Under the pieces are notes generated by a model. The model worked only from the letters and a program-made list of their open reading frames with translations, made no database searches and was not told the DNA's origin. The translations under genes and the position numbers were made by a program. From assembly GCF_003704095.1 (NCBI RefSeq), contig NW_020845603.1, positions 1 to 64,000 of the forward strand: a DNA stretch of 64,000 bases, in the 5' to 3' direction. Every line of letters starts with the position of its first letter. Positions within the stretch are counted from its first letter, which is position 1. Below, one piece after another: positions 1 to 64,000 of the stretch. This DNA is from Pocillopora damicornis. Lineage: Eukaryota.

Positions 1-1191
1 ATCGGCGTTTTCGTCTTTAATATTCTGCTCGTAAATCAACGTCCAAGCGTTGTGAAAAAGGATGAAGAAAGTGTCCTCTCAGAAAAGTTAGACGAAACTC
101 CAAAGTTCTTCGAAGAAAAAAGTGAAAAAATCCCAGTCCTCGCGCAACCGAAGAAAAAGCGACAAAATCTTATAATTGTGGCACATGGTCGATCGGGGTC
201 CACGTTTTTGGGAAACATTTTTAACAATCATCCATCAGTATTTTATCTGTTTGAGCCTTACCAAACAGTTGAAAGACTGGTTGCTTTCCAGCCAAAAAAC
301 AGCCAAGAATATCATGACTCAGCCTTCAGCTGGATGAAAGGTATTTTCCAATGCAATTTTGTGTCCTCAAGGCACGTAGCCGATCTTCAGTCGTATTATC
401 GCAAAGAGTATCCGTCAAACTACAACCCGTTCAAAAGCTTGACACTTCTTCAACCGCCATTTTGTATTTATAACACGACAGATCCTCGATGGAGTTTAGA
501 AAGTTGTCCTCCACTCGACCAAGGTACTATGGAAGACTCTTGTCAGACACAACATAGTGTGACCGTGGTGAAAGTTTTGATATCGAGAATGCCTGATACA
601 AATCTAAAACAGTTGCTGACAATTTGTGACACGGATCAATTTGACTGTAAGTTCATCTTTCTCGTTCGAGATCCACGAGGAATCATCCCTTCTTCGAAAG
701 CTGTCGGGTTTTATGGTGATAATGACAAAGTTCTATTGAACGGAACACAGAGGTTTAGCCAAGAGGTTTGTGGTGCCACGTACAAAAATCTGAACATTAT
801 TCGATTCTTGCAGGCACAAATGAAAAAACGATTTATGTTATTGCGATACGAAGATTTAGCTGTGAACCCTTTGGAAATGCTACCAAAATTGCTGGAATTT
901 GCAGGGCTACCAGAAGACGAAAGCTTAACAAGATGGCTGTACCTCGCGTCTCATTCGCCTGAAACGAAGAGTGAACAGTCTGCAGCAAGGTGGCGGCAAG
1001 ATTCCAAAGAGGGCGCCGAAAGATGGCGTTGGAAAGTAAAGTCGTCAATTATCTCTGTCATAGAGCATTACTGCAAGGACGTAATGGAGACTCTTGGGTA
1101 TATACCTGTAAATGGCTCCTACCAGGTCCAAAAAAATCTTACAATCAGCCTGCTTGAAGAATATTACGAGGCGTTACATTGGTTTCAATAA
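1..1191 (+). CDS. Carbohydrate (Gal/GlcNAc/GalNAc-6-O) sulfotransferase, CHST1/3/4/5-like; 5' end outside window
   Basis: Frame is open from base 1 (IGVFVFNILLVN, probably the tail of a type II TM anchor). 5'-PAPS-binding motif HGRSGSTF, FYLFEP, 3'-PB motif LVRDPRG and RYEDL; stop TAA at 1189-1191; no intron in the visible part. Confidence 0.9.
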   Translation: MGVFVFNILLVNQRPSVVKKDEESVLSEKLDETPKFFEEKSEKIPVLAQPKKKRQNLIIVAHGRSGSTFLGNIFNNHPSVFYLFEPYQTVERLVAFQPKNSQEYHDSAFSWMKGIFQCNFVSSRHVADLQSYYRKEYPSNYNPFKSLTLLQPPFCIYNTTDPRWSLESCPPLDQGTMEDSCQTQHSVTVVKVLISRMPDTNLKQLLTICDTDQFDCKFIFLVRDPRGIIPSSKAVGFYGDNDKVLLNGTQRFSQEVCGATYKNLNIIRFLQAQMKKRFMLLRYEDLAVNPLEMLPKLLEFAGLPEDESLTRWLYLASHSPETKSEQSAARWRQDSKEGAERWRWKVKSSIISVIEHYCKDVMETLGYIPVNGSYQVQKNLTISLLEEYYEALHWFQ

Positions 1192-3285
1192 AAGCACCAA
1201 ATATGCATCCTCATACGACTACTACGTATAAAGTTTAATGGCAACCATTAAATTCTCAAGTTTGAAAAGCAAAAATAATTCTTATATTTATGAATTTTTT
1301 ATATTTTTATATACATTTACTCATATATTTTTCATATTTTTATATATTTTTTTTCCGGTCAATTTTCCACCTAACCGTTCGTGACACCCGCCGCTATCGT
1401 TGAAATTAAACGGACACGTTTCGCATCATCGAGGCTATTTCCGAATTTTTGTCGAAATCTTCGAAATTTTTTCTGCAGCTTTAAAAAGATATAGATTAGG
1501 AATTAGATCGATACTTTTTTTTTGTTCAAACATATCAACGATATGATTGGCTGAACAACAAATGCTTGTGTAATTCCGTCGCGTAGATTCTTTTTAAGGC
1601 CCGAAAGAATGTTTTAGCTAACGTGGTTTTATCTTTAGAGCTTAGCACTTCACGAAAAAAAACAAAAACAAAAACACCATTAAACTCGAATTTAAATCGA
1701 AATTTCACCCACCTTCCGACAATTCTGTGGTCAAAACCCGGAAATATGTACACTAAACATATTTCTCGATATCAAAAAAATTGAAAAGAAAAAAATTGTT
1801 TGTCTCTCTATAAGGACAGTTAGTGAACTGCAAAATCAGGCCAGGAAACATCGAAAAAAGAGAATTATTCCGGTAAAATTTAATGCGACAGGAATCAGAA
1901 AGAGCTTTCGTTTCGGCAAATTTTAGAGAATAATTAGGAAATCCAGAGATTTGAGGCGTTTTTCTTTCAAGCTGGGAAATTGCTTGGTTATGTAAACTTT
2001 AAGGGATTCAACTCTAGTCGATATCCACATATCTGAAACGAACAAACATAGGATTCAGTCAAATTTGCTCCATTCACAAAAATTAATTTTAAATAATCAA
2101 CAGTATACTTCTTTAGCCCGCCATTGAATGACACAGTTATCGCAGAAATATGCATTTCACTCACACATCATCAGTGACCTACAGTTTTCATCCCTTATAA
2201 GAGAGTGGGAAACGTGATATTTCATTTGTTGACACAACTGCACTATGTTTGAACGTCACATCGTTCCCAGAGTCCTCTGCGAGAGTATACAGATGATATT
2301 CAATTTGATCACGCGAGTGCATTTCTCTTCTTTAGCTTCTGTAGAGGGAGAAAGAGAGAGGAAGCTGGGAACAAGGCATGTGAGTGGTTATTTGCGCGCG
2401 AAAAGTTGGACGCTGGGAAACCACCAATCATTGGCCAGAGTTTGATCCTGGAGAAAATCTAGGAGAGACATGACACCATAAAGGGGCTTTATATCTCTAA
2501 GGGATCGGTCATTATTTATCGCCTGGGGGAGGGGGGATGGGAATTAGCGGATTTTGGTTATGCCACTGTAAAATCAGGTCGCTTGATCAGAAACGTCTAG
2601 CTCGGACGTGCATCATTTCAAATTTGACTGGATTGAAATTCAAACTTTAAACACCCTGCGGGACTCCGAAGGAAAGAGAAGTAATGCCTTGAAAAATGAT
2701 ATTTTGAGCCACTGATCTCCCTGAGCCTCCTTGAAAACCAATTTAAAACTAAGCATACCACAGGTCTTTTGAATAGTATAACTTGTTTATCATGACGAGT
2801 ATTATTTCTAGGTCAGTGAAGGAATCCCTGTACAGTATCGATACATATTTTCATGGATAATATCCTTAATTAGCATATACCACACAGGTGAAGTGGGCTT
2901 TTCGTGTGCGCTGATTGGCTAGTTTGGAAGTGACTAGCAAGTTCTACTCTCCTCCGAGCAGGCGAAGAGACAAAATGACGCGTGGAGAGTTTAATTTCGA
3001 CCACATTTTGGTGTGTTAACAGAAAAAAAGAAAGATTGTTTTTTTCGGTTTTAGTGTGGCATGTTTCAAAACAATTATTCACTTCAGTGTCGGTGATTAA
3101 TTTTCAATTTAACGCTTTGGGGATACTGAAAGAAAAGAAATCACATCGATCACATGTCTATCAAGTGCTGTCAGGTGACAGGTGATGCATTGTGGGATTT
3201 GACGCTCAACGTGAAGTTTGCCATGTTGTATCATTTCTTTAACTTTTCTTGTAATGTGTTACTAAAACAGCTGAAATTTTGAAAA

Positions 3286-6200
3286 ATGTACAACAACATC
3301 GGTTTGCAGACTGCCCGTGGGTCAGGCACGAACGGCTATGTGCAAAGGAACTTGTCTCTTCTTCGTAGTAGGAAGGATAAGATCGAGTACCACACAAATG
3401 ATGATCTTGCCAAATTGGAACAAATGAACACGAAAAAACCAAATCAAGAGATCTTGGAGCACGAAAGGAAACGACAGATTGAGCTTAAGTGTATCGAGCT
3501 ACAAGAAGTAATGGAAGAACAAGGGTGAGTGTTAAGACCGAGCGGAATTCTGCTATTTAACACGGTTGTATTTTTGTTGACTGCCAAATTGAAGACTGTG
3601 CCTGATAGTTTGATTTTAAGCTGCTTACTCCTCTTACCCGGTCGGGTGTCCGTAATCTTTTATCAGGTTACTGAGTGAAGTGGTTTAAGTATTTATTGTC
3701 CGTGGTATCATAACTATGAAGTTTGTAATACTACGCGTGTTGTAAACATATTTGGAAATTAAGAACTCGGGCGAAATTCGCATCTTCTGTAACATGGCAA
3801 GTCATGTTAACAGATTTTCTCGAAATTCAAACAAAAATTCAAAGGAAGATAATCAAATTTGCTCCTAGAAACTTGATGTCGTAGCAAACAGGAAATGTGA
3901 TGCAAATTCTGTGGCGTATTTTGGTACTAATTATAGCTGCGACATCTTGGTTTGAACAGTTGGTCAAAGCTTTGCAGATGTCTTCTACTTGCATGATTCA
4001 TACAGCATGTCACTGAAGAATGACAGCCTCACAGTTATCCTTACCCAAAGGTTTTATGTAGTGCTGTACACAGTGGGTTATTTACACTTGCAAATTTAAC
4101 AATAAACAATATTTATTACTAATGAATTAAGGGGAAAGTTTTTTAAAGAAACTGCAGTGCTGTATGAGTAGAAGAGTATAACAACTGAGTTGAGAACATA
4201 AATTGGCCACCCTAAAGAGTTTCAAAGCTGACATTTCAAACACTAGCCCTTCATCAGAGCAAAGAGAGGAATTGTGGATTGAGTGTGTGTTTAAAGGCAG
4301 AAAATGGAGTTACACTATTGGTAGGGACAGTGTAACAAGAAAAACAAGAGTGGATTATTTGAATGAAAAGCATTCATTCATACATTGGGAATCAATAGTG
4401 CAGATTTGAAAGACAAATTTTTGCAATCAAGTTTTGTGGCGACTGATTCTGAGAACACCTTTGTGACATAGAAAGGAACAACAAAGGTACATCTGAACCA
4501 GTACTAAGACACTTTAATCTCCCTATTTATTCTAAGCAGCATATAACAGTCTGCAGCTTCTCCTTGTATCTAGACAGTTTGGAAAGCCACAAAGCTTTAT
4601 AACAAAAACTTATCTTTCAATTCTACACTCTTAACCCCTAGACAGTTTGGAAAGCCACAAAGCTTTATAACAAAAACTTATCTTTCAATTCTACACTCTT
4701 AATCCCTATGGTGTCAGCAAACACTCAAATGTGCAAAAGACCTAAGTTGAGTGCCAGTTGATTTTTGTTTCCCATAAACTTAGTTTGATCTGAAGCTAGT
4801 TAAGTGTGCCATCTTAAACAAATAAACCATACAACTCTTTGTTCATTTTTTTTGCATAATGAACGGTCTTCCTATTCACTCCCACAGCTTAAATCCTAAT
4901 TACCTTATATAATAAATTGGTTGTTAGTAATTAAATATAAGTTATAAAGAAAAAAAAATTAAAAAATGGAAAAGAAGAGCAGACCCTCTTATATTAATAA
5001 CTATTTTGTTTTCTCTGCCTGATTTTCAGATATAATGACAGTGAAATAGAAACCAAGGTTGAAGAGTTACGCTGCATTCTCTCTGAACAATCAGGCATTG
5101 GGTCTAAGAACAACAAAGAAGGAAAGTCCACGTAAGTGCATACTGGTATATAACCTCATTACTCCAATTTTTTTCTATTTTCAGCTGGGTCTGCAGTAAG
5201 AAATTGCAGTGAATTTCAAATGTAGAATTCTTCCTCTCCTTTATTTTTTTCAGGAACATACATGATGCAACTGGTATAGTTTATTATTATGATATGATTT
5301 GATTCAACATGAATTACAGCTTGTTTTTAAAAAATTGTGTTTTGTTTTTGTCATTGACTGTGAATATATGAAAATCATATATGGGAACTGCAGATAAATA
5401 AGTGAATATGAAAGTGAGCTTGGTAGTTATGAACAGTACTGTACTATTGGTGAAGTAGTGTTCATAACTGCAGGTCACTCTGATATTCCTTTTTGTCACT
5501 GATTACTTGTAAACCTCTTCAGGACCTGGCAAATACAGAGACATTTTGATTCTTTTTTTCATTAGACTGTTTAGTATATATAATTGTTTCTACCTATGTC
5601 TGCATCCATTAAACTGTCCCCAATAATGAGGTAGCACTTATTTTATACCTACCTTCTTGTATGAAGCCACATTTTTGCACCTTATAATTTGAGATCTTTT
5701 AGCCTTTTCTTATGGTTTCCTCAATGTCAATATCTTGTATATAAAAGAATGCCTTTGAATGTACTTTTAATTAATTTACCTGAAACTTTTTTTGTCCCTT
5801 CTTCCCTTCCTTCACTTTAACTTTCCATTTTCCATCAGGCTCTATTTTTTTCGGAGGCATTTGTTTCTTCATGTCAACTTTTTCTGCTTAATTTTTGGTA
5901 CTGTATTGTTAGGAGCTTTCAAGTAATGAAGTTCTAATTGATGAATTAGTGTTCTATCATTCTTGAGGTATACTTTTTCATACTCATTCTTTGTTTATGT
6001 TTTAGCGTGTAGAAAGGTAAGGTCCATGTGAGCTCTGACATTAATGAATTACAACCATAACCCAAAGGTTGTAAAATGTTCTTGTGAACAAGTTACAGTA
6101 AAGTTTACATATTTGCTATGTTCATGTACAAAATATTTTTATCTGAGAATCATTACCATGACAGAGTGCTTGTCAATTGAGGGTTGTAAAAACCTAAACC

Positions 6201-9200
6201 AACGTAATCACTGCAGCCAGTCAGAAGAAAGGAAAGTTATTAAGGAGTTTGTGAGAGATGAAAGTTAACTCTTTCACTCCCAAGATCTGATCAGTAATTC
6301 TCCTTACCATCTGCCACACAATTCTCATGATGCTAGTTGAGAATTTGTCATTGGATCAACTAATAATCTCCTCATTGATTATTTATTCTCATCACTTGTG
6401 AGCTTGATCCATAGTCATATTTTAAGGAGAAATTCTGTCTTGATCACTCTGGGGAGTGAAAAGGTTAAACCAAGTTAATTTTCTAAAGTGCAGGAAAATA
6501 CAAGAGACAAGTTTTAATGGGTTTTAGTTTTGTATCTGGTTGATTGAAAGGAATGTGCAAGATTTATCACCAAACCATAGAGCAAAACTAGGCAAAACTG
6601 TTGAAATCCTTGATAACTTTTAACACTCAACTGAAAAGTGTATTATTGACATCTGTTTCAGTTTTATATATATGTATAGTAGTCATGATGCCTAATTTTT
6701 TTAGTGTTACAGAAACACATCAGATGGCAGAAGCAAATGAGCAGAAGAACGCTAAACTGAAAGAAGCTCTTGGAATTAAAGAAGATTACAAAGATGGCTC
6801 TTCATTTGATCAAGAACTGAAGGCAGCTCAAAGAGCTTCTGAGCAGTCAGCCAGGGCAGCAAAACAAATAGAGCTGGAGAAGCAAAGAGAGAAGGAGCAA
6901 AGTAGAAGGTAAGAATCTAACACAACCTAACAAGCCAAATTGGAGTTCTGAAAATACATGCACACACATTGGGATTGAAACTTGTAAACCACATCAAGTT
7001 AGCCTTGGAAGACTAGAAGGAAAAAAAATTGATTGGAAAAAAGATGTCGCTGAGAAAATTCTTGACTCATTAGGGTTTGCATGTTTTTATCCTCACATGT
7101 GCAAGTGTTTCTTTTTTGTGCCCCAGTTCAACCTCTCCAGTCAGCATTGTGCAGTGTTGAACTGGGAACTGTTGGGATTTGAGCATTGGGGTTTAGGAAT
7201 CAGTGTTACAGAAAGCATTGAGTGTAGGGGCATTTTTTAGTGTGTTTATGTGTCTCGCAAAATCTAAGTCTCTTCAAAAGAATTCCAGTTTGAGAATGCC
7301 CTTTAGTTTTGAAAAGAACTAAACAATTAAACTAAACACACTTGTTTATTTACTAAATAACAACAATCTAACTATTAATAGTAAGCAATCACAAGAGTAA
7401 ACTTGAAAAGAAAGTGAGTGTGATTTTAAGTTCAGCCAGTTCACTGTTTCATCATATGTTCATTTTGAGATGACACCTACCATTTTTCAATATATATATA
7501 TATTCCTATTAAAAATTCTGTTATCTGAGAACAATTATAGACTTGTGGTGGCCTAGTAAAGATAAATTTTGAGGCATCATTGTGGTCATTTATAAAAATA
7601 AAGTTTGATAAGCCTGGGAAATAGAAAATCATTTGAATCGATAGAAAAATGGTGTATCTCCTTGTAACATTAGTTTACAGGATGATGAGGAACAATTTTT
7701 TTTTCATGGCACCATGACCTACTGAATGTTTGGTTCCTTAAAAATTAAAATCAGTTTGTTGCAGTTAAGTTGTTATACAAGGAAACACATAATTATGTCC
7801 CATGATACTGCATAGTACCTTAGATCAAGTTTTTGTTGTCTTGTTGTCTTGTAAATGTTTCTTTTTGCTGTAAATAGTGTTTTATTTTAAATTTTTGTTG
7901 GATGTTATCAACCTACAGGAAAATTATTACTTTTGCAACTTACTTGTAACTTGTACTTTGTTTATGTTTTAATCATAATTTTGTTATTATGATGTTTATT
8001 CAAGCCAGATAGGTAAGTAAACACGAGATCTGTTCATACATATACAGCTGTTTTGAGAAAGGTTTGCAGAAAATAGGACAAAGCGCATGTGATAATCTCT
8101 AAAGGTAATCTGGATATCTGGTAATCAATGAATTTCAACAAGCTAAAGAGATAAATAAATTCTTCAAATGTCCTATGCATTGTCCTTACAGTGATGTTTT
8201 CTCATGATTTTCCTGAAAACTCTTTACATTACTTTTTGGGGTTGTCATGTACGCTTTTCTGCTTTTTTTTATAAACAACCTTTCCAGAAGCAGCTGGTTT
8301 TTGAGTGTGGGTTGGGTTGGGTTGGTTCAGGTGCAGAGGTTTAAGAATGTGGACTGAGACAGCGTGGGCTTCATTGGATGGAGCAGCAGAGAGTTATTGA
8401 GCAGCCCTCTAGTAAGAGTGTGTTAAGGAAACCAAACATTCAGTGGTCATGCCTTTTTTTACACAATTAGTTGTTAAACACATTAGAGAAGGATTGAGGA
8501 AGAACTTTTGTCTACAAACTCAGTCTTAATGATGTTCTTGATTTTCTATTTCCCAACACTGTAGCTAGACTACTTGTATTTGCTCATTTGTTCTCAAGTT
8601 TCATTTTGGCTCAGGCAGGTAAGGCCAGTGGTCTTAAGATTTTCTTATGTTATTGCTGCTAAAACCTGTAAGACTTAATCATTATTATTAATTTTATCAT
8701 AACTGTTACTAGTATGATTATTATGAATTATTTTAACAAGAATCATTGTGAATAATTTTATTAGTTTTGCACAAAATGTGAACGACTTGAAGTGAAACAC
8801 TTGGGAATTTGTCTGTTTTAGTTGCTTCTAATAATCATTCAAACATAAAATAAAACAAATTCTTGTTAGTGTCACATTTAAAAACATGTGGATTTAAAGA
8901 CCAGTTCAATGATCCCAAAATGTTTGGCAGTACTACAAAATAATATACTCTTTCTGACCTGAAAATTGATAACTTACCCAATTCTGTAAGTTTGCCTTGA
9001 TTAACTTTTGAATGGCCAGATACCCAGAGGTTTCAAAACAAGCCGGTGACTGCCATAGTTCTGCTGTCTACTCGATAATAGACGTCAGTTACTGTGGTCA
9101 AAGTAATTACCCTTTGGCCCTTAACCCTTTAACTCCCAGATCAAATTTGTAATTCTCCTCACTGTCAACCATACAATTCTTATAATGTTAGTTCAGAGAA

Positions 9201-12200
9201 TTTAGTTTTGGATCAACTAATCCCAAATTGATATTTTTCTTATTCTCATCACTTATCAGGTTGATATTACATTGACACTGTAAGGAGAAATTCTGTCTTG
9301 GTCACTCATGGGAGTTAAAGGGTTNNNNNNNNNNNNNNNNNNNNNNNNNNNNNNNNNNNNNNNNNNNNNNNNNNNNNNNNNNNNNNNNNNNNNNNNNNNN
9401 NNNNNNNNNNNNNNNNNNNNNNNNGGTTTACAGGGTAGTTGCGCCCCAAGAAATATGTCATCTCACATGTTTAAATCTGTTTGCTTGCAGGATGTTTACC
9501 CAATGAAGAATCAATTGATGAGGTTACTGTTAACACTGACATTGTTTTTATGTCTTGCAGTTCTGAGAACAAGTCTGAGAGGGAGTCCTCACCAGTCAGA
9601 CGCAAAAAAAAGAAAAAGCGCAAAGAAAGGACACCAGAAGAAAGGTAACTTCACTTCAGACTGGGCTCAGTGCAACAGCACTGCATCTGCAGTGACGTCT
9701 GATAACAGACTTTCTTTCATGGAATCAGTAAATTCAACTTGTTATTTGGTGATCATAGTTGTTTTTCAAGCAGGGAATGGGGGGTAAGAATGGGTTCACT
9801 GTTAGTCCTTTGTTCAAAAACTGAGACTGGGAAGAATTTCTTAAGGGGAAATTTTTTTTACTGTAGGTAGAGCATTGCAGGTAAGAAAAATGTTAACCAT
9901 CTGTTGTTGAATTGATGTTGACATTGAATTGCAATTTTTTTCTTTATCTATTTGTATAGATACATGTAAACCACAGGCTGTCTATTAGAGAGAAATGAAA
10001 GCTAAAAGGAAAACTAAACAATCTTGCCTTAATTCTAATTATTTTTCTTGTTTTTTTCTTGTTTTGTTTTCAAAATTTCTCTAGTTCTTCAGAGTCTGAG
10101 TCAGACAGTCGAAAATCAAGAAAGAAGAGGAGAGACAAAGATAGAAGGTGTGCTATTGTTTTCTTAACATTTTATGGAATTTTCTTACCATGAATAGTAT
10201 TTCTCTGAGAAAACGTTTTATTGCTATAGTATAATTTTAGTTGGTGTTGATGTACATGTAGTTGTTACTAGCGGTGAGTTATTTTTGTTTGTTTTGTTTT
10301 CCACTGGCTTTGATACTCTATTTTTTATTGCAAGTAAATCAGTGACGTTGATTTAGGAATTTATTGTTCTGGTAGATCTGGTGTATTTTTTAAGGGGTGA
10401 GCTAATCATTGGCGTTAAACTGTTGTGATTTTTTGTTTGTTTGTTTGTTGAGTATGTTATTTGCAGTCCAAAGTACAATAAATTTTCTCAAGTGTCCTTT
10501 GTAACATCTACGTCACAAGGTGAAAAAACTGTAGCACAAATGTTATAATGATCATAAAAATGTATGTAAAATATAGAATGAGTAAAAAATGTTAGATAAT
10601 AAAAATATGATCTCAGGATCGAAACTCTAGTAACCGTCTCGGTGATGTTATTTGTGACGTGTTCTGGTGATTTTCTGTTCTTAGCGATGATGGTCGCAAA
10701 CGTTCCCGTAAAGCTGAGAGCCCAGATAAAAGCCGCAAGTCTCGAAAGAAAGACAAGGAAGAAAAAGCAGCCAAGCAAAAGGAGAGACACGTCAGTTCAG
10801 AGGATGAAAAGCCACGAAGAAGACAAAGAAAAGATTCAGAAAGGTAACATGGTGTTAAAACATCAGTATGCAAGTTCTCCATACTGTTCTCTGTACATTT
10901 TCTATGGTATTTGTAAGGAGAATTTGTCTAACATTCAAGAGCTTCTTGAGTTCGAAATCATTTCCGTTATTCTCATGAACTTACTGCTTGCTTCAGTGGA
11001 AACACTGTTGGGAGAAATTAGATGTTTGTCACTCTTAGGGTTAAAGAGTTAATCTGTGCCGTGTTACTCTGCCATTTATGGTTGAGCAGCCCTGGATGAT
11101 AACTGCGAACGGTGAACTAAAGTAAAAGGACTCTAGATCTCTTTTAAGGTGGTGGTTCTTACGCATGCAAAATTCAGTTAGTTTTGACAGTCAATTTTAG
11201 TTTGGTTTCTGCAACCTACGTTGACACGGGCGTGGTTTTGTCGAATGCACTGGATTTGCATTATTTAAATTCTGTTCAGTATTCCCTACTCTTGCCTGGG
11301 CCTCACCGCTTTAAGAAATATATAATATATTTACATTGTTTTTTGCCACTTAACAGTAGTTCAGAGAGTGAAAGCCCTCCAAGGCGTGACAAGAGGAAGC
11401 AACAGAGAAAGGATAAAACAAAAAGAAATGACCATCGTAGTCCATCAACGGACAAAGAAAATGTCCCAAGACTCCAACGCAATAGATCCCCGTCTCCAGA
11501 TAATTCCTCCCCTGAAAAAGTTAAATCTCGTCGACAGCAACATCTTGACAAGTCTGATACGAGAAGAGAAAGGAAAATGCGAGATGAACATGAAAATCGA
11601 CAAAATGAAGAACGTGTGAGACAAGAACGTGACCGCGAGGAACGTGACGATCGTGCGCGTTACGATCGATCACGTGCAGAACGGGATCACTCACCCGATG
11701 ATCGCGTGCGCGGGGAGCGTGTAAGGCTACGTCGTAGTGGAAATGGAGATCGACAATCTCCAGAGAAAGATCGGCCATTGTCTGAGAATGGTGTTCGTGA
11801 AAGGCAGCAGCGTCGTGTTGATCGGTCGAGCTCTGCAGAAAAATCATCTGAGGTAAGAAAGAAGAGAAAGCAGCGGGAAGCACGAAGCTCTTCTGAAGAA
11901 CGCTCGGAAGGACGACGTGAACCTGATGAAGAAAGGCCTGAAACAAGGCGTCGAAAGTCGAGTCCTATCCCTGAGCAGTCAAGAATCACAACCAGGAAGG
12001 AAGATTCTCGTGAGAGAGAAGAAAACCGTCGACCACAACAGAGGGAAAACTTTAACTCCAGAAATGGCGACAGCAAGGCGAGTGGCCGAATGCGACGTGA
12101 TATTACTCCCGAGGACAGAAACCGGCGACGTAGTTCATCAAGAGAAGATAGAAGGAATCGAAAAAAACAGTCGCCTTCTCCTGACGATAGGCAGCGCGTA

Positions 12201-14344
12201 GAAGGTATACGAAGAAGCCGTAACCAAGAGCGCTCTGAGAGTCCTCCGAAAGAGACCCGACGGAGGACCAGACAGTCTGCATCGCCATCTCCTGATGCAA
12301 GGAGGCAAAGAGGAAGGTTACCCAGCGAGTCTCCTCCTCCTCCTCCACCAAAAGTGGCTGCTAGCAAGAAGAAAGAAGTTCCAAGTGATAGCCAAAAGAA
12401 AGTGAAACGAACGACAAAGAGTAAGGCCCAAGAGAAACGGTCCAGTTCAGAAGAGAGTTCTTCTAGTAGTTCGTCCGAATCTGCGTCAGAGTCCGAGGAC
12501 GGATCCTCGCATAGCAGCCGTGTGTCACCTGTGCTGACCAAGCACAAGTCATCGCCTGATACAAGTGAACAAAGAACTCAAAAGAAGAGGCCTTCTCCGT
12601 CACCTCGCCGTGCTAGTCCCAGTCCTTCACCTGTGAAACAATCCAGGCGGTCTTCAGATAAAGCTGCACCTCCAAGACGACGAAAACCTAGTAGAACCCC
12701 AAGCCCACCGCCTGCACGTCGAAGGTCCCCAGCGAGTCCACCCCCAGCACGTAGGGTATCTCGAAGCCCACCCCCCGTACGTAGAAGGTCGTCCCCGAGC
12801 CCGCCCCCTGTAAGGAGAAGGCTGTCTCCAAGTCCTCTTCGTTCTAAGCCTATGAGACGAAACCGAAGTAGAAGTAGATCGGAAGAAAGATCGAGAAGAG
12901 ATCGATCAGTGAGCCCCAAATCTGCGAGGAGGCGTAGTCAAAGCCCAAGGCATTCGCCTTCCCCTGCTTTACAACCTCGGCGGCGGCGTCCTTCTAGAAG
13001 TGTAACTCCCCCAAGACCCACCAGAAAGCCCAATTCGTCACCTCCTCGAAGTCAACCTGCACGAGGCTCCAATCAGCGCCGAAGAAGAAGCGACAGTCGC
13101 AGTCCTCGGCGTTCCCCACCTACCCAGTTCCGCAGGCGTCGACCTTCTAGAAGCCTGAGCCCACCAAAACCCAAAAGAAGCCCAAGCCCTATCAGAAGGC
13201 GCAGGTCAAGAAGCCCGGCTCCTGCTGGAGGCTCTTATCGGCGTCAAAGTAGAAGCCCTTCAAGAAGCCCAAGTCGTGGTCCAAGGCGCTCTCCGCCCAA
13301 GCAAACGCGGAAGCGCAGACAGTCCAGAAGTGTAACCCCGCCAAGAAATCGACCGGCGCCAAAAAAATCTCCTGCTCGAGATAGTCCTGTTCAAAGGCGC
13401 AGCCGAACTCCTAGTGCGTCGCCTGTTCGTAGAAAGGACAAAGTGACGGTACACGAGTCATCTCCTGTTCAGGCAAGAGGTCGAGATACACGTGAATCGG
13501 CGGAGAGGAGTAGCCAGGAACCTCCGCGTAAAAGGTACAAGTGATGTATTAAAAATTATGACTGATGAAATACCTTTAACACGATAGTTTGCTTAAATTT
13601 ACGTTAAGTTCAAGCCGTCAGTTATACCTGTTTGATCAACTCGACAATTGCGCCAGGTTAAAGGAACTGGCGCTTTGGAAGAAGCAACTGTTTTCCTCGC
13701 TGCCATCCAGAACGAAAAGTGGAAACACGTATATTTCGGCTTTTTCAAATGTGAAAGACTTATTGTCTTCATTAACGACGTCATACAACACAAAATTAGC
13801 TCTACTGATTGGGTGCTTAAATGGAGGTTCGGAAAAATTACGCACCTACGCGGGGACGTTGGGTCTATGTCGCAAAATCGTGACGTTGGGGGGGTGGACT
13901 TTTTTGTTTATGTTTGCATCTTACTTTTGATGTTTGAAAGGACTAGTAGTGACGGCTAGAAATTTGCAAACGTTGCTGTTTGGTCTTGTCACGCGACGGT
14001 TCTTCTCTCTTGTTTCCGTGACAAGACGAAACAACGGCTGCGAATTACATTGAAATTAGCTTCTCCTTGAACGAGGTCGTCTTTATTGAAACTGTTTTTC
14101 TTGGCATTTTAGAGTGGCTCAAGAGAAAAACCAGAAGATTGAAGTGGCGAAGCCAAGTAAAACGAAAAACGCAGAAAGCCGATCCCGAAAGAAAAGCAGT
14201 AGCGAAAGTGGAAGCGAAAGTAGCTCAGAAAGCCAGAGTAGTGACAGTGAAAGTAGTGAAGGCAGTAGTAGTGGATCGAGCAGCAGTGACGAGGAGTCTG
14301 GGTCCAACAGCAGTAGTTCCTCTGACGTTAAGCAAAGGCGATAA
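3286..14344 (+). CDS. SRRM2: Serine/arginine repetitive matrix protein 2 (SRm300/Cwc21), ~1086 aa; exons 3286-3524, 5030-5131, 6705-6908, 9561-9644, 10085-10147, 10685-10843, 11357-13534, 14113-14344
   Basis: N-terminus [24 protein letters not shown] and cwf21 domain (ILEHERKRQIELKC...EEQGY); ETHQMAEA..KN..LKEALGI; long RS/RP-rich exon. All junctions are GT-AG and frame-consistent. The gap at 9325-9424 could hide an exon. Confidence 0.92.
4105..4480 (-). mobile_element. Degenerate 3' end of a Penelope-like element with hammerhead-like core, in SRRM2 intron 1
   Basis: 4195-4260 is similar to 34985-35045. The minus strand has a decayed KFxFxIxTxxPxxxNExFSF-like GIY-YIG C-terminus and CTGATGA...GAAA. 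Boundaries approximate. Confidence 0.6.
4570..4705. repeat. Near-perfect direct tandem duplication, 68-bp period
   Basis: ctagacagtttggaaagccacaaagctttataacaaaaacttatctttcaattctacactcttaa begins at both 4570 and 4638. Confidence 0.9.
6265..6468. mobile_element. ~200-bp TTAA-flanked piggyBac-type MITE copy
   Basis: ttaactctttcactccc...ggggagtgaaaaggttaa termini; internal sequence shared with many other copies in the window. Confidence 0.8.
9121..9324. mobile_element. TTAA-flanked piggyBac-type MITE copy abutting an assembly gap
   Basis: ttaaccctttaactccc...gggagttaaagggtt, perfect terminal inverted repeat. Confidence 0.85.
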
Positions 14345-15010
14345 GCGGTGGTTTCGTTCAAAGGGGTTGAACATGCAGCTTATGTTAACCAATAGACAGG
14401 TGGCACATAGAGTATGCACAGTTGTAATTAAGGCAGTTTTTTTGCCGTTGACTGTTTCTCTCTCAGATAGTTTTTTATTCTACGTGTGGATTCGTTACTT
14501 TCGTAGACAAAGTTGCCGGGAAATTTGACTGAGCTGACCCCACCTTTTACGGAGAACCTTGTGCTGTTCTCTGATTGGACAATTTGGAATTCCGAACGAA
14601 GCTTTACTTGTTCGGCTCTCTGTTAGTGAATTTACTTTTAAACAGTTGGTAGTTACCTCGAATTTTGCGATGTTTACTAGGATTAAGTCTGAGTTTTACT
14701 TTGGGAATATCGCAACATTGATAATTTACTAGCTTCCCCTGTTTTTTTCCTTGTTTTGAAATGAATGTCAGCAGACATCCCCAGAGAACAGACCCTTAGT
14801 TGAGAAACTTACCAAAATGGGTTGTAACAGTACTTTGATGTGAACTAGAGTCTTTCCTGAGGCAACTAGAATACTGGCAAAAAGCAGATTTCGACTTCAA
14901 CAAAAGGAATTGAAACGAAAGCTTAAGCTTTTACACGATTTTTTTTACTGTATATGGAATATCCGAGAGCCACTCCTGTTAGAAAATCCGTACTCTTAGA
15001 ATCATAGCGA

Positions 15011-15016
15011 AATAAA
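15011..15016 (+). promoter_or_regulatory. Probable SRRM2 polyadenylation signal
   Basis: AATAAA ~670 bp after the stop, followed by GT/T-rich sequence. Confidence 0.5.
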
Positions 15017-15936
15017 CAGTGTTTTTCACTTGTCTTGTGTCAGCATATCTGTTTTTACTTGCATGTATCCCGTTCTCTATCTGAAAGTACGTCTTAAAGC
15101 GTGAAATTGAGTATCGTATGGGTCAACTCCTTCCCAGTGACAGAAAGGAACTCACCGACCAGACAATTTATGCAATAAAGTGACACGAGTGGATTTTTTT
15201 TAACCTTTCAGACACCGTTGTCTTGGCTCGCAGCAGGACAAATTTTAGTGATGCGTGAGATCTGACAGATGTTTTAATTCACATGCAAAGATTTGAAGGA
15301 GAACGTCAATCAAGGAAATTTGAACTGCGAATCTTTTAGGCAGAAGCTTGCATAAATGTTTACATTTTAAGCAACAATCAAATGGTAAAGATGGAAAATT
15401 CGTACTTCGGGATGTTGCATGACAATCAGTACTCAGGGTACTGAATTAGTTCCAGCCGTATCTCTAGATCCAAGTACTGTTTAATTTGTAAATCCATGTG
15501 ATTGACACTTTGTGGTCAACAAATATTTAGCTGTTTTTCAGTGCGCCCACGTTTGACAAATTATCAATTTAGCGAAGGGAAATGTGCAGATTTTCGAGAA
15601 AACAAATTTTGTCAGCCTTGTGCATCCGGGCTTTTTGCCCTAAACCTCTCATTTGTTTGGTTTAACTGAGTTTAAGGTCTTTGCTAAGAGCAGATAGAGT
15701 GAATAGGGAGCATGCTGTTGTCTTCTTAGAGGTGGAAGTGGTAGAGAAATAAATTGTCAACGAAGATGGTCAGCTGTATCATAGGTCTTGTTTAACACCC
15801 CCGCCCACTCCCATTCAGCTTAGTAACCTGGTACTCTCAATGAATAGCGGCCATCGCGATATGCGCGTTGTAAATCCTTCTAGTTTCTGTCATTGATTCG
15901 TTAAAGCTGTGGATTCATCAAGTTTTTCTAAAGAAA

Positions 15937-18900
15937 ATGTTGACTGCGCTGGGTCACATCCAGCTGCTGCGCTTTGTCGGCCCAGCTGTTGTTGTTTTTG
16001 GTGTTGCACCGTATTACTTAATAACTTGGCTTGCATGGCGACTCGCTTCACTGCCTCTGTCTAGGCGCGTCTTCGAACGAGGAGATGAGATTATGTACGA
16101 CTCGTATCAATCGCTCATCTGCTTCTTCTTTGAGACCTTAACGGGAGCTGAGGTGAGGCAATATTATGAATTTTGTTCGGAGATATTTCAAGTGAACGCG
16201 GAGTCTCGACACCACGTGGGTTGGTGCACCGTAAGGTGTATTCCGAGAGTGTGAAAACATGTAATTCCTGATTATTTCTATCGCTGCTTGAATCCTTTTC
16301 TCTATCCCTCTGTAGTTTTTTCATTCTGCCGTGAACATGAGTGACTCCTTCAGTGGTATGAAATGCTTGAAGGGTTCACGAGGGTGTTGAGGTTGTGGAG
16401 GAGAAAGAGTGCATACATGTCCACCATTGTACAGTTTCCATCTTTTCATAATTGTAGGAATACTTTCTATAGCTATAGCAAACCTTTGGAAGGAATGGGG
16501 AATGTGGCTGATTCCCGAAATGAGGGACAGCAAGTTAGCTGAAACACTCACATGTCTTTCAAGAGTATGAATGGGGTGATTCCTGATGAATCCCATGGCT
16601 ACTCAGAACTTGCCCTGCCCTGCCCTGCCCTCTTTTTCTTCCCTCTCCCAAGTGGCTTCATTTTAAATTGAACATGAGACTCTTTTACGCAGGTCTAATA
16701 AAGAGGCAGAGGGGTGGGTAAGGGCATGTCAGGTGTAGGAACTGCATGAAGCCTGAATTCTCACTTTGGAAACTTTTCATTGTTGTATGAATACTTTTAC
16801 TATTAAGATGGATGCATTGGAGAGGGATGAACATGAGTGGGGAAACTTGCAGAATGATGTAAACAAGTTGTAGAGAAGAGTTTGGGACATGTTTGATTGG
16901 AACATGTAACATTATTGTCGTTGTTTCTTTGTGTTTAACTGCTGATAAGAATTTGCCAACATTTCAATAATCTTGAATTTCCAGGATGATTCCAGTCCTC
17001 TTTATTTCCATCTACTATGTTTTTTTAACTTTATCTTTGCCTTTATATAATTTCCAAAAGAAAACATCTGTGCAAGACAATGTCAAATGAAATCTCCTTT
17101 TTTCCACCTCAAGTTTTGACACATTTTGCATTTACTCATGTACCTTGGTAAATATCCTGTGTGGTTTTTTAAGGTCAAATTGAATTGATGCATAGCCACT
17201 TTTTGCAATCTATGGGTAGTTGGGCTGAAATTATCTAGATATGTTGTGATCTACATCTCCTTTTTCTGGTAAGCTGAATTATGCACTTATCTTCTACATT
17301 CAATATTTTCCAACCTCCATCATTAATAATATTGCCTGCCATTATACTTAATTTGCAGGTTATCCTTTATGGTGATCAAATTCCATGGAATAAACAGGAA
17401 AATGTGATTGTGATATGTAACCATCAAAGTTCAGGTACCAATTGTTTAAAGAGACAACTCTACACATAAACCCCAGGATCAGGTCTTACACTCTTTTTTC
17501 TCTATATTTATTTACTAAATCCTTTCATGTGGTTGTCATGTTTTTAACCAAAGTCCCAAATCTCCAAATAAGCAAGTTCTGGTTCCTAAGATTAGAGTGT
17601 TCTTGGTGACCAAATGCAATTTGACTTAAAGTTATCCAATCCTTGCAATAGAAAATTGTCTATCTGAAGGCAAAACAAAACAAAACAAAAATATATGACC
17701 TAGCCCATAAAACTTGCATTTCCATTGCCTCACCTGATCATGGTGTTACCCTTTATACCTTAACATCAATATGCAAGTTCTCTTTACTGTTCTCTATACA
17801 TTTACTATGGTTCTTACACGGAGAATTTGTCTAACAATCAAGGGCATCTTGAGTTTACAATCATTTCCTTTATTCTCACAACCTTGAAGTTTGAGTAAGA
17901 AGTTATACCACTGGGAGAAATTAGACATGTGTTTCACTCTTAGAGTTTAACGGATTCAAGTACTTTCTTTCAAAAAAATTACAGCCTATTGAATATTTTC
18001 TAATATCATTGGCTTCCCACTTGATTGAGGTAGTTATTCTAAATCTTTGAAGAGAATTTGCATTTTCACCATTTAAAAGAAAACTCTGATAATTTTGGAT
18101 GTTATATTTATGTAATTTATCTTTTTAATGTTTGTAAAACATTGTTTTTATGCAGTGGACTGGATAATCACTGATTTCCTTGCTGTCAGGCAAGGTTCTT
18201 TGGGACGACTTCGCTACATTCTGAAGAACGGGTTGAAATATTTCCCTTTATATGGCTTCTACTTTGCTCAGGTAACTGTTTGAATCTCTGAAGTGATTAA
18301 CATGTAACTTCTCCCTGTGATACCATTACATCATCCAGCAAACAGGTAATGAGAATACTCAGACTTATCAGGTAGATGCTGTTATCTTGATCCAATACCA
18401 AATACTCATAACTAATTTACAAGGAAATGTGTAGCAACTAGAGCAGAGAATTAACAATTAGATCATGGGAGTTAAGGAGGTAGCTGTTAAACTTTGTTGT
18501 TTTGTTTTGTTTTTTTGTTCTTTTTATTCTTTTTGTTTTGTTTTGTTTTGTTTTTTTTTCAATTGAGGTGGGCATACATACACAAACCACGCTGTCTTAT
18601 AACTTGATTACAATACTATTTACAGCATTCATGTATATATGTTAAACGCAGTGGGGCAAAAGACCAAGATTACATTGNNNNNNNNNNNNNNNNNNNNNNN
18701 NNNNNNNNNNNNNNNNNNNNNNNNNNNNNNNNNNNNNNNNNNNNNNNNNNNNNNNNNNNNNNNNNNNNNNNNNNNNNTTTCAATGTGATATCATTTTGTT
18801 TTCTTCAAGGCCAGCTTCGAGGTTCTGTCTTCTGACTATTTGGATGCTGTTTATGACTTCACTATCACCTATAGCATGGCAAACGAGAATCATTTTCCTC

Positions 18901-20726
18901 GCAGACCAGCTCCAACTATGTCTGGTATGTGCTGCATAGCTGTATAGCCCATTGGTAACTTCTTTGAGTTCCACCCTTGAAGCCTAGCATGTTATGATAT
19001 GGAATTATTAGTGTTAGACAGTTGGTGAATTCTCTTATAAATGCCTAATACCATAACAAGGTTAGCCTTAAAGGGAATGTGTGTTTTCTCCTTTAGTTTT
19101 CCTTATTTCAAAAGGACAACAAGTCCTTTTGAGTTCTTTTTTGAAGCCTGCTATGATATCAAATTATTTGTGTTAATCATTTAGTGAATTATCTGATAAA
19201 TGTCCATTATCAAACAGGGTTGGCCCTAAAATGTGTTTTCTCCTTTAGATTTCCTTATTTCAAAAGGACAACAAGTCCATGTATACTGCCGAAGGCATGA
19301 AGCTAGAGATCTTCCCAAGGTTTGTTTGCAATATGTTCATATATCATGGTTCATTCAGTTGATTTTATTTAAAATGGCTTTGTAAAAGATATCACTGTTT
19401 TCTCTGATGTTGCATTCTCAATTACAAGCAGAGTCCACACAGAAATGAAATATCAAATCCTGCATTTGGATGTCTCTGTGGTAAGAGTTAATTTTAAAAC
19501 TGTTGTCTTGCAGGATAGTGAAGGAAGAAAATCCTGGATCCACCAAACCTTTGCAGAGAAAGACAGGTAAGCTTTTAATGACTTTCATTTTGTTATTTTC
19601 TAATGATGAGAAAAGAGAGCAGTTTGAGGAGAATGTTAAAATATAGTTTTAAAAAAAAATTGATGAATTTATCTATACTCGAAAGATGGCAATCTAAGTC
19701 ATTGCAGAGAAAGCAATCTGAAGAGAGTCAGGTTTTGACAGGGTTCAAAACCCATGACTCCCATTTATTACTTTGGTGCTACTACCAACTGATTTTGTTA
19801 TTTAATTATTAGTAAGAGGACTAGCATCTAATTTCTCCTTACAATATCACCCCTGAATCACACATTAAGGTCATGAGAATAAAGGAAATGATCACCAACT
19901 AAAGAAGCTTTTGACTGTTAAACCAGTTCTCCTTGTCAGCACCTGAGGAAATGTATAAAGAACAGTATGGAGAATATGTATACTGATCTTGGGGTGTTAA
20001 GGGTTAACTCGTAGGAGTGACTATCGATACCATCTAATTTCTCCTTACATTATCACACCAGAGTCAAACATTTAAAGTCATGAGAAAAAAGGAAAAGATC
20101 ACCAACCAAACAAGCTCTTGATTGTTAAATAAATTCTCGTTATCAACACCTTTGGAAATATATAGAAATCAGCATGGAGATTGTGCATACTGATGCCAGG
20201 GTGAGTGGAAACAAGCAAACTTCCTGAGTGGTGGGAAGAGATCAAGGCATGGTTGTTTTTTATTTTGCTCCTGATTGGTTGAGGGAATAGCATGAGTTTT
20301 GGGAACAATTACAAAGCAAAGTAATGTAAAACCTGGGCCATATAAGATCATTTCACCACTGGATTGCAAATTGCTCCAAGCAATGCATTTTGGGGTATGA
20401 TATGTTTTTAGAGGTGGTAGGGTGAATAATTTCAATTAATTGAATGTAGCGTCCACTTGTAATGTGTGTGTGTTTTTTGTTTTTGTTTTTGTCTTTCCAG
20501 AATTTTGAATAAATTTTACCAAGAAGATGGAAAAATGCCTGGGGTTCCACGGAGGAGGAGGTTACCATGGACAAGAACTTTCCCATATTTTGTGTTTTGG
20601 ATGGCAACACTTTTGCCATTTGTAATGACAAAATGGGGGCGATCAGCTTACTGGAAGATGTGGCTTGTCACAAGCTTTGGATCAGTATCTTATATGATGT
20701 TCTTGTTTGGGAAAGTTCAGCGGTGA
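15937..20726 (+). CDS. AGPAT5: 1-acyl-sn-glycerol-3-phosphate acyltransferase epsilon; exons 15937-16152, 17359-17434, 18156-18271, 18626-(gap 18678-18777), 18810-18924, 19249-19319, 19514-19566, 20501-20726
   Basis: Spliced translation gives NHQSSVDW (HX4D catalytic motif), RYILKNGLKYFPLYGFYFAQHSCIYVKR, LDAVYDFTI, W..QTFAEKDR and a C-terminal hydrophobic segment. The exon(s) with the FPEGT motif are not visible and are presumably in the gap. Confidence 0.88.
18960..19278. repeat. Diverged ~150-165-bp tandem duplication spanning an AGPAT5 3' splice site
   Basis: gtgttttctcctttag(t/a)tttccttatttcaaaaggacaacaagtcc occurs at ~19081-19126 and ~19233-19278, with similar upstream sequence. Confidence 0.8.
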
Positions 20727-22139
20727 AATATGAAGACAACACATGTTTGCACATTGAGAAAACCTGATACAAGTGTCCAGGTTTCATCAGCCATATAGCA
20801 AGTGCTAGTCTCCGAAATCTGTTTTTACAGGGTTCATACAGTCCTGGGAAAACCTGGAAATTCTTGGACTTCTGTGAAAGAGTTTTCAAAGACCTGAAAG
20901 TCTTCTAAAAAGATTATCAGTCCTGGAAAGACCTAAAATGTAGAATTTGGTATTAAATCAAGATGGTTGATATTTAACATGTACATTTTTCTTTATCCCC
21001 ATCAGCTGTCATCTTGATATTGCATGGAGAAATTTAGTCAATCTTGAGAATTTAAGGGTTAATGGAATCTCTGGAGCCCTGGAAAAAACATTGTCAGCCT
21101 TGGAAAATTGTTTCTGAAAATAGGTAGATAGCTTGTTTTCAGGGTGGATATTTCCATTTGACCCCATCCTATCACAGCATGCTGACCCAGCCGCCTTGCA
21201 GTTCTCTTTGTTTTGAAGCCAGTGAACCTTTCACCAGTCAGGGCAGAAAGTTTAAATCATCAGTGAAGTCAATGGGCAGAATCTTTCGAAGCATTTTATG
21301 TTTGATGAAGTATTCTACTGTTTTTTGGCTTACATTAAGTTGCAAAACATCTCAATTCCATAATAACTGTAAATGTACCAATGGATGTTAGAATTTTCAC
21401 TATCAAATACCATTTTCCCCTTCCTCTCTAAAAAAAATTCTAAGTGCAAAAAAACTGTATTTGAATTAGAAGTTTATTAACAATCCAAGAAAGTGATATA
21501 TGTTCAAAATGCTTATACAACTTTTTAACTGCTAAATTTATGTATATGCATGTAACAATTTTAAAAACAAATGATTGCACTGTACATAACATGCAGTTAT
21601 CAGCAAAAAACAGTAGTATTAACAAGTTAACAACAATGAGAATGATGGGAACTATGCCTAAGTTCTTAAAGTATGGTGCAATGATTGCTATTGTACATGT
21701 GCTGGGTATAAGTGTAGAGTTCCTTAAGTTTTCACCTGCTGTGTCTCCTTTAGAGTGCCTTGGAATGCGTTTGAATTGAGTGTTGTAAAAACAAAACTAA
21801 AGTAATAAAAAAGCAAATATGAACAAAAGTGAAAAATTAACAAGAAGCAGATCACAACTCGAAGTAAAAAAGAAGTAAATGGCCTCAAGTGTAGGAAAAA
21901 ATACACAAGAAAATTACAGCTATTGAGTTCAACTAGACAGTTGAAGATGAAGAATTTTTGCATTTGCTTTGGCCGTCAGATGGAGTTGTGAGTTACATTT
22001 GTCCTCAGTTTTCCTTTCCTTTGCCATTTTCTTGTGAAAGCTGTGTTCCTACTTTACTTGGCACAACATCTTCAGTCACTATAGATCTGAAATGTAAGGA
22101 AATAAAGTAAATCTTGTGTAGAATGAGAACCACAACCCT

Positions 22140-22822
22140 TTAACCCCTAAACTCCCAAGATTTCATGAGTAATTCTCCTTACTGTCTGCCATACAATATT
22201 TATGTGATGATAGTTTGGAGAATTTGGAATTGGATCAACCAATAATACTCTAATTGATATTTTTCTTTATTCTTATTACTTGTCTGCTTGATATTGTACT
22301 GATAATGGAAGGAGAAATTCTGTCTTGGTCACTAGTGAGACTTGAAGGGTTAACCCCAAGGAGTTCTAAATTTCTCCCAATTAGAATCAGACATTAAGGT
22401 CACAAGAATAAAGGAAATGATTGCAAACTCCTGATTATTAAACAGATTATCTTTGTATCTAAGTACCATAGGAAATGTATAAAGAACAGTAAGGAGAACT
22501 TACAGATGTTAGGATGGAAAAGGTTAACAAAAGCTGCAAACTAAACAAAGCTAAGTTTGTATGTTAGAAAGAAACTACTCAAGTGTCAAATACACTTGGG
22601 ACAACTCACATTAACCCTTTAGTTTGCATAAGTGACCAAGACAATTTCTCCTTACAATATTAGTGACAATATCGAGCAGACAAGTGATGAGAATAAAGAA
22701 AAATATCACTCGAAGGATTATTAGTTGATCCGATACCAAATTCTCAAAACTAACATCAGGAGAACTGTATTGCAGACAGTAAGGAGAATTACCAATGAGA
22801 TCTTGGGAGTTAAAAGGTTAAT
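22140..22822. mobile_element. Cluster of three TTAA-MITE copies (~22140-22353, ~22360-22527, ~22611-22822)
   Basis: ttaaccc...gggttaa-like termini and shared internal sequence, in both orientations. Confidence 0.75.
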
Positions 22823-23465
22823 AGGGGACATTGTAGTTACATTGACATCAAACATAACACATTTACTAAAAATATATGAAAAAAGTGATTTTCAATTAGG
22901 AAGTCACCTCACAGAAATGAGTCTTATTGCTGAAATTTCAAAAGATATAAAAAGATTTCTCTAAAAACAAATTTAGAATACTATCTGTAAACTGACATAT
23001 GAATGATAAACTTGGTTATTGTAAAATGCGGCATGATTAGTCTGTGTCTAAGTGATCAATTATTTAATTCTTATATTAAAGACCTACTAACCACTGACAA
23101 ATCAAAGTTTTGCCAAACCTTTACTACCAGTAATAAGTATTGTGTTGGTCACAATTAATTTAACATTTGCATCTTAATAGTTGGAAGGACAGCACTAGTT
23201 CCCTAAATAATTCACACAGAGAAATAAAACAGAAACGATATCAGACCATTAATGACAATAAATCTAAAACTGCTCTATCAAAGACAAAACGCAAGAACAA
23301 ATCAACCCCACTTCTGAAGGGGGGGAGGCTATCCAGAATCCAGGGAGAGGGTGCGGGGAGGGTCTGTACTCACTTCAAGCGAAACATACAACGACATTCA
23401 ATACCAATTTTATATAGGTTGAAAATCCCTTACCAGGGCGGTAAGGTGGTCAAGGCTGTAGATAA

Positions 23466-24488
23466 CTACTGAATAGATGCTTCTTCTAACCTAGTAGCTA
23501 CAGAGTCTGTATCGCTCGTATCTCCAGCCTGTTCAGCAGATTCCTCTGAGGTCTGTGTGGTGTCATTGGTTGCCAGTTCTGTTGAGGACTGCTCACTTTC
23601 GGGTTGGTTTTCAGTGTTACCTCCTTTATCAGTTGCTATGGGGTCTAAAGTTGGAGTAGGAGCGGTTGGATTTAATCTCGATGTGGCTGGAATGCGGATT
23701 CCAGCGACACCTTTGCTCTCGACATCCTTCTTATCTCGTTTGATTCTTCGCCTTCTACCAGGTTCATTCTTACGTGTTTGAAACATATTTTCAAAGTCGA
23801 TTACATACAGAAACCCAGCGATTAGTAAAGTACAAGATCTCTGTCCACTCTTAAAAGATTTTTCTAATTCAGGAGATGTTTTCTCGTCATAAGACCACCA
23901 TCCATTACGACCCTCGTAATACCAAACAAACTCGTCCGCGTCATTTTCGTCGCAAGATTTCTCTTTCGATTTCGCAGCTTTTTCCTCCTTATTAACTTCT
24001 TCTACAACTTTGATAAGCGTTGGATTCTCCAGGTAGTCTACGCTGAGAGAATGACGGCATAGAGCGCACCGTTTACTCCGCAAAATGACTCCTTTGATGC
24101 ACAAGAAGCAGAAAATGTGTCCGCATGGAAGTTTTACAGGATAAAAACAAGACTGTAAACAAACTGAACAATCAGGGTTGTGATCCATCTCTTCGATCGT
24201 TTGAATCACTACATCTTCGGAAAAACCTAAAAACAATCAAAATTTTATTACATTTTTGAGTTGCAGGAGTCATTTATCAAACGTTCTGTTTAAAGGCAAT
24301 CATTACAGAAAGCAGTTTGTTTTCAAAAATATGGTGGCCACTTTGTGAGCAGCTGCCTCGCACGCGGAATAATCGAACTCAGTTGAAAAGTAAAATCACC
24401 TACCCTCGGTCGATGGCTTTTCTGTCTCCTCTAATAAAATTGAAGATTCTGTGCGGTTTTCAGCCGAATTAACGGTCGCTTCAGCCAT
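23466..24488 (-). CDS. RNF146: E3 ubiquitin ligase RNF146/Iduna (RING + WWE), 281 aa; exons 24488-24404, 24226-23466
   Basis: C3HC4 RING (CSVC...LPCGHIFCFLCIKG...CALCR) and WWE domain (WYYEGRNGWW.YD...IAGFLYVIDFENM.Q.R...RRRIKRD); phase-1 GT-AG intron joining an ATG exon MAEATVNS. Confidence 0.93.
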
Positions 24489-24852
24489 GAGGATTCAGAG
24501 TAATTTTGATATTGAGTCTATGCTACTTTTCACGATGCTGAGAGTGGATGTTCGTGCCCAGTCGACGCATCATGTCGCTTTTGCAGCTGTCACGCAGAAG
24601 ATGCACGCAATGTTAGAACATAACGCAATCCGACACGTCGCGTATATACGTAACGCAACATTGAGATTTTAAAGTTTATGTTCTCTTGGTTGATGATAAG
24701 CATGCCCGTTAAAGAAATTTTAGGAATCTTTTTGCTTCTGTTAAGAGGTGATTTGCGAAACTAACCCAACTCTCCTCTGATCCCTACTTCAATGGAATTT
24801 TGAGTGTTTTTTTTTACCATTTTAATATCATAGTTTTATCCAACTGAAAGAT

Positions 24853-25184
24853 ACCATAGTTTCTCGAATAAGTACCCAAGCACCTATCTAAAATTTTGGC
24901 TAAATTGATGGGCACTAATTGGAAGGAAGGTGCTTAAGCAAGGGGGTTGCTTTTCAAGAAACTATTCTTCTGTACTGATTCGGCTGTGAGATGAAGCATG
25001 ACAAGTTAAAAATTAAGTGGTAATAAATATAGGTTTTCCTTGTACCTATATTATTTATAGAAGTAATGGGGCTGCTTATTCGATAGGGGCGCTAGTTTGA
25101 TATTCAGGCGTAGAGGTTGGACGCCTTTTCGGGGGAGGGCAGTTTTCAAAGCGTGGGCGCTTATTCGAGGAAATAAAATACGGC
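24853..25184. mobile_element. MITE with tttcctcgaataagcgccc-type TIRs, copy 1
   Basis: tttctcgaataagtaccc near 24860 is inverted with gggcgcttattcgaggaaata near 25156; internal gcttatt repeats. Confidence 0.65.
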
Positions 25185-25535
25185 ATTTATTCTTTATAAG
25201 TTTCCTTCCCATCTTCCTCAAATGAATTAAGTTCGCATAGCACCTGGAAATATTTCATGGAAAAAGATGAGACACTCGAGACATTATTCAGTGCGAGCCA
25301 AAAGTAGCTATTTGAAAGTTGACACAACCTTTCTCTTCCACTTTTCTCAAAGTGACTGAAATTATACCTTGGCAAAGCCGTGAAGTCTGGTTCATTCTTA
25401 AATTTATCATTTACTTATGTTTATGTAACTATTTGTTTAAATCGTTACTTTTTATGCTTAAATAAAGCCATGAAGTGCCTTTGTGACCATTTATTTTTTA
25501 GACAAAACTTTATTCCGTTCTGCCGGACCAATAGA

Positions 25536-25824
25536 CCGCGTTTCCTCGAATAAGCGCCCACGCTCCCATTGAAGGGCCTTCCCAGCCCCGAGGAATAAAC
25601 TTCCCCTCCTCCTTCACTTTCTAAATAGTAGGGATACAATGAAACCTGCTTCTATTGTCACTTTAGTTATAAATTTGTAAGCTTTAACTACAGCGGAATC
25701 AATAAAGGTTAAAAGTTCCTTCATAAGCGCCCTCCTCGATTAACTGCCCTCCTTCCAATAAGCGCCCCTTCCTTTAGCAGAAATTTTAAATAAGCACTCC
25801 GGGCGCTTATTCGAGGAAATATGG
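25536..25824. mobile_element. MITE with tttcctcgaataagcgccc-type TIRs, copy 2
   Basis: tttcctcgaataagcgccc (25541) is the exact reverse complement of gggcgcttattcgaggaaa (25801); internal ataagcgccc repeats. Confidence 0.75.
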
Positions 25825-27224
25825 GATTTCATTTGAAGAAAAAAGATGGGAAGAGCATAATATATTTATAGCACAGCACTGACTGCAGCTGTAAAATGAT
25901 TAAATGAAAATGCTGACGATAAACAAACTTGCTTTAACATAATAGCCTTTCTTTCAAATTTCTAGTTAATCTTGTTTGGCAATCGTTATTTAGCTGCAAG
26001 AAAACAGTGTCAGCGACAACGCTAGATTTATGACGTTTGTTGAAACAGGTTCTGTTTTCAATTTTACGCGTTTCACCAACAGTTTGCGTCGTAAAATGGA
26101 AAAAAAAAAAAACGTTAGGCAAATGTAACGACGCAAGAACTAGACTTCCTGTTGTTCTTGATGTAACCGATCCCTTTAGAATGGTGGATCGCACCTGCGA
26201 ACCGCATGCCTGTTTCCCATTTCCACTGCACGATTATCTTGCTGCCTGCGCCATTAGGTTTCATGATTTCGCCTTCGTTTGGCCTTACTTTCGCTTTGCA
26301 CGATGTGGTACAGGTGAATTGTAAATATTCAAATTCCGTCAAAACTTTGAAACCATACAAGCTGTTTTGATTAAAGGCGCTTAAACGCAATAAAGCCAGT
26401 TATTTTTTTGTGGCAGATTATGGAGTGGATATTAGATGAATATGCAAAAACATCAAGTACTTATCGCCAACAAAAACAGCCGCCCCATTTGACAGTACTC
26501 TTATTACATGATAAATTATCATGTCAACATGACATCATTCACGACGACAGTCGATATACGAAAATCCGAACGCCAGTCAAAAGAAGTATTATCCTTTTAT
26601 GTTGCAAAAGGGTTTAAGTTACTGCAACAAAGTTTTCGCGTCGCTTGCACGAATCTTCGTTTGAGCAACTTTGCGGGATCGATCTTTTAAGTCCTCGTTT
26701 CAAATTCCGTACAATCGGTTTTTCTTCATCATTCTCTATTGCTCCGAATTAAGTTTTCAATTTGCAGTGTACTCAATCATTTGAAATGATAAATCCTGTT
26801 TTATCTGATGTTAAGGAACTGTGAAAACAAGGTAGATAGAAAAAACGCGTAAAGGTTGTCATCGCGCGCGTTGTCGATGCTCGAGTCCTCGTTGCTCGCA
26901 CGCTGACCACTTCGGTTCATATACTCTGCGGCATTACAAGAAATTCTCACGAAGCGTTAGCAGCTTTTCACAAAGGAAACGGCACAGCTGGGAAAAATAG
27001 CTGTTAAAATGCTTTAGTTTTTCGCCGCCCGTCGCTTGGGACTTAAGGTGAATCGTGGTGTTGTTTAAATCAATAACATTTTTCGTTCGATAGCGTGGTT
27101 TAGTAAAATGTCACTTCTACAGACGCTGTGCTGTGGTTGGCAGACTTTCCACCAAAAGCAGATGAGTTAAACGATCCCCAGCGTGTTGTATGTTCACTTC
27201 GAGCGCAAATGGATATCAACACCC

Positions 27225-28031
27225 ATGGAAATGGAAAAATCATTGAACTCCAGTCGAAATTTTAAACTTCCACCGATTCAAGGCGCTGTTCCGGCGGCGA
27301 GTATTCTTCGGCAACCACCAAGGCCAACTTGGCAACAAGATCAAGCGCGAGCCAATGCGGTTGCCTTGCCGAATCATGGCGCATCAGTTAAACCACGAGC
27401 AGTAATTCACATCCCGAAGGATCCATTCCCAGGACGATACAGAAGTCCTCATATTAGTCACAACATATCGAGTGTATCGACACAGAGACTCGCTTCAAAT
27501 GCAGCGATCGACGAGAAATACGGCGATTCGAAGTTAGATTTTGCACCGCGCCGACATCAGCTTCCGCAGTCGTACTCTGTTCTACCTCCGATTCAGAAAC
27601 TCAAAGAGCCAGTCGATAGAGGAAGGCAGGTAACTGCGGCACAAGACAGAACTTCTCGCGGGGAAAAAGAGAACAACAATTTAAATGTTACTAATAAACC
27701 AATTGGGGATAATAGCTCGCAAAGTGATAATCAAAAAAGCGATGACCCGCGAAAAGTTGGCAACAGTAATGGCAAAAACGGCGACAAAAATTGTTCCCGC
27801 GTTGAAGCGGGAAAAGACTCGTCTTCCAGAAAGAAACAGAAAACAGACAATCAGGATAACGAGACTGGAGAAAGAAAACAGAGCCCTACGACGCTGTTGT
27901 TTTTAAAGGGAAAACGTAAAGGTCGAAGGGTCGGCGTTTGTGTGGAAAATGAACCGGCTTTAATCAACATAACTGAACAGCTAAAAGAAATCTTTCTTCG
28001 CAGAAATATGGAAGAAATGTACCTAATTTAG
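27225..28031 (+). CDS. Uncharacterised intronless protein A (268 aa): two LPPI motifs, low-complexity linker, C-terminal PKI-like pseudosubstrate and NES-like helix
   Basis: Long ORF from the first ATG at 27225. Shares KLPPI, P.SY.VLPPI and the C-terminal ~45 aa with the ORF at 36498-37385, which supports coding status. The function call is motif-based inference. Confidence 0.8.
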   Translation: MEMEKSLNSSRNFKLPPIQGAVPAASILRQPPRPTWQQDQARANAVALPNHGASVKPRAVIHIPKDPFPGRYRSPHISHNISSVSTQRLASNAAIDEKYGDSKLDFAPRRHQLPQSYSVLPPIQKLKEPVDRGRQVTAAQDRTSRGEKENNNLNVTNKPIGDNSSQSDNQKSDDPRKVGNSNGKNGDKNCSRVEAGKDSSSRKKQKTDNQDNETGERKQSPTTLLFLKGKRKGRRVGVCVENEPALINITEQLKEIFLRRNMEEMYLI

Positions 28032-31000
28032 CAGTGTGCACTTGACAACCGAGTTTCAAATGGGCAGGTGTAAGTTTAATTTCGTGAAAGCTGTATTTGT
28101 TTACAGTTTAACGCAGCAGTGAGGACAGGATCTAAATTCACTCTAAGAGTAGTGAAAATCGGTCGAGAAAAACATCCTACCGGTCACGTTTCTTGCATCA
28201 TAGGCCGTGTGAAACGTGAAAGTTTTCAAAGCCTTTGCTTCGTCGCATCTCGGTTATTTTCTGTCTTTCACACTGATTAAAAAGTCAAAAGCTTGGGATT
28301 ACCATAACAACTGATGAAAATTTCGACAATTTTGAGTCTCCTTTGCCAGCTTATTTATTACGTTTTTCCATCTGTGGGTTCGCTCTCTGGTCATGAATTG
28401 AAAAAAGGTTCGAGGATTTTCCTTGATGATGGAAAAACTATGCAAAACAAATTGAAGCGATTACAAATCGTACTCAAAGAAGGAAAAGAACATTTCCTAT
28501 TTAAATAGATCCAATAACATTTTACCGCTTACATATGGTTTTACTTCTCTTAACTTACCAAGCAAATAGACGAAATCTATGCCGGTTGAAGCGTTGAAAT
28601 AGATTGACACTGAATTAATCTTTTTTGGTTAAAGGCGCTTTATTGAAGGAAAAATGTCTTAGGGAAAGGTGAATTAGTGCTATAATGACACCGAACTTGG
28701 CTAAATGTTACTTGAAACGATGAAGCTTTCGGACTCAAATATAACTCAGATATAAAAGAAGTATCACGTCTGCAAGACTAAAAGCTTAGTCATATTTATT
28801 CATAGAATTGCGACAAACTTTTGGAAACATTTGCAAATAGACTATTTAAACCTGTGAATTCGCTTCCGAAGATTAACTTCAATTGGTTTCCATTTTAAAA
28901 TTTTTGTAACATAAAACTTTTAATGTTTTTAAGAATCCATGATGTTAATATGTAAATAAAATGTGAACCTCAACTTCTCTGGTTCCCATGGCAGTCGAAA
29001 TTCTGATTAACAGCGTTCCTGAGAATTAGAAAGAATTCTTAGCCTTTCCGGTAAATGGGGTAACTGTCTATCGTCTGAGGACTGATGTGAAAAATTTCAC
29101 CCTGGTTGGCGAGCTCCGGTTTTGATCTTCACTTTAATCTTTTACAGATGATGGAAAAAGATTTGAAGAACATGTTATTCTACAAGTTTATAAAAGCACT
29201 AGGTCACTTCTTGACCAAAAAAAAAACCTATTTTAGCCTAAAATTTCGAATAGGTACCGATTTTTCTGTAATCGTTTGAAATGAAAGCTTGAGAGTAATG
29301 AAATGTCGCAAATATGATTAAATGCATCATTTTCACAACGAATGGCTAATACCAAAATCTGTTATCTAGCAACAGAGACAATTCTACTTACAAGAGCTAA
29401 AATAACCCTATTCTTCAGTAAAAACCAATTTATGGAACCTCAAAAGATATGAAATAAAAATGTCTAACAGACTTACACGAGGGTTGTTACCCCATAGCAG
29501 TGAATGTCGGTGATAGCGAAAAATAGTAGAAAAGAATATTGGTGAAACATTGTCGTCGATTTGCTTTCGTTTACATCATCGTAAGAGGGTTTCAATTAGG
29601 TATACCGTTAACTGTAAAACGGCAGAAAAATTTAGCCGTTAGGCGTAACGATTGATAAGTCGTAGAAAAGGTGAAAGGTGGAAATAGTTTTTTTAATCGC
29701 AAAGGAAAGAATATTAAGAGTTACATTTAAGAGCCATCACTGCATTGAGACTTCTTGAAACGAATAGGGATCGAATGATGAAAAAAGTGTTTATTTCAGA
29801 TATGGTGCCAGTTGCCATCAAAATCAACACTTTTTTTATCTTAATTTTTAATGAGAAATCTTTTTTGCCCTTTCTGGCGTGAAAACTGTGATTGGCTCCT
29901 TGTTATTCTCCACAGCTGCTTGCAAGCCATGTATCCTGAGAAGTAGAATGAAGCTGAAATCAGCAATTAGAAGTTCGGAAATTCTATAGTTTTGTGGCGC
30001 AAAAAAAGGAAGACATATGTTCCATCTTTTCGAGCAGCCGTTTTGTTTTGTTTTGCTGTAAAAACAACGGAAGTGNNNNNNNNNNNNNNNNNNNNNNNNN
30101 NNNNNNNNNNNNNNNNNNNNNNNNNNNNNNNNNNNNNNNNNNNNNNNNNNNNNNNNNNNNNNNNNNNNNNNNNNNNNNNNNNNNNNNNNNNNNNNNNNNN
30201 NNNNNNNNNNNNNNNNNNNNNNNNNNNNNNNNNNNNNNNNNNNNNNNNNNNNNNNNNNNNNNNNNNNNNNNNNNNNNNNNNNNNNNNNNNNNNNNNNNNN
30301 NNNNNNNNNNNNNNNNNNNNNNNNNNNNNNNNNNNNNNNNNNNNNNNNNNNNNNNNNNNNNNNNAGGCAATAAACACTTACCTTAGGTTACTTAGGTTCT
30401 CTGACTCCCCTGTCTTGCGTCACTCTTGTGTTTTCTAGCATTTTCTTACTTGACACCTACTAACAAAATAGCATTTAACATGCCCCTTGTACTTCCCTGT
30501 ACCCCTGTGTACAGAAATTAACTAATTACGTGGGATGCCTGTGGCAGACCACGTAAAAAAATTCGCTAGAGAGTGGTCGTAGTAGTCAGATATGGAAATT
30601 AGCCACGTGTTTGAGCTTCTCACTGAAGTGAAGCCTTGTTGGCTGGGGTTTCTAATTGGAGCAACGCTATTTGCGCGAACAAAATCGATTGACGAAATTT
30701 GCTCTAGATTTTGTTTGGCTTGTTTGCCTCGTAGGCAGTAAAATATGGGATCTGAAAAAGTGTTTTTGCCGAAGACAGGGAACATACACTGAAAAGGCAA
30801 TCTTCGCCGTTTTGCACTAAGGCAACGTTCAGTAACACGTACCTTCGCAGTCTTTGTGATAGTTTTTTTTTTAAAGATCACTGAGCAGGTTAGACTGATC
30901 GAAATTTCAATCTTCACTTATTACCGAACTATTTAAAGCCTAATGCGGTTCCTGTGTAATTTACACTCTATGTAAATGATTTTTTTTGTCCGTTCCAGTC

Positions 31001-31605
31001 GTTTGAGCACCTGGCTTATGGTTTTCGTTCCCCCTTTCTTCCCAGATTCTCCATACCGTTTTCCAAACGTTTGCTACAGTACTGACAAGGAGAATTTGTT
31101 TAACAATAAAGAGCTTCTACGGTCGGTGGTCATTTTCTTTATTCTCGTGACCGTAATGTTTGATTCAGGAGGGATAAGGTAAGGAGAAATTAGATGCTGG
31201 TCGCAGTTACGAGTTTTAGGGTTAAGTAAGCTGTCAGAAGTAAATGAATTGAGCGACGTTCCAACCGTTTGCCAACGGGATCTCTGTAGCTTAGTTATAA
31301 TGTGTCAGACCAGGAAATCCAGAGGTCCGATCCTCATGGAAGACTCAGGCATTTTCTTTGCCATATGTTGGTGCAAAATGATAACACCGTTCTTTAATTA
31401 AGTGATATTCCTATAAATTTTGCAAACGAACTCTTTGGAAAACGTTTTTAACGTGGTGCATATAGGTTAAGAGTGTACCTTGAAGTTGTCGTGTTCGCCA
31501 TTGTTCGACTGACTTTCTCTGCAGACTTTCTCTATTGTGAGCAGTTGCGGTTTGAGTTGAGGTTGGAATTGGGGTTTGGGGTTTGGGTTAGGCTTTTGGT
31601 TTAGG

Positions 31606-32574
31606 CTAGGACGAGGGCAAATGTGATGGAACAACGAAAGTGGTAAGTTGTGTCGAGAGCAGATTTCCTTTCGATGATCTTTTGCGAATGAGGTGCCTCA
31701 ATGTAGCTTTTAAATGAGTATTGCTGTATCCATACACGAAGGGGTTCACAACAGAATTTAAGAAAACCGAGATGCTTAAAAACTGATACACAGGTGCTGT
31801 CCAACGAGGCCAATCCAGCTCAGAATTGTACTGCGTTTTCAACCTAAGGCTGAGTCCTAAAATAGGCAGCCACCACTCACCAAAGTAAGATAACAAAAGA
31901 AAAACTGTAATAAGCTGCTTGGAAGCCTTTTTAGCTCGGCTATTCGTAGCTAAATTCGCAGGACTAACCCTTGTGTGGCTAATCTGTTTACGGTGACGCC
32001 AGGAGAGTTTTAAGATACAACCGTAAATACTGAGCATCACAAGTAAAGGTGCACAGTAATTCAGCAAAAATAGCGGGATAAACAGGTCTATCGGCAGAAA
32101 ATGAAAGCAGGATGAATGCTTCTGAATTTGTGACCTCTGAAAAGTGTCAGCAGCAAAGACAAAGGCTGATGAACCAAAGGAATATAACCACAGTAATAGA
32201 GCTGTTATCCAGACAGTCTTATCATGAATCATGTTGAAGCGGAATGGGTAAATGATCCGAAGAAAACGAGCCACAGACACACTGCAGAAACTTAAAATTG
32301 AAGCAGAGGCTGTCACTAGATAAGCAAATGTTCTTAATTTGCATCCGAGCACGCCATATTTCCAAGTTCCTGAGATCAGATGTTGGAGATGAAAAGGCAC
32401 AACCACAAGAGGAAACAGGATATCTGATACAGCGAGGCTTACCATGAATGGATTGACTGCTTTTCGAATCTCGCGTGAGAAAGTGAAGAGCAGAATAAAA
32501 CCGCCGTTAATGACCACGCTGCCGAGAATAAGAACGATGTAAATACAAGCCGTCGTGTAATGATACCACTCCAT
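31606..32574 (-). CDS. Intronless rhodopsin-like (class A) orphan GPCR, 322 aa
   Basis: Seven hydrophobic segments; TM1 IN, TM2 SLAVSD, W.YG..GC, TM3 SVARF (DRY variant), TM5 P...Y, TM6 WLP, TM7 NS.VNPFVY. Confidence 0.9.
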   Translation of the reverse strand: MEWYHYTTACIYIVLILGSVVINGGFILLFTFSREIRKAVNPFMVSLAVSDILFPLVVVPFHLQHLISGTWKYGVLGCKLRTFAYLVTASASILSFCSVSVARFLRIIYPFRFNMIHDKTVWITALLLWLYSFGSSAFVFAADTFQRSQIQKHSSCFHFLPIDLFIPLFLLNYCAPLLVMLSIYGCILKLSWRHRKQISHTRVSPANLATNSRAKKASKQLITVFLLLSYFGEWWLPILGLSLRLKTQYNSELDWPRWTAPVYQFLSISVFLNSVVNPFVYGYSNTHLKATLRHLIRKRSSKGNLLSTQLTTFVVPSHLPSS

Positions 32575-33484
32575 CGTAGGCGAGTATTACAGTTTGAGAG
32601 CTGGTCCGATGTTTCTCAATTTCCTGAAGTTAACATCTCTCGCTGGAGGCTGCTGTAGATGGAGGAATCAGGTAACTTAACCAAAATACTCCAGCCCCCT
32701 CAGGCGATAAAAAATGACAGGCCCTTAATATGATATAAATACATGTTGGTTTACCATGTGCACCACTGTTTATAACTCAGTAAACGTCAATTTATTTTTT
32801 TATGTATTCGTGAATCGCAACTCAGTGTGACTCAGGCTAACACATCCTCTTTTACTTTTGTGTTAAAATGGAACAATTTTTGTTATCTGTAGTGCGGGGA
32901 GAATAACATTTATAGTTTTTTCAAAAAGTTGTCACTGACCTTTTCTTATTCTAATCGACAAAGTAACCGAAAAAAACTGCCACTTTATGACATTGTGGAC
33001 AACGAAACTCAAGCAGCGAAATCGGCATGAAAACGTGAACTGAGCAAGGTCATTCCAAGAAGCTTAAAGTTTGCACTCCAAAGCTGGGTTTTTCATCCTA
33101 TTAGAGAAGGATTACTTAATTTAACTACTTGTTTCAACATTAAGATTTGTTACCTTCATGTAGGTTGCGAACTTACCTCTTGAATTGAGCTTCGAAGTGA
33201 GGCTGACCTGTGAGCATGCAAAGTTTCACAATCTCGTCGTCTTAAAAATTCGTTTGCCGCAACAGCTTCCTAAATAATATACCTATCCTTCTAGTGAGGT
33301 TGCAGCTTGCAGGCTGAGCGGAGATTATGGACAAAGAAATCATTTCACGGGCAAGGGATGTTTTTGAAAATTTGGATCGGATCCATCCTTCAGATTTTCC
33401 GTTAATAGTTCTAGGTCGATCGAATGTATTCTTGAAGCTAATTTATTCACACAACATTTATAGTAACGTCTCCAGCTTTAAGAC

Positions 33485-33634
33485 CAGGTCCCGGTTTTTC
33501 GAAGGTTGGATAACGCTATCAGCTGAATAAATCTCTATCCGGTGGATAATTTAGCATGTTTTGATATCATTTATCTGCTGGATAGCGATTTATCCGTTGG
33601 ATAACGCTATCCGACCTTTATACAATTAGGCCCA
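33485..33634. mobile_element. Palindromic MITE-like element (ggataacgctatcc repeats)
   Basis: Imperfect inverted ends with internal repeats ttggataacgctatc / ggatagcgatttatcc. Confidence 0.6.
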
Positions 33635-34149
33635 GAAGAAAAATCTGTGGTCATTTAATTTTCTCGGGCGATAAACAAAATATTAAAAAAAATGACACTT
33701 TCGCTACAAACGGAACATCACATTGTGTTCGGTTCCGACAGATGGCGATCGACGAAAAGGGTATTCTGACCAAAACGTTGCCTGTTTTTGTCGCGTTTGA
33801 ATGAAATTAGTGGAGGTTGTGAAAAGATAGTATCAGCCTCTGAATCGTTTCGAAGTAATTTAAAGTTCTTAAGAATAATAGATTTAACTACGTGGTTGAG
33901 AGGGTGAAATGTGGGAGTGAATGGAGTGCGATCAGTATTTTCCTTCTGAGCCGTTTGTGGTGCTGACTGTCGATCAATTTGTTGGGCGCGGTGGTGGCCC
34001 GCTTGAACGACATAAACAAGATAGCCACGTTTATTTAAAAATTAGCACATTACCTCTAATTTTCCGGAAAAATTAGAGTCGTCACTACATAAACGACAAA
34101 GTCTGAGAAACTGTGAAAAAAGTATGGAATTCTTGACGTGTGATCAGAT

Positions 34150-35050
34150 GCAAAGATGAGTACAACAAGTAACTAAGTGAATCTGTAGGTTTGTAGTAAA
34201 CACTAGTGCATAGACCGTTGCCTTGTCTAAAAAAGCCAAAAAAGTGCCGGGAAATTTCCAGGTATATTTCAGAGCCGGGTGAAAGGAATTGACGGCGGTT
34301 TTAAATTGAGTGAGCTCCTCTCTGGTAGAGGAGGTATAGTGCCGATGCAGTCATCAATGAGCGACCGTAGAGTTCAGGTTTGGGGCCGTTGTATTGACCA
34401 AAAAACTGGTGTTTAATAAAATCTACGAAAAGATTGGTGGAGCTGGGTCCCATTTTAGTACCCATGGCTACACCATTAGTTTGTTTGTAGTAGCTGCCAA
34501 CGAATGAAAAGCAATTGAGCGTTAGGACTGGTTCGGCTAGACAGAGTAGTGTTTCAGAGCTAGATTCCTTGATAGTGCGTTGATCAGAAAAAAGGTTTGA
34601 GGGCCTGGAGACCTTTGTCATTGGGAATGACAGTATAAAGAGATGTAACATCCATAGTGAAAATAAGTTTGTTTTGGCCAAGGAAATTTAAGTCGCGAAA
34701 AATCGCCAAACAAGCACGCATCCAAACCAGTCGCTAGATAATTTAATCTCTATAATCACTCTAAACAGCATATGGCAGTGTGTAGCCTTTCCCTACATCT
34801 AGGCAGTTCGGAAAGCCGCAAAACTCGAGAACAAATTTATCTTTAAAATCGACACTCTTGATCCTCACGGTATCGCTTTAAAAAGACATTTACAACCCAT
34901 AATTCCTCCGACCACTCTGACTAAGGGCTAACGCTTTTTAAAGAAACTATGTAATTTAGCATTATCAACTGAGTTGATAACGTAAATTGGCCACCGTAAA
35001 GAGTTTAAAAGCTGACGTTTCGAGCGTTAGTCCTTTCGTCAGAGTGATTG
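34150..35050 (-). mobile_element. Rearranged Penelope-like retroelement remnant (RT fragment on -, GIY-YIG tail on +, hammerhead cores)
   Basis: Minus ORF 34301-34681 contains VLTLNCFSF...YYKQTNGVAMGTKMGP, typical of PLE RT, with frameshifts around it. Plus strand ~34810-34875 resembles a frameshifted PLE endonuclease C-terminus (..KFIFKIDTLDPHGI). Boundaries approximate. Confidence 0.8.
35008..35045 (-). ncRNA. Minimal hammerhead ribozyme-like motif associated with Penelope-like element
   Basis: Minus strand ctCTGACGAaaggactaacgctcGAAAcGTCagc has the CUGANGA and GAAA cores and a GUC triplet; stem II is imperfect. Confidence 0.6.
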
Positions 35051-36497
35051 GATCCGATCTTTATCGGCTTAAAAAATAGCAGTTACATTGTTTATTTTTT
35101 TTAAGACATTCAAAAAGCTCTTAAAGAATCCTTCGAAATGTCTAGGATTTTTTGAGAATTTTCCTTACGAGCTCTAAGTGATTTTAACCAAGGCAATAAC
35201 CTGAACATTCTCATGAAAAAACTGAAGGAAAATGTCGGATGCAAGGGAATTTTCTCAAAATTGAAATGCAAACTTTTAAACTTGAGAACTGGCATTTGAA
35301 AATAGGAAACTTTGACAATCAAACGTACTTAGATTACTTCAAATTTCTTATGCGAAGATGTTTAACGCACCGTAAGAAACACCGATTCCTAATCTGAAAA
35401 CGTGCAGTTTTAAATGTCAGAACTGACGTTTAAAAACTTCGATTTTAAAACTAAAAAAGTTAAGTTTTCAGCGTAAGAACTGACATTGGAAAATACAAAC
35501 ACTTAGCATTACAAATGTCCCGTCGCTTAAGACTTTATGAAAGTAAAGCTGCATTGATATCGAGGCAAATTAATTATAACTGAATTAAATTTAGCGATTG
35601 ATTGGCAAAACTACAACCCGACGTGTGGATACGTCAATCACTGATTTTCCCTAGTTAAATGGTATGTCACAATTGAGAAAGAGAAATTATTAGCGCAGGT
35701 TGAAAATTTGAATTATTTTTTTTCCTTTTGTCTTATTTTTAATTTGTCTGTTTCAGAAAAATCTTTCCGTCGGAAATTCATTAAGTGGAATAGCATAAAC
35801 CTTTTCCGCATAAATTTATCTTAGATAAGATCGATAGAATCTTAGCGCATTTAAGATCAAAACGTAGGAGTTTGTGTATGGTTTCGTATTCAGTATTTTC
35901 AGCATACATGGCTCGAAATAAAATAAAATTGACTGCCATTAAACAGTGAATAATTCATGATTTGCGGTCGTTCTTAGAGGCAGTAAATTTATGTAGAGAA
36001 TCAAGACTAGTCAAACACTAGACTTACTCGTGATCCTTCGCCTAATCTTGCTTTAAATGTGAAATCGATCCTTGCTGACTTATCTAAAATTTAAAGTAGT
36101 AACCACCCTCCAAAGACATTATTGTATTAAAAAATCGATGCTGAACTTAAATTATGTCGAACTTCCCCTACCGACGAAATCGACTAAGTTTCCAAACAGG
36201 TCAAATCTTTTTATACTTGTCAATGTGTTTTCCCCACCTAGAAACCACATAAAAATTTTCGACTTACAGCTGAAATACAGGGACCGGAGGTAAACATTTT
36301 AATGGAAAACAAGACCAACAAATTATCCTTCACGTAAATAAAAAAGCTAAGTGTCATTATTTAGGTCAGTTCATAACAAAACTGATTTATTTTTTTCTTT
36401 TAATTTCCAAAAACATCTCACCCATTTAACTTCGTCAATCCAACAGCAGAATTCCTGCTGGTAAATCTATTTACAATTTTTTTGGCTTTGAACATTT

Positions 36498-37385
36498 TCA
36501 CCATAACATGCAGAGTTCCTCCATTGTTTGGCGAAGTAAATTATCTCGAATTATATCGACAGCTTTTTTCAACGATGGATCAATCTCGACACACAGTGCA
36601 ACTCGCCGAGCGCTTTGCTTACTTGCCAGGAATTCAACAGCCTCTTTACTCAGCTCTAGTCTTTCCAATTCATGCACAACCTCACACGATGTAACTTCAA
36701 CATCTTCGTTAGAAACGCTCGGCAATGTCTCCTCGTGATTATAATGATCCCCCTGTTTTTCAGGAACTGCACCAAACGTTTCCATAGTAGGCCGTTCGAT
36801 TCGACTCTCGAACGTTCCTTGTGTGTCGTTACCATGGTCTTGTCTTGTAGCGTTATTTCTCGCTGTAATCCGTTGGTTTTCGGCGAGTCTAGTTTTCGAT
36901 GAAGGAGACAGTCCGCTGTCTGAGCGTTTTCTCTGTAATGAACTTCTCCTCGGACCGTTTATTTTGTCTTGGTCGGATTTTAAGATACTCCGAGAAGTAT
37001 GCCACACATTTGTCTGTCCAATAGGAGGAAGAACTTTGTAAGAATTCGGATAATTGGTCGGTGCTTTCTCTACGTGTTTTACTGTAAGGCGAGGACTCTT
37101 CGTTTTCTGTGGTCGTGGTACTGTTCCATTCGTGGTTTTCGAATTCTGAGCCTTGAGAATTTTTGGGAAAGATGTATTCCCGTTTGTGTTTGATGTCGTA
37201 GAAATCGTTGACGAATTTCCTATGCTTCGACCAACGAGAAGTTCATTTTTTATAATTGGCGGTAATTTTACCGCTCGGCTGTTTAGATCAAATTGCGGGA
37301 AACTTCTCGGATAAGACTGGAATTCGGCTTCCTGTTTCGCCGGCCTTGAGGCACGAATTTGCCGCCCTGAGTATAAATGCGCCAT
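36498..37385 (-). CDS. Uncharacterised intronless protein B (295 aa), paralog of protein A
   Basis: ORF from ATG 37385. VKLPPI, PNSYKVLPPI and EFLASKQSARRVALCVEIDPSL...LRQTMEELCMLW align without gaps to the protein A C-terminus. Confidence 0.8.
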   Translation of the reverse strand: MAHLYSGRQIRASRPAKQEAEFQSYPRSFPQFDLNSRAVKLPPIIKNELLVGRSIGNSSTISTTSNTNGNTSFPKILKAQNSKTTNGTVPRPQKTKSPRLTVKHVEKAPTNYPNSYKVLPPIGQTNVWHTSRSILKSDQDKINGPRRSSLQRKRSDSGLSPSSKTRLAENQRITARNNATRQDHGNDTQGTFESRIERPTMETFGAVPEKQGDHYNHEETLPSVSNEDVEVTSCEVVHELERLELSKEAVEFLASKQSARRVALCVEIDPSLKKAVDIIRDNLLRQTMEELCMLW

Positions 37386-37810
37386 CACTTGATGTTAATG
37401 TAATGTAAATACACTATGCTGACATAACGTTCCCTGATACGCGATCCCAGTCAGCGATCAAACTTCAACGCATCGAACATCAATTTCGTATCTGCCGGAA
37501 TTAACAGCAAGCTACGCAGGTGCTTCGCTGGAAAACTGTATCCTCAGTGCTTTCCGAATTTTAATTGCAAAATACTTGATTCATCTGAAAGAATCAAAGA
37601 TGTCTTTGGCGGAAAAGAAGTGTATCGTCAAGGTAGTGCATATATATATCGGAATCAATACTTTGATGAAGAGGTTTCAAGGATCTTAATGAAAGAAAAT
37701 TTGACATATATGTGGTGAACTGTTCAGTTGACATATATTTAATTTCAGAGCCAGGAAAAAAAAATACCAAAAAATTACAGGTGTTTTCTATCATCCAGCT
37801 CCGGCCTAAC

Positions 37811-37824
37811 GTTGGCATGGTAAC
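37811..37824. promoter_or_regulatory. RFX X-box-like site ~430 bp upstream of gene B
   Basis: GTTGGCATGGTAAC, close to the palindromic RFX consensus GTTGCCATGGCAAC. Confidence 0.45.
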
Positions 37825-39570
37825 GTCGTGTCTATTGGAGAGGTTAAGTGGCAACTCGCTCTTCCTCGGGAGCAATTGTAGAAAGCAGGAACACTTTACC
37901 TTAATGAGTGAAATACATTACCGTAAGCAAATTTAAAAAACGCATTAGCTCAGACATTCGCGTTTGGGTTAAAAATGGTGGTGAAGATGGGAAAAAAAGA
38001 ACACGCTATATTCCTACAGAAAGTTTCCACGAAGCCACTGAAATTACTTTTTTAACTGAAATAACGTTTTTTACTCGGGATGATCTTGATTTAAACTCGG
38101 AAAAAACCGTCGCAAACATAAAGACAATTTGCGCTATGGAAATTGCAACCATATTCTGAGAGGAAGTCATTAAATGGGCAATTTGTAGCTCGGTGTTAAA
38201 CTGGAGTATAGCATCAAAGCCTTGTATTCATTTTCTACTGTTTTATCGATGTTGGTGTTAATTTAGAGAATTTATTAATTCATGTTCAACTTTACTGATG
38301 TTTTAAAGCCGGGATGTGCATGAAATTCAGAGCGTACTTATTCTTAACCCAGTTTAAAATAAATCCTCATAAGTATGCACTTTTGCATGTTTTTCTATTG
38401 CTCAAGCAACTAATTCCGCTCTTTCCCTTTCCTTTTAATTCTCACTTTGCAAAAACAAAAAACAAAAAAAGGAAGAGGGCATTTGTTGATAATTACGTTG
38501 CGATTCAAAACCCATTTGATAGTGAATTTTTTTTTCCCCAAAAGCTTAATGTTGACATGTCAATGGAGATGAGGCCCATTTCCAACCCTTTCGCTCGTCG
38601 TATTGACTCAATAAATAAATAAATTTCGACATTTAGCACGAAAGTGGCTCGACGTTTGAATCCGACATCGCGCCAAAATTGGGTAACCCGACAAGCAGAG
38701 TCGCGCCATCCGAGTCCAACGCGAAGTCTGAATCAAACTCGTGCTTCTGTCGTGCTACAGCCGAACCTACTGCAATTAAGTTCGGCACGGCAGAAGTACG
38801 AGTGACCAGTATATTTCATCTCTTAAGGTCTCTTACTGCTGTGACCGAATTTCCATTTAAGTTTGTTCCATTCTTTATTAACTATTCTGTATGACTAAAA
38901 ATTTAATAAATAAAATAAATAAAACAAACTGAATTATTTTTACATACAGATATGTAAAAATCACGTATACACTTTCCTTACCTATTCCGAGCCACACAGT
39001 AAAATTTTATCAACATAGGTTTTTTTTGGGAAATTTACCGAAGCTCATTTAATGTTACAGTTCTCTAATGAAGTTACAGAGTCTCCAATGAAAATTCAGG
39101 GCAAAGACCGCCAAAAAAACCCTCCCCTTAACATTGTGCGCACAGGTTTTCGAGACATTTTAAAACACCCAGCTATATAACATAGACACGTAAATCTCTG
39201 ATTTAACACCAGTTACACTCGATCAACCTAATTTGACCTAGAGCCTAGTTGGTTTAAAAGTTAATTCTAATATCTACACCATACATTGTATGCGGAATTA
39301 TTGGAAATATTTAACAGTAAGATGACAAAATTGTTTATTAAACCATTACACGAAAGAAAAACTATATTTACAACGAACGTCAGTTTTGACTCAAATTATT
39401 TATATAATTGACTCATTTACTTGCTACTTATACAGTTTATGAACAGTGTTGATCAACATGAAAAAACTCTCCAGGAATGGTATGTTCTTTCGTATCAGGT
39501 CAAATATTACAAATTCAACACCAACACGAGTCCACAAAGCGAACATAAAAGACCTTATTGACATTCTCCT

Positions 39571-42500
39571 CTACGCGTGACCTCCTCCATATCTATAAAG
39601 AAGAAATGAAAATGTTTTATGCTGATACGTGGAGAAAATAAATTGTTTATTGAAATTACTGTAGAACTCCACCAAAGAGCTTTACGATTGAGAGTCGTGC
39701 GACCTAAACTAAAGAAATTAAAACAGTCAATGAGATCTCGAAATAAAAACAAGCGAACCCCCTGAAGCGCGGAAATACTCGTTACGTCGAGTCACAAACG
39801 TTTGAGAAGGCGGCGCGAGTTTCCTAGACCATGCCTTATGATTGGTTCAAAGAAAAACTCGCGCTACGTTCTCAACCAATCAGAGCTAAAACTAAACGCG
39901 CCTTGGTGCGTTTTCCCGCGTTTAAGGCAATTTTTACTTCGAGTTCTCATTGACTTATCGCGATATTTTCCTTTATTTTGATTGGCCGTTCTGATAACTC
40001 GATTGAAATACCCTCTATTAAATTTTTGTCCCCTGAACAAAAGGCCAATCATTCGCATATTTTGCAAGCCTGTTTATGACGGAAATAAAACTCACTTTAC
40101 ACTCCAGTTCGTTCGATTGTGCACTCCGCCGTAGCGGGCGGGCTGGGTTCGATTGGTTGTCGTAGCCCCGGGAGGCTGGTAAATAGATGTGCCACTTCCT
40201 TGCTTGGTCAGCGGTGGTGGCTTCCACGTAGAAGCACTGAAAACTGAAAAGAAACGAATGAGAATAAAAATATGAGTTAAAAGAAACATAAGTAAAAAAC
40301 TCGATCAATAAGTATTAATATACATGAATACGCCCCTATTGGAGATTTTCCGGGAGATTATATCCTGTGTAAAGCCACCACCTCCCCTCAAAGAAAAAGT
40401 CACAGACCTCCCAATCTGAGGGCGGGATCGGCTGCATAAAGGTTGAGAAAATTACTAACCTCCTACACCTCCAGCTCTGGTTTGTCCACCCCCGGCAAAG
40501 GATGGAACATATGTAGTACCTCCTACGGCATTCCCCGTCATTCCGTAGGAAGGTTTCCTTGGATACGTGGATGCCGCCGGATTATGAAGCACCCGGGGCT
40601 GATTGGTTGTTGTTTGACCAGGAAAATATCTGGCTTGTTTCATGTAGTGCTGTTTTGCACTGGGAGGGGTCTTCTTAGCGACACCCGAATCCCTCCGGAC
40701 ACTGACAAATGAGAAATTTGAGAGAGAAAAGTTAGAATTTTTCTAAAACCTTTCGATACCTCGTCTATAATTTTTTTTTCTAATTGTTGCAAAATTTAAG
40801 TCTGTTAATTTTCTTATGTTTCCTTTAAGATTTGGTGCGCGTCTGGCCAAAATCGACCCATTTGCGCATGCCCAACGTTTGACCGCTGTGTTGTTCAAAG
40901 AGGGAAAAAGAAGAAACGGAAGGCCAAGTTTAACGCGGGCTTAATTACACTATTATTGCGCAAATGTTTCCAGAGGCTTAACTCCGCAGGCTAGCACTGA
41001 AGCGCGAACTTTCTCACGTAGGCAAAGAGGCGTTCAATTAAATTACAAATTTCGACAAACATATGAAGAACTGACCTGGAAAAGGAGTCAAGGGGGTCTG
41101 TCTTTTGAACAGCTACCTACAAGAGCAAAGTAAAAAGACATTGACATTATTACTGGGATACCTGTGGTAGCCCAGTCATAAAACGCCTTTGTTTTTTAGT
41201 CGTCTTTTTTTTTTTTTCCTCCGCCACAAAATGGAAAAATTGCGTAATAGTACCCAGTAGTCATTGGGCCCTTAACACCATGACAACTAACTGTTATCTT
41301 GATGATGATTGACGTTGTCATGCACGGACAGGACCGGGTCACACGACGAAACACGAGATTTTTGTCTATAAAACTCTTATGTCAGCCATTTTTAATTTGT
41401 TCTGGGATCGTTGTTTTGGTGATGGAGGTGCAACGTTTTTAGTTTACGATTACCTGGAGCTTTATGGTGCAAACGCTCAAAATACTTACAGACGCACGCA
41501 CAAGTCGTATTGTTCGAGGCCAATCCACACTAAAAAATGTTATTGTGCGGTATTTTTGGAACGGATTGAGTCGCGAACGCTTGAAAGTCAGGAAAGCCTT
41601 GTACAACTTTAAAGCCATGAAAGCCTTGTATGCTTTGTATGCTAAGTATGCCAATGTCTTAGTAGAATAACATACACTTGTTGAAAAAAGCAAAATCTTA
41701 AATCTGAAACCAAACTGCATATACTCTATGCAATCTATTGAACAACTTTACTACCGTGAGACTGAAGAACAAAACTCTATTGGATGCAAATTACTTGTGA
41801 AGAAAGACGCCAATTTGGATTCACTTGATGCTAAGCAACGTAGCTACGATAACAGTACGAATGGTATTAATTTCACGATCTGAAAGGTGAATCTTATGTT
41901 TGTTTTCATTGTAGTTGTATGGATATTCTTTTTTAATAAACACATGATCCAAAATCCTGTGTTTTTTGTGTACAAAAACGTAAGAGAGCACAATGGTTTA
42001 TTTTGCTAAATTTTGCACAAAAACAAAAAAGAGCAGAATTGTATAAGTCATTGAATCCTGAAGAAAAAGAAAAACTTTTGTGTGGTAGAGCAGAATGGTA
42101 TAAAACACTGGATCCTGCAGACAAAGATAAGATCATATCACAAATCCAAGCCAATAAGGAAGTCCATAGAAACTCAGTTCAATGTGATTTAGTACATTAG
42201 TTCAACACCCGTAGTATCACTACACTTGATCCCAACAATCCAGTACCATCCAGGTATCCCAGTTATCCTGCTCACAGGGTCTAGTCATAACTCGATTTCA
42301 TACGTTTAGTACCGCCTAAAATTGACTAAATCGAAAAGAATTCTCCCTAAATACATATGATGTATGTATACTAAGTTAATTTCATGACAGATGTTCCAAT
42401 TTGGGTCATCATTAGCCTCATCACAGCCAACCTCTTCCCTGGACTGGTGCTCAGATGCAATACAATATTTTTTAATCTCTCCTCACAAAAAATTTCAAAG

Positions 42501-45500
42501 TTAGCTAACCCAATCAATTCCAGACCTGCTGCAGAGTAAAAAAACAATGGTCCATTTCACAGTTGCATGCTTGGTTGCCAAGCCTTTGAACAGGAGTGAG
42601 GCTAAGGGTGACCTTGTTCTGATAAAAACGTTTCTGCTTTCCAAATGTAAATTACTTTGTTATCATACTGACTAGATACTAGTCTCTATCACAACAAGGT
42701 CACCTTCAGCCTCACTACAAGTCAAAGGTTTGGCGACTGAATACACAACTGTAAAATGAGCTATTCATTTTGCCAAGCTTACATATATTGACGACAAAAC
42801 CCTGTTCTGACCTTAAAAACTGGGCTTACACCTTTCAATTTCACAGTCGCACATGCAGACTATAAACCCTTAACCCCTTAACTCCCAGAGGTGATTAACC
42901 TGTAACTTCTTCTTTTAACATCCATACTCTACCCAGCAAACAGGTGATGAGAAAACCCAAACTTATCAGGCAGAAGTTGTTATCTTGATCTGACACCACA
43001 TTCTCTAAACTGATTTACTAAGAAATGTGTAGCAGCTAGAGGGGAGAATTAACAATCAGATCTTTGGAGTTATAGGACTGAGATATAATAATTTTTACCA
43101 ACCTTCTTCGTGGCAGATCCATGACTTGTGTCAATCTCACTGAGCAGTGATTCAAACTCATCAACACTATCTTTCACCCCAGTCCCTTCTCCCCATCTCT
43201 TCCGAGCACTCCCATAGCCACTGGCATGGCCTTGAACATTGACAGCAGCCCTTTTGTTCTCATTACCACTTCCAAAATTAAATGAATCCTTTCTTTCCAC
43301 TTGTGGTGCCTGTCTTTGTTGTTGCGCTTGTGGTTGTGGTTGTGGTTGGGGTGGCTGTCTTTGCTGAAGAGGTTGTGTTGGTTGGGAGGGCTTAGGTAAG
43401 TTCTGGCCAACTTGAAAGTAGGGGTATCTAAGAGCCTGTGCACATGTAGGTCGCTTCTTGGGATCCCACATCATCATGTCCCTCATAAGTTGAATGGCTT
43501 CAGGGCTTGCATTTGGTATCAAGTCTTTTAATGCTGTTGGCATCTAAGTTAACAAAATTTTGTGGATGTTTGGCATCAATAGCCTCTTTCAGAAAAGGCT
43601 GCTGATAGTCTAAAAGATGGCTGTGCCATAAGGCAGGATCCAGACACAAGATCCTGCTAGCAGGCTTAACCCTACTTAAGAGTCCATTTAACCCTTTCAT
43701 TTCCAAGATCTCTTAGTAATTCTTCTTACAGTCTGCCATACATTGCTTATAATTTTAGTTTGGAGAATTTGGTATTGAATCAAATGATAATCCACTATTT
43801 GATATTTTTCTACCTTCTCATCACTTGTCTATGTGAGATTGTATTAGTATTGTAAGGAGAAATTCTGTCTTGGTCATGACTGGGAATGAAAGGGTTAACA
43901 GACAGCAGTGAGGGGTCTTAAAGGCGATAGTAGACTGCTAGTAACCATTGTTCATTGACACCCTTTTTATTTTAGGAAACAATCTCATATGGTGTTACCC
44001 ACCAATAATTTCTCTACCACACAATCAGAAGGTATGAACTTCAATTCTTATGGGGACCCATAAAAAACTTTTTGTCACATGTGCATGGGAGATGATGCAC
44101 ATTTTTCCTTATGTTAAAAAATTTTTAACGTGGCCTGTAACATTCTCCATACAAGTTAAGAAAGTTCCTTATACAACTAAACAGATACCATACCAAATCA
44201 CTGGAGTTTCTATTTATGCCAAAAAAAACTAACCACTTGCATAAACTTGAAATTCATAGCCGCTGCCAGCTTGTGACCTTCTGGCCAGTCTTCCTGACAA
44301 AGAAAATATAAGAAAATATAAGAAAAATTATTATCATAAGAACTGAAACAATTACTAGCCAAAGTAAACTTTAAATTATTGTTTTAGATGCATATCCATC
44401 ACCAGGAAGATGCTCCAAGCGGTGTTCTCCTTTTCAGGCAGTAACCGGTAACATTTACAGCCTGTAGTACCTCTTAATACCGTGTAAAACTGAATGGAAT
44501 TCATGAAAATTTGACTAGTAAAAGGATTGCTTTACTGGTTTGAAAATTTATTTTACCTGTCATGCTTAAAATAAGGGAGAAAACTGTCCAAGAGGCTTAA
44601 AATATAACTATGTAGACTACATAGCATAAAAAATCATGACATTTTTTATCTGGCAAGGAGGCATTTCTGACAGGCCTGTTGAAATTTCAACAGCATGCTT
44701 TTTAGATCTTCAATATTCTGCAAATAATTTACATATTTTTTTTGGCAAGGAGGCATTTCTGACATGCTTGTTGAAATTTCACAGCATGCTCTCTAGATCT
44801 TAAATATCCTGTAGTTAATTTATATTTCACAATGCCAAACACCTCACATACACAAGGCAATAAAATGACAGTATGATGACTCTTTTTATCAACAATGATT
44901 ATAATTTTTCTTACAATGAAGTCATTGTAAATATAAAAAGTTATTTAGTAGACAAGCTTAAGTATAATCAATGCAAGAAATTGCCTGCCTCTTAAATATT
45001 CCTGCTCTAGCAGGATGCATGTGGCCATTTTATGCATCACTAACAACAAATTTTGGGAATAACAAATAATTCTGTAAGCTACAAGTATATTTGTTTAAAT
45101 TTGCCTTCTGTTTGCCTAGTAGTGGCACAATTATTGTTGGGCCAACAGTGTCAAGCTGTCAACAGTATCTAATGTACAAGTGTGTGAAAACTAACCTTTG
45201 ATGGTGTGCCAAGAACTTTGCATATCTTGAAAATCTCATCAACTTCACTACTGCCAGGAAAAAGAGGCCGGAGAGTGTAAAGCTCTGCCATGATACACCC
45301 CACAGCCCACATATCAATTGGTGAACTGTAATTTGTTGAGCGTAGCAACACCTCAGGTGCGCGATACCTGTCAGATAAAAAATAGAACTTAGGTGCTTAC
45401 AACATATTAGAAAATTGAAGATGGATAATTACATTATTGACTGAATGGGAGGGCCAGATGGGAAAATATTTGGCTCAAGGTCATAACGTACCAGCCGAAC

Positions 45501-48465
45501 ACATTGAAGTCCATGTGTCTTGACAGAGAGCCAATTCTTTCCTGTTTGGACTAACCCAATTCAAGGCTGATTAGCCTTTACTGCCCCAGTTTACACCACT
45601 GCATGCACCCTCATATATGGATTTTTATCCAGTGATATTTGTCTGAATAATAACCTTTCCTAACAAAGATCTCAGAATACTACCCAAAGTGAAAAAGAAA
45701 TTTGAGTCTTCAACGATATCATTATCAACTTAATAGTATTAGAAAAATTTTGCTGTTTGTAGCTATTGTAACTCTTACCATCTTGTAGAGACATAATCTG
45801 TGTAAGGAGGACGCGATCTGATTTCTCTTGCTAGGCCAAAATCAGCAATCTTCACAAGCTCTGGTCCAGTACACAGCAAGTTTTCAGGTTTCATGTCTCG
45901 ATGAAAGAACCCTGTGTGATTCGAAGCAATACATAGATTATTTAATAAAATACAGCTCATACATTTTTTTAGCTTTTGTTTGTTATATCTTTAAATAGCA
46001 AATTTGATTTAATGTTAAATGGAGTAAATAATTACATTTCTCACTTTCTCTTGATTGAAATAATAGACTTGATTTAAACAAATTTTCCACATCTCTTCAC
46101 CCTTTAACTCCTAAAGTCTGACTGTTAATTCTCACCTCTAGCTGCAACACATTTCCTGATAAATTAGTTATGAGAATTTGGTCCTCAAAGAAAATAAAAA
46201 CTCCTCCCTGATAAATTTGATTATTCTCATTGTCTGTTTGCTGGATAATGTATAGATATTAAAGGGGGAACTTACATTTTAATCATTTGTGGGAGTTAAA
46301 GGGTTAAAAGAGACATTTAACCCTTTAACTCCCAAGATCTAATTAGTAATTCTCCTTACTGTCTGCCATATAATTCTTATGTGAATTTTGGAGAATTTAG
46401 TATTGGATCATGAACTACCAATCCCCTAATTGATATTTTTCTTTATTCTCTTCAGTTGTCTGCTTGATATTGTATTAATATTGCAAGGAGAAATTCCATT
46501 TTAGGCACTCATGGGAGGTAAAGGGTTAAGGTTCATACTTACTCTGAACACCAAAGATTTTGGTTAAGTTTCCCTAACCCTTGAAATTCAAATGAGTTGT
46601 TATGTTCAGTCTGAACCTAGAGAGTGCTCAGACAAAACTTTGATATATAACATCACTTATGCATTGTACATCTCCAAGTGATGTAAAATTTGCATCAGAC
46701 AGAAAAAGCATCTCAGCTCTCAACCATTAATAGCCCCATCTTACCATGTTTGTGTATGAAGGCAAGGCCTTGAAGAACTTGATAAATGATATTCCTAATC
46801 ATAGATTCTGGAATCAATTTATCCCTGAAAAAAAAAATGTAATGACAATTGAAACAACAAACCTTTAAAATGTAGTAAATATCACAATGAGTAGGTCTCC
46901 ATTTAACCCCTTCACTTCCAAGATCTCTTAAGTAATTCTCCATACTGTCTGCCATACAATGCTTATAATTTAAGCTCTTAAGAATTTAGTATCAGATCAA
47001 ACAAAAATCTCATAATTGATATTTTTCTATATTCTCATTATTTGTCTGCTGATTTTATATGGATATTATAGGGAGAAAGTATGTCTTGATCACTGCTTAG
47101 AGGGGAGAGTTAATGTCAATTTTCACATTATAGTTATATTTTTACCTGCTTTTCATCATCTGATATAGATTCTCTTTCATGTACTCAAAAACAAAATATA
47201 ACTGGTCATTTTCTCTTATAACTTCCTTCAGCTTCACCACATTTGCATGGTTTAATTTCTTTAGTGACTAGAAAAAAAAAAAGTATAACAATGATTACCA
47301 TTCACTAAAAATGTCCACATAATTTGGCACATTAATGTTTTCACTAGGCATATTGAATTTATTAGCAATGTCTAACTAGCAATAACAGTCTCCAGTTTGA
47401 AATCAGTGTCTCAGTATTGCATTTGCTTACAATGAAGTATTAAAAACAGCAAGATATATATTAAAATTACTAGTAAAAACTATGTTTATTTCTACAGCTC
47501 AGATCAAACATTTAATTTCACCGCATAAAATCCAAAAACTTCATGTCACCACAAGAATAGTAGTTTTTAAGACAATGACAAATTCCTTCCTTCTTCAACC
47601 TAACTTTGCATAAAGCACATGGACCTTGCCACCCTTGCTTTTCCTTTTTAACAAGAATTAAAAGTCAGTCAACCAGATCAAGGTTGTTTCCTTGGCTGAA
47701 CAATTGAAGACAAAATTTCTGCACAGCCTCATACTTCATTATGCTTACAGTTCTTGGATAAAGAAAACAATGATGCGGAAAATAGATTATCTTTGTTTTA
47801 GAACAACATGGGGTTATACAGAAATCTTTTCCGATTGATTTTAAGGGGAACTGGGTAACAATGAATTGTGTAGGCTACACACACCTATATGCAAATGCTA
47901 TTTATCAGACAATCTTTAGGTGCAAATGATAATCTCTTAATTATGACAGATTATCCCTTGCGCTGGGCTGTGCATTCTAAAGGCTAGAGAATTTTTATTT
48001 CACAGTTCACCAACGAGTAAATACAATATACCTGATACGTCTAATAATAAATATCACACCTAGAAAAATATGGTTAAACCTCCTCAGTTTATCACGGAAC
48101 AAAGTGACTCCTTTTGAAACTGAGACGTCCATATCTTTCCAAATTAAATCCAGAAGGCCTAATAAAGTGATAAACCTACCTTAACTTCGCGGAGATTTAT
48201 ACATTCTTCCCATGAATAATACTTCTTTTTCATTCTGAAAAATTAAAACAACAATTGGTTTTACGGAAGCCAATTAACAAAGTGCTAAAGTGTTAAAAAT
48301 TTCAATAATCCTCCATCGCGTAAGTATGAATTGAAGGCCACGCACGGATGAAATCTGAGCTTACATTTTAATTGCAACTGTCTCTCCTGTGTCATGATTT
48401 CTTGCTAACACAACTGATCCATAAGTTCCATCCCCGAGCGTCTTTAAGTTCTGGTAGCGTTTCAT
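39571..48465 (-). CDS. MAK: MAK/ICK (CILK1) family ciliary Ser/Thr kinase, ~538 aa; exons 48465-48365, 48234-48180, 47267-47146, 46824-46745, 45911-45779, 45367-45196, 44293-44234, 43543-43103, 41116-41076, 40701-40460, 40243-40096, 39592-39571
   Basis: [61 protein letters not shown] (TDY loop), tail motifs [15 protein letters not shown] and RTNWSVKYGG. The 12 exons sum to 1617 nt in frame with GT-AG junctions. Probably co-ortholog of vertebrate MAK and CILK1. Confidence 0.93.
41150..42285 (+). mobile_element. Putative non-autonomous Helitron/Helentron-like insertion in a MAK intron
   Basis: Subterminal inverted repeat actgggatacctg (41152) / caggtatcccagt (42251), then a small hairpin cctg-ctca-cagg and a CTAG end (42281-42284); broken ORFs inside. 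Confidence 0.5.
42547..42765. mobile_element. Long-hairpin MITE
   Basis: Imperfect inverted arms of ~80 bp (..gagtgaggctaagggtgaccttgttctgata / tatcacaacaaggtcaccttcagcctcact..). Confidence 0.75.
42870..43072. mobile_element. TTAA-MITE copy (second subfamily, also at ~18290-18482 and ~60627-60830)
   Basis: ttaacccttaactccc start; shared gtgattaa..gtaacttct...ccagcaaacaggt...gagaattaacaatcagatc sequence. Confidence 0.75.
43688..43898. mobile_element. TTAA-MITE copy
   Basis: ttaaccctttcatt(t)cc...ggaatgaaagggttaa TIRs. Confidence 0.85.
44645..44810. repeat. Diverged ~92-bp tandem duplication
   Basis: tggcaaggaggcatttctgaca...gttgaaatttca..cagcatgct...tagatctt occurs twice. Confidence 0.75.
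46096..46529. mobile_element. Two adjacent TTAA-MITE copies (~46096-46287, 46317-46529)
   Basis: ccctttaactcc...gggag(t/g)taaagggttaa termini on both. Confidence 0.85.
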
Positions 48466-48982
48466 CTTTGCCAAAATTTACGCTCTTTTCAAAACACAAA
48501 TAAGAACAATATCTCGTCGAAAATAGCTCTCAATACTGCAAAGCGGCTTGTTCATATGTTTTCTTCTCTTTTTCCGCATATGCACGGCCTCGAATTCGCC
48601 ATCCAAGCGAGCCAAAACTGTTATCTCGCTGCTATGTCCACAATCCAACAGAAAATTCAAGATCGGGGTTCCTTCTTGAAGAAATCTAAGTAAACACAGC
48701 TACTCGCATTCTGTGCTCTTCCCTGTTCGCTTCTTAGGCAACACAGATTGTAAACAGATCAAACACTGCATTTAAAGAATCATTTACGAGACATTCACTC
48801 TCCAGATTTTGCCACCGAAAAATGCTTCGATCACTCAACAAGATACAGACGTTCACGGGAAATAAATGACTTCAATGATAAAAGCAGGCGACTTCGGTTA
48901 GAATTATCAATGCTCGTGTTCTTTACAAATTTCATGTAGCTTATGCAAAATGCCGCTTCCCATGAAGCAAAGCAGTCGATCT

Positions 48983-48995
48983 GTTTCCTGGCAAC
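48983..48995. promoter_or_regulatory. RFX X-box-like site upstream of MAK (second candidate at 49207-49219)
   Basis: GTTTCCTGGCAAC and GTCTCTAGGTAAC lie 0.5-0.75 kb upstream of the ATG; forkhead-type TGTAAACA near 48749 and 49068. Confidence 0.45.
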
Positions 48996-50022
48996 GAACT
49001 ACAACAAAAACCTACACAAATCCACTACGTCATTTCACATCTGTCGAAGATTAGGGTATGAACTTAATGTAAACAAAATTTCTTGCATTTCCGGTAAAAG
49101 TCTTCTAAATATACGCTTTATTTAGCAATTTTTGTGTGACCTTATTCTTAAAACATCAAATTTGAAAATAAAGTAACAGTTTAGCCTTTAGGTGTCTAGA
49201 GAGGTTGTCTCTAGGTAACATTAATTATTAAAAAAACAGTTAAATAACCAAACATCGGTCTAGATTGATGTATAAATGAATAATTTATAATGTTCAGGGA
49301 TTATGGATAAGAATGCGTGATTGCAGAGAAACGTGGGTCGTGTGTAGCGATCAGGCTGGAAAACTTGGCTTTATTGGCACTTTAGACGAGGTCGAGTCTC
49401 CAAACCATTTTCTTTTTTTGATATTTTTTTAAGCCTTTTTGGGGAATTTTCAGCTATTTTGAGCAAAGTGTTGATTTATTCCTCTGATAATGGCAATGCT
49501 TTCTGTACTGATTTAAAACTGATATACGCAAGACCAGAGAAAGTATTTCTTCCACATTTCAGTGTATAAGACAAGAGCCCATTTTAAAAGGCTCCTGTAT
49601 AACACCAGTATGTCTGTTATGAAAAAACATTGGAGAGACGGAACTGCCCAATACTGAATTGCAAATGGCCAAGATTCGCGTGCACAACTTGTTTCAACAA
49701 AATGGTTCAAAGAATAAAATCTATATGTTTCTAAATAAATTTTTTATCTAGGCTCTCACTTTAATTTACCACAAAAAAATCTCCAAACAAGTAAATGTAA
49801 GTCAGGACCGTTCGGCCTTCTAAACAGGTCTCTTGGTAAGGATATGGAAACATTTATCTCCCCTTTTTCAGTAACTGAACTTCTCTTAAGCATGCTTAAA
49901 ACAATGGTAACATATTTACAAAATTACATGCCATTTGCACATTTACACAAGAGTTTAATGCAGTTTTTAGTCCCTTCTCACTGGACACTTCTCTCAATTT
50001 AATTTCTAAGTTAGATATTAGC

Positions 50023-50256
50023 TGGGGACCAGTCGTTATTTCCGCTTGAAGGAGGGGGGATGGAGGATTTTGGTTGTACCACGATAATATTTACCTGATC
50101 ATCCTAAAGCATTCATTAAGCCTTATGACCCTCCCCCTCCCCCTCATTAGCAGCTAATTCACAGTCCAACCCCCACTTTTAANNNNNNNNNNNNNNNNNN
50201 NNNNNNNNNNNNNNNNNNNNNNNNNNNNNNNNGCGATAAATATGACCGGTCCCCTA
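50023..50256. mobile_element. MITE with ggggacc(g/a)gtc..tattt TIRs (single ends also near 2500 and 32710)
   Basis: ggggaccagtcgttatttccgc is imperfectly inverted with gcgataaatatgaccggtcccc; contains a gap. Confidence 0.6.
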
Positions 50257-50832
50257 TAAAAATGACAACTCAGTTGAAGGACCCATGAAGCCTTTCGGTC
50301 CTGTAGTCCGAGCCGACAAAGGTAGTTTAGTTCCAGATTAAGTGACGTCAAAAGTATCGTCGAAAACCTTTAAAGTCCTTCAAATTAAAACTCTTCGTCT
50401 CCTGCATGTTTGCAGTCATCAATGTGTGCCACTGGACGCTTAATTGAGGCAAATTCAAGCAATAACTTTGATATGACCAAGGTTTTGGCAAACAGTAGTG
50501 CGCACTGAAGTTTGAACCATGATGAAATTCTTTCTCTCAGTAGCTGGACTTTATTTTCTTTATGAACTCATTCGTACCTGTCCTATTTTACGCGTTCTTC
50601 AACTTGATCGTTCACATTTACATCCAATACATCGGTGCTAGACTCAAATATAGATGCTGAAGGGGTAAGAAGTTGCTTCATAGAGGCATTGAAATGGTCT
50701 TTTTGTTGGCCATCGTTCTCTCACAGGTTTAGCAACAGCACACACTCTTTTGGTCACTTCGATATGAATAGACATGTTAACTGTCATTAGCAATGTAAAG
50801 TCGAATTCTCAGTAATGAAAGTTCGTGTTCTC

Positions 50833-51192
50833 CTACGCATCGGTGTTGATAGCAAGCTCCCCTTCTTCCAAAGAAGTCATATCAACAGTTACATAACTCT
50901 TTTCACTGTCTGAATCTCGCTCGTCGCTCGGTAAGCAAAAATACCTCAATGCATTTGCAATCGCGCAATACACAATGGCAAGTATAAACAGTAGGAAACT
51001 GGACCCAAGTGAGATTCCCGGACGTGGTGTCTTGAATGCGAGCGAGACAAGAACCAAAGAAGCTAGAAACGCGCAAACGGGAAACAAGTAAAGATAGATG
51101 AGATGTGTTGAGAGGCACAGCCGTTTACTCGGCTCCAACTGAGAAACAACTTGAGGTTTTTCTTCTCCTCCCACCTCCTTGTCGCTTGCCAT
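50833..51192 (-). CDS. Small uncharacterised two-TM protein (119 aa)
   Basis: ATG at 51192 (MASDKEV); two hydrophobic helices and an acidic tail; resembles 53553-53882. Confidence 0.65.
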   Translation of the reverse strand: MASDKEVGGEEKPQVVSQLEPSKRLCLSTHLIYLYLFPVCAFLASLVLVSLAFKTPRPGISLGSSFLLFILAIVYCAIANALRYFCLPSDERDSDSEKSYVTVDMTSLEEGELAINTDA

Positions 51193-53552
51193 TTTTTCTT
51201 CACTGCGTGTTATAAATTTCAATGTGAGCTTCTGATGTTTTTAAGTCGACTAATGCTTTTCTTGTCCTGGTATGCTATAACCGCGGTTTTCACTATATTT
51301 TCTAAATAGCCTATTAGTGTCGTGATTATCTTTATGTACAATTCGCCGGAAACGTTCCACAGACGTCACGTACGGGAGTTTAAATTAATGTAAGGTCAAC
51401 AACTGAAGTTATCGATCATTTACACAGACAGGTTACCCTTCCAAACCGAAAACCAAAAAATACTCAAGAAAAAAATTGTTCTTCCGCCTGAACTAGCTAA
51501 ACAAAAGGATGTTCACCACGAAATTTTAAGAAAACGAATTTCCGCTTTTTCACCAAAGGTTTCACACTTTTAAAATTTACAACAAAACTTGAAACGACTT
51601 TTCTTTCGATTCCCTGAATGCAGTCCAAATCCGGATTACTGTACATCAATATAGAGGAATTTGAGAGAAGATTCGTTTGTTTTCGGCGACCCAATAAAAT
51701 GTTTTAGTTTTTTACCGATATTTTGGCTTAAGGTAGTTTCAAAGTTGTTTTTTACTCTTTTAAGTTTGTGAATTAAAGATATTGAAATAACGCCGCGTGT
51801 TTACCCTTGTGGCGAATGTAGAAGCCAGCGGAGAGGTCAAAAGAGCGAATTGGGTTGTTCCTGTTCACATAGTTTCAATTTAACGAGATATAGTCGTGTA
51901 CAGAGGCACGCAAAGCCATTTTAGTATTAAATGCTGCCAGTGGTAAATACGAACTGAAACAATTTAATAGCTTTCTTATGTCGACTTATGGGTAAATACT
52001 GAGTATCTTCTACGCTAATATAGAGCTTTTATTGTTGTAAGATGTCCGAGTTAACGTATTAACTTTAATACAACAATCTCAGGTAAACATGAGTAAATCG
52101 GCATGCATTACTTGTTGATTACTTTGTTTTCTAATTGTAAAGATTTATCAGATCAAAGACAGCGACTCGCGTACTCATCAATCATGTTTAAATTTGGTTG
52201 TGTATGTTTTTTTTTAAGGTGGTACTGACACGTTCAATTACGAACGCCCTTCGTGTAATCAGAAGAGGCCAGAGATGGGTTCGTTGCATGAAAACCAAGT
52301 TACGGTTTTCTTGTGAAGATGATTTTTGTTTCACCGTTAACGACAGCGAACACTCAAATTGGAAGTATTTAGAAACGTTTTTAATTCTAGTGAGCGCGAT
52401 CATGAACGGTTAAATCGAGAGTTAGGTGCTTCATTTACTTTGTGTCAAATGGATCTAGTTGTTAATTAAGCTGAAACAGAACAAAATTAGAAATATCCTT
52501 AGACAGAAAGCCTTAATTTCCTCGCAGGATCAAGTAAAATATTCGAGTATTGAGTTAGGATGACCGAGAAGGTGAAGTACTTTGATCAGATTTAAATGAT
52601 CAGTCATGTTCTGTACAGATGTTATGAAAATAGCCATCAGGACTTATATTTCAGTCATTGTCATAGTCTCTAAAAATTAGATGGTCTTTGCTGTTAGGCT
52701 TCGATAAACGTAGCAGGGAACGATAAGAAGGGAACCGTCCATGTTAGTTGAATTAAATCACCCATTTCTTAATTCTGGGATGTAATGCGTTTGCCGCTCA
52801 CTTTTTCAAGGCGATTGACAAGAAGTTGGCCGGACTACTCCTACGTGCCTTCAATTTAAGCTTATAATTGGCTTAACATTTCATTTGCCAAGGAGCTGCT
52901 TTGGCATTCACCCCACGTTAACCGCAAAGCTCAATTCAGTAGCATAGAAAAAGCAGACACCATACCGGCTGTCCGTCAAGAAGCTTGGGAACGAATATAT
53001 ATTGTTAGCACGGTTGCTAATTTTAGCCCCCAGGTCCCCAGATTGGAAGTACCCTGTTTGGGGCAAGCGTTTACCTGCAGTGTGGTAATGATTTGTTATT
53101 TAATTAACTGGGACTGTTGAATGAAGACTGATAATTGAATAATAGGCTGATAACCTGACCTGAGTTCTGTAACTGCAAACAGCTTAATTCGATCTCTCAT
53201 CATGTCAAATGTAATAAGGCATTTTGGGAGGCGAATCTGTGATCTAATGGCACGGCAGAGAACCACAAAACGAGATAAATCTATTACGGGAAACGAAAGT
53301 AAAAACAGTGCACTAAAAGCAGGATGACCAAACAAGAGATTCGTAATAACGCTGGCCTTTGGGCATCTATTTTAGACCCGTGAAAAATTACACTTCAGAA
53401 ATGCGTTGCTCTAATTACAAAAATACTTCAAAAGACCCCGATTCATCATAAGAATGCAGTGTTTTTACAACTTGTGTGAAACATCGATAACGAAGAACGC
53501 ACTCAAAACCGTTTGAACTTTGCAAATTTTGCTCATCGTCATTCTTTCAAAG

Positions 53553-53882
53553 ATGGAAAGCGCAGAATCTTTAGATGACAATGAAACCTCCAGCTTTACA
53601 ATACCAGGCGACATATGGAGCTGTTTTTCTTGCAAGAATCCATTCAGGATAGCTTTCCTGCGTGTCTACCCGTTTCTAGCATTCGTTGCTGGGATATTAA
53701 TTCTCGCAATGGGATTCAGGAAAAATAACTTGAAATCCGAAGGTGTGAGAATGGCAGGTGTTAGTTTGGTTTATTTCAGTGTGCTTTGGTTCATTTTGGG
53801 GAATTTCGTGGACTTTTGTATTAACATTTATGGAAAAGATCTCCATGACACTGAAGAAGGAAACATAACTGCTGCTAATTAG
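53553..53882 (+). CDS. Small uncharacterised two-TM protein (109 aa)
   Basis: ATG at 53553 (MESAESL); two hydrophobic helices separated by a basic loop; resembles 50833-51192. Confidence 0.65.
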   Translation: MESAESLDDNETSSFTIPGDIWSCFSCKNPFRIAFLRVYPFLAFVAGILILAMGFRKNNLKSEGVRMAGVSLVYFSVLWFILGNFVDFCINIYGKDLHDTEEGNITAAN

Positions 53883-54584
53883 ACAGGAGTGGTACTGATT
53901 GATGATTTTTCGGAAGGGCACTGAGCTGGATATGAAAGTTTATTGAGAAGAAATGACAAGTGAACTCTTCGCATTTTATAGCAACTGTAGATTTAGATGC
54001 GATAACCGTTATCGTTGGAGGTGAAAAAAATATTAGTAGACGTAACTGTGTATGTGGACGGGGACAGATTACTGTAGAGGAAAGGAGGAAGACTTTGATT
54101 AAGTATTTTGGAATAAATAGATTTTATAATATGATGTCGTCGGGTAAAGCCTGAACAGCGGCTAAACCCCTTAGTTACGAGAATTTAGTCTAAGATCAAG
54201 ATAACAACTTCTAGTTGATCAGTTTTAGTTTTCTCATTAGCTGTCTGCTGGATATTGTATGGATATAATAGGAAGAAGTTATACATGTCAATAACTTTTG
54301 GAAGTTAAAGGTTGGGAAAAAATTAGAAAATTGCGGTTCATCATACAGCAAACTTTGTGGTAATGGCTTCTCATAAACAAACTGTTTTTACTGGAGTGAA
54401 AAATGAGCTTCACTCCACCAGGGAATTTGTTACTAGGGGCTCCTTACACGGAGGGTTCCTCTCGATACAAATTATTTATCTGGATAAACAGAAAAGAAAG
54501 TGTTTCCTAAGGCCAGGGCCTTTATATTAAACGTCTTTCAGAGTCAGTCTAATCTAGTCGAGGACCAAAAAATACGCAATACTT

Positions 54585-55015
54585 ACGTCCAATATCAGAC
54601 GCTGGTGTCCGTTTACGAACAGTAACGCGTCACTCACCACAACAGATTCCGTTTTAGGACAGAAACGTCTCATTTTCGACCCTAGCGTCCGATTTTAGAC
54701 ATTTAAGTCCGATTTCAGACAGTAGTATCCGATTCTAGCCATTATACTCCGATTATAAACACTAGAGTCCGATTTTAGACAATAGTGTCCGATTTTAGAA
54801 ACTCAGTAGCGTCTGATTTTAGACACCAGTGTCTGATTTGTAAGACACTAGTGTCCGATTTCAGGCAATAGCGTCTGATTTTTTACACTAATTTCCGGTG
54901 TTTGATAATGGTGTCTGACTCAAGTTACTAGATTCCGATTTAAACATTATTAATTAATTAATTAACATTATTATTAGACATTCGGACGCTAGCATCTGGT
55001 TATGGACACTATTGT
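54585..55015. repeat. Minisatellite, ~21-bp unit acactagtgtccgattttag(ac)
   Basis: Well over ten degenerate copies of gtccgattttagaca / gtctgatttt. Confidence 0.85.
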
Positions 55016-56770
55016 CTTCTTTTGGATGCGTTATGTTTATTGAAAGTTTTATTAAAAAAGAAAAACCTCTTTCTCTTTCGTTATTGCTTAATTCGAAATG
55101 ATCATGTTTTGAAACACCTGACTGCAATATTTGAAGGCAAGAGTTCGAACCTCATAAAATCCTGAATTTTTCCGGCTTCTCTCGTGGAATTGCAATTATA
55201 ACTGCTGATCTGCGAAGATCGTTTTTTTATTTCTTGAAAAATAATTAACAAAACAAAAAAAAAACAGTCATTTTCCTTCATGAACATTATTATCTAGATC
55301 TAGATCATTCAATTCAAATTAATCAAAAATTGTCGAATAGTCAACTCCTAGCTTCAAAATAATAATTTTTTGAAGTTTTTCTTTGAATACCTGACTTTAT
55401 TACTTGATTTTCTGCATCTCCGTTCTTCTTCAAATTAGTATATTCAAATTAACACGAAATCATAGCTCAGTCAAAACACAATTAGAGAGGTCACAATTCA
55501 GTATTGATAGTTATTTTAAGTCAATCACGTCACTTAACTTTTCACCTACGGACCGACATCTCCCCGCACTGAGATTAAAGAGAGGCTTTTGTCGCGAGAA
55601 AATATTTATTATTTTTTCATCTCCTCTTTCAATGCTTAACTGATCTGCATTTTATGATACGAGATCATTCATTTCGTGGCCGCAAGCGACAGGTGTACAT
55701 GTGTTTTAAAACAGATGGATCAACAAATTTGTTCGATTAAATGTCGAAGTAGAGCAAAAACCGCTAAATCGGCTCAGTTGAAATTTGGCCAGGATAATTT
55801 TAAGTGTCGAGTACAATTCGAACATCTTCCTAATTAATCCAACTTTTAAAATGACAGTCTTCAAACACCTGTGTTACTTAATATCTCTGGCGTGATTTGT
55901 GGCTTATGGCGATATTCATCGAATAAAACTTAAATTTTTGCTTCTCTCGATAAAGTTTCTTTGCGTCATTATTTTGTGGTAAAGAGAGCGGTGTATTTGA
56001 ATATGGGTGTTCAGTAGGCCACGTAAATAAGCGATAAAGAACCTTATTAAACCTTCAAAAAAGATCTAGATGTTAGTTTCTTTTTGTTTGTTTGTTTGTT
56101 TTTTTTTTTCAACGTTTTGCTTATCACGGTTGTCTGATGTAAACAAACTCTAAGAGGACGGAGAATGTCTTATATGAAAGTCTCTTGGACTTTGATTAGC
56201 AATATAAATGTAAGACCGACATCACGCCTCAAAGTACGTGTTAAAATTGCATAAGTTCTAAGTCTTTTCTTCGTAGGCTCTTACCCGTGCACGTCTGGAC
56301 AACATCTTGTAAAACACTGAGTTTGAAAATGCACCTAAGATTTTAGCATAAGATTTCCAAGTTGGTCGCGAACGATCCATGTAAATCGTGTGCATTCATG
56401 ATCATTTTCGTTTCCTTACACGTATGTCCTTAAACTGTGACGTTTTTCCGCAAGCCGTGACAAGGTGATATTTTAATGCATGAGCGTAGGAAACCTTAAT
56501 AGAAACAAAGCTTATGATCATTCAACGCACGTATTCTATACTGTTTTACAGAATATAAAAAAGGCGAAGCACAATTAAAAAACACTTTCAGTGAGTTTCA
56601 ACAATATCAACAAGGAAACGTTGTGTTATTCAATCCAACAACTGTCACGCTTTCCCTTACGACACAGAATTATACGTAACCTTTGAGAGTGTCATGGCCG
56701 CTCCAGGTGCGTGAATTAATTGTTTAGTTGCTTTGCTGATTCATTTTCCACAAATCACTTTGGAGAGGAA

Positions 56771-57718
56771 ATGGAGCTTGGTTTTCCAATAGATGTTATA
56801 CTGTTCTTTACATCTGCTATTTTCGGATTTGTTGTCTACTCCATCTACTTTCGACCGAAGGAATCACTTCAAACTTACAAGGTGGTTTCGAAACGGTTCA
56901 GAGGTTCCACTTTGTGTAAGACTCTCGGCCTGAATGAATTTCACGCTATTAAGGACAGATTTTCATCGGTGAAAGAAGTTTCAAGTGCAATTAAAAAAGC
57001 TGGTTTAGAGTCGAGCAATCTTATTATTGGTATTGATTTCACGGCGAGTAACGAATGGCAAGGAAGAAAAAGCTTCGGTGGACGGTCATTGCATCACGTT
57101 TTCAACAACACCAAAAGGTTGAACCCCTACCAGCGTGTTGTGCAAGTTATAACCAAAACACTCGAACCGTTTGACGGAGACAAGCTAATTCCAGCATTCG
57201 GATTCGGTGATTCCGTGACTAAAGGTCATAGCGTGTTTAGTTTCAACGAGGACGGCACTCCGTGCCAAGGGCTGTGCGATGTTTTGAAACAGTACACCGA
57301 TGTTGTTGGCCGAGTATCTCTAAGTGGTCCGACTTCATTTGCGCCGATCATCAACAAAGCTATAGAGATCGTCAAGCAGGATAAATCATACAACATTTTG
57401 GTGATAGTAGCTGATGGTCAGGTTGTAGAGGAACACGAACGTAGCACAAGGGAAGCGATTGTAGAGGCGTCGTATTTTCCACTTTCGATCATTGTTGTTG
57501 GAGTAGGAGACGGTCCATGGGATCGTATGCATGAGTATGACGATATGTTGCCGCAAAGACGGTTCGACAATTTTCAGTTTGTTGAATACGAGGCTGTTAT
57601 ACGCAATGCGAAACATCCAGATACTTCCTTCGCTCTTCATGCGCTCATGGAAATACCAGACCAATATAAAGTCATACAGGAATTGGGATTGATCAAAGCG
57701 AAAACCAAAGATGATTGA
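56771..57718 (+). CDS. Intronless copine-type vWA domain protein with N-terminal TM anchor and no C2 domains (315 aa)
   Basis: GLESSNLIIGIDFTASNEWQG, SLH, NPYQ, IPAFGFGD, LSGPTSFAPII..AI, ILVIVADGQV, PLSIIVVGVGDGPW, RRFDNFQFV, ALMEIPDQY; hydrophobic VILFFTSAIFGFVVYSIYF at the N-terminus. Confidence 0.9.
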   Translation: MELGFPIDVILFFTSAIFGFVVYSIYFRPKESLQTYKVVSKRFRGSTLCKTLGLNEFHAIKDRFSSVKEVSSAIKKAGLESSNLIIGIDFTASNEWQGRKSFGGRSLHHVFNNTKRLNPYQRVVQVITKTLEPFDGDKLIPAFGFGDSVTKGHSVFSFNEDGTPCQGLCDVLKQYTDVVGRVSLSGPTSFAPIINKAIEIVKQDKSYNILVIVADGQVVEEHERSTREAIVEASYFPLSIIVVGVGDGPWDRMHEYDDMLPQRRFDNFQFVEYEAVIRNAKHPDTSFALHALMEIPDQYKVIQELGLIKAKTKDD

Positions 57719-59132
57719 AAGGAAGATGAAAGTATTTTTTCATCTTCATTCAATTCTCGTGGCTATTTATTTTGCGCTGTATTTTACCTCAAGAAAAAAT
57801 TAGTTTTATTTATTTACACTTGCAACTTGTAAAAGCGTTTAAATTACCCAAACACCATTGCAATCATTAATACACGGTCATTTCCGTATAGCTTTTTAAA
57901 GTTTCTCTTTTTTTATAAAGATTTGCTGTACCGGAGATCAAAAATTCACAAATGCATATCTCCATATCTTCTAAATTCTCAGAGAACGTAAACTTAAGTT
58001 TATGTTTGGGAGTGTTTTTGCCTATGTCNNNNNNNNNNNNNNNNNNNNNNNNNNNNNNNNNNNNNNNTCACAATACTTGGAAGTTTATTCCCCCAATTGA
58101 GTACACTTTGGTTCCATTGGCAGGGCAACATTTACTTCAGTTGTGCATTTCCTCCAACATTTCATTTTAGACACAAGTGTTGCTAAACCACTTTTGCAGA
58201 CCACTTGTGCCATGATATTGTCATTCAAAACTTCAGAAGAACTACATACTGGGATAAAGAATGTTACAAAATTTCTTCTCTGGAAAAACCAACCTGCTCT
58301 TTTGTTTCCTCAGAGGCTCCCTTTGGAAAGCAATATGTTTTTAAAAGAGGGGTACTGCTTTTCATCAAGATTAGTAAACCCCCTCCCATCCCAACTACCA
58401 CCACCACCAAAAGGAAAAGTGCACCACTTTTTATACCCTGGGTATCATAAGCTCTTTGTTGTATTCAGCAGCTTGCCTTGCATCTGCCATAGGCAGTTTC
58501 ATTAAGCAGAAAACATAAATAAAGATAAAAGGCCCCCACGCACCCCTAAAATTTTGCCTTCAATATAAGTTGTGACTTGGTCATGCATTAATAATGAATG
58601 AAGGTATCTTTTGTGGTCCAAAGCACAGATAATCTGTTTGGTATAAATTTGAAACTTAATGGTAAACATTTTGTTATCTCTAAATTTATTCAAAACACCT
58701 CCTGAATGATTTATAAATGGTAATATATATATCAGCATCAATGTTTTCTGGAGCATATGTCATAAGGAGAATAATCAGAATTTTTTGTTTCATTTGTTGA
58801 AAATTATTACTTGTGCATTTTTTTCACTGAAGCACATTGAAGATACCTGTTTGTTTTGCCATTTGCATACTTGTAAAGGAGGATTGAAACCATTTGCGAA
58901 GACTATTTGTAGTCTGGAAATTTATTTGATAGTTCAATTTACAGTTTGGAAAAACCTCTGGGCAATAAAAAGATTAACAGATGTAAAGACATAAGGGTGT
59001 GCATCAAAACTTTAACTCATTACACATAAATAGAGTCCAAAACAGTTTAATGATTCATTTAAGAGACACATAAATAATATCACATTATTATGATTTAGAA
59101 TGTGCCATAACTAATTATTTCTCACAATTTTT

Positions 59133-59339
59133 TCCCTTTAACTCCCAAATCTCATAAGTCATTGTCTTTACTGTCTGCTTTACAATGCTTATGATGTTAG
59201 TTTGGAGAATTTGCAAGTGGATCAACAATTATCCCTTAATTAATATTTCTCCTTATTCTCATCATTGGTCTGCTTGATATAGTATTGATATTATACAGAA
59301 AAATTCTGTCTTTGTCACCCAAGGGATTTAAAGGGTGAA
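59133..59339. mobile_element. TTAA-MITE copy
   Basis: ccctttaactccc...gggatttaaaggg termini with the shared internal sequence. Confidence 0.8.
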
Positions 59340-59720
59340 TTGCTTGCCTAAGAAAAATTATGTCCCATATAAAATTACAATAAGGAAACACAACAGAAGC
59401 AAACAGACTAACAACTTCTTTATTTGTTTCATTTCACTATTATTGGCTATGCAAGAACAGAAAAGCTCTGATAAGCAAACCTTTCATCTTCAACCTCATT
59501 CAAACACTTTTTAGACAAACTATCCCATTAAAACCATGTAGTTATCAGTTAGTGCATCTAATCACAATTTCTCAAACAACAACAAAAATAGTTCAACCCT
59601 GACTATAATAATTATTGATAGGTAAATGTTTTAAAAATGGATTCCCTTATGAACACAAATCAATAATACAACTTCTTATATTTTTTTGGTCAAGCCTAAC
59701 CAGATTACTAATTTCATCAA

Positions 59721-59810
59721 TGTACAGAGTCCAACTCTACATCAAGTCTATGAATGGTGCAAAGAGCTCCATTGTTTCGTAGACTGTCATTTATTTGGTT
59801 GCAATGTACA
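59721..59810 (-). promoter_or_regulatory. SECIS element (type II-like) in the SELENOH 3' UTR
   Basis: Minus strand a-ATGA-C-AGTCTACG-AAA-C-AATGG-agctctttgca-CCATT-CATAGACT-TGAT: AUGA/GA quartet, helix AGUCUACG/CAUAGACU, unpaired AAA and apical mini-helix AAUGG/CCAUU. Confidence 0.85.
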
Positions 59811-60065
59811 GAAAACAGAAATCAGTTTCTTGTAGGCCAAAGCCTCAAATATCCAAAACTAAACTTCAACATGAACCTGCAATTAGATACACAAGTAAAA
59901 ATTATTTGCTCCTCATCAGAATAATTTAAGAAAACACTGATTTAAATGACTAAGAAACCTTGTGAATGAATAGATTTAAGTTTAGAGTATGTCTAAAACC
60001 CTACGCAGTGTGATTAAAGAAAAATAAATTCCTTTTATTACCTGACCTTGAGTGATGATAAGCCA

Positions 60066-61527
60066 CTAGAGTAGTTTCATTGCTTCCTCAATAAGATCAC
60101 TGTTAACTGGAAATTTCAGTTTTCTTGGTGGGCCCTTCTTTATACCAGTCCAAAGCTGTAACTCTAAAATGGAAATGTAGAAAGAGGGTCAATTTGAAGA
60201 GGACACAAACTGATATTAAGGACTTCAGGGTTAAGGAATCAGAGATTGAAGAATTCTATGGCTTCTTGCTTTTACACAGAATTTTCTGGCTAAGTTTCAC
60301 TGGCCTCAGCTTTTTTTTTTTTTTTTTTTTTTAAGTTAGATGTGGAAAATAATCTGTGATTACTCTTATTTCTACATTTCTTTAAAAAAAGACCCTGTTA
60401 CCATCCCCTTTGGAACTGACACACTTTTCATGTTTTGTTTTTCACCAACCTTCTCCATCCTCCTTCACGGCTGTTAATTCAAAACTCTTTGAACGTGGTT
60501 TAGTTTCATTGATAAGGACCTGGGCACTTGGGAATGCCTTCAGCAAGTCCGAGGACAACTGATTTGCATTCCTTTTATACACCTGTCAGGATTTACTGTA
60601 AAAAATAAAAATAGAAGAGAAGTCTGACCCTTTAATCCCTGGAAGTGATTAACACGTAACTTCTCCTTATAATATTCATAGATTATCCAGCAAACAGGTA
60701 AAGAGAATAATCAAATTTATAGGGTAGAATTTGTTAAGTCGATCTTGCACCAAATTCTCATACCTAATTTACAAGGAAATGTGTAGCAGCTAGAGGGGAG
60801 AATTAACAATCAGATCTTAAAAGTTAAAGGTGGAAATACCGCAATATGACTGGGGCCATGCATTTTCTAACTACATATGGGCTGTTTGCTGTGGCTAAAC
60901 AAAGGCTGGCACAGGTTAGATCTCTTCACTAAATAAAACTCCACATATTAATGGTTGGTAAACAATTTGTGTGTCATATAAAATACGCACACAATTAAAT
61001 CACAGGCCTTTAAGCAGGAGATGGAAGATAATTAATTAATTCTCTTTGAAATCGAGAATAGGGGTCAGGGAGGTTTGAGAATCCCAGGGGAGGGTAACAT
61101 ACCATCGGTAAGATACTCTGGTATAAAACCTCACAATTGTTTTGATTCAACAACGGATCCAAACATTCGATGTAGACACCGATCAAATTGCGGTAAAATT
61201 TCCGCACAGCCCCATACTACATTATGCATTCAGTTCTTGGATAGAGAAAACAACGACAAAAACAATACATTGTCATTGGGAAAACAGATTTGTTTAACAA
61301 TAGTATGGTGCTGTGCGGAAATTTTACCCAAATTGCTCTGAGATTTAAAAAAACCATATGAGAACAACCTACCAATGCTCGATCTTGAAAGTCAAGCTCT
61401 TGGACAGATCTTTCTTCTTTTTCACTGGACTATCTTCATCAGCAGATATTTCTTTCTCGGCCTCTGCCGCTTCATCTTTTCCACGATCAGAATTATCGTC
61501 CTGTTTTCGTTTGCGCCCTCGTGGCAT
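60066..61527 (-). CDS. SELENOH: Selenoprotein H, 132 aa; exons 61527-61373, 60595-60450, 60163-60066; Sec codon TGA at 60588-60586
   Basis: Spliced translation MPRGRKRK...IEHCKS(U)QVYKRNA...KPRSKSFEL...LWTGIKKGPPRKLKFP gives the CxxU motif and SelH signature; SECIS downstream. Confidence 0.93.
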
Positions 61528-61722
61528 GTTGCATAACTACTACTCCCGAGTCGATGAACACAGCGTAAAGCAAGGAAAATTGGCGCGAAAAATTAGATCA
61601 TTACGACAAAACAATCCTTCCTATTGGTCACTTTCTTATGTGGATGTCTAAACCAATTAGTACCTGTGTTCTATTAAAATTCCCTTGTAAAGCCGCTGTC
61701 CAGAACATTTGGTGTAAACAAT
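61528..61722. promoter_or_regulatory. Bidirectional promoter between SELENOH and TBCE
   Basis: Only 195 bp between the divergent ATGs; CCAAT boxes on both strands (attgg ~61623, ccaat ~61653) and E2F-like ttggcgcgaaaa ~61580. Confidence 0.6.
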
Positions 61723-63816
61723 ATGGCAGATGAAGTTGTAGGTAAAAGAGTGATCTGCGAGGGATTTCGCGGAGTAATAAAATATGTCGGGGAAGTTCCT
61801 CCTACCTCAGGTAAGTGGGCAGATTATTTGTTCAATTCGATCAACAATGAGATAAAAGAATGCCTATGTGCGCTCAAATCCACTGATACCTGTCATAGAG
61901 ATACCGAAAATTACGATAGCGTATTTTCAGTGCTTGTTGAATGTTTGAATTGATTTACGTATTCATGTATGTTAAACACGCAGAAATTTAGTGACGAAAT
62001 GACAAACATATACTATTGATCCCAGATATTCATTACATGTTTCTACAATAAATGAATATAAGGAATAGCTAAAGTAAGAAAAAAACTTTTACCAGCGTAC
62101 ATATATAAGAAGTATCAAAACACAATAAAGGGGTAAGTGCACTGAGTTACTCGGATACTGACATTGATCCAAATTTGTTTAGAAGAGTCCTGATCAGGTT
62201 GCTAGCCAGCAGAGAAGGGTGAAATTTGTGGTGGTCCGCCATCTAGAAGGCAAATTGTACTTAAAGGGCAATGACGGTTTGGGATAAAAACTTTTGCGTA
62301 CTCTATGGTACAGTGCAGACTGGCTGCTTTGTCTATGAGAGGTGAAAAATTGATGCCAACTCTGATTCCTTGGTTTTGAACTGGTCTTTTAGTTGGAAGA
62401 AAATGTTACATGTGTTTCAGGCAAATTCATCACAGTGTATAGAAAAACTTACTAAGTTATCCTAAAGAAAGACTCCTTAAGTTCATATAATCAAAACATG
62501 GAATTCATTATATTTTTTAGGTGAGTGGTATGGTATTGAATGGGATGATCCGGATAGAGGCAAACATGATGGAACACATGAAGGGGTGAAATATTTTGAA
62601 TGCAGGTAATATTTGACTTTCACTCTAGATCATTAAGCACAAGGCTACCGCATCTCCTCATGAAAGAGTGATTGGCCTGCAATAGTTCAGCTTGATCTCT
62701 AGGGAGTGTAGCAATACTCTTGGTCATTACAGTTTGTGAATATGTAGCCCTAATTAAAGAAGACAGAATTTAATTCTAAGCTTGACTGATTGACTTAGTC
62801 AATCAGTTATGAATGTTTAATTTTCAAGTGTCTGTGGCCTAATGATTTTGTTGCCCTCCATCAGTCTGATGACCATGGAAGAGAATACTAGTTGTCTGCT
62901 CTATTGGAGTAGCTCTATTTGTGACTGAACAGGCCGATGTGCTATTGGAACTGTTCTTTCTTGTGGGTCCTCTTCTCTTCCCCTGTGGTGATCAGTCTTT
63001 TCTCTCAACATATGATTACAGGCATCCAAAGAGTGGCTCCTTTGTCAGACCAAAGAAAGTAGACTTTGGTATCAGCATCATAGATGCTCTAAAGGAACAG
63101 TATGGGCTGGGTGGGAATGGAATCAACCCAGAGGACATGTATGTCATAAGCGGTAAGAACAAGAAAAAGCCTGTAGAGATGGTTGGCGCAGATTCTATTC
63201 AGGAAAAACAAAGGTACTCATTGTTATTTGTAGAAGACAGGCTCTGTGTGAGTTGTGGAAAATTAACAATTGTATCATTTTCTAGGCCTGGAAAGTTACA
63301 GAGTTTGTGTGAAAGTCAAGAAATGAATGGGGAAGTGATGGAAAATGATTTTTGTGGGAACAACACAGAGAGGAAGAGGTTGCTTGAATAACCACTTTCA
63401 GGTCCCTTTGAAACCAATCTGAATCATAGATTAAGGAGAGAATTGTGAATTAAAGCCCTTTTACAAGTCATACAATGTGATGGAGTCTTCTTTGTGGAAA
63501 AGAGTATTTACTCCTGATTTCTAACAGAAACAAATGCCCCATAATATACTTCTGAACTACAATTTATTTCTCTTAACCAATTTTACTTCATCTTTTTCAA
63601 GTCAAAACATCCAAAGTATACAAAACCAGTTCTTCTCCTGTAGCATTTGTTAACAATTAACCAGCATATTGATCCTCTGCGATTACAACGATTTATTGAG
63701 GTCATGATACTGGGATTTAATCTTCAGCAACTACAAGGAACTAACAGTGGTTAGTCTACGAGGAATGGAAGTTAGTGGACCAGATAAAGAGAGTGAATTT
63801 TACACAATAGCACCAC
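61723..63816 (+). CDS. TBCE: Tubulin-specific chaperone E (CAP-Gly then LRR), 5' part; exons 61723-61810, 62521-62605, 63022-63213, 63728-63816; continues beyond window
   Basis: VGKRV...[11 protein letters not shown]|[28 protein letters not shown]|[16 protein letters not shown]...KKPVEMVG, the TBCE-type CAP-Gly region. Confidence 0.9.
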
Positions 63817-64000
63817 GTATCCTGAATTTAAATTAGTAGCTGTAACTGGAAACACTAGCAAAATATAAGAAAACAATACAAATATATAATTTTTTTCTGT
63901 GCAAAATTAATGTAATTATTGTGACATAGTAATTCCTCTTAGTCTGTGATGTTTGTGGGAGGATCTCTGCTCTTTTTCATGAGGTAGGAATGATAAGCTT

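What the first reader, a model, noticed from the sequence alone, without database searches (positions are those of the whole stretch)
27957..28031. CRM1-type NES pattern right after the pseudosubstrate in both paralogs
Seen: A ends ...LINITEQLKEIFLRRNMEEMYLI and B ends ...LKKAVDIIRDNLLRQTMEELCMLW. Both contain L-x3-M-x2-[ML]-x-[LM], and A has a second match, I-x3-L-x2-I-x-L. Known: the PKI NES LALKLAGLDI has this same Phi-x3-Phi-x2-Phi-x-Phi spacing and lies downstream of the inhibitory site, exporting PKA-C from the nucleus. Inference: the complete inhibit-and-export architecture is present. The helix could instead be an AKAP-like or dimerisation helix.
Basis: partly seen in the sequence, partly recalled or inferred. 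Interest (0 to 1): 0.7.

Follow-up and report, generated by a model that had tools for sequence, protein, structure and literature searches.

The report
Conserved tail helix of coral kinase-blockers
Two neighbouring coral genes belong to an unnamed family of corals, anemones and soft corals whose proteins end in a decoy site predicted to plug protein kinase A, followed by a very conserved stretch, predicted to be a helix, that fits a nuclear-export pattern but more likely serves as a second grip on the kinase.

Summary
The motifs are there as described. They form the end of two intronless paralogues (A 27225-28031 +, B 36498-37385 -) of an uncharacterised anthozoan family. But the pattern is weak evidence: 44% (A) and 27% (B) of shuffled tails match it; spacer residues are as conserved as the hydrophobic ones; a published NES activity profile passes this register in 0 of 26 A-type and 3 of 36 other members (it also fails the coral's own PKI, so it has low power). 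A's second match scores better (26 of 26) but is lineage-specific. The upstream PKI-like site is solid in A (P-11 aromatic, invariant P-6 Arg; modelled on PKA-C at 0.80 against 0.00 for controls, probably by likeness to PKI) and degenerate in B's lineage. An RII-type P+2 Cys is kept in 61 of 62. Best reading: an auxiliary docking helix (0.4); true NES 0.3; oligomer or anchor 0.2; AKAP under 0.1. The genome also has a canonical short PKI.

The parts
27225..28031 (+). Gene A, single ORF, 268 aa (the second ATG at 27231 is the start shared with orthologues)
   Evidence: covered by unspliced contigs in poly(A)/cDNA runs of four studies, about 26674-28967, with uncovered flanks
27267..27278 (+). 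A: first LPPI motif (L15-I18), function unexplained
   Evidence: invariant or nearly so in family alignments; two LPP[ILV] motifs in 61 of 62
27573..27593 (+). A: second motif YxVLPPI (Y117-I123), function unexplained
27882..27917 (+). A: PKI-like helix and turn (S220-R231) with P-11 Phe226 and P-6 Arg231
   Evidence: P-11 aromatic 23 of 26, P-6 Arg 26 of 26 A-type; helix 221-228 in the model; confident contacts in the complex model
27924..27941 (+). A: pseudosubstrate RRVGVC (R234-C239; P0 = Gly237, P+2 = Cys239)
   Evidence: RR 62 of 62, P0 Ala/Gly 62 of 62, P+2 Cys 61 of 62; complex model
27960..28028 (+). A: conserved C-terminal helix region (L246-I268, P+9 to P+31), the subject of the finding
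   Evidence: helix 249-264, pLDDT 94 for residues 251-260, last four residues extended; conservation
27969..27998 (+). A: lineage-specific class-1a pattern I249-L258 (best NES candidate in A)
   Evidence: 26 of 26 A-type match and pass the NESmapper profile
27996..28025 (+). A: shared class-1a pattern L258-L267
   Evidence: 62 of 62 match the pattern; profile score -0.5, below the threshold of 2
36498..37385 (-). Gene B, single ORF, 295 aa, paralogue of A
   Evidence: 37% identity over 43 C-terminal residues, E 1e-8; only patchy low-depth RNA contigs in 2 of 4 runs
36651..36680 (-).
   Evidence: raw 3.5, adjusted 15.8; passes in 10 of 36 non-A members
36591..36608 (-). B: pseudosubstrate RRVALC (R260-C265)
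36504..36578 (-). B: conserved C-terminal helix (270-294), containing the shared pattern L284-M293 (36507-36536)
   Evidence: one unbroken helix 270-294 in the model

Best explanation
[quoted passage not shown] Steps: (1) shown: family, conservation, fixed spacing, transcripts of A. (2) Predicted: P-11 aromatic, P-6 Arg and the Arg-Arg pair dock as in PKI. (3) Inferred from a published RII/SMO result: the P+2 Cys would sit against PKA-C Cys199 and could lock the complex under oxidation. (4) Inferred, untested: after a short helix cap the P+9 to P+32 helix packs on the kinase and supplies affinity, which would explain why B's lineage keeps the helix while losing PKI's high-affinity residues. 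The NES pattern would then be a by-product of helical periodicity.
For: No insertion or deletion between the Arg pair and the helix: Leu at P+9 in 62 of 62, chain ends at P+31 or P+32 in 61 of 62. Non-hydrophobic positions are as fixed as hydrophobic ones: K/R at P+17 62 of 62, D/E at P+18 62 of 62, Arg at P+22 56 of 62, Glu at P+26 59 and P+27 61 of 62; in A-type 5 of 6 spacers of the shared register are invariant in 26 of 26. Xu et al. report that true NESs conserve the hydrophobic positions more than the spacers, while false positives are more conserved overall with no favoured position (PMC3442415, passages). The first half of the helix (P+9 to P+20) is conserved yet lies outside the shared NES register. 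The non-A lineage lacks P-6 Arg (1 of 36) and hydrophobic P+1 (7 of 36) but keeps the helix; SMO likewise pairs a weak pseudosubstrate without the P-6 salt bridge with an auxiliary helix (PMC13186710, section 7 and passages). Kinase partner: complex score 0.80 in three runs, best of three controls 0.00, runs agree in at least 72% of contacts, partner pLDDT at least 61 (mark reached by 51 of 78 solved and 2 of 108 mismatched microbial pairs, 39 of 65 and 2 of 126 eukaryotic); this pass probably reflects likeness to solved PKI complexes and concerns residues 220-241 only.
Against: No call shows the helix touching the kinase. The hydrophobic faces of the two halves of the helix are about 130 degrees apart (phases 156 and 290), which fits two different partners as well as a kinked arm. 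Fixed spacing discriminates little: vertebrate PKI has its NES at P+16 (PMC6488578 Table 1, PMC7723848) and this genome's PKI at P+17. All substitutions at the four NES positions stay within L/I/V/M/F in 62 of 62, and Glu-Glu between the second and third hydrophobic residue occurs in 3 of 12 validated class-1a NESs. The resemblance to the R-subunit helix is not significant (33 of 100 shuffles as high). The kinase in the model is a seal stand-in with a 34-residue insertion.
Confidence: 0.4

Rival explanations
1. The helix holds a working CRM1 export signal, so the protein inhibits nuclear PKA-C and carries it out like PKI. In A the signal is more likely the P+12 to P+21 register than the shared one; in stony-coral B it could be the upstream 236-245 motif.
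For: Pattern kept in 62 of 62 with only L/I/V/M/F at the four positions; accessible, at the end of a low-confidence chain, and only two class-1a matches per protein; A's model turns from helix to extended at 265-268, as true NESs tend to (PMC3442415); A's second register passes the NESmapper profile in 26 of 26 (raw 5.0; 5.1% of shuffles as high; 2 of 3,204 background windows reach 5); functional logic of PKI (PMC7723848).
Against: Consensus precision is only 4-12% even in known cargoes (PMC3442415); shuffle rates 44% and 27%; shared register passes the profile in 0 of 26 and 3 of 36 (low power, the coral PKI's own motif scores 0.5); the residue between the last two hydrophobic positions is Tyr or Cys in 57 of 62 but polar or charged in 12 of 12 validated class-1a NESs by my reading of PMC6488578 Table 1; the chain ends in a run of 4-5 hydrophobic residues in 60 of 62, with a terminal Trp in 32; B's model stays helical to residue 294; no single candidate both scores well and is shared by the paralogues.
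Confidence: 0.3
2. The helix dimerises, or its hydrophobic end anchors the inhibitor to a third protein or a membrane, giving local PKA inhibition; an NES-like pattern could be masked in it.
For: Two offset hydrophobic faces and an all-round hydrophobic end at a fixed distance from the stop; Cys four residues from the end in most non-A members; two further conserved LPPI motifs point to other partners.
Against: No partner identified; the Cys is Tyr in all A-type and absent in several others; no Pfam, PDB or Foldseek match.
Confidence: 0.2
3. The helix is an AKAP-like site that binds the D/D domain of the PKA regulatory subunit.
For: Amphipathic periodicity at about 100 degrees for P+9 to P+20; the genome has an R subunit with a D/D-like N terminus.
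Against: A recalled AKAP pattern matches 0 of 26 A-type and 8 of 36 others, only in an off-helix register; in the natural register the central position is Lys/Arg in 62 of 62.
Confidence: 0.07

Closest known systems
PKI alpha/beta/gamma (Pfam PF02827)
   Same: Aromatic at P-11, Arg at P-6, Arg-Arg-x-Ala/Gly-hydrophobic in A-type; a tail profile matches PKI(5-24) weakly (E 1.2) and ranks the coral PKI's site above all 4,600 background windows; an NES-type pattern downstream.
   Different: About 240-360 aa rather than 70-76; inhibitor at the C terminus; no Pfam match for A or B; downstream part not alignable to PKI and in another register; P+2 Cys; two LPPI motifs. A canonical PKI exists separately in the same genome (49.4 bits, over the cut-off).
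PKA RII inhibitor sequence
   Same: Cys at P+2, which in RII forms a disulfide with PKA-C Cys199 (PMC13186710); Glu at P+4 (49 of 62) as in the coral R subunit.
   Different: No D/D or cAMP-binding domain; P0 is not phosphorylatable; helix similarity to the R-subunit linker helix not significant.
Smoothened and ARHGAP36 PKI-like motifs
   Same: Pseudosubstrate embedded in a larger disordered region, with a nearby element adding a second function (SMO auxiliary helix, PMC13186710; ARHGAP36 degradation signal, PMC5059767).
   Different: Stand-alone protein with no known domain; the helix lies C-terminal to the site, whereas SMO's lies N-terminal; no homology tested or found.
Class 1a CRM1 NES (PKI, MEK1, STRADalpha)
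   Same: Spacing 3-2-1; Glu-Glu between the middle hydrophobic residues as in MEK1 and STRADalpha.
   Different: Tyr/Cys between the last two hydrophobic residues, hydrophobic run to the chain end, Met-rich, spacers as conserved as the core.

Membership tests
CRM1 class 1a NES | Hydrophobic spacing 3-2-1 | tested here: met
   A 258-267 and 249-258, B 284-293
CRM1 class 1a NES | Spacing conserved in orthologues | tested here: met
   62 of 62 shared register; 26 of 26 A-type for the second
CRM1 class 1a NES | Accessible, outside a folded domain | tested here: met
   pTM 0.19 and 0.22, isolated helices only
CRM1 class 1a NES | Hydrophobic positions more conserved than spacers | tested here: not met
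   criterion from PMC3442415; no true-NES control family was run
CRM1 class 1a NES | Activity-profile score at or above threshold (NESmapper, re-implemented) | tested here: inconclusive
   shared register 0 of 26 and 3 of 36; A second register 26 of 26; coral PKI motif also fails
CRM1 class 1a NES | Helix turning to an extended strand at the last two hydrophobic residues | tested here: inconclusive
   extended in A, helical in B; chain ends fray in models
CRM1 class 1a NES | RanGTP-dependent CRM1 binding and leptomycin-sensitive export | not testable with these tools
   needs bench work; the one complex job went to PKA-C
PKI (PF02827) | Match to the family HMM | tested here: not met
   no hit for A or B, none among the 25 of 32 families listed for 62 members, E 0.21 for 1 of 16 tails; the genome search finds other loci, not these
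PKI (PF02827) | Arg-Arg-x-Ala/Gly-hydrophobic pseudosubstrate | tested here: met
   A-type 26 of 26; window B yes, but only 7 of 36 non-A members have a hydrophobic P+1
PKI (PF02827) | P-11 aromatic and P-6 Arg | tested here: inconclusive
   met in A-type (23 and 26 of 26); P-6 Arg not met in others (1 of 36), aromatic 34 of 36
PKI (PF02827) | About 75 aa, inhibitor at the N terminus, NES at P+16 to P+25 | tested here: not met
   268 and 295 aa, inhibitor at the C terminus, 0 of 62 in that register
PKI (PF02827) | Inhibits PKA-C | not testable with these tools
   model supports binding only
AKAP helix | Paired small/aliphatic residues at i, i+3/4, i+7/8, i+11 (pattern recalled) | tested here: not met
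   0 of 26 A-type; Lys/Arg at the central position in 62 of 62
PKA regulatory subunit derivative | Homology of the helix to the R-subunit linker helix | tested here: not met
   best window in the coral R subunit is that helix, but 33 of 100 shuffles score as high

The most novel reading that the evidence does not exclude
Anthozoans have a second, independent class of PKA inhibitor that joins a PKI-type N side, an RII-type P+2 cysteine able to lock onto PKA-C Cys199 under oxidative stress, and a terminal helix that docks on the kinase or exports it: a stand-alone, redox-latched PKA off-switch, duplicated into a tight (A) and a conditional (B) form before stony corals and anemones split.
Probability: 0.2. 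Interest if true: 0.72.

Novelty: new variant of a known kind. Interest (0 to 1): 0.45.

Why it matters
Few endogenous pseudosubstrate inhibitors of PKA are known (R subunits, PKIs, ARHGAP36, Smoothened). A family held nearly invariant at its C terminus across corals, anemones and soft corals, beside a normal PKI, would be a further independent solution, and its native P+2 cysteine would link PKA inhibition to oxidation in animals prone to heat and light stress. The NES claim alone matters less: the pattern is common and PKI export is already textbook.

Tried and rejected
Pfam: nothing for A or B. PDB by sequence: only weak hits, best YBL028C E 0.01 (taken as chance) and PKI(5-24) E 1.2; A-lineage full-length profile one compositional hit. 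Foldseek on the B model: no match (low-confidence model). ESM Atlas: no usable hit. R-subunit origin of the helix: not significant. AKAP pattern: fails. CaaX reading of B's end: Cys not kept family-wide and last residue Trp; not pursued. Complex model: residues 242-268 are not among the confident contacts; the tool states that this is no evidence either way, so it neither supports nor counts against docking of the helix. No CRM1, D/D or homodimer model was run (one job only). RNA contigs over B are patchy, which does not show absence. A further paralogue in the genome: none found with two protein queries. Literature searches for this family found nothing relevant; only the open-access library was searched. 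Earlier scan findings: none in five look-ups. The family tree is the quick one; the careful search did not finish.

Full report
Observation. The 75 bases are the last 24 codons and stop of a 268-aa single ORF, A (27225-28031 +). Its paralogue B is 36498-37385 - (295 aa); they align only at the end (37% over 43 residues, E 1e-8) and at two LPPI motifs. Positions below are relative to the pseudosubstrate residue P0 (A Gly237, B Ala263). A is covered by unspliced contigs in RNA runs of four studies, about 26674-28967, with empty flanks; B only patchily in 2 of 4 runs (contigs show presence, not level or strand).

Family. Searches with the two tails gave 34 and 38 proteins; a profile of 16 tails against 1.84 billion representatives gave 38 at E up to 0.001. 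The five named members seen are all 'uncharacterized' anthozoan proteins: Oculina, Nematostella, Actinia, Dendronephthya, Xenia (10 of the 27 new hits were looked up). That the window is from a stony coral is my inference. I aligned 62 of the 118 protein ids obtained, leaving out near-duplicates, fragments and records with extended ends (for example P0003, P0035, P0084, P0086, P0095). A quick tree splits 26 A-type from 36 others with support 100. Two genome queries found only these two copies. The 62 are related, not independent, samples.

Is the NES pattern more than chance? A single match is not: 44.1% of 20,000 shuffles of A's tail and 27.2% of B's contain one, and five other window ORFs hold 17 in 1,817 residues. 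Published precision of NES consensus patterns is 4-12% (PMC3442415, passages and sections 9 and 11). Its conservation is real: P+21/25/28/30 is L/I/V/M/F in 62 of 62. But the spacers are held as tightly (K/R P+17 and D/E P+18 62 of 62, Arg P+22 56, Glu P+26 59, Glu P+27 61), Leu P+9 is invariant, and the chain stops at P+31 or P+32 in 61 of 62. The same paper notes that false positives are conserved without preference for the hydrophobic positions. The residue between the last two hydrophobic positions is Cys or Tyr in 57 of 62, but polar or charged in 12 of 12 validated class-1a NESs by my reading of Table 1 of PMC6488578 (section 10). In favour of an NES, 3 of those 12 have the same Glu-Glu pair, net charge of P+16 to P+30 is zero or negative in all 62, and A's model ends extended, though B's stays helical.

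Activity profile. I re-implemented NESmapper's trained profiles from its supplement (PMC4168985, passages and supplement 3 parts 1-3), without its N-terminal short windows or overlap filter and without checking it on its test set. The shared register reaches the threshold of 2 in 0 of 26 A-type and 3 of 36 others; A's second register in 26 of 26 (raw 5.0; 5.1% of shuffles as high); B's upstream motif in 10 of 36. The genome's own PKI motif scores 0.5 and also fails, so a low score does not exclude an NES.

The inhibitory half. A-type members have P-11 aromatic (23 of 26), P-6 Arg (26 of 26) and hydrophobic P+1 (26 of 26), the PKI determinants (PKI 5-24 as printed in PMC5059767, passages; P-6 Arg to Glu203 in PMC13186710, section 7). 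Others keep the aromatic (34 of 36) but not P-6 Arg (1 of 36) or hydrophobic P+1 (7 of 36). Cys at P+2 is kept in 61 of 62; in RII this residue forms a disulfide with PKA-C Cys199, and the coral PKA-C exon has that Cys. A model of A 215-268 with a PKA-C and ATP scored 0.80 in three runs against 0.00 for the best of three controls, with at least 72% agreement and partner pLDDT at least 61 (mark reached by 51 of 78 solved and 2 of 108 mismatched microbial pairs, 39 of 65 and 2 of 126 eukaryotic ones; untested for peptides and disordered chains). The kinase was a seal stand-in (P0218) with a 34-residue insertion, alignments were not used, and the pass probably reflects likeness to solved PKI complexes. 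Confident contacts cover A 220-241: Phe226 with kinase 230/234, Arg231 with 198, Arg234/235 with 131, which I map to Tyr235/Phe239, Glu203 and Glu170 of the standard numbering (offsets inferred, numbering recalled). The helix is left unplaced, which says nothing either way.

Comparison with PKI. PKI alpha's NES is 37-46 with P0 at 21, so P+16 to P+25 (PMC7723848, passages). The genome holds a canonical 70-aa PKI (49.4 bits, over the Pfam cut-off; matches PKI alpha in PDB at E 8e-4) with a class-1a pattern at P+17 to P+26. A and B do not match the Pfam family and 0 of 62 members fit PKI's register. They work like PKI at the active site, by prediction, but are not PKI family members.

Mechanism. 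I favour a second docking arm on PKA-C (0.4): all faces of the helix are conserved, the linker never changes length, and B's lineage keeps the helix while losing PKI's affinity residues, much as Smoothened pairs a weak pseudosubstrate with an auxiliary helix (PMC13186710, abstract, passages and section 7). This step is inference only; fixed spacing also holds roughly for PKI's NES, and the two halves of the helix have hydrophobic faces about 130 degrees apart, which would suit two partners. A true NES keeps 0.3, oligomer or anchor 0.2, AKAP 0.07 (recalled pattern: 0 of 26 A-type, Lys/Arg at the central position). The readings are not exclusive. A remembered likeness to the R-subunit linker helix was tested on the coral R subunit and was not significant (33 of 100 shuffles).

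Novelty. Six searches of the open-access library found no description of this family (listings only), and five look-ups in earlier scan notes were empty. Interest 0.45.

Noticed in passing
L003:1498-1707 - (G000:C2336): Canonical 70-aa PKI with a class-1a pattern at P+17 to P+26.
   Followed up: partly
L004:1423-1662 + (G000:C1122): Second short PKI-like ORF (18.4 bits, under the cut-off) with Cys at P+1 and no clean class-1a pattern by eye.
   Followed up: no
L005:657-1775 + (G000:C483): Intronless PKA regulatory subunit, 372 aa, whose inhibitor site has Ala at P0 (RRRAVAAE); whether it is type I or II was not tested.
   Followed up: partly
window 27267-27278, 27573-27593, 37254-37265, 37020-37040: Two LPPI motifs are the only other conserved parts (both present in 61 of 62 members); no literature found for the motif.
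   Followed up: partly
window 36501-36512 (-): B-type members end Cys-x-x-Trp, CaaX-shaped, but Cys is Tyr in A-type and missing in several others; possible lipidation site.
   Followed up: no
P0024/P0041 and P0020/P0063: A and B orthologues share the same longest-contig length (701,472 and 2,665,691), hinting that the pair is linked in other genomes; not checked directly.
   Followed up: no
window 23466-24188 (-), 31606-32574 (-), 43070-46955 (-), 56771-57718 (+): Neighbours: RING+WWE protein, a rhodopsin-family GPCR lying between A and B, exons of a kinase that looks MAK/ICK-like (label recalled), and a copine-domain ORF.
   Followed up: no
window 31080-31202 and 34950-35050: Two short stretches draw very high RNA contig depth with many loose ends, as for dispersed repeats.
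   Followed up: no

Follow-up and report, generated by a model that had tools for sequence, protein, structure and literature searches.

To our knowledge, PKI (cAMP-dependent protein kinase inhibitor), ARHGAP36 and Smoothened are the few proteins known to control PKA independently of cAMP. The autoinhibitory sites of the PKA regulatory (R) subunits are RRGAISAE in RI and RRVSVCAE in RII, and that of PKG is RAQGISAEP. The published pseudosubstrate consensus is R-R-X-(A/G)-hydrophobic, and ARHGAP36 has the sequence RRGAV (PMC5059767). In Smoothened, where an upstream helix and aromatic residue accompany RR, Ala and Ile, the hallmarks of the PKI motif are a non-phosphorylatable P site, Arg at P-2 and P-3, a hydrophobic P+1, and the upstream aromatic residue and helix (10.1101/2021.07.05.451193). 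ARHGAP36 and Smoothened carry their PKA-C decoy motifs, which are experimentally proven, within larger and otherwise unrelated proteins. In PKI, a pseudosubstrate and an export signal occur together (PMC7723848). Here we describe two genes of the coral Pocillopora damicornis, A and B, whose C-terminal tails resemble these sites. Both lie in a window of 64,000 nucleotides (the whole stretch of DNA that was analysed), and their features, in window positions, are listed below.

27225..28031, + strand: gene A, a 268-aa single-exon ORF (open frame, RNA-Seq contigs)
27264..27278, + strand: first LPPI motif of A, KLPPI, residues 14-18 (invariant in all aligned family members)
27573..27593, + strand: second LPPI motif of A, YSVLPPI, residues 117-123 (LPPI invariant family-wide)
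27900..27947, + strand: pseudosubstrate-type segment of A, FLKGKRKGRRVGVCVE (sequence, census, modelled in the PKA-C cleft)
27942..28028, + strand: predicted C-terminal helix of A, residues 240-268, ending LKEIFLRRNMEEMYLI (alignment, structure prediction)
30076..30364, no strand: assembly gap between A and B, touching neither
36498..37385, - strand: gene B, a 295-aa single-exon ORF (open frame, RNA contig pieces)
36504..36578, - strand: predicted C-terminal helix of B, residues 270-294, AVDIIRDNLLRQTMEELCML (alignment; pLDDT 83-86 in the AF2 model)
36585..36632, - strand: pseudosubstrate-type segment of B, FLASKQSARRVALCVE (sequence, census; between two AF2 helices)
37020..37040, - strand: second LPPI motif of B, YKVLPPI, residues 116-122 (invariant)
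37254..37268, - strand: first LPPI motif of B, KLPPI, residues 40-44 (invariant)

A and B are open, transcribed, intronless paralogues. An earlier note, made from the letters of the window, had described them as a pair of intronless ORFs of ~270-295 aa with a C-terminal module, and this description held in each respect: both frames are open, the motif 16-mers were found at 27900-27947 in A and 36632-36585 in B, and the motif lies 31-32 residues from the end, a distance that is fixed in the family census described below. Since family orthologues begin with MEK, the ATG at 27231 may be the true start of A. PolyA RNA-Seq contigs from several studies contain 27000-28300, the whole stretch around A, and transcript-like contigs of a related species are colinear with window positions 26446-28604, which fits an intronless gene. 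Pieces of B were found in RNA-library contigs only inside 36419-37388, with none in the flanks at 35200-36400 and 37500-38100. A BLASTP comparison of A with B aligned only the last 43 residues, ungapped and with 37% identity (E 1e-8 for the pair), reproducing the gap-free C-terminal alignment that had been made by reading. Beyond the tail, the similarity is limited to the two motifs KLPPI and Y.VLPPI. The gene order RING-WWE gene / A / (GPCR) / B was also found in two other coral assemblies, so that the adjacency of A and B is independent of the assembly gap, the one place with runs of X.

A and B are this coral's two members of a disordered cnidarian family of about 240-450 aa. Homologue counts for the family were 38 and 44, and in a full HMMER scan of 1.84 billion representatives only 44 proteins matched, every one belonging to this family. 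It is known so far only from Cnidaria (stony corals, anemones, octocorals and hydrozoans), and the database names, from Stylophora, Oculina, Nematostella, Actinia, Dendronephthya, Xenia and Hydractinia, are all "uncharacterized". Literature searches with the gene identifiers and with "LPPI motif" found nothing relevant. Disorder was predicted everywhere except the tail in A and outside the tail in B. Both tails are predicted to run from a short helix with the P-11 Phe through an extended basic segment to a long C-terminal helix; in the AF2 model of B the segment FLASKQSARRVALCVE is flanked by helices 247-254 and 270-294. Conservation in the family is highest in the C-terminal helix, above the pseudosubstrate segment: LKEIFLRRNMEEMYLI does not change between anemones and corals in the A-clade alignment, and AVDIIRDNLLRQTMEELCML shows almost no variation among stony corals. 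Several other assignments were considered and rejected. A Presenilin match of A in Pfam (E 3.4) was far under its cut-off, the best ESM Atlas match of B, CIMIP4/TEX33, was at chance level (0.80), and the A tail had no usable match in ESM Atlas. Judged by eye, the hydrophobic spacing of the tail is wrong for an AKAP-type helix, a CaaX-like end (C-a-a-W) occurs only in the B clade and is not conserved elsewhere, and the conserved residues around LPPI fit neither a destruction box nor SH3, EVH1, calcineurin or MAPK docking.

The register of the motif is F226 (P-11), R231 (P-6), R234/R235 (P-3/P-2), G237 (P0), V238 (P+1), C239 (P+2) and E241 (P+4) in A, and F252, R260/R261, A263, L264, C265 and E267 in B, which lacks the P-6 Arg. 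Matches to F-x7-RR-x-[AG]-hydrophobic are estimated roughly at tens per proteome, so that one by itself is no rarity; the signal above chance is the conservation across the family. This was assessed in a census of 91 distinct family 19-mers, picked with a pattern that itself contained RR and Cys/Ser at P+2. With that selection, Arg-Arg was present at P-3/P-2 in every full-length member and in 91/91 motifs, and Cys at P+2 in 88/91, while Glu was found at P+4 in 76/91; the RII-like Cys and Glu seen in the two coral proteins are real, family-wide features. P0 was Ala in 61, Gly in 29 and Val in one, with Ser or Thr in none, which bears out the small, non-phosphorylatable residue (90/91). At P-11, Phe (64), Ile (9), Tyr (8) and Leu (4) together account for 85 motifs, His for 3, and about 88/91 are hydrophobic or aromatic. 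A motif of the PKA pseudosubstrate type is kept across Cnidaria, and P0 cannot be phosphorylated in any of the members seen. For a hydrophobic P+1 the picture is mixed. It is Val in A and Leu in B, and Val or Ile in every aligned A-clade member and in hydrozoans, but Thr (30 motifs) and Lys (9), which PKA disfavours, occupy this position in other members, mostly of the B clade, and in many of the B-clade orthologues. Arg at P-6 is found without exception in the aligned A clade, and there alone; the B clade lacks it. Hydrozoan members have GRRNAIC, sharing GRRNAI with PKI, and several A-clade members have RRGGV or RRVGV, similar in kind to RRGAV of ARHGAP36. The A clade matches both the R-R-X-(A/G)-hydrophobic consensus (PMC5059767) and the Smoothened PKI-motif hallmarks (10.1101/2021.07.05.451193).

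The PKI(5-24) sequence used for comparison in the earlier note agrees with PMC6514771. Like PKI, A and B have an aromatic P-11 on a predicted short helix, Arg-Arg at P-3/P-2, a small non-phosphorylatable P0, a hydrophobic P+1 and, after the motif, a predicted leucine-rich helix spaced like an export signal; Arg at P-6 is also shared by the A clade, and Gly at P-4 by A. Unlike PKI, they have Cys at P+2, Glu at P+4 and two LPPI motifs, they are 3-4 times longer (PKI has about 75 aa), their module is C-terminal rather than N-terminal, and the family, so far restricted to Cnidaria, occurs in this genome alongside a canonical PKI. The label "PKI-like" does not hold in the sense of descent. The Pfam PKI model, PF02827, matched neither A nor B, even with E allowed to reach 10; searched across the genome, it gave nothing in the window and matched a different locus, a canonical coral PKI at G000:C2336:248721-248921(-), with 49.4 bits. 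That locus itself scores 49.6 bits, the cut-off being 25. In hhalign, the A-family profile against coral PKI had a probability of 1.6%, and the 13-residue motif alone aligned, the best local alignment pairing the coral PKI 13-mer with FLKGKRKGRRVGV of A in the predicted register. PDB searches with the family profile and with the A tail returned noise only, with no PKI or R subunit. No sequence homology of A or B to PKI or R subunits was detected by Pfam, PDB searches or hhalign, and they are not PKI-family members. R subunits share with them RR-x-(A/G/S)-hydrophobic-(S/C)-x-E; the Cys and Glu of RII are matched exactly, and RI has a non-phosphorylatable P0 as well. Pfam found no domain in A or B, and the cyclic-nucleotide-binding and docking/dimerisation domains of R subunits were among those missing; any inhibition would therefore be cAMP-independent. 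They also differ from ARHGAP36 and Smoothened, to which they are unrelated, in having no other recognisable domain and in that their motifs are known here from sequence and a model.

The A tail was modelled in complex with a PKA catalytic subunit, ATP and Mg. The kinase was a metatranscriptome PKA-C with an intact frame (L065:182-1234) rather than the coral's own, which is a multi-exon gene located by a degenerate pattern search at G000:C413; it was not found as a single open frame, and genome searches with PF00433 and PF00069 gave other kinases only. The modelled kinase is at least 88% identical to the open-frame pieces with six coral exons, a floor because read-through residues were counted. 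The complex scored 0.88, and the best of three controls 0.65. A pass requires a margin of 0.20 over the controls, a mark reached by 51/78 solved complexes and 2/108 mismatched pairs with a tool calibrated without ligands and on neither peptides nor disordered chains; the margin of 0.23 clears this narrowly. At least 59% of contacts were shared between runs, and partner pLDDT was at least 51. The motif was modelled in the active-site cleft with RR, P0 and P+1 in the canonical substrate register. The lowest-error contacts were with kinase residues 128, 130 and 171 for R234; 169, 171 and 202-204 for R235; 167, 188 and 201-203 for G237; and 198-203 for V238 and C239. Since the kinase chain has its initiator Met, these contacts correspond to E127, E170, D166 and the 197-202 loop in the usual numbering. 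E127 and E170 form ion pairs with pseudosubstrate arginines (PMC5059767). Residues 246-253 of A, in the C-terminal helix, were modelled against the large lobe of the kinase. At P-11, Phe predominates in the census and lies on a predicted short helix, but F226 was absent from the confidently placed interface residues. The modelled docking in the cleft, then, passes in the canonical register, but narrowly. The control in which the A tail was kept and the kinase replaced by an unrelated protein still reached 0.65, and the tail looks "sticky" to the model; in addition, few complexes have been solved as often as PKA-PKI, and the pass may reflect memorised structures.

The explanation that we favour is that A and B represent a new family of PKA-type pseudosubstrate proteins, a reading to which we give about an even chance on the strength of sequence and modelling; they would be candidates for a second type of PKA inhibitor next to the classical PKI of the same genome. 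The A clade, with its invariant P-6 Arg and, in aligned members, a P+1 that is always Val or Ile, makes a better case than the B clade. Of the proposal that A and B inhibit PKA-C, the conserved pseudosubstrate-type motif, the non-phosphorylatable P0 and the A-tail model speak in favour, while the lack of descent from PKI, the presence of a canonical PKI in the genome and the P+1 of the B clade speak against. The module is predicted to consist of a short amphipathic helix with an aromatic or hydrophobic P-11, the extended basic segment R-R-x-(Ala/Gly)-x-Cys-x-Glu and the long, highly conserved C-terminal helix. The extended segment would act as a decoy substrate in the active-site cleft of the free catalytic subunit, its two arginines pairing with the acidic cleft, Ala or Gly occupying the phospho-acceptor site and P+1 the P+1 pocket. 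As such a decoy cannot be phosphorylated, it would block the kinase independently of cAMP, like PKI, RI subunits, ARHGAP36 and Smoothened. We infer this inhibition, and likewise what the helix, the Cys and the LPPI motifs do: the helix may add large-lobe contacts, serve as a nuclear export signal, or both, and the LPPI motifs may recruit a second partner, making A and B adaptors rather than bare inhibitors.

The higher conservation of the C-terminal helix means that the main partner of the tail may be something else. A possible but less probable explanation is that the tail serves chiefly in helix-mediated interaction or trafficking, with a CRM1 export signal and a basic-cluster import signal or a helix binding an unknown cnidarian partner, and that the likeness of RR-x-A/G to a pseudosubstrate is incidental. 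Besides the conservation of the helix, where RDNLLRQTMEELCMMW hardly varies across the B clade, its hydrophobic residues are spaced, as judged by eye, like those of a class 1a export signal (L258-xxx-M262-xx-M265-x-L267 in A), KGKRKGRR in A resembles a classical import signal, and the score of 0.65 with an unrelated protein points the same way. An import signal, however, accounts neither for the constant Ala/Gly, Cys and Glu that follow RR nor for the missing Ser/Thr at P0 or the fixed F-to-RR spacing, and the B clade has RR without the basic cluster. An export signal in A and B is moreover compatible with the pseudosubstrate explanation, as PKI has both. Rather unlikely, in our view, is that the module serves, as pseudosubstrate or docking site, a basophilic kinase other than PKA-C, such as cGMP-dependent kinase, PRKX or a CaMK/AMPK-type enzyme. 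A/G-[VIT]-C-x-E is as close to the R-subunit and PKG sites as to PKI. The solved kinase next in closeness to the modelled PKA-C is PKG1, whose cleft is accordingly similar. Furthermore, the Thr at P+1 in 30/91 motifs has R at its -3 position, and in the B clade this Thr after Ala could be the acceptor of an R-x-x-T site. Against this, the combination of RR at P-3/P-2, a small P0 and Val/Ile at P+1, as in the A clade and hydrozoans, is the PKA optimum (PMC5059767). An aromatic P-11 and a P-6 Arg are, moreover, determinants for PKA of the kind seen in PKI. That the ORFs are chance open frames or functionless pseudogenes, as the missing Pfam domains and the low-complexity, disordered middle parts might suggest, is refuted by the conservation of the family, with full-length orthologues throughout Cnidaria that keep their ends and motifs, by conserved synteny and by the presence of both genes in polyA RNA libraries.

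The pseudosubstrate explanation can be extended to a redox-gated PKA trap and adaptor, an improbable elaboration that we mention for the position of the P+2 Cys. In the A model this residue lies within about 1 A expected error of kinase residue 200, which is the activation-loop Cys199. The P+2 Cys of RII (Cys97) can reportedly be cross-linked to Cys199, as First, Bubis and Taylor are said to have found in 1988. Oxidising conditions are common in symbiotic cnidarians. Oxidation would create an intermolecular disulfide at the P+2 Cys and lock PKA-C onto the decoy, the LPPI motifs would pass the trapped PKA-C on to a second partner, and its export from the nucleus would fall to the C-terminal helix.

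If A and B do not bind PKA, the strong conservation of the C-terminal module and the invariance of the two LPPI motifs still have to be explained. The variants found in the family (Gly at P0, Cys at P+2, Thr or Lys at P+1) are natural material for studies of pseudosubstrate recognition. PKA/cAMP signalling in cnidarians acts in development, cilia and sperm function, and probably in symbiosis and calcification. If A and B inhibit PKA, they would form a lineage-specific animal layer of PKA control that extends from hydrozoans to stony corals, beside canonical PKI.

The gene pair described in the earlier note was found as proposed: both frames were confirmed exactly, as were the positions of the 16-mers FLKGKRKGRRVGVCVE and FLASKQSARRVALCVE. 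The genes and their neighbors are as follows.

Genes A and B and their neighborhood
23466-24236, minus strand: RING and WWE domain gene (WWE, E 2.8e-21) with an RNF146-like layout, upstream of A
27225-28031, plus strand: gene A, open frame of 268 aa
31606-32574, minus strand: rhodopsin-family GPCR with a single exon (PF00001, E 3.3e-33), in the interval from A to B
36498-37385, minus strand: gene B, open frame of 295 aa

The BLASTP alignment of A and B was limited to the last 43 residues (gapless, 37% identity, pairwise E 1e-8), bearing out a gapless C-terminal match with little else shared; outside the tail they have in common only an N-terminal KLPPI and a mid-protein Y.VLPPI. They are the only genes of this kind in the genome (assembly of 234,350,878 bases in 4393 contigs), and the closest named relative of B is a hypothetical protein of Stylophora pistillata (77%), which places the source among the pocilloporid stony corals. 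An assembly gap (30076-30364) lies between A and B and overlaps neither. Their adjacency does not depend on it because the order RING-WWE (minus), A (plus), GPCR (minus), B (minus) was seen again in other coral assemblies. In a distant one, 5 kb separate the A orthologue from a downstream B orthologue on the other strand, and in a second the A orthologue is likewise flanked by the WWE gene and the GPCR. The RING-WWE neighbor is present in two coral assemblies besides this one (loci L125 and L126), and at L126 a similar GPCR occupies the equivalent place (L126:17219-18205). Between the GPCR and B, a 126-aa ORF (34301-34681, minus strand) resembles by eye, in its middle, a retroelement reverse-transcriptase fragment; its one Pfam match was weak and unrelated (DUF747, E 0.0024).

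Both genes were represented in RNA-library contigs, which indicate the presence of a transcript and not its level of expression. The stretch 27000-28300, containing A, occurs complete, with all or almost all of the sampled words, in polyA-selected RNA-Seq contigs from several studies. Transcript-like contigs of a related species aligned unbroken and colinear to 26446-28604, consistent with the proposal that A is intronless. For B, contig pieces fell within 36419-37388 only (four RNA libraries, four studies), and none was found in the flanks at 35200-36400 or 37500-38100; the signal is low-level and confined to the ORF. A separate stretch, 38142-38800, was covered by RNA contigs in two runs at a depth above that of B; no long conserved ORF was recognized there, and an untranslated region or a repeat could account for it.

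Homologue searches returned 38 proteins for B and 44 for A. HMMER, run exhaustively over 1.84 billion representatives with a B-centered profile, recovered just 44 proteins, all with identical layout. Named members include, for the A type, Nematostella LOC116603366 and Actinia LOC116290499; for the B type, proteins of the stony corals Stylophora and Oculina and of the octocorals Dendronephthya (LOC114537698) and Xenia (LOC124450225); and, for a third type, the hydrozoan Hydractinia LOC130614384. Database names of all named members are "uncharacterized" or "hypothetical", and a literature search found no paper citing their gene identifiers. No member beyond Cnidaria was seen in these searches, although absence there is not proven because proteins with short motifs are hard to detect.

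The tail motif was surveyed in 91 distinct 19-mers drawn from 136 proteins. Arg-Arg at P-3/P-2 was present in 91/91, being part of the locating pattern, and P0 was Ala in 61, Gly in 29 and Val in one, never Ser or Thr; the small, non-phosphorylatable P0 postulated for A and B thus extends to 90 of the 91. Also family-wide are the RII-like Cys at P+2 (88/91, where the pattern permitted only Cys or Ser) and Glu at P+4 (76/91), two residues that look closer to the RII inhibitor sites than to PKI. The distance from motif to C-terminus is 31-32 residues throughout, in agreement with a C-terminal module. Two other features noted in A and B vary across the family. Phe at P-11 occurs in 64 of the 91; the others include Ile (9), Tyr (8), Leu (4) and His (3). 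P+1 is hydrophobic in the hydrozoans, in this B and in the aligned A clade (Val or Ile without exception, with P-6 Arg invariant), but the census counted Thr in 30 and Lys in 9 besides Val (32) and Ile (15). The A clade and the hydrozoans fully fit the consensus of PKA-C substrates and inhibitors, R-R-X-S/(A/G)-hydrophobic, of which ARHGAP36 carries the version RRGAV (PMC5059767). This genome's B (RRVAL) also fits, while the fit is partial in many B-clade orthologues (RRxATC, RRGAKC). When 30 sequences from all clades were aligned, the invariant columns were two LPPI motifs and the Arg-Arg; the literature search found no reader of LPPI motifs.

The likeness to PKI was a matter of the motif. 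The PKI Pfam model (PF02827) matched neither A nor B. A genome-wide search with it did detect a canonical coral PKI at G000:C2336:248721-248921 (minus strand; L127:1501-1701), scoring 49.6 bits where the cut-off is 25; therefore, PKI is not restricted to vertebrates. Comparison of the A-family profile with this PKI by hhalign aligned 13 residues, FLKGKRKGRRVGV, in the register proposed earlier, but with a probability of only 1.6%. Hydrozoan members carry GRRNAIC or GRRFAIC, the former matching the GRRNAI of PKI (PMC6514771). At the sequence level, the resemblance is a motif likeness compatible with convergence, and gives no evidence of homology.

Both proteins are predicted to be disordered (mean pLDDT 50 for A and 53 for B), and their middle parts vary across the family. 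The only predicted helices are in the tails (A, 221-227 and 240-266; B, 247-254 and 270-294), with the basic segment modeled as extended between them, the layout of PKI(5-24) and the Smoothened PKI motif (10.1101/2021.07.05.451193).

The complex with PKA-C suggested by the earlier note was modeled with A residues 205-268, ATP and two Mg. The coral PKA-C gene (G000:C413:13000-16031, minus strand; L044) is divided into many small exons. The kinase used was an intact 351-aa frame found on a contig of a marine metatranscriptome (L065:182-1234), which matched mammalian PKA-C alpha from end to end (E 6.5e-206) and the coral open-frame pieces (six exons) at 88% identity, a floor because these pieces contain some intron read-through. 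The score was 0.88 in 3/3 runs and that of the best of three controls, 0.65, a margin of +0.23 against the required +0.20; the control that reached 0.65 had kept the A tail and exchanged the kinase. Contact agreement between runs was at least 59% and partner pLDDT at least 51. The pass mark was reached by 51/78 solved complexes and 2/108 mismatched pairs, in a set without ligands, and is not calibrated for peptides or disordered chains. F226 (P-11) was not confidently placed. The lowest-error contacts are canonical.

Model contacts of the A tail (chain numbers include the initiator Met; usual PKA-C numbering is one lower)
R234 (P-3): chain 128, 130 and 171 (E127, F129 and E170)
R235 (P-2): chain 169, 171 and 202-204
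G237 (P0): chain 167, 188 and 201-203, including the catalytic D166
V238 (P+1) and C239 (P+2): chain loop 198-203, including Cys199
C-terminal helix 246-253: chain 245-252, large lobe

The model favors binding of the A tail to PKA-C without demonstrating it; it may simply recognize the motif, since PKA-PKI complexes are plentiful among solved structures.

That the C-terminal helix is so extremely conserved calls for a separate explanation. The spacing L-xxx-M-xx-M/L-x-L/M is present in all clades (for example, LRRNMEEMYL, LRQTMEELCM and LVQHLEDIWM). In A (27942-28028, plus strand) and B (36504-36578, minus strand) it reads phi-xxx-phi-xx-phi-x-phi with interspersed acidic residues, a pattern resembling PKI's class 1a export signal, which follows the pseudosubstrate (PMC7723848). 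The helix may therefore be a putative nuclear export signal and, as modeled, may also make additional contacts with the kinase large lobe; the two readings are compatible. The B-clade C-terminus is Cys-aliphatic-aliphatic-Trp, and the ending is not conserved in other clades. A function driven by this helix, with the Arg-Arg incidental, is possible but doubtful. That the tail targets another basophilic kinase is somewhat less likely than such a helix-driven function. A lone match to the pseudosubstrate pattern carries no significance (by rough estimate, tens occur per proteome); the pseudosubstrate argument rests instead on conservation of the motif and on a P0 that is never phosphorylatable. 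A redox-gated covalent trap of PKA-C through the P+2 Cys and Cys199, which adjoins the P+1 residue of the substrate (PMC8146537), is improbable.

The best-supported reading, which we consider an even call, is that these genes define a new family of cnidarian proteins, disordered and adaptor-like, with a putative PKA-C decoy substrate as tail, the case being stronger for A than for B. The tail would occupy PKA-C independently of cAMP. Pseudosubstrate inhibition of PKA is already known as a mechanism, and the family itself has no characterized member. What is new is the architecture: a C-terminal module, a near-invariant P+2 Cys, LPPI motifs, and a PKI alongside in the same genome.
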